A stretch of 64,000 nt of DNA from assembly GCA_964016885.1 (NCBI GenBank), contig OZ024740.1, forward strand, positions 381,734,001-381,798,000, read 5' to 3'. The notes beneath the pieces are model-generated. The model saw only the letters and a program-made list of their open reading frames with translations, was not told the DNA's origin and searched no databases. How positions within the stretch are numbered: position 1 is the stretch's first letter; the number at the start of each line of letters is the position of its first letter. Made by a program: the position numbers and the translations under genes. The DNA is from Eledone cirrhosa. Its lineage: Eukaryota. Of the stretch, positions 1 to 64,000 are shown piece by piece.

Positions 1-459
1 CTACCAGGATCTATCAAGTTATCAGGTGCGACCGAATTATAATGAAGTTGAATAAAATTGAGCAAATGCATCCAGGAGATGGGGTATGTACGTAGAAATA
101 TGGTATAACAATAGTGGTTGAAAATTTGCCGAAATTCTGCGGGTGAGAAACGTTCCTGAATTTACACATTGCTGTATATGTATCACTTATCTTGACTCTT
201 GTCTCCATAAATAATTAAACAACTTGGCATTCATCGATAAAATTACGTATTCATACAAACACAAATATACATTTATAGACCAGACATAGAAAAACAATTT
301 CTACTATGTTTTGTTTAGAAGTCCAGGAACAAATAACCGATGACGATCGGTGATCAAACCAGTCGAATAGTTGTGCGTGTATAAAAACTGAAAAATGAGG
401 CCTTTCTCTCAAGATAACGTCAATATACACATACGGATATAGTTACGGGCATACCGCCC

Positions 460-643
<184 letters not shown>

Positions 644-797
644 GAATACCCCCTCCGCCTCGGTGGTATTTTTTTCAGGGTTATAAGGTGCTTAGCTCTG
701 TTTCTTGACTTCTGTATCACGTGATTGACTCTCCCTCCGCCTTTTCGAGATTCTATCTCGCGCATTGCAGACGTGTTTTGAAATCCTTAATGAGGTA

Positions 798-891
798 TCC
801 CCTTGATAAGTAAGCAGAACCTCACAAAGACTCTATATCTCTATGATCTAGTGTTTCTGCATAATATGCCACGAAACTACGTAGTCGGGGA
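798..891 (+). ncRNA. Degenerate type I hammerhead ribozyme
   Basis: tcccc-TTGATAA-long stem II-GAAA-ctacgtag-TC-gggga. Stem I tcccc/gggga, palindromic stem III ACTACGTAGT. Two core substitutions relative to CUGANGA. Confidence 0.6.
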
Positions 892-1112
892 CTATAGAAA
901 CAGCTAGGTATGATATATCTTATTACTAATTATATCTAATGTTTTTCTCTTCATAATGTACTATATAGCTCTGATACTGAATCAGTCTAATCCATTCGAA
1001 TTGTTTTGTCCCAGTTATTCGGTTGAGGTTGGCACCACTAACTTAGGGATATGTGTGGATATATTCATGTATATGTATGTGTCCGCATGTATCTGTATGT
1101 TTCTCTCTATAT

Positions 1113-1213
<101 letters not shown>

Positions 1214-1273
1214 ACATATAAAAACAATAAGTATATGTCAACAGGTTAAAATTAAATTCTTTTATTCATAGTC

Positions 1274-1332
1274 GCTGTTATATATATTCCGGTGATAACC
1301 GTTATGCAACAGCTATGGTCTTATCAGATAGC
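1274..1332 (-). ncRNA. Degenerate type I hammerhead ribozyme
   Basis: Minus strand gctat-CTGATAA-(atagctgtt/aacggttat hairpin)-GGAA-tatata-TA-acagc. Core mutated. Confidence 0.5.
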
Positions 1333-1543
1333 TAGATTTGAACAGAGTAAAACATAAAAACATAAAAAATGAATTACAGCTTTCTTCTGTTGAATAATAT
1401 ATATATATATATATATAAACGGAAAAAATGAAACGAAATTTCATTTCTCACTCTTAGTACGGCTGTTACTTAAATATAAGTATGTATACATACAAACATA
1501 TATGTATACAGACGTACAGTAGTATGTATATATATACATACAT

Positions 1544-1587
<44 letters not shown>

Positions 1588-1726
1588 GTATGGATTTACC
1601 GAACATTTATTATGATGCTCGGTGTGTTTGTAAACAAACATCCCGTACTAAGAGTGAGAAATGAAATTTCGTTTCATTTTTTCCGTTTATCGTTTTCGGT
1701 GCGCCCGGCCGATTAACTTACTCGAT

Positions 1727-1734
1727 ATGCAAAT
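1727..1734 (+). promoter_or_regulatory. Octamer ATGCAAAT (candidate snRNA-type distal element)
   Basis: Perfect octamer about 88 bp upstream of the HHR core. Also present at 36674 and in every 469-bp unit (e.g. 33807). Confidence 0.4.
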
Positions 1735-1809
1735 TAGGCTGCTCAGCCGTTAATATGCATAAGGAAAATATATATTTTCAGACGTTCAATCATCTGGCAG
1801 GAAGGTATA

Positions 1810-1850
1810 CGGTGCTGACGATAGCTAATAAGCTTGAAACTAGTACATCG
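1810..1850 (+). ncRNA. Minimal type I hammerhead ribozyme
   Basis: cggtg-CTGACGA-t-agct-aata-agct-t-GAAA-ctag-TA-catcg. Palindromic stem III ACTAGT, predicted cleavage after GUA. Confidence 0.85.
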
Positions 1851-2131
1851 TTCCTTTGTCAGTGTTGAACAAAAGAGCAACGATGGATGCTAAACACTGT
1901 ACGGTTTAATTCGGGATGTTTGTTTACACACACACCGAGCATTATAATAAATGTTCGGTAAATCCATACGTACATATATATATGTGTGCATGTATGTATA
2001 TATACATATACATACTACTGTACGTATGTATACATATATGTATGTACGTATACATACTTATATTTAAGTAACAGCCGTACTAAGAGTGAGAAATGAAATT
2101 TCGTTTCATTTTTTCATATATGTATGTACGT

Positions 2132-2195
<64 letters not shown>

Positions 2196-2373
2196 TGTGT
2201 GTTTGTGTGTGAGAGTGTGTTTGCGTGAGTGTGTGTGCAAGAAATAAGCGGGAAAAAGCAAAGCACATAATAGAGTACAATGAAGATATATATTAATTAA
2301 ACGCTTGATATAGTAGGAAATCAGCTTTAATCTTTCGGACGGTAGTTCTTCATCAGAAGTTTGGATGAGAAAT

Positions 2374-2560
2374 AATTGTTTCTACTTTTGGCACAAGGCC
2401 AGCAATTAACCAATGCATTACTGGTACTTTATTTTATCGACCCCATAAGGATGAAAGGTAACGTTAACCTCGGCGGGATTTGAACTCAGAATGGCAAGGG
2501 CCATAACTCTATGCGTCGAAGCATGAATCCGACACTCTACCGATACTGCCAATCCACCGT
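2374..2560 (-). mobile_element. tRNA-derived SINE (octopus-type)
   Basis: Repeated many times in the window. B-box-like gagttcaaatcc on the minus strand. TSD gtttggatgagaaataat at about 2359 and 2559. Confidence 0.9.
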
Positions 2561-3489
2561 TTGGATGAGAAATAATAAAAGAAATAAAGATCTAGAGGAG
2601 ATTAAGAAGAGAAAGAAGCGAGGAGAAAGCACCTGTTTGTTCAGTCAGCCACTTATATATATCTGTATAAGTGTGGTTATCGGGAAGAAACTACAGTTAA
2701 ATAACGTACCCAATATTTGTGTAGAAAAGAAGCATATTTATTTTTTAATTACACCTATATATCTAGAGTAGCTTTATTCGTATGAACAAATAAATCAGTA
2801 ATATTTACTAATGTGTTCAACTATTTTTCATCTCAAAAATAAACTGCTTTGAAGCAGCTTCCTTTAAGCTAACATATATGAGAGATTCTCGATTTACTGA
2901 CACATTCTTTTACAACCAATGGTATATACATCATAATTGTGTGTTCGGGTTTAATTGTGTGCATATTTACATATATATGTGTATCATTATGTTTGCTGTT
3001 TTTCTATACGTGTATTATTAGAATGTCTATCGTATTCTGATCGATTAAAAGTCTGCCTCACCGTAGATGTGAATATAAACGTATTTGAATGTTAATGTAA
3101 AATTATCTGCTATTGCAACTATAACTTCTTAAGATTCTGTAGCTAGAGCCTCACCCTACTTATGTGGTAATTAGTGTTTAGAGTATACTTTAAGTAAACA
3201 AATATGAGTAATATAAAGATAAATGATACCTCGCAACAACGTTGGAAACTACAAAATAAACAACACAGCTATAGCTGTTATAGTACTAAGACACATTCAT
3301 TGTAACCCAAGCAATGGTTCACAATGTTTAAATAAGACTTACTGGATTTAATTCAAGTTCTGTGAGTGTTTCGCTTTCCAAACACTCCTAGAATGGTTTG
3401 AGATTGTAAGGAGAATAGGTCCAACAGGAAGCCATGGAAAAACAATATTTTATAATGAAGCAGAGCGGAATCTATTGCTTTCATAGTTG

Positions 3490-3610
3490 CCTTGCGTTAC
3501 AACTCATGATAACTATATGTCTGGAGATGGCTTAAAAAACGGCATGAATCACCATCTTGACTGGTATATCGCTATGATTCTAAGAATGGCTAAGAATATT
3601 CGTTTGAAAC
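3490..3610 (+). mobile_element. Highly decayed RTE-like LINE fragment
   Basis: Encodes LDWYIAMILRMAKNI, resembling VDGCYTRMLRMALNL of the element at 54420. Confidence 0.3.
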
Positions 3611-3882
3611 GTTAGCATCATTAACGTGGATGTGTGTTTCGAATGTGTCTGTAAATACTTTTATGTCTATCTATATATCTATCTACCTATCCATTTACCC
3701 ATCAATCTATTCTGATATACATGTTAACACATATCTGAGGAGCTTCTGATTCCAGAGGCATATTCGATCATTAATAAATGGTTCCTCGAGCTGATTGACG
3801 GTGAATCCTATGTAATACGTAATGAAATATGTATATGATGCAACACTGACTCTTTATTCTTTGTATTATATATTAATATTAT

Positions 3883-4734
3883 TAACTTGTATTATATAAT
3901 GTATAATAAATAACTTTGAAATAAGGTAGAAAGATGGGTATATTTTTAAAGAAATATATATGTATATATATATATATATATGTGCCTTTGAGAAAAGGAT
4001 TTTAAAGGGCAGTGGATTGGCAGTATTGGTAGAGGGTCGGACGCCATCTTTCGAGCATAGTTACGTCCCTTTACGGTCTGAGTTCAAATCCTGCCGAGGT
4101 TAACTTTGCCTTTCATCCTTACGAGGTCGATAAAATAAAGTGCCAGTAATACACTGGGTAATTGCTGGCCTTGTGCCAAAAGTAGAAACAATTATATATT
4201 AATATTATACGTTATATATATATATACATAATTGTTTCTACTTTTGGCACAAGGCCAGCAATTATATCAGTACATTACTGGTACTTTATTGTAATATAAA
4301 TATATATATGTATATATATATATATATCACTTAAGCTCTGTAAGAGCATTGAGTGCTCAAACGGCCTATCGCTTACGGACGCTTTACGCATCCAACACCA
4401 ATTATATATATATATATATGTATATATATATGTATGTATGTTGTCCTGGGTATGACATTAAGCTACATCCAGTGGCAAGGCTGTTGTGATAATTGTGCTG
4501 TGTAATAATTGTTTCTACGTTAGGCACAATGATAATTGAGAAGTATCTAGGAAGAAAAGGTACAGATTAGGGGTTAGAAATTAAAAGAAAAAGAAAAAGA
4601 AAAAAAGAAAAGGAAAAAAGAAAGAAAGGGAAGTGATACATAGGAGTGATATAGAATGAGTAACTTGTATTATATAATGTATAATAAATAACTTTGAAAT
4701 AAGGTAGAAAGATGGGTATATTTTTAAAGAAATA

Positions 4735-4768
<34 letters not shown>

Positions 4769-4790
4769 CCTTTGAGAAAAGGATTTTAAA
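3883..4790. repeat. About 125-bp direct duplication (3883-4006 and 4661-4790)
   Basis: taacttgtattatataatg...gagaaaaggattttaaa occurs twice, differing only in (TA)n length. Confidence 0.85.
4008..4195 (+). mobile_element. tRNA-derived SINE, followed by an inverted SINE 3' fragment at about 4228-4290
   Basis: Same family as 2374-2560. Confidence 0.9.
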
Positions 4791-5578
4791 TTGATAAAGT
4801 ATTAGATATTAGCTGTATACTTTATGGAATGTTCTGTGGAATTTATGCAAGCAGAGAGATACTTCTCAATTATCATTGTGCCTAACGTAGAAACAATTAT
4901 TACACAGCACAATATATTCTTACTTTATATCACCTTGAAAAAATCCTTCGTAAACATAAACATTTTTTTGACGTTAGATTATTCATCCTCAATTCATTAT
5001 TTTTTTCTCCCTTTCATGCTCATCTAACTTATACATATTACACTTATTCATCCAATCTTCTACTTCTTTCACAATATATCCTTACTTACATTACTATTGC
5101 TATATTTTTATATTTTTTTAATAATACATATCAACAATTTCTTTCCATCGCACATATTATTAAACCCTTAAATATTATTCTTAATACATATTAACAATTT
5201 CTTTTCATCGCACATATTATTAAACCCTTCAATATACAAACCTTAACTTAACATTATTCTAAATTTTTCTCTTCGTTAATTTTCAAATTCTTTTAATTTA
5301 TATATTATCTTCCAACGGTTTTTCAACCTCTCTATGTAAAACAATATATTTTTCTGTTATAAAAGCTATCTCTCTCTCTCTATCACCCATCTCTCCTCCT
5401 ATCTCATCCTTCCTCATTATACTCCTCCCCCTCCACTTTTTACTCTCATCTCCTCCTCTTTCATCCCCCCCCCCAATTTTTTTCCCAATATCACACATCA
5501 ATCTAAAACTATTTTTCATATGTTGATTTAAAATTGCACTATTCACAAGTGTGTTTTAACCTTCATATCATGTCTCCC

Positions 5579-5649
5579 TATTTTATCTGACGAAAACGCA
5601 AATGTTATTGCATGATGATATTTGTTTTTGAAATGCGCATAATAAAATA
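5579..5649 (+). ncRNA. Type I hammerhead ribozyme at the end of a Penelope-like 3' region (about 4915-5690)
   Basis: tattttat-CTGACGA-stem II-GAAA-tgcgca-TA-ataaaata. Palindromic stem III ATGCGCAT, followed by (TA)n. Paralog at 16962. Confidence 0.85.
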
Positions 5650-5756
5650 CATGGAACTCTTTTAACCATCTTTTGATCTTATATATTATATATATATATA
5701 TATATATTATAAAATAACAGAAGGCTGGACAGGTGTAAATCCTTGAAAGGTTTATT

Positions 5757-5814
5757 ATACTATGATCATTTCAATGACCGGGTTCAGTGTGAATCCGGTG
5801 ACACCATCAGGTAT
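5757..5814 (-). ncRNA. Type I hammerhead ribozyme (A9G variant)
   Basis: Minus strand atac-CTGATGG-(accggattca/tgaacccggt)-GAAA-tgatca-TA-gtat. Confidence 0.7.
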
Positions 5815-6710
5815 TCAAAATATAACAAAGGAATACAACAGATGAAATCCATGGGGCGACCGACTATTTAGAAGCTTCTACCACTGTCGGCCGCCCTCAA
5901 GTGTTGATTATTAAGTCTACTTATGACCATCTGGTGAGGGGGTGCAAGCTTATAATGTGCTACTATCACCCCGTCAAAGGGAAATGTCAGCGTTGATGTC
6001 ATGCCACAATCAGGCTGATCATGCGTGCTCGACATTGCCGCGAAAAATGTTTTTTCAAAGAACAAATATCATCAACAAAGACATATATAAAGAGTAAAAA
6101 CGAGAGAGAGTGTGTGTGAATGAGAGAGAGTGACAGAGGGAGAGTAAAGAGAGAGAGAGAGAGAGTGTGTGTGAATTAAATAGAGAGAGATTGACAGAGA
6201 GAGTGATAAAGAGGAGAAAGACTTTTATGAAAAAGTTTAAGTGTAGGTTAGGTAGTCACGATACATTTTCAGAGTAGGATACCCACGTGCCAGACGTTCC
6301 GAATAATATCGTCTAGCGAAAGAAATGGAAATTAATTTTTCCGAGCATTCCATGAATGTAACTATCTTAGGCGTTGGGTGTGTTTGCGGGAAGTCCCCCA
6401 CCGCGGCTGGACATCGTATATACCAAACGGTTAAATCACACATGAGTGATTGTCTTTCAGGATCCCGCCTAATAAGACTTTGGCAATAATGAATAAATAT
6501 GGTAACAATCAGTCATTCTTTTCCTTTTTCTTTTTAACTTTCTCGCAATTTTTGCATTTATGCTGATACCTATCTTTCTATCTTCGTCCGTTCAGTGAGG
6601 TTATACGCCCCATTTAGTCAAAATGTTATGGCGAAGCTTATATTTCTATTCCAATTCCAAGCGTCGCTCGCCGCGTTTCAAACATAATTCCTTCACACAC
6701 ACACACATCC

Positions 6711-6741
<31 letters not shown>

Positions 6742-6943
6742 CACATATACATATACCCCCCACACACACATATATGGATGTGTATGTGGTCGTTTGTGTG
6801 TTTCCTAGTTTACTTAATAGTATTTAAACTGCGTTTCTTACTTTTGCTGCATTTAACTGCTTTCCTTGATGTATCTATTTTCAATGCCACTTAGGTCGAT
6901 TTTGCTTTTAATTCTTGCACAGTAAATATATATATATATATAT

Positions 6944-7262
6944 ACAAGAAAAGGGGACAATACAAAGACATATGCCGGGGATTTTACATACAGTCGTGTA
7001 AAAATATTGAAACAAACAATTATAACAATCGAAATCCCCAATAGTGGGGAAGCGCCACAAATGAGTTGTTTAATACTCCGTCAATAGAAGAACACTCAAC
7101 TTCAGGAGCGTGTTGTGCAAGTGCTCCCTTCTTCCTTTTCCTCTTTTCTTTAACCTACAGGCTTATAAACAGAGAAGGCCCAATCATTCGGGGCCATTTT
7201 TGCTTCATTCACCCACCTTTCAGTAAATTTACTGGGTTAAATTTCATCGACCATTGCCGTTC
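6944..7262 (-). mobile_element. Tx1-like LINE 3' fragment
   Basis: Similar to the 3' UTR and ORF end at 20980-21130 and 24453-24760. Confidence 0.7.
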
Positions 7263-7859
7263 TCTACCAAAATATATTCTTGTATTTACGTTTACAAACT
7301 TATTTTCTATATTTAAATTATGACATTTATGATCATGATTTGTAAATAATACTCTTTATATCTTGCTATCTAACTGCAATTAACTATGGATGGTTAATAT
7401 ATATTTCAAGAGATATTATAAGTGAAAATAGATTGAAAATAAAATAAAATGCATTGCGACATTCATTTTGATTAGCCGAGGACAATGAAACATATGGTTC
7501 ATAAAATATCTGCAATCGAACACTTCAAAATACTTAGCCCTATACCAAATATATATATACGAAATGTCATCATGAAAGTTCATGACCGCATGTGCTGAAT
7601 CCAAACTTTTAAATGAAAATTCATGCAACACTAAGGAGCATTCATAGGCAGCCAATTGAATCAGTTTCCAAATATTTTCCATGCTATTTTGCGTTCAGTT
7701 GTCACACGTGGATGGGTACGGTTGTGTAAGAACACATCTGAGATGATTACTGTAATGAAAATTCGTACAACCTGCTTGCATTAACTCTCGCACGATGTAA
7801 TTTGTTGCAGAGACCCACAAATTGTTGTGTCAAAAATTTGAGCAGTATTTAAGTTAAAT

Positions 7860-8050
7860 GACGGTGGATTGGCAGTATCGATAGAAGGACGGACGCCATG
7901 CTTTGACACAATGAGTTACGGCCTTTGCCATTCTGAGTTCAAATCCTGCTGAGGTTAACTCTGCCTTTCTTCCTTACGTGGTCAATAAAATAAAGTACCA
8001 GTAATGCACTGATTAATTGCTGGCCTTGTGCCAAAAGTAGAAACAATTAT
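7860..8050 (+). mobile_element. tRNA-derived SINE
   Basis: Family match. TSD tattta(a/g)gttaaa on both sides. Confidence 0.9.
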
Positions 8051-8596
8051 TTAGGTTAAACGCAGAAGCAGCAGCATTCTCGTTTCAATGCCGATCATGT
8101 GGCGGTCTAAGATGATATATATTCGACTTACAAACCTTTCTGCCCACTCAACTTAATGCGCCACCCATCTTCCTTTAATCTGCTCTGTCATATACTCCCC
8201 ATCACACGTTAAACTACGTCCTTTATCCTATGACACATACTCGTTAATACACACACGCTTACATACATATCACAGTTAGATAATTTTCATGTACACATTA
8301 TAAACTTCAACATTCATACACACGTTATAATCTGTCATACATTCACACATACTAATCCACTCTTCTCACGGACACACACTACTCTACCAATACTTTATAC
8401 ACACACACACAAACGAATTTCAATGCACATAAAGAGTACAGGCATTCAAACTTACATTCACACACAATTACGTGTCCTACAGTCACTATCTTTGTTACTT
8501 TACACCTGTTACATTTAAACCACACACATTTAAACTTACACTTACAAAAGCGTGAAACTAATAAGACATTTTGTACCTCTGTCTGTTGTCTCCTTG

Positions 8597-8749
<153 letters not shown>

Positions 8750-9032
8750 TATATATATTTATTTATCAGAACATAAATTACGCTTATGAATTCGATGTCT
8801 CCACCTTTTGCTATCTATGGAAATGAGATTCATTAGCCAGTATTATTATAAATTATAAACCTTTAGCTTATTTTGTTTTAGCCACCAATGGAGCAAGTCT
8901 CATTGTCAGCGATTAAATAGCCAGAGGCGGTAGATTCAGGGAACACTCGATTTGTTTTTATGAATAACAGTGACATAATCACATCTTTTAACATAAATAT
9001 TCTACTTACAATGATGTTTATTTACACAATCA

Positions 9033-9089
<57 letters not shown>

Positions 9090-9654
9090 CATGCAAAACA
9101 TCTCAGAAAATTTGCGAAAGACCTGTATGTTGGAATAGAACTACGTATCTATTGTATACCGAAGAATTACATAGACTACAATATAAAGAGAACCGGAGAG
9201 ATTTGAACCTCAAATTTAGGAGATATGAATGCATTATGTGACTAAACTGCAAACATGGTTCATACTGTCATATGACATGACGATCAGCGGAATGGAAGTA
9301 GTCACTTAACCACTATTTTGATGAAACAGCCGACGGTTGTATCACTTTCTTTGAATTTAAAACATATTACATTGCATTTACACTGGAATACTCGCAATCA
9401 AAATGGATGATCTCTTTGCGAGACTGGGCTGTGTTAAGGACGTGGCATTTCCTGTTCCACTGTTTGTTATGTGGTATATGCATCTAGGAACAAGATTTGT
9501 CGTTTAATCAAGTAAGGCATTTATATACACTAAACTTTTGAAATTTAGATCTGTCTGGTAGTCTTCGTATGGGGTTCATGCGTGATTTGTTTCCAGCAGA
9601 CGGTATGATCAAGTATTTTATGTCATATTTGACGCGCATATCGTGTATCATATA

Positions 9655-9694
<40 letters not shown>

Positions 9695-9700
<6 letters not shown>

Positions 9701-9851
9701 TGTAATAAACAACACAATACAATTATTCCATTTAGCAAAGATTTCACGAAGACATGCGAGCTCAACAGAGCCGTCTGCAGTTGAGCTCGCCTATCTTCGT
9801 GAAAACGTTGGTAAATGGAATAATTCTATTGTGTTGTTTATTACATATTTA
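9695..9851. repeat. Inverted repeat/hairpin next to (TA)n (Penelope pLTR-like)
   Basis: Arms of about 70 bp (taaatatgtaataaacaacacaata...gcgagctcaac / gttgagctcgc...ttacatattta). Confidence 0.85.
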
Positions 9852-10375
9852 AATAGTTCTGTACCAATCTCCTTTCCTTTACCCTTTCTACAAAAATACT
9901 TCATATATGTTCAACTAAGCACTCTTGCTATATTAATACATTTTGATCTGCTTAACTTCAATGACTGTGCTTGTAAATAACATTATTTTTTCTTCGACAT
10001 TGACGTTTTACGTTCCACATTATGCACGTTTTTTTTTCCTTTTTCTTTTTTCTTTTCACTTCTTAAACCTATTTTTGTAAATAATATTATTCTTTCTGCT
10101 CCTTCTGTTTAACATGTGCGACACCACACTAATTCATTTCCCTATCATTTGATAATGCATATAATTTCTGAAACCGGTAATAGACAATAATTAAATATAT
10201 AAATATATAAATAAATGCCATTGTTAAATAATAAATAAATCAACTAATGCCTTAACACTTCACACAAAGTAAAACATTTTGTTTTAATAATTTTCTAGCC
10301 CAGAAAAGAGAGAGAGAGAAACAAAAAAGGAAACAAATATATTTTTCTTCCTCATAATCGTCTCTTTCTCCCTGT

Positions 10376-10428
<53 letters not shown>

Positions 10429-10567
10429 ATGAAATCGAAAACGCAACTGGAGTCTTATTTAAAAAAATATATATATATTTATTTGGTTCCTTTACCGGTT
10501 TCGCAGTTTTATAATAAATTTCGCGCCAGTTCGCGTTACAAAGTTCTGCAAACAAGGGGGGAGGGGT

Positions 10568-11473
10568 CAGGTTGTTTTTTCATATATGAGTGAAGTTTGG
10601 TTGGTTGATGCAGTCACATGAATAAGCACATCACCTTTCGCGACAGTTTGTTTGAGGCATTTTGTTGTCGAAGGCATTTTCTTTTATAAATATAATTTGA
10701 TTGGTTATAAATTAAATTATGGTTGCCACGTGAACAAATTCATTAAATTTCGCGCCCGTATTTGGGTATTTATTTTGAGGCCTTTTAGAGAATTTTATGA
10801 CAAACAAAAGATAATGGTCAAGAGAAATGGAATGGGGGGAATTGTTCTGGTTCAGTGAATATGACAGGTTGTTTTTTTCATATATGAGTGAAGTTTGGTT
10901 GGTTGTTGCAGTCACATGAATAAGCACATCAGCTTTCGCGCCAGTTTGTTTGAGGCATTTTGTTGTCGAAGGCATTTTCTTTTATAAATATAATTTGATT
11001 GGTTATAAATGAAATTATAGTTGTCACGTGAACAAATTCATTAAATTTCGCGCCCGTATTTGGGTATTTATTTTGAGGCCTTTTAGAGAATTTTATGACA
11101 AACAAAAGATAATGGTCAAGAGAAATGGGATGGGGGGAATTGTTCTGGTTCAGTGAATATGACAGGTTGTTTTTTCATATATGAGTGAAGTTTGGTTGGT
11201 TGATGCAGTCACGTGAATAAGCACATCAGCTTTCACGTCAGATTGTTTGAATTTCTTTTTACTTAAAAAGAAGTGACTGACGAAGGCTTATTTTTAATAA
11301 ATGTAATTTGATTGGTTATAAATGAAATTATGACTGTCACGCGAACAAGTTCATTAAAATTCGCGCCCGTATTTGGGAATTTATTTTGTAGCTTTTTAGA
11401 GAATTTTATGACAAACAAAAGATAATGGTCAAGAGAAATGGGATGGGAGAATTGTTCTGGTTCAGTGAATATG
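10568..11473. repeat. Tandem repeat, about 298 bp x 3
   Basis: Unit start caggttgtttttt at about 10568, 10865 and 11163. The third copy is more diverged. Confidence 0.9.
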
Positions 11474-14400
11474 GCTGGTTCGCTGGGATGTTAGAATTCA
11501 GACTTTCTATTGAAATAAAGAAAGTAGAGATATGTAGGTTTATTTGTGTGCTTGTGTGTGTGTGTGTGTGTGTATAGGAAGATGATTCTATTAGTAGAAA
11601 TGGGGGAGGGAGTTGTGTGCGTGTGTATATGGGTGTTATGTGTGTGTGTGTGGGGGGGGGTATTATGTGTGTGTGTATGGGTATTATGTGTGTGCGGGAG
11701 TATGGTTAGCATATTAAGATGAAGAGAATATATGTATTTTGTGTGTGTGTGTGTGTGTGTGTAGGAAAATGATTCTGTTAGTAGAAATATTTTTGAATGA
11801 ACATATTTTCCTTATTTATTCGTATTTGTTCTGTTGTATTGTCAGCGCAAAAGTATGTTAATGTTTATTTAGTTCGGGTTTTTATTTTCTAAAGTAGAAG
11901 GTGTTATGTGTGTGTGTATGAGTCTGTTTGGATGGTTAGCATGTTATGGTCTTGACATAATGTATATTAAACCATATTTAATGCTGGTCTATATTTTTGA
12001 ATAAACATATTTTCCTTATTTATTCGTATTTGTTCTGTTGTATTGTCAGCGCAAAGGTAAAATGGGAAGACTTGGAATTTGGGTGTCTTATTACTTGCGC
12101 ATATGTCTAGATGTGCACTTAGTGGTATATGTCTCGTGGTTGAAATTATATATATCAGAATATATATTAATATAAACAAACAGCGAAACCGATAAGAACA
12201 GAAAACATACACAGAAACGCCCATGAATACATATGTATGCATGTATGTGTGTGTGTATGTGTGTGTTTGTATATGCGTGTGAGGTGGTGAGCATGTGTGA
12301 TTCCAAGTATATGACCGACTGTGTGCTTGTATAAGAACGTGTATGTTCAGTGTAATGGTAAAGATAAATACGAGCTTGTCTGGTATACCGTATATTCCAT
12401 TGTTGTTGGCCCTAAAATTACATTATGGATAGAGTCATTTACCGAGAACTTTATCCTATTAAAATGACCTTTCTCTTATGTCAATAGTTGTAATTTAGAA
12501 AACGAATGTACTTTTAGAATAACTATAGCATTAAAATAATATGTTTCTTGCAGTTCATTGAAGAGATTAAAATGATAGCACTAGAATTTTAATATGGAGT
12601 ATATCAATTTATTGGTAGATTGCTATTTCCTTTTGTTACCATCTTTGGTCATGTTAAATAACATATCCGTACCACTAATTAGAATTCATCAATTTAATTC
12701 ATCAATTACTATAACATGCTCTATCAATCTCGACGTTCGCTTTCCGATTATCACATTTTCACATCCTATTATATCATCGATTTCAATTAAGTAAACGTAT
12801 TTGAAATCTTTATCGTAGTCTTTAAATGTACTATAATTTGGTAGCGAGCTTCATTGTAAAGTAATATGATTTTTCCTTTGTCAATGATTTTCTGCCGGCA
12901 CGAATGGCGCAATATCCTAGATTTTCCGTTTCCCATATAGACAGGAATTTCATTTTACCTCATCATATCATAGTTTCAAACATTCATTAATTTGAGGATT
13001 ATCTTGTAGCAAACGGTGCAATGAGATGTTATGTTCTTTGTGATTGAATATGTTCCACTGTTGCTTCATGCAGGATCACTAAAACCATGACATGGGGTCG
13101 CTCCCCATATTTCCCCATTTCATTATATTTCCTGGCCTCACATTTGTTTAATAAATGATGTATTCACTACCATCTAAAAAATTCAGCATCGCAAAGGCAT
13201 TGTACATTGCTGCGTCAGTCTAGAGGGAACAATTATTGAAGTATTTTGTTTCTTCGCTGTAGTGTACTCTACTCAACTTCACATTTGATTGAATGTGTTT
13301 GCCATACATCATCTCATACTGGGTACGTCACAGAATGTAATAGTTTATTGGTTGTTTCTTACCCGCAAACTCCTCTGTGACTACTCTGTATTTGCTCGAG
13401 TTTTAGTGTAATTAAGACTACATTATGGACTTCCATATTTAATGCCTCAGGGTATGCTTTGAGAATTACCTGATCGCTACTTCTAGTAAATCGAGAAAAA
13501 GTAAAGTCTCACTCATGAAAAGCAATTCCTTGTATTTATTTCGTTGCTTTTGTGATGTCTCCCGAATCCACTTATGATATTAAAACCATAGAAAAAGGCA
13601 CGATCAACATGAGTTCAATTTACTCGCATGTGAATGTGAGTTTGTATGTGAGAACTATATACCTGTAGGTTTCGAATATCTGACATTCTATTTTCAGATA
13701 TAGCGGACGATACAACGTAGGACTACATTAATTACACCTAGTAATGTTATCTCCTTCACATTGAATTCAAATACTATTGGCGTGAAATCTTGTAAATTGG
13801 TGGAGTATATATATATAATAGATCAGATTAAATATCTCTTGATATATCTTGTCCCAAATATAAACATTTACGGTTGGTAGCATCGTTGACGTTTATGTCA
13901 TATATCTTGCAGCTATGCACCAATGTTCATATATTTGTCCTATTTAACATAATCTCTCTCTGCACTTAGGCACCCATAAACCTAAGTCCGAAGTTTAATT
14001 CAATAATCGTTTTCAGTGTGCTAAATTATATATTAATAAGTAGGATCATTTGATTCTTTTAACCTGTTGACCTATTGAATCGCTGAATCGCAGTATTAGC
14101 ACTAAATTCTTCTTCTTCATGTACAGTATCAAATAGGTGCATAATCACTCCATTCCCTATATAATTTCGTGCTGTATTCATAGTTATAAGAATACTCTAA
14201 GCCATTGATAGCACTGCCTAGAGCACTAATTATTAAGTACCCATAATATATACTTAAATCTGTGGCTTGTGGAAACCTTATAGCACTTTTCAATGTATTT
14301 AACAACACGCTACTGGCTCAGCCCTCTTTGTTATATCAATGACTAAAATCGCAAAGGACGCAGAAACATGTTTTATTTCATTCAAGAGATATAAAATAAT

Positions 14401-15223
14401 TCATGACATTAATTTGTTTTCAAAGTGTAATTATTCAATTAAAAATAAACAATTATTCTTTATTAAATCTAACCTCATTAATACACCACTCTTAATCACA
14501 TCCATTGATAATATATTATGGCGAACAGAAAATGTTCCGGGTGAAACGATTTTGCTTCAATTTCCTCATTAATGCACATAGGAAAGGCTTAAATTATCGT
14601 GTATTTTCATCCCTTTTCACATGAACATTTTAGATATAGTATCCATATATATTAGTTATGATTATATGATTATTAAGACAGCACTATTATATGTAATTAA
14701 ACTTCGGGTTGAATGATTTAATCGTGAAAGTCCTTGATAAATATCACAACAGATAATTTACCAAAACATGCATTTATATGGATGAATCGATTCTTTGGAG
14801 AAGAATATATAGTGAACAAATCTACCAGAAGAGTTTTATGATACAAATACACGCTATCTATTGAAATAATACCAATGAACCCGATCTGGTTGTTTAATAA
14901 ATTGAATTACTATCGGTGAATACATTATCTAGTGAATAACTGGTGATAGTTTTGTGAATATTTTGGATAAGATATTTCTCGAAATCTTCGTTGACGGCGA
15001 CGATTCCTACATCAGTGATGATAATAAAATACATAATTTCTCTTGTTTATTGAACTTAGAAAATGTCAACTAGTTATATATGGGCAATAATTCAGTTTTA
15101 AAATCTTGGTCAGGTTTTAGTTGGGTTTGAGTGATGTAAAAAGTTTCAAACTATTTTTTCATAAAATAGAATAAAATATTCTTCAATATTCTTCATTCTC
15201 TCTCTTGACTCATTCCCCCTGCC

Positions 15224-15302
<79 letters not shown>

Positions 15303-15303
15303 C

Positions 15304-15377
<74 letters not shown>

Positions 15378-15505
15378 AAAGTTCTATTTAAAGTTGTTGG
15401 GATACAACAAGTAAATATTTTTATAACTGATATAAAGCACTCGACAAGTTTTTGGAGTAGATATACGATATTAATAAATGGAAACTATATTTATAAAACC
15501 ATATT

Positions 15506-15570
15506 TATTTCATTATACATATTTCAGGGATACCACATTAAATTATGGTATGCCTTCATCAGACAAAATA
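15506..15570 (-). ncRNA. Type I hammerhead ribozyme (mirror copy)
   Basis: Reverse complement of 15711-15775. Confidence 0.8.
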
Positions 15571-15710
15571 CAATATATAACAGTTTTACAAATAGCTTTG
15601 ACGTACCCTTTTAAAATACAACCATTACTTTTGGAGGAGACAGCCTCCAAAAGTAATGGTTGTATTTTAAAAAGGTACGTCAAAGCTATTTGTAAAACTG
15701 TTATATATTG

Positions 15711-15775
15711 TATTTTGTCTGATGAAGGCATACCATAATTTAATGTGGTATCCCTGAAATATGTATAATGAAATA
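15711..15775 (+). ncRNA. Type I hammerhead ribozyme
   Basis: tattttgt-CTGATGA-aggcataccat...gtggtatccct-GAAA-tatgta-TA-atgaaata. Confidence 0.8.
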
Positions 15776-15814
15776 AATATGGTTTTATAAATATAGTTTC
15801 CATTTATTAATATC

Positions 15815-15865
<51 letters not shown>

Positions 15866-15977
15866 TAAGAGGAATTCCAACTTTGTCTGATTTACTCGTT
15901 TTATTTACAATCCTTTAAAACGTATAATGGTATTATAATGAAATAGTATGATAGAATATTAAATTCTAAGTGTTAAT

Positions 15978-16016
15978 TGAACAAGTACTTTCATGCTTTC
16001 GCAATCTTCAGGTTCA
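15978..16016 (-). ncRNA. Minimal hammerhead ribozyme (mirror copy)
   Basis: Reverse complement of 16067-16105. Confidence 0.8.
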
Positions 16017-16066
16017 TAATATGTGGTGACAGTCAAGTTTGCAAACTTGACTGTCACCACATATTA

Positions 16067-16105
16067 TGAACCTGAAGATTGCGAAAGCATGAAAGTACTT
16101 GTTCA
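16067..16105 (+). ncRNA. Minimal type I hammerhead ribozyme
   Basis: tgaac-CTGAAGA-t-tgc-gaaa-gca-t-GAAA-gtac-TT-gttca. Palindromic stem III AGTACT. Confidence 0.8.
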
Positions 16106-16256
16106 ATTAACACTTAGAATTTAATATTCTATCATACTATTTCATTATAATACCATTATACGTTTTAAAGGATTGTAAATAAAACGAGTAAATCAGACAA
16201 AGTTGGAATTCTTCTTATTAATATAATCTTCTATACACAATCATACACACCCGTGT

Positions 16257-16815
<559 letters not shown>

Positions 16816-16898
16816 GGAGGTGAGTTTTATTGTAGTACAATAAAGCAATGCAGATATCGGATAAGAAGCACTCTACAGTTTGTGGGACTGGAGTATGC

Positions 16899-17167
<269 letters not shown>

Positions 17168-17187
17168 CATCTATACACACACACACG

Positions 17188-17293
<106 letters not shown>

Positions 17294-17429
17294 AATATAT
17301 AAAAAAATATATATATATATGTGTGTGAGTGTGTGTGTGTATCGACAGTCGATCGACTTTCGTCAAATCGGACCGAGGAAACTATGTTTCAATGGTCTTT
17401 CTAACTGCTAATATGCTCTATCGGTCGCA

Positions 17430-17557
17430 ACTCGATGTAGAAGGAGCAACCTGAAATAAAGTGTTTCACCCATGGACATAACGCATCGCCCGGTCCTGAA
17501 ATCGAACTCACAACCTCACAATTGCGAATACAATTTTCTAACCACGCAACCACGCGC

Positions 17558-17559
<2 letters not shown>
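17430..17559 (-). mobile_element. Second tRNA-derived SINE family, head region
   Basis: Minus strand aggcgcgtggttgcgtggttag...gtgagttcgatttc (A/B boxes). Related to 47913-48177. Confidence 0.7.
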
Positions 17560-17597
<38 letters not shown>

Positions 17598-17637
17598 ACA
17601 CACACACACATACACCCCCCACACACACGCGCACGCA

Positions 17638-17726
<89 letters not shown>

Positions 17727-18610
17727 ATATATGATTATAGACATCTGTATGTCCGTGTATTTTATGTTTATATGTATTTATAATATGGATGATATATCCA
17801 ACAAAAAAATCATTTTCATATTTTGAAATTGATAATCCATGAGTTGTCTTCATTTTCATAGCTGATATCTTTTACTTCTTTTAGATGATTTATTTAAGAA
17901 TATGAATGATGTATTTCTCAACAAAAAGCTGCGTTGTTCTGTTTTCTTTTTAGTATGTGGTCATTGTTAATATGTATCATGGTTAGTTAAATGTGATATA
18001 ATCATTAGCAATATTCATTGTCATTTAAGTGTTTCTAGGTTGCATTCAACTAAATCGAGATAATTTTAATGAAATAAATTCAAAAAATTGCATTGAAAGA
18101 AATGATTAATATCTAACATTCACTTCTTCAGGCATTGTATCATGCCAGCAGTCGTGACTGTAATGTATTAGAATTATTTAGATTTTTACCATATTATTGC
18201 AATAACCAAACACTTTCTATTGCAGTATGTTTCACATGATGGGATATAAAACATGAGCAATGGATCAATTATTTCGTCAACAAGTAATGAAGGAGAAAGA
18301 CAACGTATTTATACGTTCTAGATGATATTCCAAGATAGTAATAATGGTAGAGCTGCGTATGTCGCTGCGTTTCTATTAAAATTGACGATTTTAACTCCTT
18401 TGGATTTCTCTAGTATTGTCAGACCCAGTTTTGGGTTAAATAAGTCGTTTGTCAATTAAGCTGTTGAACTAGTGAATCTCAAATAGATTGTGTTTAGCAC
18501 CTGTGCCTGTCAAACACCCTCATAAGCGTCACTGCCGCAACACTTTCTCCACTGAATTGGTTGGGTGTGAAAGATTGGATTGCATTATCTTAAAGTGTAT
18601 ATACTTGCAG

Positions 18611-18733
18611 CTGGGAACCGCTTGTGAAACCAATCGCCCGAAGAAACTCCGTTGAAATGAAAGTACACCGTGAATTCTTTTGTCGGAGCCGGCTGAATCC
18701 AATATGGGTGAACGTCGCCACAATTACAATTAA
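18611..18733 (+). CDS. Candidate internal exon of an unidentified gene (phase 2-2): WEPLVKPIARRNSVEMKVHREFFCRSRLNPIWVNVATITI
   Basis: ttgcag| acceptor and |gtaaga donor, 123 nt, one open frame, higher GC than the flanks. Weak pyrimidine tract and no recognised homology. Confidence 0.3.
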
Positions 18734-18959
18734 GTAAGATCAGTGATAATGGTGCGCCCAGTTAGTTATCTAAGTACACGTGGAGGTAAGTATCATGCTA
18801 TCTCACAATATACAAATCTTATAATTCGCTTTGGACTCCTAACATTTATTGGTGGCTAGAAGAACAGTTCTTTTTATATAGATAGATCGCTGTACACTAG
18901 TAAACAGCTATGTGCTTGTGGCCTATTATGCATTGACAAACCATTAATTCAGTCAGATA

Positions 18960-19090
18960 TTTTGTCAGAACAACACTGTTGTATCTACATAAACATTAAT
19001 CATATTTCTCGAGTATCTTTTCATCATGAAAAGATACTCTAGAAATATGATTAATGTTTATGTAGATACAACAGTGTTGTTCTGATAAAA
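18960..19090. repeat. Near-perfect hairpin with about 65-bp arms
   Basis: ttttgtcagaacaacactg...ttttcat-c-atgaaaa...cagtgttgttctgataaaa. Confidence 0.92.
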
Positions 19091-20691
19091 CACATAAGTG
19101 TGTTTTATCTTTTCCTGGAGGGAATATTAACATGTACTTTACGTGGATTTGTATAATATAACTCAATGGCAATTAGTCCGTAATGTTGTTGCTTTCAATT
19201 TTAATTTACTCCACCATTTAGCAATCATGATTGTTCTATTAGCAGCACATTTACAGCTAACATAAATATCTCACTATGAGGTGCACATGAAAACATCTCT
19301 GAACACCCTAACACAACTAATCCCTAAATCGTCTTGCACTTCAGAGTGGCTCTTAGGTCTTTCTCTTTTCCTCACACTCTACCAATTCTGATGTATTATG
19401 AACTTTAATTACACCTCCCACGATCTTCCTTAAGTTCAAAGGTGATTTGACCACGATGATATCTTTGAAACCAACGTTGCCTTGTGCATTCTAGCCATAT
19501 GTGCTGCACTGCGACTGAGTTTAACTCATAGAAATGAAATTGGGGAAAACACATTTTGATCTCTTAAATTCAAAATTGACAAAAATTCAATTCATATTAA
19601 AGAAGAATTCCCTGGAAAACTGATAATATAAGCTTTAAAATGATGTTTAATTTTACACATCTTGTCTGAGTTTTTATTTTTAAATGATGGTGAAACAAAT
19701 AATATCTCTTTTAATTTTTGAACAATCTAATAGTTGTTTTGTTGATTAGGGCTAATGGGAGTAGGGCAACCGCAGGTGTTGCCGACATTATTGGTTTAAA
19801 GTGACAAGCGGAATACACACTTGGCGTGTATACGCACATGGTACAAACTATATATGATATTGATATGAATATTTAGATTTGTGTGCAGTGTGGAATTGAA
19901 TTCAAATCTGGCTAAAAATTTGGATATTTGCATTGGAAGATTACTGCTAACGTTCCCTTATAATTGAGGAATTAATCACACATATTCAGTAATGTTTGTA
20001 GAGAGACTCGTATGTCCAAAAAGAGTGGTTGTAGTTTGAGAGACGATAACTTTCGAAGTAATGTACAGAAGTGTGTTTTAAATAATCTAAAAGGATTTGT
20101 GGTGGTTAGTAAAAAATGTCCAGCTTTTATGTGTCGGTGAATGTTTTTAGAATTTGCAACGCAGGTATGACAGATTTCGAGCTGTGCTTTGATTTTGTGA
20201 GGGACATTGCTGGACATGCCCTAATTGACGTGTTGAGGGTCCTTGTTTGTAATCCGTAATGGGCCAGGTTTGAATCAAATGAACTGTCAGTATTAATTAA
20301 GTGAATGAATAGTGAAAATCTGATTAGTCACCTAACTTTCAGTGGGAAATAGTTCGCGTATTGGTGTCAGGTAGGTTTCATTCCCAACCCGACTTCTCAT
20401 AGCCATCACCACGACCAACAACAACACCACCACTATCACCAGCACGACTACTACTACTACTACTACTACTACATGTAGGATTGCAATTTATGCCAACCAA
20501 ACTAATTATCAGATACAACATGATCACACATTGCCCCTGAAAAATTGGTAAAAAAATCTTATACATATTTGTTTCTTACATTAGCCAAAAGGATATATCG
20601 TTACCGGGGGGGGGGGGGAGTATTATCAGCTTCAGTATAAGCATGACATGACAGACAGTAAAAGGCATTGCATATGTATATAGATAGATAT

Positions 20692-21130
20692 CTTTCTTTA
20701 TTTGCCACAGGGGTGTACAAAAATGGGACATTACAAGACGTGACGGCGGGTGTTTACATAAAAATAACTTTAACGTTAATAAATAACAATAAACTATATA
20801 TAATAAAATAACAATTGAAATCCCCAGTAGGAGGAACGATACTGCAGGGTTGTTTTACACCCCATGGATAGAACAACCCTCAACACCAGGAACACTTTTT
20901 GTAGGTGTTCCTGTCTTCCATCTGTTTATCTTCCTCAACCTACAGGTTTATATACAGATAGATAGATAGATAGATAGATTTCTTTATTTGCGACAAGGGC
21001 GCACAAGAAAAGGGGACAGTACAAAGACACATGGCGAGGATTTTACATACAGTCGTGTAAAAAAAGTTTTAACATGAAAATATAACAATGGAAATCCCCA
21101 ATAGGGGGAAGGCGTTACAAATGGGTTGAT
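20692..21130 (-). mobile_element. Two Tx1-like LINE 3' UTR fragments separated by (GATA)n
   Basis: Each begins (plus strand) with ttctttatttgc next to gata repeats. They match 24453-24720 and 6944-7070. Confidence 0.8.
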
Positions 21131-21152
21131 ATGTAAGTAGGTAGATAGATCA

Positions 21153-24100
21153 TTTTCTTTTTATTTGCCACCAGGGCATCAAAAAGTGGGACAAGTACAA
21201 TGGGGGGGAGTTTACATAACAAGGCATCCTCAATAAGGAGGAGGCAATAACAAAATATAAAAATAAAATAAAATATAACAAGATAAAATTTATAACAAAA
21301 TCCTCAATAGAGAGGAGACGCCTTGTGGGGTCACACACACCCCCGAAGAAAAGTGTGCAACCCTTCTCCTCAGGAGCACAGGGAAGGGGTGCTCCCTTGG
21401 TCTTTCAACTTCCTCACCTATAGTCTGATGTAGAGTGAAGGTCCATTCACACGGGCCATTCTCGCCACTTTCACCCATCTTTCATAAAAGCGGCTGGGGT
21501 GCAGCACCTCTATCCCCATCCTGATCCTTCTTCTGAAATGATATCGGAAGAAACGGACAGTTGTTGGCCAGAGAGAAAGGTGTCTGACCTCAGTCCTTTC
21601 AGACGCGTCCACCATACAACCTCTTTCGCCATGACTATTACGCACAGAAACACCGCCTCTCCTTCGTTTTTGAAGAGGGGAGGCGGCTTGATCGTTACAA
21701 TAGACACGGTGGTCAACCGGATCGGTCCCACCCTTGACAGCAGTTGTTCGACATAGCCCCACAGATCGGCAATGCCCGAGCAGTGTACCAATGCGTGTGC
21801 AACGGTTTCCTCGTCGCACACGCATCTGGGACAGATCTTTTTCGAAGGGTCCCTACCCGGGCGCCCGGGTCTGTAGAGCCTTTCTCGAACGGGCAGAGCC
21901 CTTCTGTAGCACTGTCAGGCCAGGGACCTCTGGAAGTTAGCCATGGGTCCCGGGCTGATGTTCTACCGAACAGGTTGTCCAGTTCGTCTTCCTGCGTGCC
22001 TAGGGCTTCTCCGAGGGCGTCGTCGCACCTGCTAACCACCAGCCCTCTATAGAATGACAAGGTGGATTCTCCACTGACAGCCGGGTCCGCCTGCCAGAGA
22101 GCCGTGAGCGCCTGGGCACACTCGGTGTGCCAGGCGCCCAGTTTTCTCGGATTTTGCTTGACCCAGGATTGCAGCCCGGTGAGTGAGACGAGTCTGGGAA
22201 AGGCTCGCCTCACAAACGGGGCCCACACCGGTTGACCGGAGAGGAATACCTGGAGGTGCCGTTGCCTTAATGCGTGTTTACGTATCATTAGCCACGGCAT
22301 CCCAAGCCCTCCTTTCGAAGGGTGTTGACAGCAGATGGAACTCCTCACCATAGGAGCCCGCTTATTCCAAAGGAATTGGAAGAGTGCGCGCTCCATTTTG
22401 GCGAGCGTTTCCCTTGGGCAAGGCACAACGGTCAGGCGGTAGTAGATGACGGACGCTATATAAGTGTTCGCCACCTCCGCCCGACCTTTCAGGGACAGTT
22501 TGCACTCGGCCCACTTCTGGGTCAGTGCAAACACCCTATTCGTTACCTCACCCTAGTTCTTCTCCACCTGCAGGTCTGGGCCGAACCAGACCCCGAGCAA
22601 CTTCACCGGGCCCTCCGTCCAGCGCCCGACGACGCCATCGGAGGGCATCGATCTGCCTATCCACGTGCCGAGTTGCAGACCCATCAAATTGTCCCGGTTC
22701 AGCTTAGCCCCTGTAAACCTTTCGTTCGCCTCCAGTAAGGTGCCGATCGCCCCGATTTCCGAGGCCGTCGACACCATTACTGTTACGTCCTCGGCGTAGG
22801 CCGACACCGCTTTCCGCAATCCCGGTTCCAACGGGATGCCCTGCAACAACTCCAACTTCCGCAGCAGTGGCTCTAGAGTCATTACATACTGAAGGGAGGA
22901 GAGAGGGCACCCCTGTCGGATGGACCGCGTGATTTCGAACGGCTCCGAGAGGTAGCCGTTCACCTTGACCCTAGAGCAGATGCGGCTGCTGTGCATGGCA
23001 TTGATCTAGCCCCTGAAAACGGGTCCGAAGCCTGCCGCCGCTAGCACCGCATCCAGGTAACCATGGTCGACCCTATCGAACGCCTTAGATTGATCCAAGT
23101 TGATCAGGGCCCCACCAAAACCGGGTTCGTTCCCAACCCTCTCTATGATGTATCGCATGAGGTGGAGGTTGTCGTGGATGGACCTGGACGGGATTACACA
23201 TGTCTGCGCACCTCCCACCAGGTTGCCCACGACAAGCGCCAACCTCTTTGCTAGCACCTTGGCCAAAATCTGTAACTCTGTATTTAGCAGAATTATGGGC
23301 CTGAAATTATTTATATCGTCCCTCCTCACTAGCGTGACTACGCCCTTGGTCACAGCACAGGGAATTCTCCCGTTCTGTTGCCAGTTGCAGTAGACCGCCT
23401 CGAGGAGATCGGGGAACAAGTCCGGCATAGCTAGATATAGTTCGTATGGAAGACCATCGAGACCCGGGGATTTGCGTTTGCCGCATTGGCTCAGCACGTC
23501 CTCTATCTCAGCGGCTGAAATCGGCTCCTCGCAGGACTTCGCCTCTCTGTCCGAGAGACGCGGCAGGCCGTCGAGGTATGGACCGAAGTCCACATCCCCA
23601 ACCGGCTCCCCGCCCCTTCCGAACAATCCGGCAAAGTGCTTTTGAAAAGCCTCGCACATATGCTTAGGTTCAAGGATCACCCGTCCATCCTGGTCTCGCA
23701 AAGATCGGATAGTGGATCTGCTCCCTCTTTTGGCTTCTGTCACGCGGGCCCAGCTAACAGCTTTGGTCCCCTCGTTCCCCAGAGCACGTATTTTGCTTTG
23801 GACGATGCAGCCTTCGTGTTTCGCTTCGAAGAACTGGCCCAGGGCCGTTCTCGACGCTAGCACTCTGGCCACGTCGCCGCTTCTAATTACCTCTTCTACA
23901 CTATCTACCAACTCCCTTTCCCTCCTATTTCTATTTGAGGCTAACTCCTTACTAAATTCTATAGAGACTACTCTAATCTCTCTTTTGAGAGATCCCCACC
24001 ACCTGCTGTTGACGATGGCGCCCGCCAACCGCTCCTTAACTAAAGTGCTAATCCAGTCCCTGTAAGCCTTACTTGCCGGTAAGGACAAGTTGAGCTTCCA

Positions 24101-24183
24101 GTAACCGGGTCCCTGTCTATGAGTTCTGTCAAGGTTGACCATGCAGGTCACTAACTTGTGGTCTGAATAGTCAACCATGCGCG
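21153..24183 (-). mobile_element. 5'-truncated Tx1/L1-clade LINE
   Basis: ORF2 pieces: endonuclease end SDHKLV, GPGYWKLN, KSPGLDGL, FRPIILLN, LDQSKAFDRVDH, RQGCPLS, YAEDV (from YADD), KGGLG, and a C-terminal Cys/His knuckle EETVAHALVHC. 3' UTR present, (GATA)n at both ends. Confidence 0.93.
21418..24180 (-). pseudogene. Disrupted LINE ORF2 (endonuclease C-terminus, reverse transcriptase, zf-RVT)
   Basis: Split over ORFs 23006-24256, 22553-22996, 21713-22534 and 21510-21821 by stops and frameshifts. Confidence 0.9.
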
Positions 24184-24266
24184 TAGATAGATAGATAGGC
24201 AGACAGACAGATAGATAGATAAATAGATAGATAGATATGTTTCTTTTATTTGCCACCAGTGCATGT

Positions 24267-24346
<80 letters not shown>

Positions 24347-24450
24347 ATAGACAAATAAATAGATGAATAAATGGATGGATGGATATATAGATAAATAGAT
24401 AGATATATATCTTTCTTTATTTGCCTAGAGAGATATATAGACTGACAGAT
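24184..24450. repeat. (GATA)n microsatellite with two tiny Tx1 3' stubs (about 24240-24265 and 24411-24425)
   Basis: GATA runs interrupted by ttcttttatttgccaccag and tttctttatttgcc. Confidence 0.85.
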
Positions 24451-24452
24451 AT

Positions 24453-25372
24453 CTTTCTTTATTTGCTACATGGGCGTACAAAAATGGGGCATTACAAGAC
24501 ATGACGGCGGAGCTTTTACATCAAATCATATAACTTTAACATTAATAAATAGCAATAAACTATATATATTAAAATACCAATTGAAATCCACAATAGGGGG
24601 GAACGTTACTGCAAGGTTGTTTTACACCCCATGAGTAGAACAACCCTCAACACCAGGAACACGTTTTGTAGATGTTCCCGTCTTCCCTCTGTTTATCCTC
24701 CTCAACCTACAGGTTTATATACACTCGGGCCATTTTCGCCACAGTCACCCACCTTTCAGCGAATTTACTGGGAATTTACTGGAAATTTACTAGCACCTCT
24801 CTCTCCACTCTCACCTTCCTTCTGAAGTGGTACTTAAAGAGGGGATAAGTTGTTGTCCGGAGAGAAAAGTGTTTGCCTTCAGTCCTTTTAACCTCGTCTA
24901 TCATATTACCTCTTTCGCCATAGCCACAAGACAGAGGAAAACCGCCTCTCCTTCATTCTTAAATGAAGGCGGCGGGTTGATCCTCACCATGGACTCGGCT
25001 GACAACTGGATGCGTCCCACACGTGACATTAACTGTTCGACATAATTCCACAGGTCGCTCACACCTGGGCACTGAACGTGCAGAACGGTTTCGATCTCCT
25101 GCTCGCATTTTGGACAGGTCCTTTTAGCAGGATCTCTGCCAGGGCGTCCGTGCCTGTAGATTTTGTCTCGAACTGGTAGAGCTCCTCTATAGCACTGCCA
25201 GGCCAGAGACCTCTGGAAGTTATCTATAGGCCCTGGTCGGAAAGTCCTGCTGAACAGACTGATCAGTTCGTCCTCCTCGATGCCTACAGTTTCCCTGAGA
25301 ACGTCGTCGTACTTATCCTCCACTAATCACCTATAGAATGTCGAAGTGAAGTCTCCGCTGATTGTCGTTTCT
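24453..25372 (-). mobile_element. Second Tx1-like LINE 3' fragment (diverged subfamily)
   Basis: ORF 24901-25323 FQRSLAWQCYRGALPVRDK...CPKCEQEIETVLH parallels 21510-21950. 3' UTR present. Confidence 0.88.
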
Positions 25373-25764
25373 CGTGCTGTATGCAACACAGTATATATAT
25401 TTAAATATATTTATTCTTAATAAGTTGCTGGTTTGGGGCAAAGACATATTTGTGAAACAAGAAATAATATAATTTCAAATATATTAGTGCCTATAATCAA
25501 TTTTCAGTGCAACTAGAAATGATCATTATCCCACATTCAATGGATAATACTTAAATCTACATAAATCTAATATAGGTATAGACATTACTAATTTCGTTTG
25601 AGGATAACTACGAGTGGTGCCTAAGAACCTGAAGCAAAGTCCTACGTGTTAAAATTGTATTTAACCATGCTGCATGGGAATTTCATGTTATACTCCTATT
25701 CACGCATAACAATATCCCCTTAAAATCACCATTGGAGACTACTATCATGCATGCAAGAAAACTA

Positions 25765-25905
25765 CATCATCATCGTCAGTATCATCATCATCATCATCAT
25801 CATCATCATAATCGTCATCTTCATTGTAGCCATCATCGTGTTCATTATCACCATCACAATATTCAATATAGTATTCATCACAATCAATAAAAAACATTAT
25901 CATCA
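25765..25905. repeat. Degenerate (CAT)n microsatellite
   Basis: Visible trinucleotide run. Confidence 0.9.
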
Positions 25906-26897
25906 GCCTTCTGCACCGGCACAAGCAACAATAACAACAAAAGCTGCAGCAGCAACACATTACCCGCCATTACCACCACCCATCGTTCCATTCTTTCAAC
26001 GCCACTCCAGCTAATACAACATCAAAACGTATGAACCAAAGCACGGTATACTTCATAACTAATATTCCTCAAACACAGCCATCATTAATAATACACTCCC
26101 AACTAACTGGCCAGAAGAGTTCCAAGATCAATTACCCACTCCCCACACAGACTGGCGCCACCATCAGTTACTTTCACTTTCAACATCTCGAAAAGCATAG
26201 AAACAACAGAAAAAAGACCTAAAATTAGTTCATTAAAATTAATTTTCTTATGATTGATGTCCAAACTTTGCCAGCCATTACTATAAACAAATTATACTGA
26301 CATATGAAATAGATTTATGACAACATTTCTATCTTCATTCAGGATTAAGAAAACATTATTATTATTATTGTTGTTGTTGTTGTTGGTGGTGGTCGATGTG
26401 TTTTGTTGTTTGTTATTGTTATCTTCCTCCTCTTCTCCCTTCATCATCAAAATCATCTTCTCAGCATTATCATTTTTATTATTAATACCGTTGTTCGTAT
26501 ATTTTGTGACAGATAATTATGGAATTTAATTAGCAAGGTACATTAATATTTTTCACTGAAGAACAACAGCAAGAAACAGCAGTGAAAGCAGCAAGAACAG
26601 CAACAACATTAAACAACAAAAGCAAGAAATAACAAGAAGTAGAATTAATGCCGACATACATGTTGCTATATTTTATACATTTTACTATGTTGAAGTGAGG
26701 GGGATTTAATATATGTAAGTGAATGAATATATACCTTCATACATATATATACATACATCGCTCTCTATATATATGCATGTATGTACGTATATATATACAT
26801 AAATATAAACAAATATATATGAATAAATATTTACATATATATATATATATACACACACACATATATATATATATATACATGTACATATATATATATA

Positions 26898-27029
<132 letters not shown>

Positions 27030-29439
27030 CATATAGTATATAAATATATAAATAAATTAAACAAAATTCACACTTAGACACGCGAATGAAAAATCCTCCT
27101 AGTAATCATTTTAAAAGCAATATTTTTAAAAATTCTTTTTCTAACTAATTCGAAAAGTATTTAATGAAAACATGTCTTAGGTCATCTTTATAATTATTTT
27201 ATAAAATTGATGATGTGCTGTGCATTTACTCAAATTAATTATTGGTAAATGCATTCTTCCTTAGACTGAACCTGCTTAAATATCAGAGATATCGTTAAAT
27301 TTCATTTCATTTGCTTATAAAGAAATCCATTTCGAACAACCATGCAGCAGGAAAAATTCTTTCTTTGTTCTTTCGTTACCATACATTTTCTCAAATTCCT
27401 TACTACGGTTTCCAGATCCTTTTAAGATAGTCAGGAATTCGCCGAGATTTACCTTTATAACTAACATTCCCATAATCGAATCGATCTAGGGTGCATAACT
27501 TGATATTTCTTACATGAGGTTATCATAGATGTTTAGTTAAAAATAAACACTTTTAAAGGAACAGCTTCGTATCGTAGAACCAGCGGAGATTTCAGGCTCA
27601 CAAAATATTTAATGTAATTTATATGAACCTTTTGGTAACGAAAAGATGGATTATTGGCATTGAAACATGTCATGTGACTTTAAATTTTTTACGATCCAGT
27701 AGTTAATGCAATTATAGTAAAGCATTGATAACAATCTGGATAGATTTTGAGTGACTTTTTAGGTGACTAATGATCTATGATCTGGCGCTAGTATATATAT
27801 AGTAGTTCGAAGTTGTTGGTGGGGGACAGGTGATGAACTGCACGAGGTATAATACAAATGTGCAATTGTGATTAGTGGAATGCAAACTAGAAAAAGAACA
27901 TGAAGAAACAATAAAGGACACGAGCATATATGATATTGCACCGATAAATTCTTATCTGTAGAGAAACTGTACAGAATTTAAATGAAGCATTGCGAAACGT
28001 GGATGTAATCACACACACACACACACATGCATATATAGAATCGGGCGATATTTCCATATTTATCCCTCTATGAAAAACTTTTAATTCATGTTGGATCCAT
28101 TTTTATATTTTACACCTCTCACAAACCACAGGAATATAAGTAACTAAATACGTTATAAACCCATCAAATGTGGCAGTAACAGCAATATAATCATAGTGCT
28201 TACGAAGGTAGCTAATTCAATAATATAAATTCATAAAATAAATGAATAAATATAGGAATAAAAAACGAAGTGGATTGTGAAAATGACTAAATTTTAGGAC
28301 TGGAACGCCTTTGCTCATAGGTATGTTGGATCAGGCCTGTTACCTCCTAGCATAAATAGGAACAATGAAAATGAAGAACGATTATCAATGATATCGCTCA
28401 ATCTGTTAAAAATATCAATGAAATCTTAACGTAGTCTTATATATTTTATGGCCTCAAGTAAAATAACAACTAAAACAAAACAGCATATTTAAGACAGGAA
28501 CGCCTTTGCTTATACGTTAACATGAAGTAAATCAACGAATATAGCAACATTAACAGCAAAAATTTCAACAATGAAAAAACGGTATACATAGGAGTTTTCG
28601 AAAAAAAACATCTTCACAAACACTTCCAACTCACTCTCACACACACATACATATATACACACACACACGTATATATATATGCGCGTTTTTATGTATGTAT
28701 ATATGTATATTTTTGTGTGTGTGTGCATGTATGAATAAAGGTTATAGCTCATAATGGAAAAAATAAAACAATTTTATGTGTGCTTTCATATTTGCAGATG
28801 AAATTTTTTGTTTTCATTCCAACAATTAGTAATTTAAAACATTAGTGATACGTGAGGTTTTTACGAGAAATTAAACATTTTGTAGTTATCTAAATTTTGG
28901 ATAATGAAAGGCAAACAAAACCAAACTTAATTAAGCAAATATCTCCCTTTCTGGCCCGATCATCTTGTTTACCGGCTAGCAGTAACAGCAGCATCTGCGT
29001 TGTTATTTGAATTTCGGATTTTGAATATTTTACCATCAACTACTGATAAATATCTTTCTCTAGTGAATTCTCAATGGGGAAACAAGTACTTTAAAATTTC
29101 TTATAAACAGTGCATCTCAACGGCGAAGCTAAAATATAGCTGACAATATCAGACAATGTCGGACAAGCTGTTAGTTGAATGTTTAATGGTTTACAGACAG
29201 TCATCATAGTATATGCCGTGGTATTGAATAAAGCAATTCATCTAGTTGTTTAACGGCTTAAGCTGTATGAATTCGAAACAACATTTCACATTAGTTCCTA
29301 GAATGAAAGACAAATGCTGTTTCTCGTTCGACGTGCAGCCATCCTTCACTTCAGAGAGAAAGTGATAGAGATATGAACGACATCATATATATCACAGATC
29401 CAAGAAATATATGTGATGAGGGCTCGGCCGGACGTAAGT

Positions 29440-29720
29440 CTGATGACAATCCCCTTCCTGTTTTACCACACCAACGTCTTGATATATTGTTGTGATACTA
29501 CTTGGATTCTGGAGAAGAGAGTAACACAGCTCCGGATTGCAGCTATAAGAGGGAAACACACAACCCCATTTTCATACCATAGTAAAAGCCTATTAAGATA
29601 CACACTATTGGGGCGACATAACATTCACCTTTGTGCAAAATTTCAAAGATTACCTGGTAGAAATAATATACGGAGTGAATTAAGACCATAAGGAAAGTAG
29701 GTTGAACAGAATTTAACAGG
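29440..29720 (+). mobile_element. Decayed RTE-like LINE fragment
   Basis: VLIYCCDTTWIL...LRIAAIR resembles the RTE post-RT motif (LLYGxETW). Confidence 0.4.
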
Positions 29721-30199
29721 CATCAGGCAATAGTTTATTGATAAGAAGCAAACTGAAAACATAGTATTATCTGAAACTCGGATGTACTGAAAACGAAATG
29801 ATTGATTTTTACATGTAAAATGGCATATTTAATATAGAGTTAAAGCATTTTAATACGGTCTCTATGGATGGTCCAGATTAATGTGCCAAACAATGAGTCC
29901 AAATACCGATACTTCCTTGATGAAGTCATTGCATCTTTAGATGTATTTAGGATTAAGTTATATATTTTAATGGGATATATTAGCACAAGCCCCCAGATAT
30001 GGAAATGAGTGATTGACTGGAACGGCAACCCCGATCTAAATGCGCATACATGGACCTTATTAGACTTCTGTTCTAATAATTGGTTATTATAAAATGCTTC
30101 CATCAGAAATATATCCATAATTATTACATGGAATAATGGAAATCGGTGACACGGGTTGACATTGATTTAAATATATTATCTCTCATATCTTCAATTCTG

Positions 30200-31130
30200 T
30201 GCTGGATGTTTGTGTTAAGAGAGGGACTAAGTTGTCAACGGATCACAATTTAGTTATCCGTAACCTGAAGCTTCCTAAAATCAAAACATCCACAACCCTG
30301 AGATATTTAGATCGACCTACAGGATAAAGAAGCGATAACTAATGAGAAGGTCAAGTCCAGAGCATTTAAAACACACAAGTGTGACATGACTTCTGTGGAG
30401 AATGGAATTACACCCGAGATGTTGAGCTTTCACTAGATAGAAACAGGATTGATATAAGCACCCAGGATAGAAATAGTGTCAAAACCGCTGGAGGTAGGAG
30501 AGTCAACTGGAATTTCCAGAAGCCATGGTGCTACTTAACTCGTTGGAAATTAATCTTCAGCTTGCAATGGATAGGTTTGCTGCCGAGTGTTGCACAGCAA
30601 GAATGAAAACCACTGCAGTGTTGACAGAGAGACTCATCTACGCGCAGTGCTCGTTGCCTCTGAGTGGACGTCCACTGCAGTATGTGGATACGTTCAAGCA
30701 TCTCGGGGTCGTTTTAAGAATGGCCGGAAGGCGGAAAGATACATTAAATGCAAGAATTGCAGAAGGATATGCAGAGGTGCATCAACTCTACCCATAATTC
30801 ATCCTGAATCATAGTTATTATCAACAAAATATGAATTAACAACACAATATGATCTCGAACACAAATGGCTTCAATTGGGTTCCTCCGAAAAGACATTCGA
30901 GTAAAGTTATTCGATAAGGTGCGTGACTTGGAGATCAGTGATTCGCTCCAGAATCGAGAGGTAACAGCTCCGATACTACAGACGTGGTTGGAATGACTAA
31001 GGAAAAAAATCTCTGGTTAGATATTACAGCTCCAAATCGAAAGATCACATCTCAGGTTCTACAGACATCTGATTAGAATGTCACTGGTAATATTTTGCGG
31101 GCAAACGTAAACCCTGAGCATGCTGGTTAG
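30200..31130 (+). mobile_element. Decayed RTE-clade (Expander/Rex3-like) LINE fragment
   Basis: LQLAMDRFAAECCTARMK...PLQYVDTFKHLGV...NARI matches the RT C-terminal pattern of this clade. Confidence 0.7.
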
Positions 31131-31793
31131 ATTACCTCCATGTACCATATCAACTGAAATATTGTATTTGACGAAGACTTTCTCGGTTACGCGTTCAAAT
31201 TTTACGACATCCAACCTCTTATTTCAGTAAAAAATGTCACGCTGGTAAAATAATTAAAACTGTCATATCACATTCAAACTTAGGTTTGATCGAGCCAACG
31301 TGCGAGCTTCTATACTTTTACGTTTAGTGCTAGAAATGTCCATCAATCCACACAGTAACACCTTAACAAAGGGCGCCGACACATAGGATAATATAGTCCT
31401 AGATATATTTATCTAAAAAATGAAAGTGGATGATCACAAATTAAATTCTTCTGATCATCTGCCCGAATAAATTAGGTTGCTTTGGTATTAAACAAAAATG
31501 ATTAAAATTTGAGTCTAAAATCTTTCATAAACAAGAAAATCTCAGGTATGAGTACCTAAACTGGAGTTTAAAACAACGATTACATTACAATTATTTTCAC
31601 TTTAATTCTTAATTTATCTGTTCTGCATATTCAATATTTTATATAGGGTACGATAAAATGAAATTTGCTAATCAAAACTATATTAAACTTTATAAAAACA
31701 GCTACGAAAAGGTCATATATATAGGACAGGAGATAACGGAAATGAAAATAATATAAATATTACTTTCATTTTTCAGGTTTAGAATATAAAATT

Positions 31794-31850
<57 letters not shown>

Positions 31851-31910
31851 AATATATATATATATACAATGATATTAAATAAATGGAAACTATATTTATA
31901 AAACCATATT

Positions 31911-31975
31911 TATTTTATTATATATATTTCAAGGGCAACCAAGACAACATTGGTACGCTTTCATCAAATAAAATA
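31911..31975 (-). ncRNA. Degenerate hammerhead ribozyme, relative of the 15711 family
   Basis: Minus strand tattttat-TTGATGA-aagcgtaccaa...ttggttgccctt-GAAA-tatata-TA-ataaaata. Flank aaatggaaactatatttataaaaccatattt is shared with 15476. Confidence 0.7.
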
Positions 31976-32433
31976 CAAATTTTGTTTTATAAATAGACAT
32001 ACCCGTGAAACTTATCGGTTGTAAATTCACTGGATAGTGAAATTCATTGTTGAGTGCTCTAAATCAGTTATAAACATTTATATTTGTCGGACATCCAACA
32101 AATTAAATACCACTTCTACTTATATATATATATATATATATATAAAAACAAATAACGAAACGAAATTAAATTTCGTTTCGCTTCTAACTCACTTTTGTAT
32201 GACTGACGCTTAAACAATTAAGTTAAAGTGTACATCTACATATGTATACGGAAGTATTAGTATGCATATAAATACACACATGTATACATATGTACATGTA
32301 CTCAGCTTTTCACTAGACACTTTACAGTGAGTGTCAGCTAGTCTGTATGTAACCACACAGGCGGACCGGGTTTTAGAGTCATACGAGTTTTCAAGGAAAC
32401 ACATTTCCTCTATTCACCAGAGGGCCAGACAAG

Positions 32434-32478
32434 AATATTGAACTAGTTTCGATGTTATTACATCTCATCAGCAATATT
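32434..32478 (-). ncRNA. Minimal type I hammerhead ribozyme (GUU site variant)
   Basis: Reverse complement of 33900-33944 with one substitution at N17. Confidence 0.88.
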
Positions 32479-32902
32479 TACCCATCTTCCGGCTTCTCTG
32501 GAGAATTGTAAAAGCACATATCGTTATATGCTTTTTCTATGAAAATTAGTAGTGGGTAGACCAATTTGCATAGAACGTGAGTCATTGTACGCACCGGTTC
32601 AGCGGAAACGATAAAAACAAATAACGAAACGAAATTAAATTTCGTTTCGCTTCTAACTCACTTTTGTATGACTGACGCTTAAACAATTAAGTTAAAGTGT
32701 ACATCTACATATGTATACGGAAGTATTAGTATGCATATAAATACACACATGTATACATATGTACATGTACTCAGCTTTTCACTAGACACTTTACAGTGAG
32801 TGTCAGCTAGTCTGTATGTAACCACACAGGCGGACCGGGTTTTAGAGTCATACGAGTTTTCAAGGAAACACATTTCCTCTATTCTCCAGAGGGCCAGACA
32901 GG

Positions 32903-32947
32903 AATATTGGACTAGTTTCGATGTTATTACATCTCATCAGCAATATT
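32903..32947 (-). ncRNA. Minimal type I hammerhead ribozyme
   Basis: Reverse complement of 33900-33944. Confidence 0.92.
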
Positions 32948-33371
32948 TACCCATCTTCCGGCTTCTCTGGAGAATTGTAAAAGCACATATCGTTATATGC
33001 TTTTTCTATGAAAATTAGTAGTGGGTAGACCAATTTGCATAGAACGTGAGTCATTGTACGCACCGGTTCAGCGGAAACGATAAAAACAAATAACGAAACG
33101 AAATTAAATTTCGTTTCGCTTCTAACTCACTTTTGTAAGACTGACGCTTAAACAATTAAGTTAAAGTGTACATCTACATATGTATACGGAAGTATTAGTA
33201 TGCATATAAATACACACATGTATACATATGTACATGTACTCAGCTTTTCACTAGACACTTTACAGTGAGTGTCAGCTAGTCTGTATGTAACCACACAGGC
33301 GGACCGGGTTTTAGAGTCATACGAGTTTTCAAGGAAACACATTTCCTCTATTCTCCAGAGGGCCAGACAGG

Positions 33372-33416
33372 AATATTGGACTAGTTTCGATGTTATTACA
33401 TCTCATCAGCAATATT
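33372..33416 (-). ncRNA. Minimal type I hammerhead ribozyme
   Basis: Reverse complement of 33900-33944. Confidence 0.92.
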
Positions 33417-33899
33417 TACCCATCTTCCGGCTTCTCTGGAGAATTGTAAAAGCACATATCGTTATATGCTTTTTCTATGAAAATTAGTAGTGGGTAGACC
33501 AATTTGCATAGAACGTGAGTCATTGTACGCACCGGTTCACCGGTCCGCCTGTGTGGTTACATACAGACTAGCTGACACTCACTGTAAAGTGTCTAGTGAA
33601 AAGCTGAGTACATGTACATATGTATACATGTGTGTATTTATATGCATACTAATACTTCCGTATACATATGTAGATGTGCACTTTAACTTAATTGTTTAAG
33701 CGTCAGTCATACAAAAGTGAGTTAGAAGCGAAACGAAATTTAATTTCGTTTCGTTATTTGTTTTTATCGTTTCCGCTGAACCGGTGCGTACAATGACCCA
33801 CGTTCTATGCAAATTGGTCTACCCACTACTAATTTTCATAGAAAAAGCATATAACGATATGTGCTTTTACAATTCTCCAGAGAAGCCGGAAGATGGGTA

Positions 33900-33944
33900 A
33901 ATATTGCTGATGAGATGTAATAACATCGAAACTAGTCCAATATT
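33900..33944 (+). ncRNA. Minimal type I hammerhead ribozyme
   Basis: aatattg-CTGATGA-gatgt-aata-acatc-GAAA-ctag-TC-caatatt. 7-bp stem I, 5-bp stem II, palindromic ACTAGT stem III, GUC site at 33935-33937. Confidence 0.93.
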
Positions 33945-34368
33945 CCTGTCTGGCCCTCTGGAGAATAGAGGAAATGTGTTTCCTTGAAAACTCGTATGAC
34001 TCTAAAACCCGGTCCGCCTGTGTGGTTACATACAGACTAGCTGACACTCACTGTAAAGTGTCTAGTGAAAAGCTGAGTACATGTACATATGTATACATGT
34101 GTGTATTTATATGCATACTAATACTTCCGTATACATATGTAGATGTACACTTTAACTTAATTGTTTAAGTGTCAGTCATACAAAAGTGAGTTAGAAGCGA
34201 AACGAAATTTAATTTCGTTTCGTTATTTGTTTTTATCGTTTCCGCTGAACCGGTGCGTACAATGACTCACGTTCTATGCAAATTGGTCTACCCACTACTA
34301 ATTTTCATAGAAAAAGCATATAACGATATGTGCTTTTACAATTCTCCAGAGAAGCCGGAAGATGGGTA

Positions 34369-34413
34369 AATATTGCTGATGAGATGTAATAACATCGAAA
34401 CTAGTCCAATATT
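34369..34413 (+). ncRNA. Minimal type I hammerhead ribozyme
   Basis: Identical copy 469 bp downstream of 33900. Confidence 0.93.
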
Positions 34414-34625
34414 CCTGTCTGGCCCTCTGGAGAATAGAGGAAATGTGTTTCCTTGAAAACTCGTATGACTCTAAAACCCGGTCCGCCTGTGTGGTTACAT
34501 ACAGACTAGCTGACACTCACTGTAAAGTGTCTAGTGAAAAGCTGAGTACATATGTATACATGTGTGTATTTATATGCATACTAATACTTCCGTATACATA
34601 TGTAGATGTACACTTTAACTTAATT

Positions 34626-34692
<67 letters not shown>

Positions 34693-34695
<3 letters not shown>

Positions 34696-35949
34696 GTGGT
34701 TACACAACAGTTAGTTCACCATACCGAGAACAATTGTTTCACCTTAGCGGATCCTCGGCTCGTAATGGACGTGGTTATACGGAACAGGAAGGACGAACAG
34801 GAAGTACGAACGCGCATGCGCAGAAACCGCCACTTCACACAGGCAATACTAAAAAGCGTGCGAGAGGTGTAAGGGAGATAACTGCGAAAAGTCCAAAAAG
34901 TTTATAGTTGATAAGAAAATTAGGACATTGTTGTGATTCAATCCGGAGATTTGTAGTTATGTAAGAGGTGTTTCAAGACGTGTGGACAACGTGTGAAGAA
35001 TTCATTTCTCGTGTTTAGGCAATCATTATTGCATAATCTCTTTAGAATATTTATTCGTTCATCAATACATAGTCCACACAACGGATTTCCCCTTACTTAT
35101 GGCTTGGACTTAGTGATGGCTTTTCATTGAATGGAGTAGTCTATACTTGAGTCTTTCAGGGACCATACGTGTCTCGCGAGTTTCGTGGATGAACGTCTTT
35201 CCGGGTATCTAAAGGTCGACTGGTGGTTCAGGAAGCGTTCCATAAATCGGCCCTCCACCATACCCACATAGGATTTGACCTCCTATTGTTGATTTGTTGA
35301 TTTGGTCGATTGGAAGTGACCACAGCTTCATAAATTCCAACCGACTAAATCAACCACAGGAGGTCTAATCCTATGTGTCAAATCCTATGGCGGAGGGCCG
35401 ATTTAAGAAACGCTTTAAGGAACCACCAGTCGATTTTAGGTACCCGGACAGACGTTCATCCAAGAAACTCGTGAGCCACGTATGGCCCCTCAAGGACTAA
35501 AGTATAGACTACTCCATTCAATGGAAAGCCATCACTAACTCCAAGACATACGCAACGGTAAATCCGTCGTATGAACTATGTATTGATGAACGAATAAATA
35601 TTCTAAAAAGATTATGCAATAGTGATTGCCTAAACACGAAAAATGAATTCTTCACACGTTGCTTACACGTCTCGAAAGACCTCTTACATAACTACAAATC
35701 TCCGGATTGAATCACAACAACATCCTAATTTTCTTATCAACTAGAAACTTTTCGGACTTTCGCAGTTATCTCTCTTACACCTTTCGCACGCTTTTTAGTA
35801 TTGCCCGTGTGAAGTGACGGTTTCTGCGCATGCGCGTTCGTACGGTTGTCCTTCCTGTTCCGTATAATCATGTCCATTATGAGGTGAGGATCCGCTAAGG
35901 TGAAACAATTGTTCTCGGTATAGTGAACAAACTGTTGTGTAACCACTTC
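34693..35949. mobile_element. Foldback/MITE-like non-autonomous DNA element
   Basis: About 600-bp imperfect inverted arms, TA|gaagtggttacacaacag...ctgttgtgtaaccacttc|TA. No credible ORF. Confidence 0.85.
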
Positions 35950-36012
35950 TACCTAACTCGTTCCATGGACTGAGTGCTCTACCACTACGGATATTACCTT
36001 CCAGTGTTCTAC

Positions 36013-37063
<1,051 letters not shown>

Positions 37064-37286
37064 AATAATTCATGACGTTATATGTACAAACACTATGAGA
37101 TAAATTAACAAAAGTTAATTAAAGGAATATTCATGATAGAGAATTATATATGCAATGAGGGAATATTAACGTTTCTGTAACAATTTACTTTCTTAAAGGA
37201 TAAGAGTAAATAGTACGAAAATATGAACAATGCATATTCCATATACTAGCATATCAACACAAGCGTCTACTAACATTGTCGTTTGG

Positions 37287-37385
37287 AACTCTTACAATGT
37301 AGATCCTTGTTGTTTCCGTCTTCCTATATACAGATGGATACACGTGTACACATAGACACACAGACATACACACACACACACATAC

Positions 37386-37453
<68 letters not shown>

Positions 37454-37538
37454 CTGTATGTGTGTGTGTGTGTGTGTACACGTGTATACATTTGTATATA
37501 TGAAGACGGAAACAACAAGGATCTACATTGTAAGAGTT
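37287..37538. repeat. Inverted repeat centred on (CA)(TA)(TG) microsatellite
   Basis: aactcttacaatgtagatccttgttgtttccgtcttc / gaagacggaaacaacaaggatctacattgtaagagtt. Confidence 0.88.
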
Positions 37539-37607
37539 ATATATATATATATATATATATACATACACATGTATATATATATATATACATACACACACAC
37601 ACACATA

Positions 37608-37662
<55 letters not shown>

Positions 37663-37741
37663 ATATTTATGTATATATATATATATATATACTTATATAC
37701 ATACACACACACATATATATATATATATATGCATACATATA

Positions 37742-37910
<169 letters not shown>

Positions 37911-38908
37911 GTATGAAATATAGTGTTTGTGTATGCATTTGATGCGTGTCTCGGATCTCTAAAGATATTCTATCTGACAATGACATTTACCAACATCAAT
38001 ACTCTACTGAGTACTATTATCAAAAATAAACAATTAAATCCAGACATACGTGTATTGGAGATCCGTTCTGAAAAAAGAAAGTCAATGCCAGCAATGAAAA
38101 GGCTGTGTTGTATGATTTGACATTTCTTTCCAAACGTCGAACATTAAAATTCTTCAGAAAAAGGTCACATTTCTAGAAGAAATATAATAACAACCGATAC
38201 TTATATATCTATCTACGCACACATACGCGCATTCCCCCCCCCCCACATATATATATATACATACATACACACACACACATACACATACACACACACACGA
38301 ACACATACACACACCCATACACTCACCCGCACACACACAAACACACACATATACATATATATTATATATATATATAAACCTATTTTCACAAACCTCACTG
38401 ATCATTAATATATCTATCCATCGATCCATACATATACAGATAAACATAACTGCACGAACACACAGATGCAACCAATATACATACATTCATACATACACAC
38501 ATATATACAATATCGTGCAACTACACACACACAGACACACACACAATTGAATGCTTAAGCTTAGACATATGTAGACATTTCTCTATTTATGAATACGAAT
38601 CCACTTACATAAAAGTGCAAGAAAAAGGCATACTTTACTACAGAAATATGGAATGTTTCTTTTCATGCATGGATAAGCGAGGCAACTAGCTTTATATCAT
38701 GTAAATAAAGAAAGCAAAAAAATGAAATAATGCTATCATCCTTCAAGTGATGAGTTATTAATACAATGTTGAGTACATAAAATATTTTTCTGAAGCATTC
38801 CAGACATTTTACCACTAAACACCAATATATATGCACACTGTCACATATACATACACTCATATTAATATAAGGATTGTATACATACAAATGCATACAATTA
38901 TATGTATG

Positions 38909-38982
<74 letters not shown>

Positions 38983-39290
38983 ATACGTTTGCCTTACCCT
39001 TATTGGATATTCTTTCAAACAAAAGTGCTTAGGTAAGTTGTGGTGAATCTGGTAAGTAAATTGTTAACGGCATATTTTCCTTAGAGGTTACTACATATTG
39101 TCCTTAGAGGTTACTACACAATACCTCGGTATACTTGTTTCAGCTGTCTGCGCTCAGAGTTCAAATCCCACTGAAATTATCCCCATTTTTCATCCTTTCG
39201 GTGAATCAAGAATTTAGTAACCATAAGAAATGAAATAAGCATAGATCTTACCTTTCAGATCCTACACTCTTACCTAGCAGCAACCAAAAT

Positions 39291-39716
39291 GTGAATAATT
39301 CTAGCTTTCACTCTAAACCTCTTACCCCTCTTATCCCCTCACCTGTGTCAATTTCACATACAATATCTACTAATGTTAACTGTAATTGTAATTGCAGAAA
39401 ACCGGACAATTGCCCTTTGAATAAGAATTTCCTTACTAATAACATTGTGCATAGATCCACGGTTAAGACCCCTAATGGTACTAAAACTTACATTGATGCT
39501 ACTATTAACTCTTTTAAGACTGCTTTAATTTTCACACATTCGTTCAGGGATAGTAGCTTAAAATCTCCTACTTCATTAGCCAGACTAGTAAATTCACTTA
39601 AACTCTCCAATACTGAATACTGTTTAGTTTGGGATATTCTAGCCAGATCATCTCCATATAAAGGACATACGGATCATTGCGATCTTTGTTTATCACAGGC
39701 TTACTTTATAACCTAA
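39291..39716 (+). pseudogene. Penelope-like element GIY-YIG endonuclease remnant
   Basis: CNCRKPDNCPL..NIVHRSTV..KTYIDAT.NSFKT..HSF..TSLA..WDIL..PY..CDLCL matches the Cys-rich PLE endonuclease pattern. Catalytic motifs are decayed. Confidence 0.8.
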
Positions 39717-40595
39717 TCCAAGCCCTGCCCAATCAATGATCGCAATTAATTGTCATTAATTTCCTTCACTGTTTGACATACTCATTTGCCAACAGTGCTC
39801 GACCTCATTTTGATTATTATACCTTCATCCATTCTCCATCCCAAATATTTGTTTATTTATATCATCTACCTACATTAAACAACCCCACTGTTTAATTAGT
39901 TATTGCCCCTTCCTTAATTAGACCCTACCTTATTTTTTGCAATTTTAAACTTTTCTCTTCCTATCTTATATTTATACTTTTTCTTCTTAACTTTACTTTT
40001 TATGTATCTGTTTTAATGCAGACTCTTTATCATACAACCCCCTCCGTAGTTAGTTGCTTTTAGATATATATTACTATTTACACATATCTTTGTACCTATA
40101 AATACCAGTTTCAATTTAATTCTCTTCAATCATTCTCAATTGTACTTTGTACATTCCAAATATCTCCTACTAATATCCTGCAATTTTTATTATTTTTTTT
40201 AGAGTATCTTCGTACTGATTTTACGTTAACACAACTGTCCATTAATAATTAATTATATTTCTTATAATGTAACAGTTAGATATTCTATTTATAATATATT
40301 GTTTCTTTTTTTTTTTTTATTCTTTACTCCCTATAACCATATTATCAATTTTCACATGTAAATATTTAATACTATTCTACTTATTTACCTCCCTTGAATA
40401 TTGTTTATCTCCCTTTAGTAACGTGTTTATAATCTCCTATTAGTCTCCGCCATGTTTATTATAAGTTAACTTGTTTACTCTATAAACACCTTATTAAAAT
40501 TGTGGTCCATATCTCTCCAAGTATCGATTTTGTTGTAGAATCTTCTCCGCGGTGATATGAATTTATTTCCTTGAAATAATGTTTATAAATTTATT

Positions 40596-40723
40596 TTTGT
40601 CTCCGAAGAGGGGGTTGAATATTATATTAATTTTCACTATACGGTTATCGATTTTCAAATGGGTAACCAGTTACTCCACGTGTATATTGACCATTCAACC
40701 TCTGAAACAACTTGTCAGCCAGT
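40596..40723 (+). ncRNA. Degenerate hammerhead ribozyme with long stem II
   Basis: tgtct-CCGAAGA-gggggttgaat...attcaacctct-GAAA-caacttg-TC-agcca. Confidence 0.7.
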
Positions 40724-43032
40724 AAATATACTTATTCAATGAATTGTTATTGTTTCCTCTGACATTTAATACATGCTTTTTTGCTCTGCTTATGATATTT
40801 CTGCTTGGCAAATCTACGAATCATTCACCATGACTCTAGGGCTACATCCCTACTCACCTCCATAGGCTTTGAGCTGGCTAACTGCAGGTGTGAGCCTTGC
40901 GAGATGGAATAGTTCTTCCAGCCCATCTCCCTTACTAGCTCCTTCTCTATTCTGTCCGCCGGGGCTGAGGGGCGGCCAGCAGGTGGGACCCCATTTGCTC
41001 ATAATAGTGAGAGATGGGGAAGGCGAGAGAGATAGTGGCGATGACAGTATGAGTTCGGCTCCTCTCTAATCGGATTGGTGTACGTATATGTACTAACATA
41101 ATTTCTTCTACTTCTCAGCTGCTAATGGTGATTGCAATTAATTTTCTGTGTGACAGTTTACGAATGTTTTACATTTATATTCAAAGGATTTTACATTGAA
41201 GCTAATCTCGTATTTGCTTATGTAATGTATTTAGGTTGCGCGGTTTTGATGATACATATAGCTTTTCAGCTAATATGTTAGTTCACCCTTGCATAATGTA
41301 GTAACTTACCACAGACAAGGGTCGTAGGGAGTAGAAAATATGTATTGCTCACCGTTTATGTTCAACAACGACCATGTATATTGAATATATTAAAATAAAA
41401 TCTCATTGCAATGATGAAACAGAGGAGATGTACAATGTAGAGCATTGCATATCATCTTGTTAAATTTATTCCCCCAGAAAAATATCTGTTTAAATGTGTG
41501 AGCGTAAAAATCCCTCCACGCTGTGAAGAGCAATATATTTTCGTAACCAAGGAAATCCTTCCTCAAAAAATTCATACGAGAATATAGATTTCACTAATGA
41601 TAAAAATACATATCAAGATATATAGCGCTTCATTCACAAATTCGCAAAACTCCCTAACGATTATGTGTTAGTGACTCAAGAAATCAGACTATGAATATTG
41701 AAATATTAAAAAAAAGTCATTTCCTTTCTTTCAGAAATATTTCATATTTTTAAGACTGTTGAATATAATGTCACAGCATACAAAAATATTCTCATCGCAA
41801 ATAAGAATATCACCCAATTTTATCAAATATTATCATATTTTCCTTTATTAAATGACTAAATGTATACACATTTTCGTTTCTTATATCTAGCTTGTAAGAG
41901 TTTCCTACCATTACACATAAATCTTACTGTTTACTATATATAAATGTTCACTATACTCTTATGGTAAACTCGCTCGGTACATAATTAATTGCACATATAT
42001 TCTGTAATAGTATTTTCTTATTAGAGACCTAAATACATAGGTGTGTATGTATATATATATATATATATACATATATATATACACACATAATTATTTATAT
42101 ATATATGTGTATGTGTGTGTGTTTGTAGGTGTGGGTGTCATTATACACACACAGACACCAGCACACGAACACACATATATATAGGTGTGTTTTCCTCTTC
42201 AATTTCTTTCGACTATTGTTGGCGTGACCTTTCAAATGAAGACCAAAGTCGACGTGGCGTCATTATTGCTTTCAAAGTTTCCAATTTAGCACGCATGTGC
42301 GTATCTAATATCGGGTTGCTCATTTCCGACGACAACTATTAAACTAGTCTTGCTGTCAGTTGGGTTTGGTGCAAAACATGGTTTAAACATTTTTAACGAT
42401 GATTTTCTTCTCATGTTTCTTTCGTGGGTGATATGAAAAAATGTCCAATGTTCAACTTGAGCACCAGGGGACAAATAAAAATATCAATTGACAGAGAGGA
42501 AGAAAAACAGCAATAAAATTAATGTTAAGTAAGTGAATACCACCACGTCGTGTTAAATTGTATTTCTACTTAGTCCTGATCATCGCGATGTATCTATTTC
42601 AACATGCCTCGTGTTCTTTTTGCTTAGAATTGTTTGTGTACACCCTTTATCATTACAATGAATCTCCATTTTTTCAGTATTTTAAACCACTATAATCTCA
42701 TTTTTTCTCATCTTTTTTCCGTTTTTGTTTTGTCTTTGTCTTACATCAAACATACTCTTGGTTGTTAGAATATGATAGCAGAGTAAGTAGAACATCAGTG
42801 AATACGTAAATGTGTCGCTATACAATCTGAGTTAAAATATTACTAGGGTAGAGACAGAAATGGCAGTAATATACAGTCTAGGTTTATGAGAATATACATA
42901 CAACTCTATATAAATTTGGCCTCATAACAAATGAAAATATATTTCTTGATAAGGAAGATATACATCTCATTGGTATGTGTTAGCAGTAAATTTCAGATAT
43001 ATAGCATACACTTTCACAAACGAATAGGAGAA

Positions 43033-43222
43033 ATAATTGTTTCTACTATTGGCACAAGGCCAGCAATTACCCCAGTGCATTACTGGTACTTTATTTTATC
43101 GACCCCGTAAGGATGAAAGGCAAAGTTAACCATGGCGGGATATGAACTCAGAATGGCAAGGGTGGTAACTCTATGCGTCAAAGCATGGCGTCCGACCCTC
43201 TACGATACTGCCAATTCACCGC
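43033..43222 (-). mobile_element. tRNA-derived SINE, with an older diverged copy at about 43240-43398
   Basis: Family match. Confidence 0.88.
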
Positions 43223-43749
43223 AGGAAAGAGCAAAGTTGATTAAATCAACCTCAGTACGTAATTGCTGCTTTATTTAATCGACCCCAGAAGGAGGAATAC
43301 ATAATTGGCCTAACCGGGATTTGAATGTAAATAGCCAGTACAAGTCCCGCCCTGGCATTATATCTGAGGGTCTACCATTTTTTCCAATCCACCACCCTTG
43401 GAATACGGGTAATATATAAAAACAAATCTGTGGCTCATATTGCTTTTTACTGATTCATAACAAACCAAAATAGCAATGAGATAATATCGAATATATTCAT
43501 AAATTTTTAGTTAAACGTATGCCTTTGTAGCAAATATGGTAATTGTAATCAGTACTACAATTTAAAGATGGAATCGAAAGTTCGACTGTTAGTGCTTGTG
43601 TTCGTTCATAATTACAGCTGCTTAGATTGGACCATTTCAATGATAGATATCTTCACCATGAACACAATGCATTAATTGTAACACTATAGGAATATGGACC
43701 TTTCACCTGGTTATCTTTTTTTTCGCTTTTGTTTTGTCTTTCTCTATAG

Positions 43750-43797
43750 CAATGGGCAAATACCATCATATGAAATAAAGTGGCGATACGAACAGTA
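43750..43797 (+). CDS. Candidate 48-nt internal exon (phase 2-2): NGQIPSYEIKWRYEQ
   Basis: Strong pyrimidine tract ending tctctatag|, donor |gtaagc, one open frame. Loosely resembles the FN3 NGxIxxYxIxW strand. Confidence 0.35.
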
Positions 43798-46700
43798 GTA
43801 AGCCTGGGTATACCAAAGCATAGTCAGGTGTATTGGCAATACCGGAAGGTGGTGGATTGACAGTAATGGTAGAGTGGTGGGCAACATACTTTGTAGCATA
43901 AAGTTACGGCTATTTGTACCAAAAGAAGAAACTCGCATTATTGACTACATGGAACCTTAGTTTTAATTTTGAAACTGGAATATATATGAATAGTGCCCGC
44001 TCATTTAGCGATTATTATTGCTTTCTCCATTGTTTCAGCCTTTATTTCCATTTAATTTGGAAAATGTTCCAATGTTATATTGTAATAGGAAGTGATGTTT
44101 GAATGTACTCGATATGAAGACAAATTGGAATTGTCTACATTACTTTGTCAACGACTTTAATTGCAAGTAACACCATTGCTTTAGATTTATATTGTCTTCT
44201 TGTTCCCAGCAGATTGATAGAATTAGTATATATGAACCACGGAGAAATGTCTATTTATTAGAAACTGTCTTGAGAAATGAAATGAGTTAATGAATGTAAC
44301 TTGTCAAGTTTATCATTCCTATGCTATATTGTAAATATGTTACTATATATCTTAGTGGACTGCACTGCATAGATTGGTCTTGTGTTATAAAGTTACTTTC
44401 ATGAATAATGAAATTCCACATCAACAATCAAATACTGTGCAGATGTTACATGAGAAATAAAATTACCAACACTAGTAGACGTGCTTAAAATCTTGTAGAT
44501 CTAAAATATTTTCATTAGTTTTCTTTCGTTTTTTCGTGCTTAAACGCAAATTTCGGCGAATGTATATAGGTATTTGTGTGTTATATGTATTGTTCTTGAG
44601 CTCACAGGCAGTACTTATTTACAGGTATATAATCAAAAGCGACCGAGTCAGGATTCTGCCATAATTTATTCAGCTTTTGACTAGGACTATTCAATTTATC
44701 CTTTCATTTATATGATTGAAGGCAGCCAATTGAGGTAAATTTCGATAATACTTCCAGTAGGAGTGGCCACATATCTCAACATCACTCAATATAGAACTGG
44801 TCTTTCTCAATCTTATCGTCAAAGGTTATCGAAATGAAGTGTTAAACGGTTGTCTGGTTGATATGAAGAGTAACTTCAATCAATGAAAACACAAACGGTT
44901 ATAAGGTAGATAACTTTAAAATGAATAATCTCTTTTCTCATAAAATCTTTACTTTGCTATTACAAATATCACAATTAGATAAAAAGTGATTGTTTATGAC
45001 GCGTCTCTACATAAATAGAATTATAAACTGTCAAACTAGCAGTAAGTTGGTGATAAAAAGCTAAATATTATCTGTTTGTTCACCACTTATATAATAGACG
45101 TTATTAAACCCCTTAAAAGATTTCGCGATTAGTTTCTTTTTTTTATTGATAATGGTGTTTGTACATAACTCTAGATATCAGAATGTGTTACACTCGTTCA
45201 ATTGATGATAAAATTGAGATAACAGTCCCGACAAAAGAATACAGATTCTTTTGTATTAGTAAAATATCTAAGTACAAAAAAAAATTCATTACAATGATGA
45301 TAATTTCGGTTTTGATGTTCGGTCTGTTAATAAGTTTCTGAATAATTTCACTAAAAATCATTGTCGTCTATCTAACTGGAAATTACGATCTATCTGAATA
45401 TAACCACCCTATAATTTTGTGTTCAAGTCTAAATGAATAGGATTTAATATTGTTTAGCATTTAAGGTTTAAAACATCTTTATATCAACTGAACAATAGAA
45501 TGCCACTAATATCTTCACTGTTATCTAAGTAGTGCCTGATCGTAAGTGCTAACTCTAATAACACATTCTCGATGGTATAGAATATCGAATATGCAAATAT
45601 AGAATAGACCCATAAACGTGCCATAGACCTCCACAATAGACTTGTCGCCATTAGTGCAATCTGAATTTTAGTAGCGCTCCATTTATTCATTGCATTTGTC
45701 AATACTGTTGTAATCAGTTGTGTTGTAATAATTTGACTAAATTGAAAACATTCCCAGTGGAGTGCTCTACAGACGGAAGAGAAATATTGTAATGTCTTAC
45801 ATATATATAAGGTTGAAAAAGTCCGAGCGAATAACATCTACAAACAATGAGAAAGGGAGACAACTCCAACAAGATCAGTAGTTTGAAAATATTTGAAAAT
45901 ATATGCAACGTATAGTGAAATCTTTGGACACTAATAATTCATGCCACGACAGAAAGTGAACGGGGGACTGTCTTCCAGTTCACTGCTCTCACAAGCATAA
46001 TAATGATATAATAATTTAAAATAATATGAAATTATAAATAGAATTAAAAAAAAAAGAACAGATGTAAAAGTAGAATATTCTTCTTTGAAAGAAACCATCT
46101 TTATCATATTCCACCAAGAAATGTTTTGAATTGTTAAATACTTTCCTTTGTTCTCTTGGCCTTTGTATGCCATAATTGTGTAATTCTGGTTAACTTTCGC
46201 TTTTCATATAAAAGAACCGAAAAAAGAGTTAGGGTCATTTAACCAGTGTATGTGTACGTGTACTTGTTTGTTTATCCGCCTCTCTTGATATTTATCACCC
46301 CCCCCCCCTCTTTTCACTTTCTTTCTTTCTCGCTCCCCCCTCTCTCTCTCCGCCTCTTTCCCCTCACTCTTTCTATTCTCTCTCTTTCTCTCCCTCTGTA
46401 GGTGTTTGCATAATTCTTTGGTTCTTTGGGTGTTTTGGTGTGTTTTGTTTTGCTATTTTGTGTGCTCGTTTGTTTTGTGCGTGTGTGTATTTAGGTTTGT
46501 GAACGTATTTGTGATTGTGTAGTTCTCTGTATTTGTGTGCAGATCTGTGCACAGGTATGTTCATGTGTGTGTGTAGCTCTCTGTGTGGATGTGTGTTGGT
46601 GTATGACTCTATGTATGCGTGTGTAAGAGAGAAAATGAGAGAGTATATGGGGGAAATTATGGGTAGTAACGTAACACAATTTAGAATAATTAAACAGGTA

Positions 46701-46925
46701 GAAAGAGAAGGAAATAAACAAAGAAGTAAATGGTGAGGATCAAATTAGAGATAACAATAACGCAAAAGAATGAAAGAGTGAAGTAAAAATTATGAGACAT
46801 TGTGAAACAAAGAGAGAGATGGTATGAATTAATATATGTTGAGCTAGAATGTAAACAAGAGTGAAAACGAGTGGGAACATCACAGTTGATGAGAGACAGG
46901 GAGAGATAGATAGAAAGAAAGAGAG

Positions 46926-47010
<85 letters not shown>

Positions 47011-47512
47011 TGAGAAAAAGTGAGAGAGATAGAGAAAACGTGAAAGAGAGAAATGTTTTGCGCGAATGGGAAGAGTGACAGATAGGCTTAAGGAATGAAT
47101 GAGAGAAGAGGAATTAATAGATAGGCTCAAAGAGTGTTCGTGGGCGAGATATTGTGTCAGATTTTCTATACGCGTTTTTTTGCATCACTGCAAGAAATGT
47201 AGATGTAGTGACACTTTCTGAAATAGATATTGGCCCTTTGTGAGATATGTTTTGATGTGAGGCATATTAAGCAACTAGCACTTTCTGACAAGTATAGAGT
47301 CATTAATATAAGTATTTGTGGTACAGAGTAATACATTATGGTTGTGACACATTCTTAATGATATAGTGACATTAGGTGTGTTAAAGCGAGATGTATTAGA
47401 ACTGTGGCACAGATTGGAAGATGTATTTTTGTTTGTGTTACAGGAGGATACACGTAGTTCGTGAATGATTGGACGATGGAGTGTTTTATGTGGATGTTAT
47501 ACTAAGAAATTG

Positions 47513-47670
47513 GCAGCGAATTGTCAGAGTCGTAAAAAAGTCGGAGATAATGCTTTACGGTATTCGTTCCGGCTATCTGCTCTCTGATTGCAAATTCCGC
47601 CGAGGCCAACCTTGCCTTTTATCCTTCCAAGGTCGATAAATTAAGTACCAGTGGAGTACTGGGTCGATTC
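47513..47670 (+). mobile_element. Diverged tRNA-derived SINE
   Basis: caaattccgccgaggccaaccttgccttttatcc...gtcgataaattaagtaccag. Confidence 0.75.
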
Positions 47671-47912
47671 TTCCTCTATATCTCTTTCTAATTACTTCTA
47701 TCTCACTTTCTATCTTTCTCTGGAAATATTCTGCTGTAATCAGACCTGGAGAGGGATGGGTTCAGCCAGGCTTAAATTATCCAAGAAACGCCATATGTCA
47801 AAACGGCACCCCGTGACTCTATCAGGAATTACGTGACCATACCATACCATACCATTTAATATACTAAAAAAGGCATAGCTTATCTTTATGTGTGTATCGC
47901 AGTAATGGCAAA

Positions 47913-48177
47913 GGCGCGTTGCTTAGTGTTTGGATTGTTAGGCGAATGATTGCATGGTTATAAGTTTGAATTCCAGAGTTGATTCGTGTTCTTCATCAAA
48001 TACTTTATTTCATGTTACTCCAGTCCTTACAGCTGGACGAAAATGAGTTGAGCCTGTATCTCAAAGGGCCAGTTGTGCTACACATTAAGTGTAACGTATC
48101 CCATTTGTTTTCACGAGCAAGCTACTCTGTTGAGCGAATTAACTGGATCACTCGACGGCGGAACCAATGGATTTCCA
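47913..48177 (+). mobile_element. Second SINE family copy ending in an (AAC)n tail
   Basis: tRNA-like head ggcgcgttgcttagtg, related to 17430-17559. Followed by compound (AAC)(TAC)(TGC)n to about 48415. Confidence 0.7.
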
Positions 48178-48224
48178 ACAATAACAACGACGACGACGGC
48201 AACAACAACAACAACAGCAACGAT

Positions 48225-48258
<34 letters not shown>

Positions 48259-48261
48259 CCA

Positions 48262-48313
<52 letters not shown>

Positions 48314-48319
48314 TTGCTG

Positions 48320-48398
<79 letters not shown>

Positions 48399-50315
48399 AC
48401 CCACCACCACCACATCAGCAATACTCAACTACGTTACAATAAGATATATGGATGTAGTATTATTACCCTTTGAAATTGTAATGTATTCGTGTGTGCATAT
48501 GTTTTTATGTGTGTTGGTGTGCGGGCGCTCACGTGTTTGTGTGTGATAAATAGATAGACAGATAAATAGATAGAAACATATACATTAGCTAGATAACGAA
48601 AGTGAGGTGGAGAGGATAAAAAGTCAAATATATGTGATTTTGTCAGTTTGAGAGATATGAGAGAGATAGAAACAGAGAAGATAACAAGGACAGAGAAAAA
48701 GAGAGAGAGAGAAAAAGAGAAAAATAAAAAATAGATGAGAGACAAAAATAGAAACGCAGAAAGAAATGCAGAGGGAGAGTGATAGAGATAGTTAGATATA
48801 GACAAATAGAGTGATAAAGAAATGTGGATAGAGAGGGAAAGAGAGAGGAAGAGAGAGGGAGAAAGAAAGAGGTATATATATAGAGAGAGAGAGAGTGGGA
48901 GAGAGAGAGAAGAAGAGAGGGATAGAGAGAGTGAGGGAGAGAGGGAGAGAGGGAGAGATCTTGCAACATCAAACAGAATTTTAGCAGCTCTCAAACTAAA
49001 ACTCCGATTGTTTATTTAGCTGTAACCTTTGACACATTTTGGTCTGATTTGATCATTTTTAGTGTGGCATGACATTGAACAGAATTACAGTCAGTGATGA
49101 CAGTGGATTCTTTTAGGTCACAAATTTACGAGTAGAGGAAGGGGGTGATATATGTTTTCCTTTTGTTTGTTAATTTCGTTGTTATTTTCCCCAGCATTTG
49201 TTTGGATAATTTGTAAGAACATATATCATGAATTCAGTGGAGAATGGACAAGGTCGGTTCCTATAAAGTTAGTGGTTCAGTGATACTGCGTTTCTTCTGT
49301 TCCCGAATAAAATCATTTACACTCTAATCGCACAGACCACATAGATAAATATAAATATCACGCTGTTGAATACAACAGTCATACATTAAAACCAACAGGC
49401 AGCATGGCATCGTTCTATTTTTATTTGAGCTATGATCTTCCTACATTTTATTTGCATGAATTATAATATCTAGAGATTTAATACCCAACATATACTTAAC
49501 GTTGAAGACTATAGGATGTTAATTAAGGGAAACAAAAGGCAAAATACAACAGCTATGGACGAGTTAATATGCCCTAGATGAAAAAGGGATTTTATTGCTG
49601 TATTCAGAAAAAAATAGTTTATGTACTCGCGTTATACTCACTGGAACATAACGAAACTCAGGTTGATTGAAATAGTCATGAATCAGCTCTACAACAGCCA
49701 TAAGGCAGATTACGGAAACAAAAATAGGTGAAGTCCACAGAAAATATAAAATAAAATAATCGTGGTGAGTATGTATGAGTAGAACACAGGAAAAGACCGG
49801 CAGTTAGCGCATTATTTTATAATTCATTATAATTCACTTGACAGACGCCCCATGGTGGTATTGTTAGTAAGTAATATCACGTGGCTGGAGAAATCGTTCA
49901 ACTAAGAACGGAAAACAGTAGTAGACTTGAGAAACATTTTGGAATTTTCTTCATTACAATGTTGCGATTCTGGAGGGTAATCTTATGTTCTAACTAGATA
50001 CGAAGTTTGCTTCCTCTATTTTTGCCTCGTCTACATTTTCTGAACTTTATAAGCTATTATTTACAGCAATCGACTGTATTTACAGTTATTTCTGTATCTG
50101 TGTGTTTTACATTTTCTATGATCTTCATAATTCCACAGCAATATATATTACCTACAAGTTTGTATACATTTAGATGTTGTATTAATTAGCATTCTAATTT
50201 GGACCGGGGTTGTTGTTCAGCGTACTCAATGGGTAAGGTTATGTATAAATCCTAGAGTAGACACAAAGTTAATTGCTTCGATACAACACACGTAAATAAG
50301 TACCAACAATTCTAT

Positions 50316-50428
50316 ACCCGTACTAGAGTTTCTGCCACACTTAATGCAGAAAGAGAGCGTACAGCATCCATAGTCTGCCTTTATAATGAAATAATGCACA
50401 ATTGGTGGATGTGCCTTCATCAGCGGGT
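50316..50428 (-). ncRNA. Type I hammerhead ribozyme with long stem II
   Basis: Minus strand acccg-CTGATGA-aggcac...gtgtggca-GAAA-ctctag-TA-cgggt. Intact core, partly decayed base of stem II. Confidence 0.7.
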
Positions 50429-52828
50429 CTCACCTAACCAATAACCAGTAGATTACAGGATTCGATTCCAGTCTATGTTAGCTAAGGCAGTATATGTAAC
50501 AGGCGACACAGTAGTGCAGTAGTGCAGTAGTAACTGAAATCCATCCGCGTCATCAAAATACAGTCAACAGACTGGCTAATTGTTCACACATTTGTGTGAT
50601 GGCTAGGATTCGAGATTCTATGCTTCAATCCTTCCATAAGTACTCAACCAACATATCCCAAATCATACACAAAGTAACAAGTGAGTGAAAAAAATCGGTT
50701 ATTAGAGAAAAATCTTTCCCGAATCGCTGTACAATAGAATGGCAGCATTCGACTCTAGTCTTCAAGTACCATGGCAAATGTGGTGTGACTGTAAACAATG
50801 GTAGTATCTAAAACCTTCCGGACATTATACAGCGATATAGAGTTAGCGGGCTGGTTAGAATTTGAATTTGGAATATTCCGACCAACCTCTTGCGAAAATC
50901 CAATCAATTTCACAAGGTGTATTTGTCAATAGATATCCTCATCGGGACATTCCTGATGATTTCAAACAGATCTAATACTGTAGAAGTCATATATAATAAA
51001 GATGCCTATATTCTACCAACGTATTCAGTACCTTCTTTAACTGTGGCTAGCCTTATTCCGTAACAACTAAATAAATAATATATATATTATTTATAAATAG
51101 ATGCAAGTACATACATAACTGAGTGGGAACGTATCTCAAAGTATATATAGCTAAACAAATAAGATATTTATGCTTACATCTATTGGAATATACATATTCT
51201 GTACGTGTAGCTTGTTTTCATCTATGAAAGAAAGCCTCCTGCTTCACTTTAATAGTGATATTTTTATTACGAGACACATGATAAATGATGTAATAGTATC
51301 TTCCTTGATATAAATCAACACATAAATATACGCAATGTATATTTTAGTACTCTCAATAAAGGCATAAAATTATTCATCGCTTATTCTCAGTCCGATTTTC
51401 TTTATGGGATGTATTAAGAATTTTAAGAGAGCAGCAAAATGTGGTTTTGATCTAGGGGAGCGTATTGTGTTTTTTAAATGTATGTGCTAAAAACAAATAG
51501 CAGGAACAGTTAGTTTTTTGTATACATTTAATTCCACTTCTGTTATGCGCGAGTCACGCTAAGAGTATTATTATATAGAAATAACTGCAATACCTGAATG
51601 ATATACGGTATTAGATATTCCAGCGATGAATTAAGCCTCAACGTACGCCTAAATATATACACGCACATATATACGGGTACATGATATCGTTTGAATAATC
51701 GACAAAGTAAAATTCATTAACGATTCAAGAAGTTGCAGCTCTTTCTGTGAAGGTGCAGAATACTCATTTGGTTAGATAATTGTTTATAGATCAGGTAAGC
51801 TCTAAACCGATTGGCTACTGGTTCAGACATTTACGTGATGGCTAGGAGTCGAGATTTTATGCTTCAAACCTTCCATAAGTACCCAACCAACATATTTCAA
51901 ATGATACAAATTAACGAGTGAAAAAATCGGTTATTAGAGAAAAATCTTTCGAAGATTCAGCTTAATCGCTTTATCTAACTGCATCATGTGGAGGTCTCTG
52001 AATGTCTTATATAAATTTATGTATGTCAGAGTAGTGGGACGATTATTAGAGAATCTATTTGTTTCTCAATCACAACCAAATAGATTCTCTAACCCTCGTA
52101 CCCACCTATTCCTATCTAAGTCATTCAAGGTTTTCACATGTCGCAGACAGATGGATTGACTATGTTGAAACCTTGACATAACTGCAATGTTTCTACTTAG
52201 AATCTATTTGTGATATGTGTGTGGTCTTTGTTTTTGTTGGCGTGTATGTGCGTGTGCACGTGAGTACAAACCTTGGAATCCACATCCAAACCTATGTGAT
52301 AAAACATCGGAGAATCTAATGTAGTATATCATTCAGGCAATGCAATGTGGCAATTACCTATATGTTATCGAGATTCGAGACAGAAAAATTAAACACAAAT
52401 AAACGGGTACAAAATTTGTTCTCGCTATATATTTTTAGAGGATACAAATAGCAAGATAAATAATACACTTTCCTTTAGATATAAAACCACTTTTGCCTCT
52501 CTCCTGAAATTCTTAATACATACCATTAACAGAATAGAACAGAAAATAAGCGATGAATTTTATACCTTTATTGAGAGTACTAAAATATCCATCGAGTATA
52601 TTTATATCTGTTGATTTATATCAATGAAAATACGACTACAACATTTATCACGTGTCTCGTAATAAAAATACAACTATTAAAGTAAGACATAGAGACTTCA
52701 TTTCGACAATGAAAAATCACATATCTCGTGCAACAGATGTATATTCAAAGATACACATCCATATATAGGTCGTTCATCTATATATAAACTTGCTTGAGCG
52801 CATACACACACACATACACACATATATA

Positions 52829-53731
<903 letters not shown>

Positions 53732-53935
53732 TAAATACAATGATCTTTTTTTATGCGTATATACATTTTCACAGACCATCCATAGACATACATCCACAGG
53801 GACAGACACACTTTCAAACGAGGACATGGCTGTCTGGTAAAGTATTTCGATTTGCAACCACAAGGTTCTTGGTCAATCTCAGTGTGCGGAATTTTGTGCG
53901 AGTCACTTCCACTCTAGCCTCGGATTGAGCAATAT

Positions 53936-54063
<128 letters not shown>

Positions 54064-54237
54064 GGGAGGGGCTCTTTGTGTGTGTGCATAATAGTGATTA
54101 TGAATATATTAATTTTAACCTGATGATTTATATATGCATATATATATATCAGAAAGGGTGTGGTAAATTACCAGGTGGACCATAGTTCGGATCTAGTTGT
54201 CGAAACGGCCGGAGCTCAGGCGTCGCGGTTCTTAATT

Positions 54238-54303
<66 letters not shown>

Positions 54304-54305
<2 letters not shown>

Positions 54306-56740
54306 CGGGTAAAATTCCCGACATCCGTGGACGTGTTCTCTCCAGCGATCTCTGTCCCTTATTATCGCTACCATGTCCTGCGTCTCCAAGTGACCAGTGT
54401 CTGTCCTTAGAGCATCATCTTATGTTAACGTCGCTCTTCCTCTTCCAGTGTGTCCATGCAGGGGCTCCCACAGGATCACTGAGTGCAGTGTCAATTCTGG
54501 ATGTCGGTGACCATGCCCAGCTAACCTCAGTCTCCTCAGTGTCACTTTTGAGCTGACGTTTGCGAGGCCCCCATACAGCTCAGAGTTCTTCATCCTCAAT
54601 GTATACTGATTAAGGTTCAAAGCCATCCTCAGCATTCTTGTGTAGCACCCATCCACCACCTGAATGAGTTTCTTGGCCAGGGTTCAAGTCTCAGACCCTA
54701 ACAGCAGCACATACTCCACTACAGCAACGAAGAGACGGATATTCAGGTCGTTACGAAGGTCCGACTGCCACACCGATCTGAAGCTGTGGCACGCCGCCCA
54801 GGCTTTGCTCTTCCTCTCAACCACATCATCTTCCATATTCCCAATCTTAGCTCCCAAATACAGGAAGTCCTCAACCAATTCAAGCGGCTTCACGCCTACA
54901 TTAGTAATCTTCTCTGGCTTCTTAATATTCTCTACCAGATATTTCGTCTTAATCTCATTCATTCTCAGCCCCTCACTCATCGACACAGTCTCCACTACCT
55001 GCATCAAATCATCTGCCTCCTTCACTGTGTTGTCACCAAAACTATGTTGGAGTCAAATTCAGCATCTGATATCTTTTTCGCCTTACTCTGCTGCTCTGAG
55101 CCAGTGCTACAGTAAAGACAGAGTCCTGGTGTTTCTCCAGCGCAAGGCAGATACAATAGTCCACTGCGATGATAAAAAGATAGGGAGCCAATGTATCTCC
55201 CTGGAGCACTCCAGCCAGTATCTCAAAGAACTCTGTCATCCCATAAGGTGTAATGACTTGGGCTTTGGTGTTTGTATAGAGCAGTGATATCAGGTCCACT
55301 ATCTTCTTGGGGATTCGATAAGCCTGTAATATCTTCATCAGGCAGTGACGGTCCTCAGAATCAAAGGCCTTCCTAAAGTCAATGAAAACCATGATCGCAG
55401 GAAGGCACTTTGCTCTAGCTCCATCTAATATCCTCATCAGCATCAAGATGTGACTGGTGGTTGATCATCCCTCTCTGAAGCCGTTCTGGTTGTCCATGAG
55501 CTTCTTCTTCATCTCGGGCTGGATCCTGTTAAGAATCATCCTGTTGAGGGTCTTTGCCACAAGTGACGTCAGTGAGATAACCCTGTAGTTGTTGGTGTTA
55601 AAGAGAACCCCTTCTTTGGCACTGGTACGATGCTACTGATCCTCCACTGATTCGGGGCAACTCCTTTCTCCAGTGCCTGGGTACAGAACCCCAGGATGAT
55701 ATCATCAAGATCACACCTCTTCATCACCTCTGATGCCACTCCATCTTCTCTATCAGGCTTGTCCTCCTTGAACTTCTTGGGTCTCTGAAGCTCCTCTCTA
55801 GTGAAGGGCGCTGTTTCAATATCCAGTTCCTTAAACATCCGCCTGATCTCGCAAATGTTCTGGGCTGTGGGGGGGGGGGGAGCTCTTATAGTAGGGTCCT
55901 AAAATGGTCCAGCCATTTACCCATCCCATCCTAGGGCCCTGTTCCCTGGATCTGACTCAAACACCTTCTCTTCCTCCCTGTGATCTCGTTGATGATCATC
56001 CAGCTCTCCTTACATCCAGACCTGCCAACCACACTTCTGATCTTCTCTACCAGTGCCTCATCTCTGGATCTCTGGCCTCAGTGTAAGCGGTACAGAGTTC
56101 TTCCCTCATCATCTCCACATTGTGCTTCCTCTCCTCCGTAGGATCAACATAGAATTGGTTCTTGGCAGCTTTCAGGTATTCTCTGGCTGCACACTCTTTT
56201 GGGTCTGAAGAGCTGACGTGCTTCCTCTTGTTCTTTTTCCTCGACACCTGGGTATCACTGGCTTCCGCCACTGCATTGGTAAAGTACCCGTACCTCCTCG
56301 TCACACTCTCCTCAGTGCCTCCAATCTCTCTCTCTTCTGTCTCTCAACACAGAGCGCTGAACCTGTTCCTCACTTCTACTGTGAACCTCTCCTGTAGCTT
56401 ATCATCTTCGTTGAAAGCTCCCCAGTCATAGATTTCTCTCCGGGACTGAGCCTTACTCTTTCTTAAGCTCACCCGCACTTCACTCATAACAAGCCGGTGG
56501 TCACTTCCCAGTGTACTGAAATAGTTTTATTGTTCTGTATTCAGAACACTATTCCGCCACTTTTTCCTCACCAGAATGGAATTAATTTGGGACTTGAACA
56601 CGTGCATATCTGAGATGTAGGCCACATCTTCCCCGGATTCTTCCTAAACCTTAGGTTGGTTGCTATTAAGTTGGCCTCCAGCAGGGTCTCTCTCAGTAGT
56701 CTTCCATTTCGGTTGGTGTTGTTATGGAAGTACCAGCAAT
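54304..56740 (-). mobile_element. 5'-truncated, frameshifted RTE-like LINE
   Basis: GSDHRL (endonuclease end), IVPVPKKG, FIDFRKAFDS, GVLQGDTLAPYLF, VEDFLYLGA, LLLGSET, DGCYTRMLR, RRLRLAGH. The 3' end abuts (TA)n. Confidence 0.92.
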
Positions 56741-56797
56741 GTATATATATATTATTGTTAGAGAATACAGTACCAAATTCTCGAACAAATATTTTTA

Positions 56798-57135
56798 TTG
56801 GTTTACAATTGTTTCAGAAGCCAGACCATAATCCAGTTCGTAAAATAAAATGTATCAATTATAGAATCGATAAGAACAAATGATAATTGTTTCTACTTTA
56901 GGTACAAGGCCTGTAATCATCCCAGGGCATTAATGGTACTTTATTTTCTCGACCCCGTAAGGATGAAAGGTAAAGTTAACGTGGGCAGGATTTGAACTCA
57001 GCCGTAAAGGGGCGTAGCTCCATGCTGAAAAGCAGGGCGTCCGACACTCTACCTATTCTGCCAATCCACCGCCCTTAAGATAAGAACAGATGATAATAAA
57101 ACTGAATTATGAACTGACCTCATCTTCAGAATCAA
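56798..57135 (-). ncRNA. Hammerhead ribozyme interrupted by a SINE in loop II
   Basis: Minus strand ttgatt-CTGAAGA-tgaggtcagttcataattcagtt...[SINE]...aactggattatggtctggcttct-GAAA-caattg-TA-aaccaa. Confidence 0.7.
56884..57073 (-). mobile_element. tRNA-derived SINE
   Basis: Family match. TSD gataagaaca(a/g)atgataat at 56869 and 57079. Confidence 0.9.
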
Positions 57136-58099
57136 AATGAAAATAAACATAAGATTCAAAATACATGTCACTGATGGTGGGGACTACAAAAAAGACGAAA
57201 GGCAAACCATAGCACTTATCATTCGAAGGACCGAAACAGAAGGAGAATACATTCTAAATTCTAAGAAGCCAGTTATGCGTTTAAGTAATAGAAGATTCAT
57301 ATAACAGGAAGTAAACAGGTGTAAATAGCAAGGGGCATAAATATGATGTAAGGGGGACTATTTGTTATTAAAAATATTTTAAAATCTGGTATTTAATGGA
57401 AATTAATGTTGATATAATAAGGTGCTAATTAAGAAAGAATGCGAAGTTTTATTATTATTTATAGAATTAAAAGATGAATATAGGTGTGAGATGTAACGTG
57501 CACAATTTCTCAAAGGAGTTAATTTGAGAGGAACCATTAAGAATAGAATGATAAGAGAAACTAATGTATATTTTGACAGATGGAGTAAAAATATATTATA
57601 ATATATTATAGAATACAGGGTTTAATAAAGGTAGAAGAAAGGAAAAGCATAATTATCATATTTAATGACCAAGCTAGGTGCAACGGGGTATAAGACGTAA
57701 AACTATTGAATATGTGTTCATCCAATGTTTGTTTAGTAAGAGGGGAAGGTTTAAGTTAAGGGTGAAAATATATTGAGTAATACATGGGTAAAGAAATTGA
57801 GTAAATAATTGAGTAAAGAAATTGAGTAAAGAAGGAAAAGGAACGAACTGAATTGTGGTCTGTCTTCTGAAACAATTGTAAACCAATAAATACATTTGTT
57901 CAAGAATTTGGTATTGTATTATCTAACAATATTGTTTTTATTAACTCTCTGCATTTACACTTTTTGCATGAAATACGATTTTCTCTCTTACTTTCACAGT
58001 TCGCTTGTCTCGCACTCAATACGCATTGAGCACCCTGTCCTCTTCACTACTGGCTTATAATTCTCACAACTAATCTCCTATCTCTCCTTCTTTTACTCA

Positions 58100-58354
58100 A
58101 ATTATTCATTAAAATAGAGACCAAATGCAATTAATATTATTAAATGCGGATTTACAAACCTTTCTTCCTGAGACTTTTCTGTAGCTGTTGGCTGTTGATT
58201 TTCTGTAACTGCTGGCTTTTGATTGCTTTGGTGAGATTATAAGGAGGATTTATTATTAAATAACTAGTTTGAAAAGTCCCAGGAAAGGGATGAAACGTCC
58301 GTAAATCATCATTTAATGTATTAATTGTATTTGGTGTCTATTTTAATGAATAAT
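58100..58354 (+). mobile_element. Old pLTR-like insertion with inverted arm and decayed HHR (about 58265-58307)
   Basis: 58100-58164 is inverted relative to 58291-58354. TTGAAAA-gtccc-aggaaa-gggat-GAAA-cgtccg-TA. Confidence 0.55.
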
Positions 58355-58458
58355 GAATAATTTGCTTCTAGTGTAATTATTATTTTTAGCACGATTGGAT
58401 TTTCTATACATGTCTTTCAGTGGAGTATGATATTTAGCCTTTTGTATTGCTTATTATA

Positions 58459-59046
58459 ATAATTGTTTCTACTTTTGGTACAAGGCCAGCAATTACCCAG
58501 TACATTACTGGTACTTTATTTTATCGACACCCGTAAGGATGAAAGGCAAAGTTAACCTCGGTGGGATTTGAACTCAGACCGTAAAAGGACGTAACTATGC
58601 TAGAAAGCATGGCATCCAACCCTCTACCGATACTGCCAATTCACCGTCCTCTTGTTTATTATAATAATTGTTTCTACTTTTGGCACAAGGCCATCAATTA
58701 ACCAGTGCATTACTGGTACTTTATTCTATCGACCCCGGAAAGGATGAAAGGCAAAGTTAACCTCGGCGAGATTTGAAGTCAGAATGCCAAGGGCCGTAAC
58801 TCAATGCGTCAAAGCATGGCGTCCGACCCTCTACCAATACTGCCAATCCACCGCTAATAATTGTTTCTACTCTTAGCACAAGGCCAGCAATTACCCAGTG
58901 GATTACTGGTACTTTATTCTATCGACCCCGTAAGGATGAAAGGCAAAGTTAACCTCGGCGGGATTTGAACTCAGAATGGCAAGGGCCGTAACTCAATGCG
59001 TCAAAGCATGGCGTCCGACCCTCTACCGATACTGCCAATGCACCGC
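58459..59046 (-). mobile_element. Three consecutive SINE copies (58459-58648, 58664-58854, 58857-59046)
   Basis: Head-to-tail family matches separated by taataat-type sequence. Confidence 0.92.
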
Positions 59047-59165
59047 TAATAATAAACTCTATTTTGAACTGTGTTTAACTTCTCCAACTATCTTTATAAA
59101 TTTGTGTATGTTTCTGTAAAAAAACGATAATTATTTAAACATTGCTTTTTCTTCGGAATTAACTA

Positions 59166-59233
<68 letters not shown>

Positions 59234-59443
59234 ATGTGTGTGTGTGTGTGTGTGTGTATGTGTGTGTATGTGTGTGTGTATGTGTATGTCTGTGTGTATA
59301 AATAGTATTTCGCTTCAGGCATAGCTTTATACAAATATGTATAGAAATTTCGTATTTCTAAAGAAACACGGTTTTAGGAAGCCTTAGCTATGCAAACACC
59401 GGGGCTAACACCCTCTGGTGGTCTCCAGCAAAACAAGGGGGAC

Positions 59444-59489
59444 AACCGTCTATGCATTTCAGGCTTGACTGGCCTGCGCCAGGACGGTC
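59444..59489 (-). ncRNA. Hammerhead-like fold with non-canonical core
   Basis: Minus strand gaccgtc-CTGGCGC-aggc-cagtcaa-gcct-GAAA-tgca-TA-gacggtt. Confidence 0.6.
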
Positions 59490-59555
59490 CTTCCCACCGC
59501 TTGCAACTGGTGGACTTGAAAAAAGTCGTGAATATATAGTTTCTGGTCTGTGTAA

Positions 59556-59630
<75 letters not shown>

Positions 59631-59634
59631 AATA

Positions 59635-59741
<107 letters not shown>

Positions 59742-59890
59742 TGTTATACTTTGGGAGGGTCATGTTGCCAATAAGAAACACACGCACCAGTTGCTTTCAC
59801 TTCAATTTATTATAATAAATTCATAAATTTAGGAATTTATAAATTTCCGGTTGGTTGGTTGGTTCCACAACCAGATGATTATTTATATAT

Positions 59891-59935
59891 TGTCAAAGTT
59901 CTTTCGTCACACATTCTGTGACCTCTTCAGTGCCT
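59891..59935 (-). ncRNA. Decayed hammerhead ribozyme
   Basis: Minus strand aggca-CTGAAGA-ggtcacagaatgtgtgac-GAAA-gaac-TT-tgaca. Weak stem I. Confidence 0.5.
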
Positions 59936-60002
59936 GGGGATTCTTTTCTTTGTTTTTTGTGCCTCTCCTTTGTTCTGTCCTACGCCATCTTGTTTTTTGT
60001 TA

Positions 60003-60041
<39 letters not shown>

Positions 60042-60187
60042 TTTTGAGTTTATGTTGGTTGTATACCAACACCTCAGTATGCAGGCTGGAGCACTCGACG
60101 AAGTGCGCAGGTTGGTTTGGTTACTCCGGAGTAGTGTAAAATAAAGTTAAATAAAAGTCAAATGATTAAAATTTAGCTTCGTTTATT

Positions 60188-60242
60188 ACTGCTATATATA
60201 TTTCAGTGACAGCCATTTTTGGCTGTGACCTCTTCAGGCAGT
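60188..60242 (-). ncRNA. Intact type I hammerhead ribozyme
   Basis: Minus strand actgc-CTGAAGA-ggtcacagcca-aaaa-tggctgtcact-GAAA-tatata-TA-gcagt. Confidence 0.88.
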
Positions 60243-60499
60243 TTGAATTAGTATGGTATAGACAAGTACATATGTTGTTTAGGTGTATGATATTGTCAAT
60301 ACTCTGATATGCCCAGTTCCTTGTTGGGTTGTTAATTCACTGGGGAACTATATATATATATATATATATATGTTATCGTTTTAGGTAATCCAGTTAGAGG
60401 TTGTGAATAATCTGTATTGTGGATAGTTTTATCGTACGGCGTTGTTTGACCGAACAAGACACAGGCATTGCTTTATATCTGGTGATCTCTCTGCACTTG

Positions 60500-60685
60500 T
60501 CGTCACATGGTATCATGGGCCCACCACTATGTGTCAATAATTGTCACAAGTGTAGTGTTTGTACCAGAGTTTTCAAGTCGCTGACTGGACTAAAAAGTCA
60601 CACTCGTTCAGCGCATCGATAGGGGTTCTCCTACATGGATATAATGTAGTGGCCGTACTCGAAAACGAGTTGGCAGCCACCATGT
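60500..60685 (+). mobile_element. RTE-like LINE 3' terminus with C2H2 finger
   Basis: CSVCTRVFKSLTGLKSHTRSAHR-stop, followed by a short UTR stem-loop gtggc..ctcg-aaaa-cgag..gccac. Confidence 0.6.
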
Positions 60686-63246
60686 ATTCTATTAGCACGT
60701 TGTATCCTTATGAAACAAGACAATCAACTGTCCTTGTTTTCATAATAATGTTATTCAACAAAATATAATCATGACTGTGGTTGTGAAAGTTCCTGCAAAT
60801 TAAATCAGTAAGAACTGTGTCGGTTTATCCACGTGACATGATTGAGGCACCGCACAAACTGAGATGCATTGACTGTCGCTCCACCTCTCCCTTTCACCGC
60901 TTGATCCTTCTTTCTTTTTCTCCCTTTCATTTTTTCTTTTTTTCTTCCTTCTCTGTCCTCTTTAGTAGAGTATTTTATTTTCATTAGCTACTGAGTTACT
61001 GCTCAATTATTTTTATATAATGTCAATGGCCTTTCATGACATTGTGAGATTTTTCTATTTTGAATAAAATGTGTTTTCTACAGTCTTAATTTTAGAAAAC
61101 ACTTATTAAAATAAATTCAAGAAGCATCATACAATATGTAGACATAATGCTTCTGAAGTTAATGAGTTGCAGAGTTCTCACCGGGAATGCAATTTAGTGT
61201 AACAACACTAAAATCAATATTGAAAATTAGAGCGTGGAAAAAAATCCTTCGCGTTATTTGTTCCATTTCGTTCGACTTGACCTAAAGCGAGGTCAATTTT
61301 GATTTTCACTCTTCCGTGATCAACATCAAGTGCCTTTCTAAGGTGATACATTGGTAGTGTTGACAGAGAACAAGGTGAGAAAGCTTGTGGTGATTATTTC
61401 TGGATATATTTTGCCCTCATGCTACTAGGCAAGTTGGCACTCTTTGCTTCCTTGATGAAACGGTAAAATCAAAATTCAAATTTCCCATAGAATATTTACT
61501 TATATATGCTGTTGGTCATGATGGTTAGCCCCAGCACTTGGGAATATATTATCAGTAGTAACTCAATCGCAATCAGATCATTCTCTTCGTATTGTATAGT
61601 ACATCCATAACATTATAGAAAGTCCTTTTATTTTCCTGATAGTATGGTCTTATTTAGGTGTGATCTGACAGATGTTTAATCTAACCTGCCATGTGATGGT
61701 GTAGAATCCATCATTTGATGTTACATAAGGTTATTTCTTAATATAAATGTGTAACAGCCCACGATGTAGATATATACCCATACGTAATATACAATCTCTC
61801 GTATACACACGCATTCACACACACACCCATTTACGTACAAACGTGTAATTACACAGATACATAAACACGTAGCCAGAAACCCAAATGCCTACACACACAA
61901 ACATTCACGCAGATCTATATACAATAGCATAATAGCATAGATGTAGAAATACACACAAACACACACACACATATATATATACGTCGACATTATATGAATA
62001 TACGCATACATATACATATGTATGCATGTCGGTTTGCATGTATATACGCATACAGACGTACATCCATTAGTATTTACTTTGTTAATCTATGGCATTGTTT
62101 CAAAAGATGACATTGATAGCTGCTGGGAAATGTAAGGTAAGATAACGAATAAAAGATAACAAATTAAATACGAAAAACATGAGAAAGCGTTGGAAATCTT
62201 CTCCATAACAGCCAACTGGAATCTCATAGGTGTCAATATACTTTACTTGAAATATAATTCTGATTTTCTTAATGTTGTTATATTGTGGAAATAGCTTTGT
62301 CAGTGTTGTCATGAGGAGGCTTCTGGGACATCTATCAATCTGTTTATACGTTTAACTATGTATTTGTTCTGATAGTATTGCTCGACACGTATAACATATT
62401 ATCTGTTCGGAGTTCGCTTTTAGTTTTTCAGAACTTAGTTTTCTCATTGTGGTGACAATCCTTGTTCCTTTATTCGCTGTTCATTTTATATTGTGGTGTA
62501 TTGTTATATTAGTCGAGTTGGACTGAAAACGTGACGGATAATGTTGAATAGTTTCTCGAGATTTGTCTTTCACCGTTTCAGTGTTTCACTGAATAAATGA
62601 AAATGACATCATATTTGTGTTTGCTTACATTTGTACAATTACAAGAGTGTGGGATTAGTATTTTAATAGGCATAGTATAAAAACTGTTATTTTCAAGAAT
62701 TGAAAGTAGGGTAAATAATAGATGTAAAGGAAGAGAAAATAAATCGAAGTGTTTTTAACGCAATCAGTTTCAAACACTATGTACTTATAAAGTAACTGTG
62801 TAAAGGACATAATGTTATACCCGAATTTAATTTTTGTGAATATTAAGTGGGTTGCTGTATATCGAAGTAAGAAGCGATTGAAGGCAATATGAGAAAAATA
62901 CGATGTGAATTTACATTACTTAGATATATATGTAATTCAATGATCTATTATTACTGAGCATAAGAAGTTTCTGTTACAAGGAAACAAAACCCAAAGGAGA
63001 ATATTTGAAGGAAATTAAACGCAAATATAGATATCATGTTTGGAAATTAAAATATATATATATGTACGATTTATATGGTACTGTTCGAGCTGAAAGTGGT
63101 AAGCTATTGCTGTATTCAATATGAAAAATATAAGAAAGTTAATTCGTAAATATAAAGTAGCAGAAACAGATATTCTCATTTAGATTGAGTGGATCATTTG
63201 TGTTAATAAACTCATGTTTATGATTAAAATGTATTTATTCATATTG

Positions 63247-63369
<123 letters not shown>

Positions 63370-63866
63370 AATCATTATCCATCGTTTTCCCTGGAATTTT
63401 TAAGCAATTCGGTGAGCAATCGATTTGAGACGATATTACATTATAATAATGTATTCATCCGTAACACCACATTGGATATTGTACTGCTTGTAAATGTATC
63501 TGGTTGAGCCATTAGTGGTCGAGAAAAATGATTGAATGTTATTGTTTACCGCTAATTAGACTGACAGCATTGATTATCCTAACGCAGTGCTATCTATAAT
63601 AGTTGCCTACCAGAGCACACATATTGCAGACTTACTGCTAGTGAGGTATCTATCAGTGGGGGCTATGGGGATTGTTCATGTTCCAAAATGCACTTAGTAA
63701 ATATGTCGGTGATATTGAAACCACGAGGCTATGCTATGTCAACAAAAACTTTAATGATTTCTGTGTTAATATTGTTGTTCACACTAGTATAATTCGTTTA
63801 GGTACTATCACTTCACTACTTTTTGAAAATGAGTATAGGATATGTTCTCTTTCCAATATATATATG

Positions 63867-63909
<43 letters not shown>

Positions 63910-63912
<3 letters not shown>

Positions 63913-64000
63913 TCGTCCACAGTATTCGCGGGGGTTACGTTCCGAGAACACCAGCGAAGAGTGAATAACCGCGAAAATTGGACGTGGTCCATTGAAATGT
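63910..64000 (+). mobile_element. Tigger/pogo-like DNA transposon terminus (runs off the window)
   Basis: TA|cagtcgtccacagtattcgcgggggttacgttcc resembles a Tigger-type TIR start. Confidence 0.65.

What the first reader, a model, noticed from the sequence alone, without database searches (positions are those of the whole stretch)
1415..2115. Second, homologous retrozyme-like family (432-442 bp) present twice in the window
Seen: 1415-2115 and 36122-36999 are paralogs, each slightly more than one unit long and starting at different points of the unit (circular permutation). Each has a 5' inverted arm and adjoins (TA)n. They share an ordered set of motifs with the 469-bp family: aaatttcgtttc, tttatcgttt, ATGCAAATT, an HHR with AAUA loop II and ACUAGU stem III, and a TA/TG-rich block. 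The rest has diverged. Inference: these are two old lineages of one non-autonomous ribozyme replicon, with selection on those motifs.
Basis: partly seen in the sequence, partly recalled or inferred. Interest (0 to 1): 0.75.

Follow-up and report, generated by a model that had tools for sequence, protein, structure and literature searches.

The report
Penelope-pasted hammerhead retrozyme family
A 430-base non-coding repeat with a predicted self-cutting RNA motif is present in over 10,000 copies in this animal genome, and its mirror-image arms end at two fixed sites, so it was likely pasted in by a Penelope-type jumping-gene enzyme, probably copying a small RNA circle.

Summary
The two stretches are real paralogs (92% identical) of a ~430-bp non-coding unit with a type I hammerhead (HHR). 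Its 32-nt core occurs 10,393 times genome-wide. It is homologous to the 469-bp family along the whole unit (63%, z=28; still significant without HHR and TA block), and HHR stems covary. The 3' ends are fixed: 92 of 105 arm ends fall at two sites 56 nt apart, beside (TA)n. Only the inner 5' truncation points vary. All 23 two-armed insertions with both ends at these sites carry one end of each kind. The 469-bp family ends at the homologous sites. This is the two-start-site 'tail' footprint of Penelope-like elements (PLE). No copy in 94 loci was a PLE terminal repeat. Verdict: a non-autonomous animal retrozyme mobilised by a PLE enzyme. A circular monomer template is likely: arms read through the cut site, and sister-family arrays share private A>G changes across all units. 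For this family that step is unproven; no RNA data and no partner PLE were found. The scan has reported the same system on other DNA of this genome.

The parts
1415..1652 (-). Copy 1, inverted arm: unit q263 to q48, ending at the long 3' site (with 56-nt tail) next to (TA)n
   Evidence: (97.2% to family consensus)
1643..2115 (+). Copy 1, main arm: 1.09 units, q1 to q41 of the next unit; one 432-bp unit = 1643-2074; about 10-bp overlap with the inverted arm at the junction
2115..2142 (+). 28-nt piece q389-418 that gives copy 1 a short-type outer end before (TA)n; template jump or a second tiny insertion (not resolved)
1809..1851 (+). Type I hammerhead: stem I 1809-1814/1846-1851, core CUGACGA 1815-1821, stem II with U.U base and AAUA loop, GAAA 1836-1839, palindromic stem III ACUAGU, predicted cut after GUA 1845
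   Evidence: sequence
1727..1735 (+). ATGCAAATT motif conserved in families A and B; role unknown
   Evidence: 25,787 hits of the shared 20-nt pattern, control 0
1655..1690 (+). Predicted hairpin and U-rich stretch just before the long 3' site (q48 = 1690); part of the tail
2040..2066 (+). Predicted hairpin before the short 3' site (q422, about 2064)
1955..2066 (+). TA/TG-rich self-complementary block of the unit
1395..1416 (.). (TA)n target, left of copy 1
2140..2192 (.). (TA)n target, right of copy 1
36121..36386 (-). Copy 2, inverted arm: q222 to q48, long 3' end next to (TA)54
   Evidence: 91.8% to consensus; 98% to its own main arm
36383..37005 (+). Copy 2, main arm: about 1.4 units of 442 bp, from q236 to the short 3' region, fading into (TA)n
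36756..36798 (+). Hammerhead of copy 2, with G>A at 36790 that breaks stem III; likely inactive
36016..36123 (.). (TA)n target, left of copy 2
32142..34630 (.). Sister family A (469-bp unit): two-armed array of 3.0 and 2.3 units, 5 hammerheads, outer ends at the long (32142) and short (34630) sites

Best explanation
This is a non-coding, hammerhead-bearing repeat (an animal non-LTR retrozyme) whose copies end at two fixed sites inside (TA)n, and it is likely inserted by a Penelope-like retrotransposon enzyme that probably copies a circular one-unit RNA from both ends of a DNA break. Step 1 (inferred): arrays with two or more units are transcribed. Step 2 (inferred from structure and literature): neighbouring hammerheads pair through the palindromic stem III, cut out unit-length RNA, and a host ligase closes it. 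Step 3 (footprint shown, enzyme inferred): a PLE endonuclease/RT cuts both strands of a (TA)n tract and primes one cDNA at unit position ~422 and the other at ~48, 56 nt further on. Step 4 (shown): the two cDNAs stop at variable points and join head to head, giving two arms of which only one has the tail. Step 5 (shown for family A): some arrays later expand locally as satellites. Single-hammerhead copies such as the two in this window would be dead ends or weak sources.
For: Fixed ends: 49 arm ends at q401-427 and 43 at q35-49 of 105, against about 10 expected if uniform; 14 of 17 in 13 further loci. Of 32 head-to-head pairs, 23 are long+short, none long+long or short+short, 9 have one end elsewhere. 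(TA)4 lies on both sides in 20 of those 23, background 13%. Family A ends at the homologous sites, q461-467 and q66, long+short in 12 of 20 loci and never two of a kind. ORF-bearing PLEs of this genome show the same two-end pattern, 58-60 nt apart (Neptune-like) and about 190 nt apart (Hydra-like). PMC11167929 shows in vitro that a PLE protein cuts and extends both strands and starts at two internal RNA sites that bound the tail. The HHR is under structural constraint: 93.3% of cells paired, covariation 0.419 vs 0.168 shuffled and at most 0.131 slid; stem I pair 3 is U.G 66, G.U 37, A-U 27 of 139. For a circle: no pile-up of 5' ends at the cut (3 of 105); 11 of 28 arms not used for selection run past it. 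In the sister family A2, all 17 units on both arms of L290 share three A>G changes absent from 11 other loci. In A, changes shared by all copies of an insertion include 12 A>G and 0 T>C, from 2 loci.
Against: No RNA evidence of expression, cleavage or circles. No autonomous PLE sharing sequence with A or B was found. The editing/monomer signal is absent in family B itself: shared A>G 4 vs T>C 2, and only 5 private variants shared by all copies against 144 singletons. In A, 10 of the 12 A>G come from one locus. PMC11167929 found that HHR cleavage is not needed and uncut RNA is the main template in vitro, so read-through of the cut site fits uncut linear multimers equally well. B's stem II base is U.U (C.A in B2), not the usual G-C, so cleavage may be weak; Rfam scores it only 18.1 bits against a cut-off of 52. 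PMC 10.64898/2026.07.22.740005 found cleavage in only 1 of 9 tested retrozyme dimers. Copy 1 itself is atypical: its main arm stops at q41 and reaches a short end only through a 28-nt extra piece. L288 shows a 7-unit higher-order repeat and L177 periodic variants, so long arrays are not all single RT products.
Confidence: 0.62

Rival explanations
1. Same PLE-driven insertion, but the template is an uncut linear multimer transcribed from tandem arrays; the hammerhead serves another purpose (RNA end formation, stability) and circles are by-products or absent.
For: PMC11167929: HHR mutants insert normally in vitro. Arms cross the cut site. Family B shows no monomer-bottleneck or editing signal. 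Most B arms are under 1.6 units.
Against: All 17 units on both arms of L290, and all covered units of L292, share A>G changes rare or absent elsewhere. A multimer edited independently per unit would not give that, though a source array already fixed for them would. Compensatory HHR changes imply that cleavage matters for propagation.
Confidence: 0.27
2. The unit is simply the pseudo-LTR of an autonomous PLE not yet seen, and the copies are 5'-truncated PLE insertions.
For: The anatomy is that of PLE insertions (PMC8557442). PLE ORF fragments lie within the fetched stretch of 15 of 94 B loci. Only 94 loci with about 1.5-kb flanks and five protein queries were examined.
Against: Upstream of a unit lies another unit, an inverted arm, (TA)n or flanking DNA, not an ORF. 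The nearby PLEs inspected end in their own 3' end and TA tract; in L039 and L059 B sits inside a rearranged PLE. The PLE family upstream in L018 continues into B in 0 of 19 other copies. The HHR has the canonical metazoan shape (helix I 6 bp, helix II 4 bp), not the minimal PLE shape described in PMC4209133.
Confidence: 0.07
3. Satellite or DNA-level foldback repeat, or assembly artefact, with no RNA step.
For: The window is rich in palindromes; some A arrays show satellite-type higher-order structure.
Against: Arms of one insertion differ by 2-2.5% and are asymmetric. Ends are fixed at two sites with a strict one-of-each rule. Independent short-read contigs show the same loose end into (TA)n at 1690. 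The HHR covaries.
Confidence: 0.04

Closest known systems
Metazoan non-LTR retrozymes (PMC7229834, parts 2-4 of 6 read, supplement unreadable here; preprint 10.64898/2026.07.22.740005, parts 1-3 of 5 read, supplements closed)
   Same: ORF-less unit of 150-450 bp with one type I HHR, tandem and solo copies, thousands per genome, co-occurring with PLEs. U.U at the base of helix II and 2-bp helix III as in axolotl HHR_Amex2; palindromic loop III as in newt/axolotl motifs.
   Different: In the parts read, neither paper describes inverted arms, a tail, two fixed 3' ends or (TA)n targeting for retrozymes. PMC7229834 proposes PLE RT on circles as a hypothesis; the preprint proposes origin from pLTRs with local amplification. 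Expression and circles are shown there and untested here.
EN+ Penelope-like elements (PMC8557442, passages, section 11 and one supplement search; PMC11167929, main text read)
   Same: Partial tandems, inverted 5'-truncated copy, tail at one end only, (TA)n targets, HHR in the repeat, two internal RT start sites.
   Different: No RT or GIY-YIG ORF; tail 56 nt (about 70 in A) instead of 30-40; canonical-shaped rather than minimal HHR (PMC4209133, passages read); no sequence match to the PLE families inspected here.
Non-autonomous Chlamys elements such as MRC1 (PMC8557442, one passage read)
   Same: Non-autonomous PLE passengers with multicopy head-to-tail insertions.
   Different: Those generally share 3' sequence with an autonomous family and lack canonical HHRs; here there is a conserved HHR and no partner was found.

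Membership tests
Metazoan non-LTR retrozyme | Type I hammerhead in each unit | tested here: met
   Core, three stems and covariation; Rfam HH9 only 18.1 bits, below cut-off; copy 2 carries a stem III mutation
Metazoan non-LTR retrozyme | Short unit (150-450 bp) in tandem copies | tested here: met
   430-bp consensus; 48 of 105 arms over one unit, up to 4.6 units
Metazoan non-LTR retrozyme | No protein-coding capacity, no LTR pair | tested here: met
   No ORF of 100 aa or more overlaps copy 1 or lies within copy 2; no PLE ORF fused in 94 loci (and inspections)
Metazoan non-LTR retrozyme | Highly self-paired predicted circular RNA with the HHR stems able to form | tested here: met
   Circular MFE -145 kcal/mol, z=-9.2 vs 60 shuffles; q1-300 without TA block z=-4.5; stems I and II present in the fold
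Metazoan non-LTR retrozyme | Expressed as linear and circular RNA; self-cleaves | not testable with these tools
   No RNA run available; contigs cannot show it
Metazoan non-LTR retrozyme | Target-site duplication longer than 4 bp when present | not tested
   Targets are (TA)n, where a duplication cannot be delimited
EN+ Penelope-like element (autonomous) | ORF with RT and GIY-YIG endonuclease | tested here: not met
PLE-mobilised passenger | Two fixed 3' ends with a tail at one end only | tested here: met
   92 of 105 ends; 23 long+short, 0 of the same kind, of 32 pairs
PLE-mobilised passenger | Inverted 5'-truncated arm and (TA)n target | tested here: met
   32 head-to-head pairs in 64 loci; TA both sides in 20 of 23
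PLE-mobilised passenger | Sequence shared with an autonomous partner | tested here: inconclusive
   No significant match to the Hydra-like or Neptune-like 3' regions in hand (292 of 1000 shuffles score as high); not all PLE families were sampled
snRNA-type internal promoter (newt satellite 2; recalled) | Octamer plus proximal element like the host's U1/U2/U4 genes | tested here: not met
   No octamer in 400 bp upstream of two U2 genes; the AATTAA..TCAGT..TATA spacing seen by eye upstream of U1/U2/U4 is not reproduced in A or B

The most novel reading that the evidence does not exclude
A dimeric Penelope-type enzyme binds one hammerhead-made RNA circle and reverse-transcribes it from two fixed start sites into both ends of a (TA)n break. 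One ancestral retrozyme has kept those two start sites and its ribozyme fold through divergence to 63% identity, with no sequence left in common with any autonomous partner, so recognition is by RNA structure. The A/B pair would then map the minimal cis-signals for PLE capture of a circular RNA.
Probability: 0.45. Interest if true: 0.75.

Novelty: new member of a known kind. Interest (0 to 1): 0.52.

Why it matters
Which enzyme spreads animal retrozymes, and whether it copies RNA circles, was proposed in 2020 (PMC7229834) and argued by phylogeny in 2026 (10.64898/2026.07.22.740005), but is not shown in the parts read. Here the insertions carry the PLE two-start-site footprint. The strict one-long, one-short rule constrains how PLEs use both DNA ends. 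Because two families 63% identical keep the same two ends, they give a natural comparison for finding the RNA signals and a short template for the existing in vitro PLE assay. As a family it is one more retrozyme, and the scan has seen the same system elsewhere in this genome.

Tried and rejected
Circular permutation of ends: rejected. Cut linear monomer as template: no pile-up of 5' ends at the cut; 2 of 28 unselected arms stop within 10 nt of it. snRNA-type promoter: not supported; the paper search for it listed 2 papers and I did not read a passage on it, so the newt parallel is recalled. RNA-editing scars in family B: not seen. Partner search: Hydra-like and Neptune-like 3' regions, a profile of A/A2/B over 944 kb of masked loci, and two hammerhead patterns excluding A and B gave only further non-coding relatives among the 100 hits listed each. 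Apparent PLE-B fusions (L004, L277, L111) were separate insertions into the TA tract left by a PLE; L018 was not repeated in 19 other copies; L059, a head-to-head junction of a Hydra-type fragment and a B arm, is one ambiguous case. Expression: no RNA holder listed; two runs labelled as other organisms held low-depth pieces, not used as evidence. Rfam over the window gave only low-complexity miRNA hits and sub-threshold HH9 hits on family A. Isolated 52-nt HHR folds are not more stable than shuffles (z -0.6 and -1.2). Pfam did not recognise the relic endonuclease at 39234-39713. Look-ups of earlier findings by sequence and near this place returned nothing.

Full report
Coordinates. q-numbers are positions in the family B unit, with q1 = window 1643. 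The window lies in a 3.0-Gb animal assembly of 1,796 contigs. Earlier scan notes call the host a cephalopod; my own impression of an octopus-like SINE is recalled and untested.

1. Observation. The two stretches align at 88% over 435 columns, 379 of 412 aligned bases. Copy 1 is an inverted arm (1652 to 1415, q263 to q48), a main arm (1643-2115, q1 to q41) and a 28-nt piece (2115-2142, q389-418). Copy 2 is an inverted arm (36386 to 36121, q222 to q48) and a main arm (36383 to about 37005, from q236 to the q408-424 region). Arms of one copy are 97.5-98% identical to each other and 92% to the other copy. Both sit in (TA)n. The hammerhead core pattern occurs 19 times in the window against 2.6 expected.

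2. Copy number and relatives. The 32-nt B hammerhead core has 10,393 exact hits (control 0), the A core 1,478. Two patterns written to exclude A and B gave 5,382 hits, nearly all of the 100 listed being a sister of A (A2), and 1,681 hits, mostly a B subfamily with C.A at the base of stem II (B2). A 480-490-bp form (B3) is 75-80% identical to B and carries some A-like stretches. These are counts of units, not insertions.

3. A/B homology. The consensus units align collinearly over B positions 8-424, score 260 against 47 +/- 7.5 for 500 dinucleotide shuffles. The part before the hammerhead alone gives z=18, the part after it without the TA block z=5.7, both 0 of 500; the reverse-complement control gives z=1.8. 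Identity is 63% over 418 columns.

4. Hammerhead. Stem I is 6 bp, stem II 4 bp over a U.U, loop AAUA, stem III 2 bp in the palindrome ACUAGU, cut triplet GUA. In 139 ungapped B copies (5 gapped left out; part of the sample was selected on the core) stem I pair 3 is U.G 66, G.U 37, A-U 27, other 9. On 20 sequences from four subfamilies (16 distinct) 93.3% of cells pair and 6 of 13 pairs change on both sides; the covariation score is 0.419 against 0.168 shuffled and at most 0.131 slid, but the number of such pairs is not above the shuffles (264 of 500), and these are few independent events. PMC4209133 (passages) describes this shape as the canonical metazoan type that works as a dimer; PMC7229834 reports a U.U-based helix II in an axolotl retrozyme that cleaves weakly as monomer and better as dimer. 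Copy 2 has G>A in stem III. Activity is not shown.

5. Ends. I took the first 70 stretches listed on contig C1 for the exact core, dropped 6 overlapping ones, and mapped arms in 64 loci. Leaving out arms cut by a locus edge, 105 remain: 49 end at q401-427 (mode 422), 43 at q35-49 (mode 48), 13 elsewhere; the two windows cover 10% of the unit. In 13 further loci 14 of 17 arms end there. The 5' ends are spread over the unit. Of 32 head-to-head pairs, 23 are long+short, none are two of a kind, 9 have one end elsewhere. (TA)4 lies within 40 bp on both sides in 20 of the 23, background 1,008 of 7,527 positions. In 20 A loci the ends are q461-467 and q66, the aligned equivalents; 12 loci are long+short (two of them duplicates of each other), none two of a kind. 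So endpoints are not circularly permuted. Copy 1 fits only if its 28-nt piece is counted as the outer end.

6. What makes such ends. PMC8557442 describes partial tandems, an inverted 5'-truncated copy, a 30-40-bp tail at one end and (TA)n targets for PLEs. PMC11167929 shows a purified PLE protein cutting and extending both strands and starting at two internal RNA sites that bound the tail. This genome holds many PLEs (50,172 first-look candidates for one endonuclease query). A family with the Hydra-type CxCx5C linker has two ends about 190 nt apart. A family with a Neptune-like CX4CxxC linker has ends 58-60 nt apart: 13 short, 7 long and 5 other of 25 distinct rows. Clade names rest on these motifs, not on a tree.

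7. Not a plain pLTR. Five PLE proteins hit 15 of 94 B loci. Six of these and L277 were read in sequence, the rest judged by position and 3' ends. In none did a PLE ORF use B as its terminal repeat. The one collinear case without a clear TA tract (L018) was not repeated in 19 other copies of that PLE. A rare autonomous copy among thousands would be missed. No partner was identified.

8. Template. Only 3 of 105 5' ends lie within q195-215, around the cut; of 28 arms lacking the exact core, 11 run past the cut, 2 stop at it, 15 stop short. So the template is a circle or an uncut multimer. Segments within a locus agree at 14 common polymorphic sites in 868 of 1,007 pairs, against 53% between loci. 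For the younger sisters there is a monomer signal: variants shared by all copies of an A insertion include 12 A>G and no T>C (2 loci; 14 and 0 from 4 loci at a looser threshold), while singletons are 7 and 10; all 17 units seen on both arms of L290 share three A>G absent from 11 other loci. That fits one A-to-I edited unit copied many times. For B the test is negative or too weak (4 vs 2). L288 has a 7-unit higher-order repeat, so later local expansion also occurs.

9. Literature and novelty. Searches for retrozyme with octopus or cephalopod, and for retrozyme with tail, inverted and rolling circle listed no paper on this family or on a PLE tail in retrozymes; subscription journals and Repbase are not covered, the PMC7229834 supplement could not be read and the preprint's supplements are closed. 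The family meets the testable retrozyme features, so it is a new member of a known kind. Its value is the insertion footprint. Earlier scan notes on other DNA of this genome reach the same reading; I had stated mine before seeing them, and they are not independent evidence.

10. Verdict. PLE mobilisation about 0.9; circular monomer template about 0.62 overall; interest 0.52.

Noticed in passing
window 39234-39716 (+): Relic of a PLE GIY-YIG endonuclease with the Hydra-type CxCx5C linker; 50,172 first-look candidates genome-wide, some in frames of 500-680 aa.
   Followed up: partly
window 34691-36016: Two-armed element (86.8% between arms) with a ~65-bp extension at the right end, a weak endonuclease-like match (30%) and its own hammerhead-like motif; sits between array A and copy 2 in one nested (TA)n cluster.
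   Followed up: partly
window 15458-15823 and 15858-16225: Two further short hammerhead-bearing palindromes in (TA)n (97% and 99.5% between arms); the first also occurs as fragments at 31859-32144 and in many fetched loci.
   Followed up: partly
window 59741-60000 (-): Terminal repeat of the Neptune-like PLE family with hammerhead core at 59902-59930, ending at that family's short 3' site.
   Followed up: partly
L059:750-1590: Hydra-type PLE 3' fragment joined head to head to a B arm; one ambiguous candidate for a mixed-template insertion.
   Followed up: partly
L288 (G000:C1:95619000-95628900) and L289: Family A array of more than 35 units with a 7-unit higher-order repeat: a retrozyme turning into a satellite.
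   Followed up: partly
L127:1147-1268 and L175:519-667: Degenerate relics of a more distant relative of A/B, with the octamer-like motif and hammerhead core.
   Followed up: no
L078:230-616 and L106:333-719: 310-bp tandem units with a different hammerhead, probably the 310-nt family of earlier scan notes.
   Followed up: no
L178-L244: U1, U2 and U4 genes lie in tandem arrays; their upstream regions share AATTAA near -90, TCAGT near -57 and a TATA-like box near -30, seen by eye.
   Followed up: no
window 2367-2560 and at least 8 other places: A ~190-bp SINE-like repeat, once inverted (4002-4293) and once in tandem (58447-59053).
   Followed up: no
window 21418-25361, 52893-53285, 54684-55898: Broken LINE-type RT fragments and a mariner-like transposase fragment, judged by eye from translations.
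   Followed up: no
window 10568-11480: 298-bp tandem repeat, 3 copies at 91%; no hammerhead core pattern matched in it.
   Followed up: no
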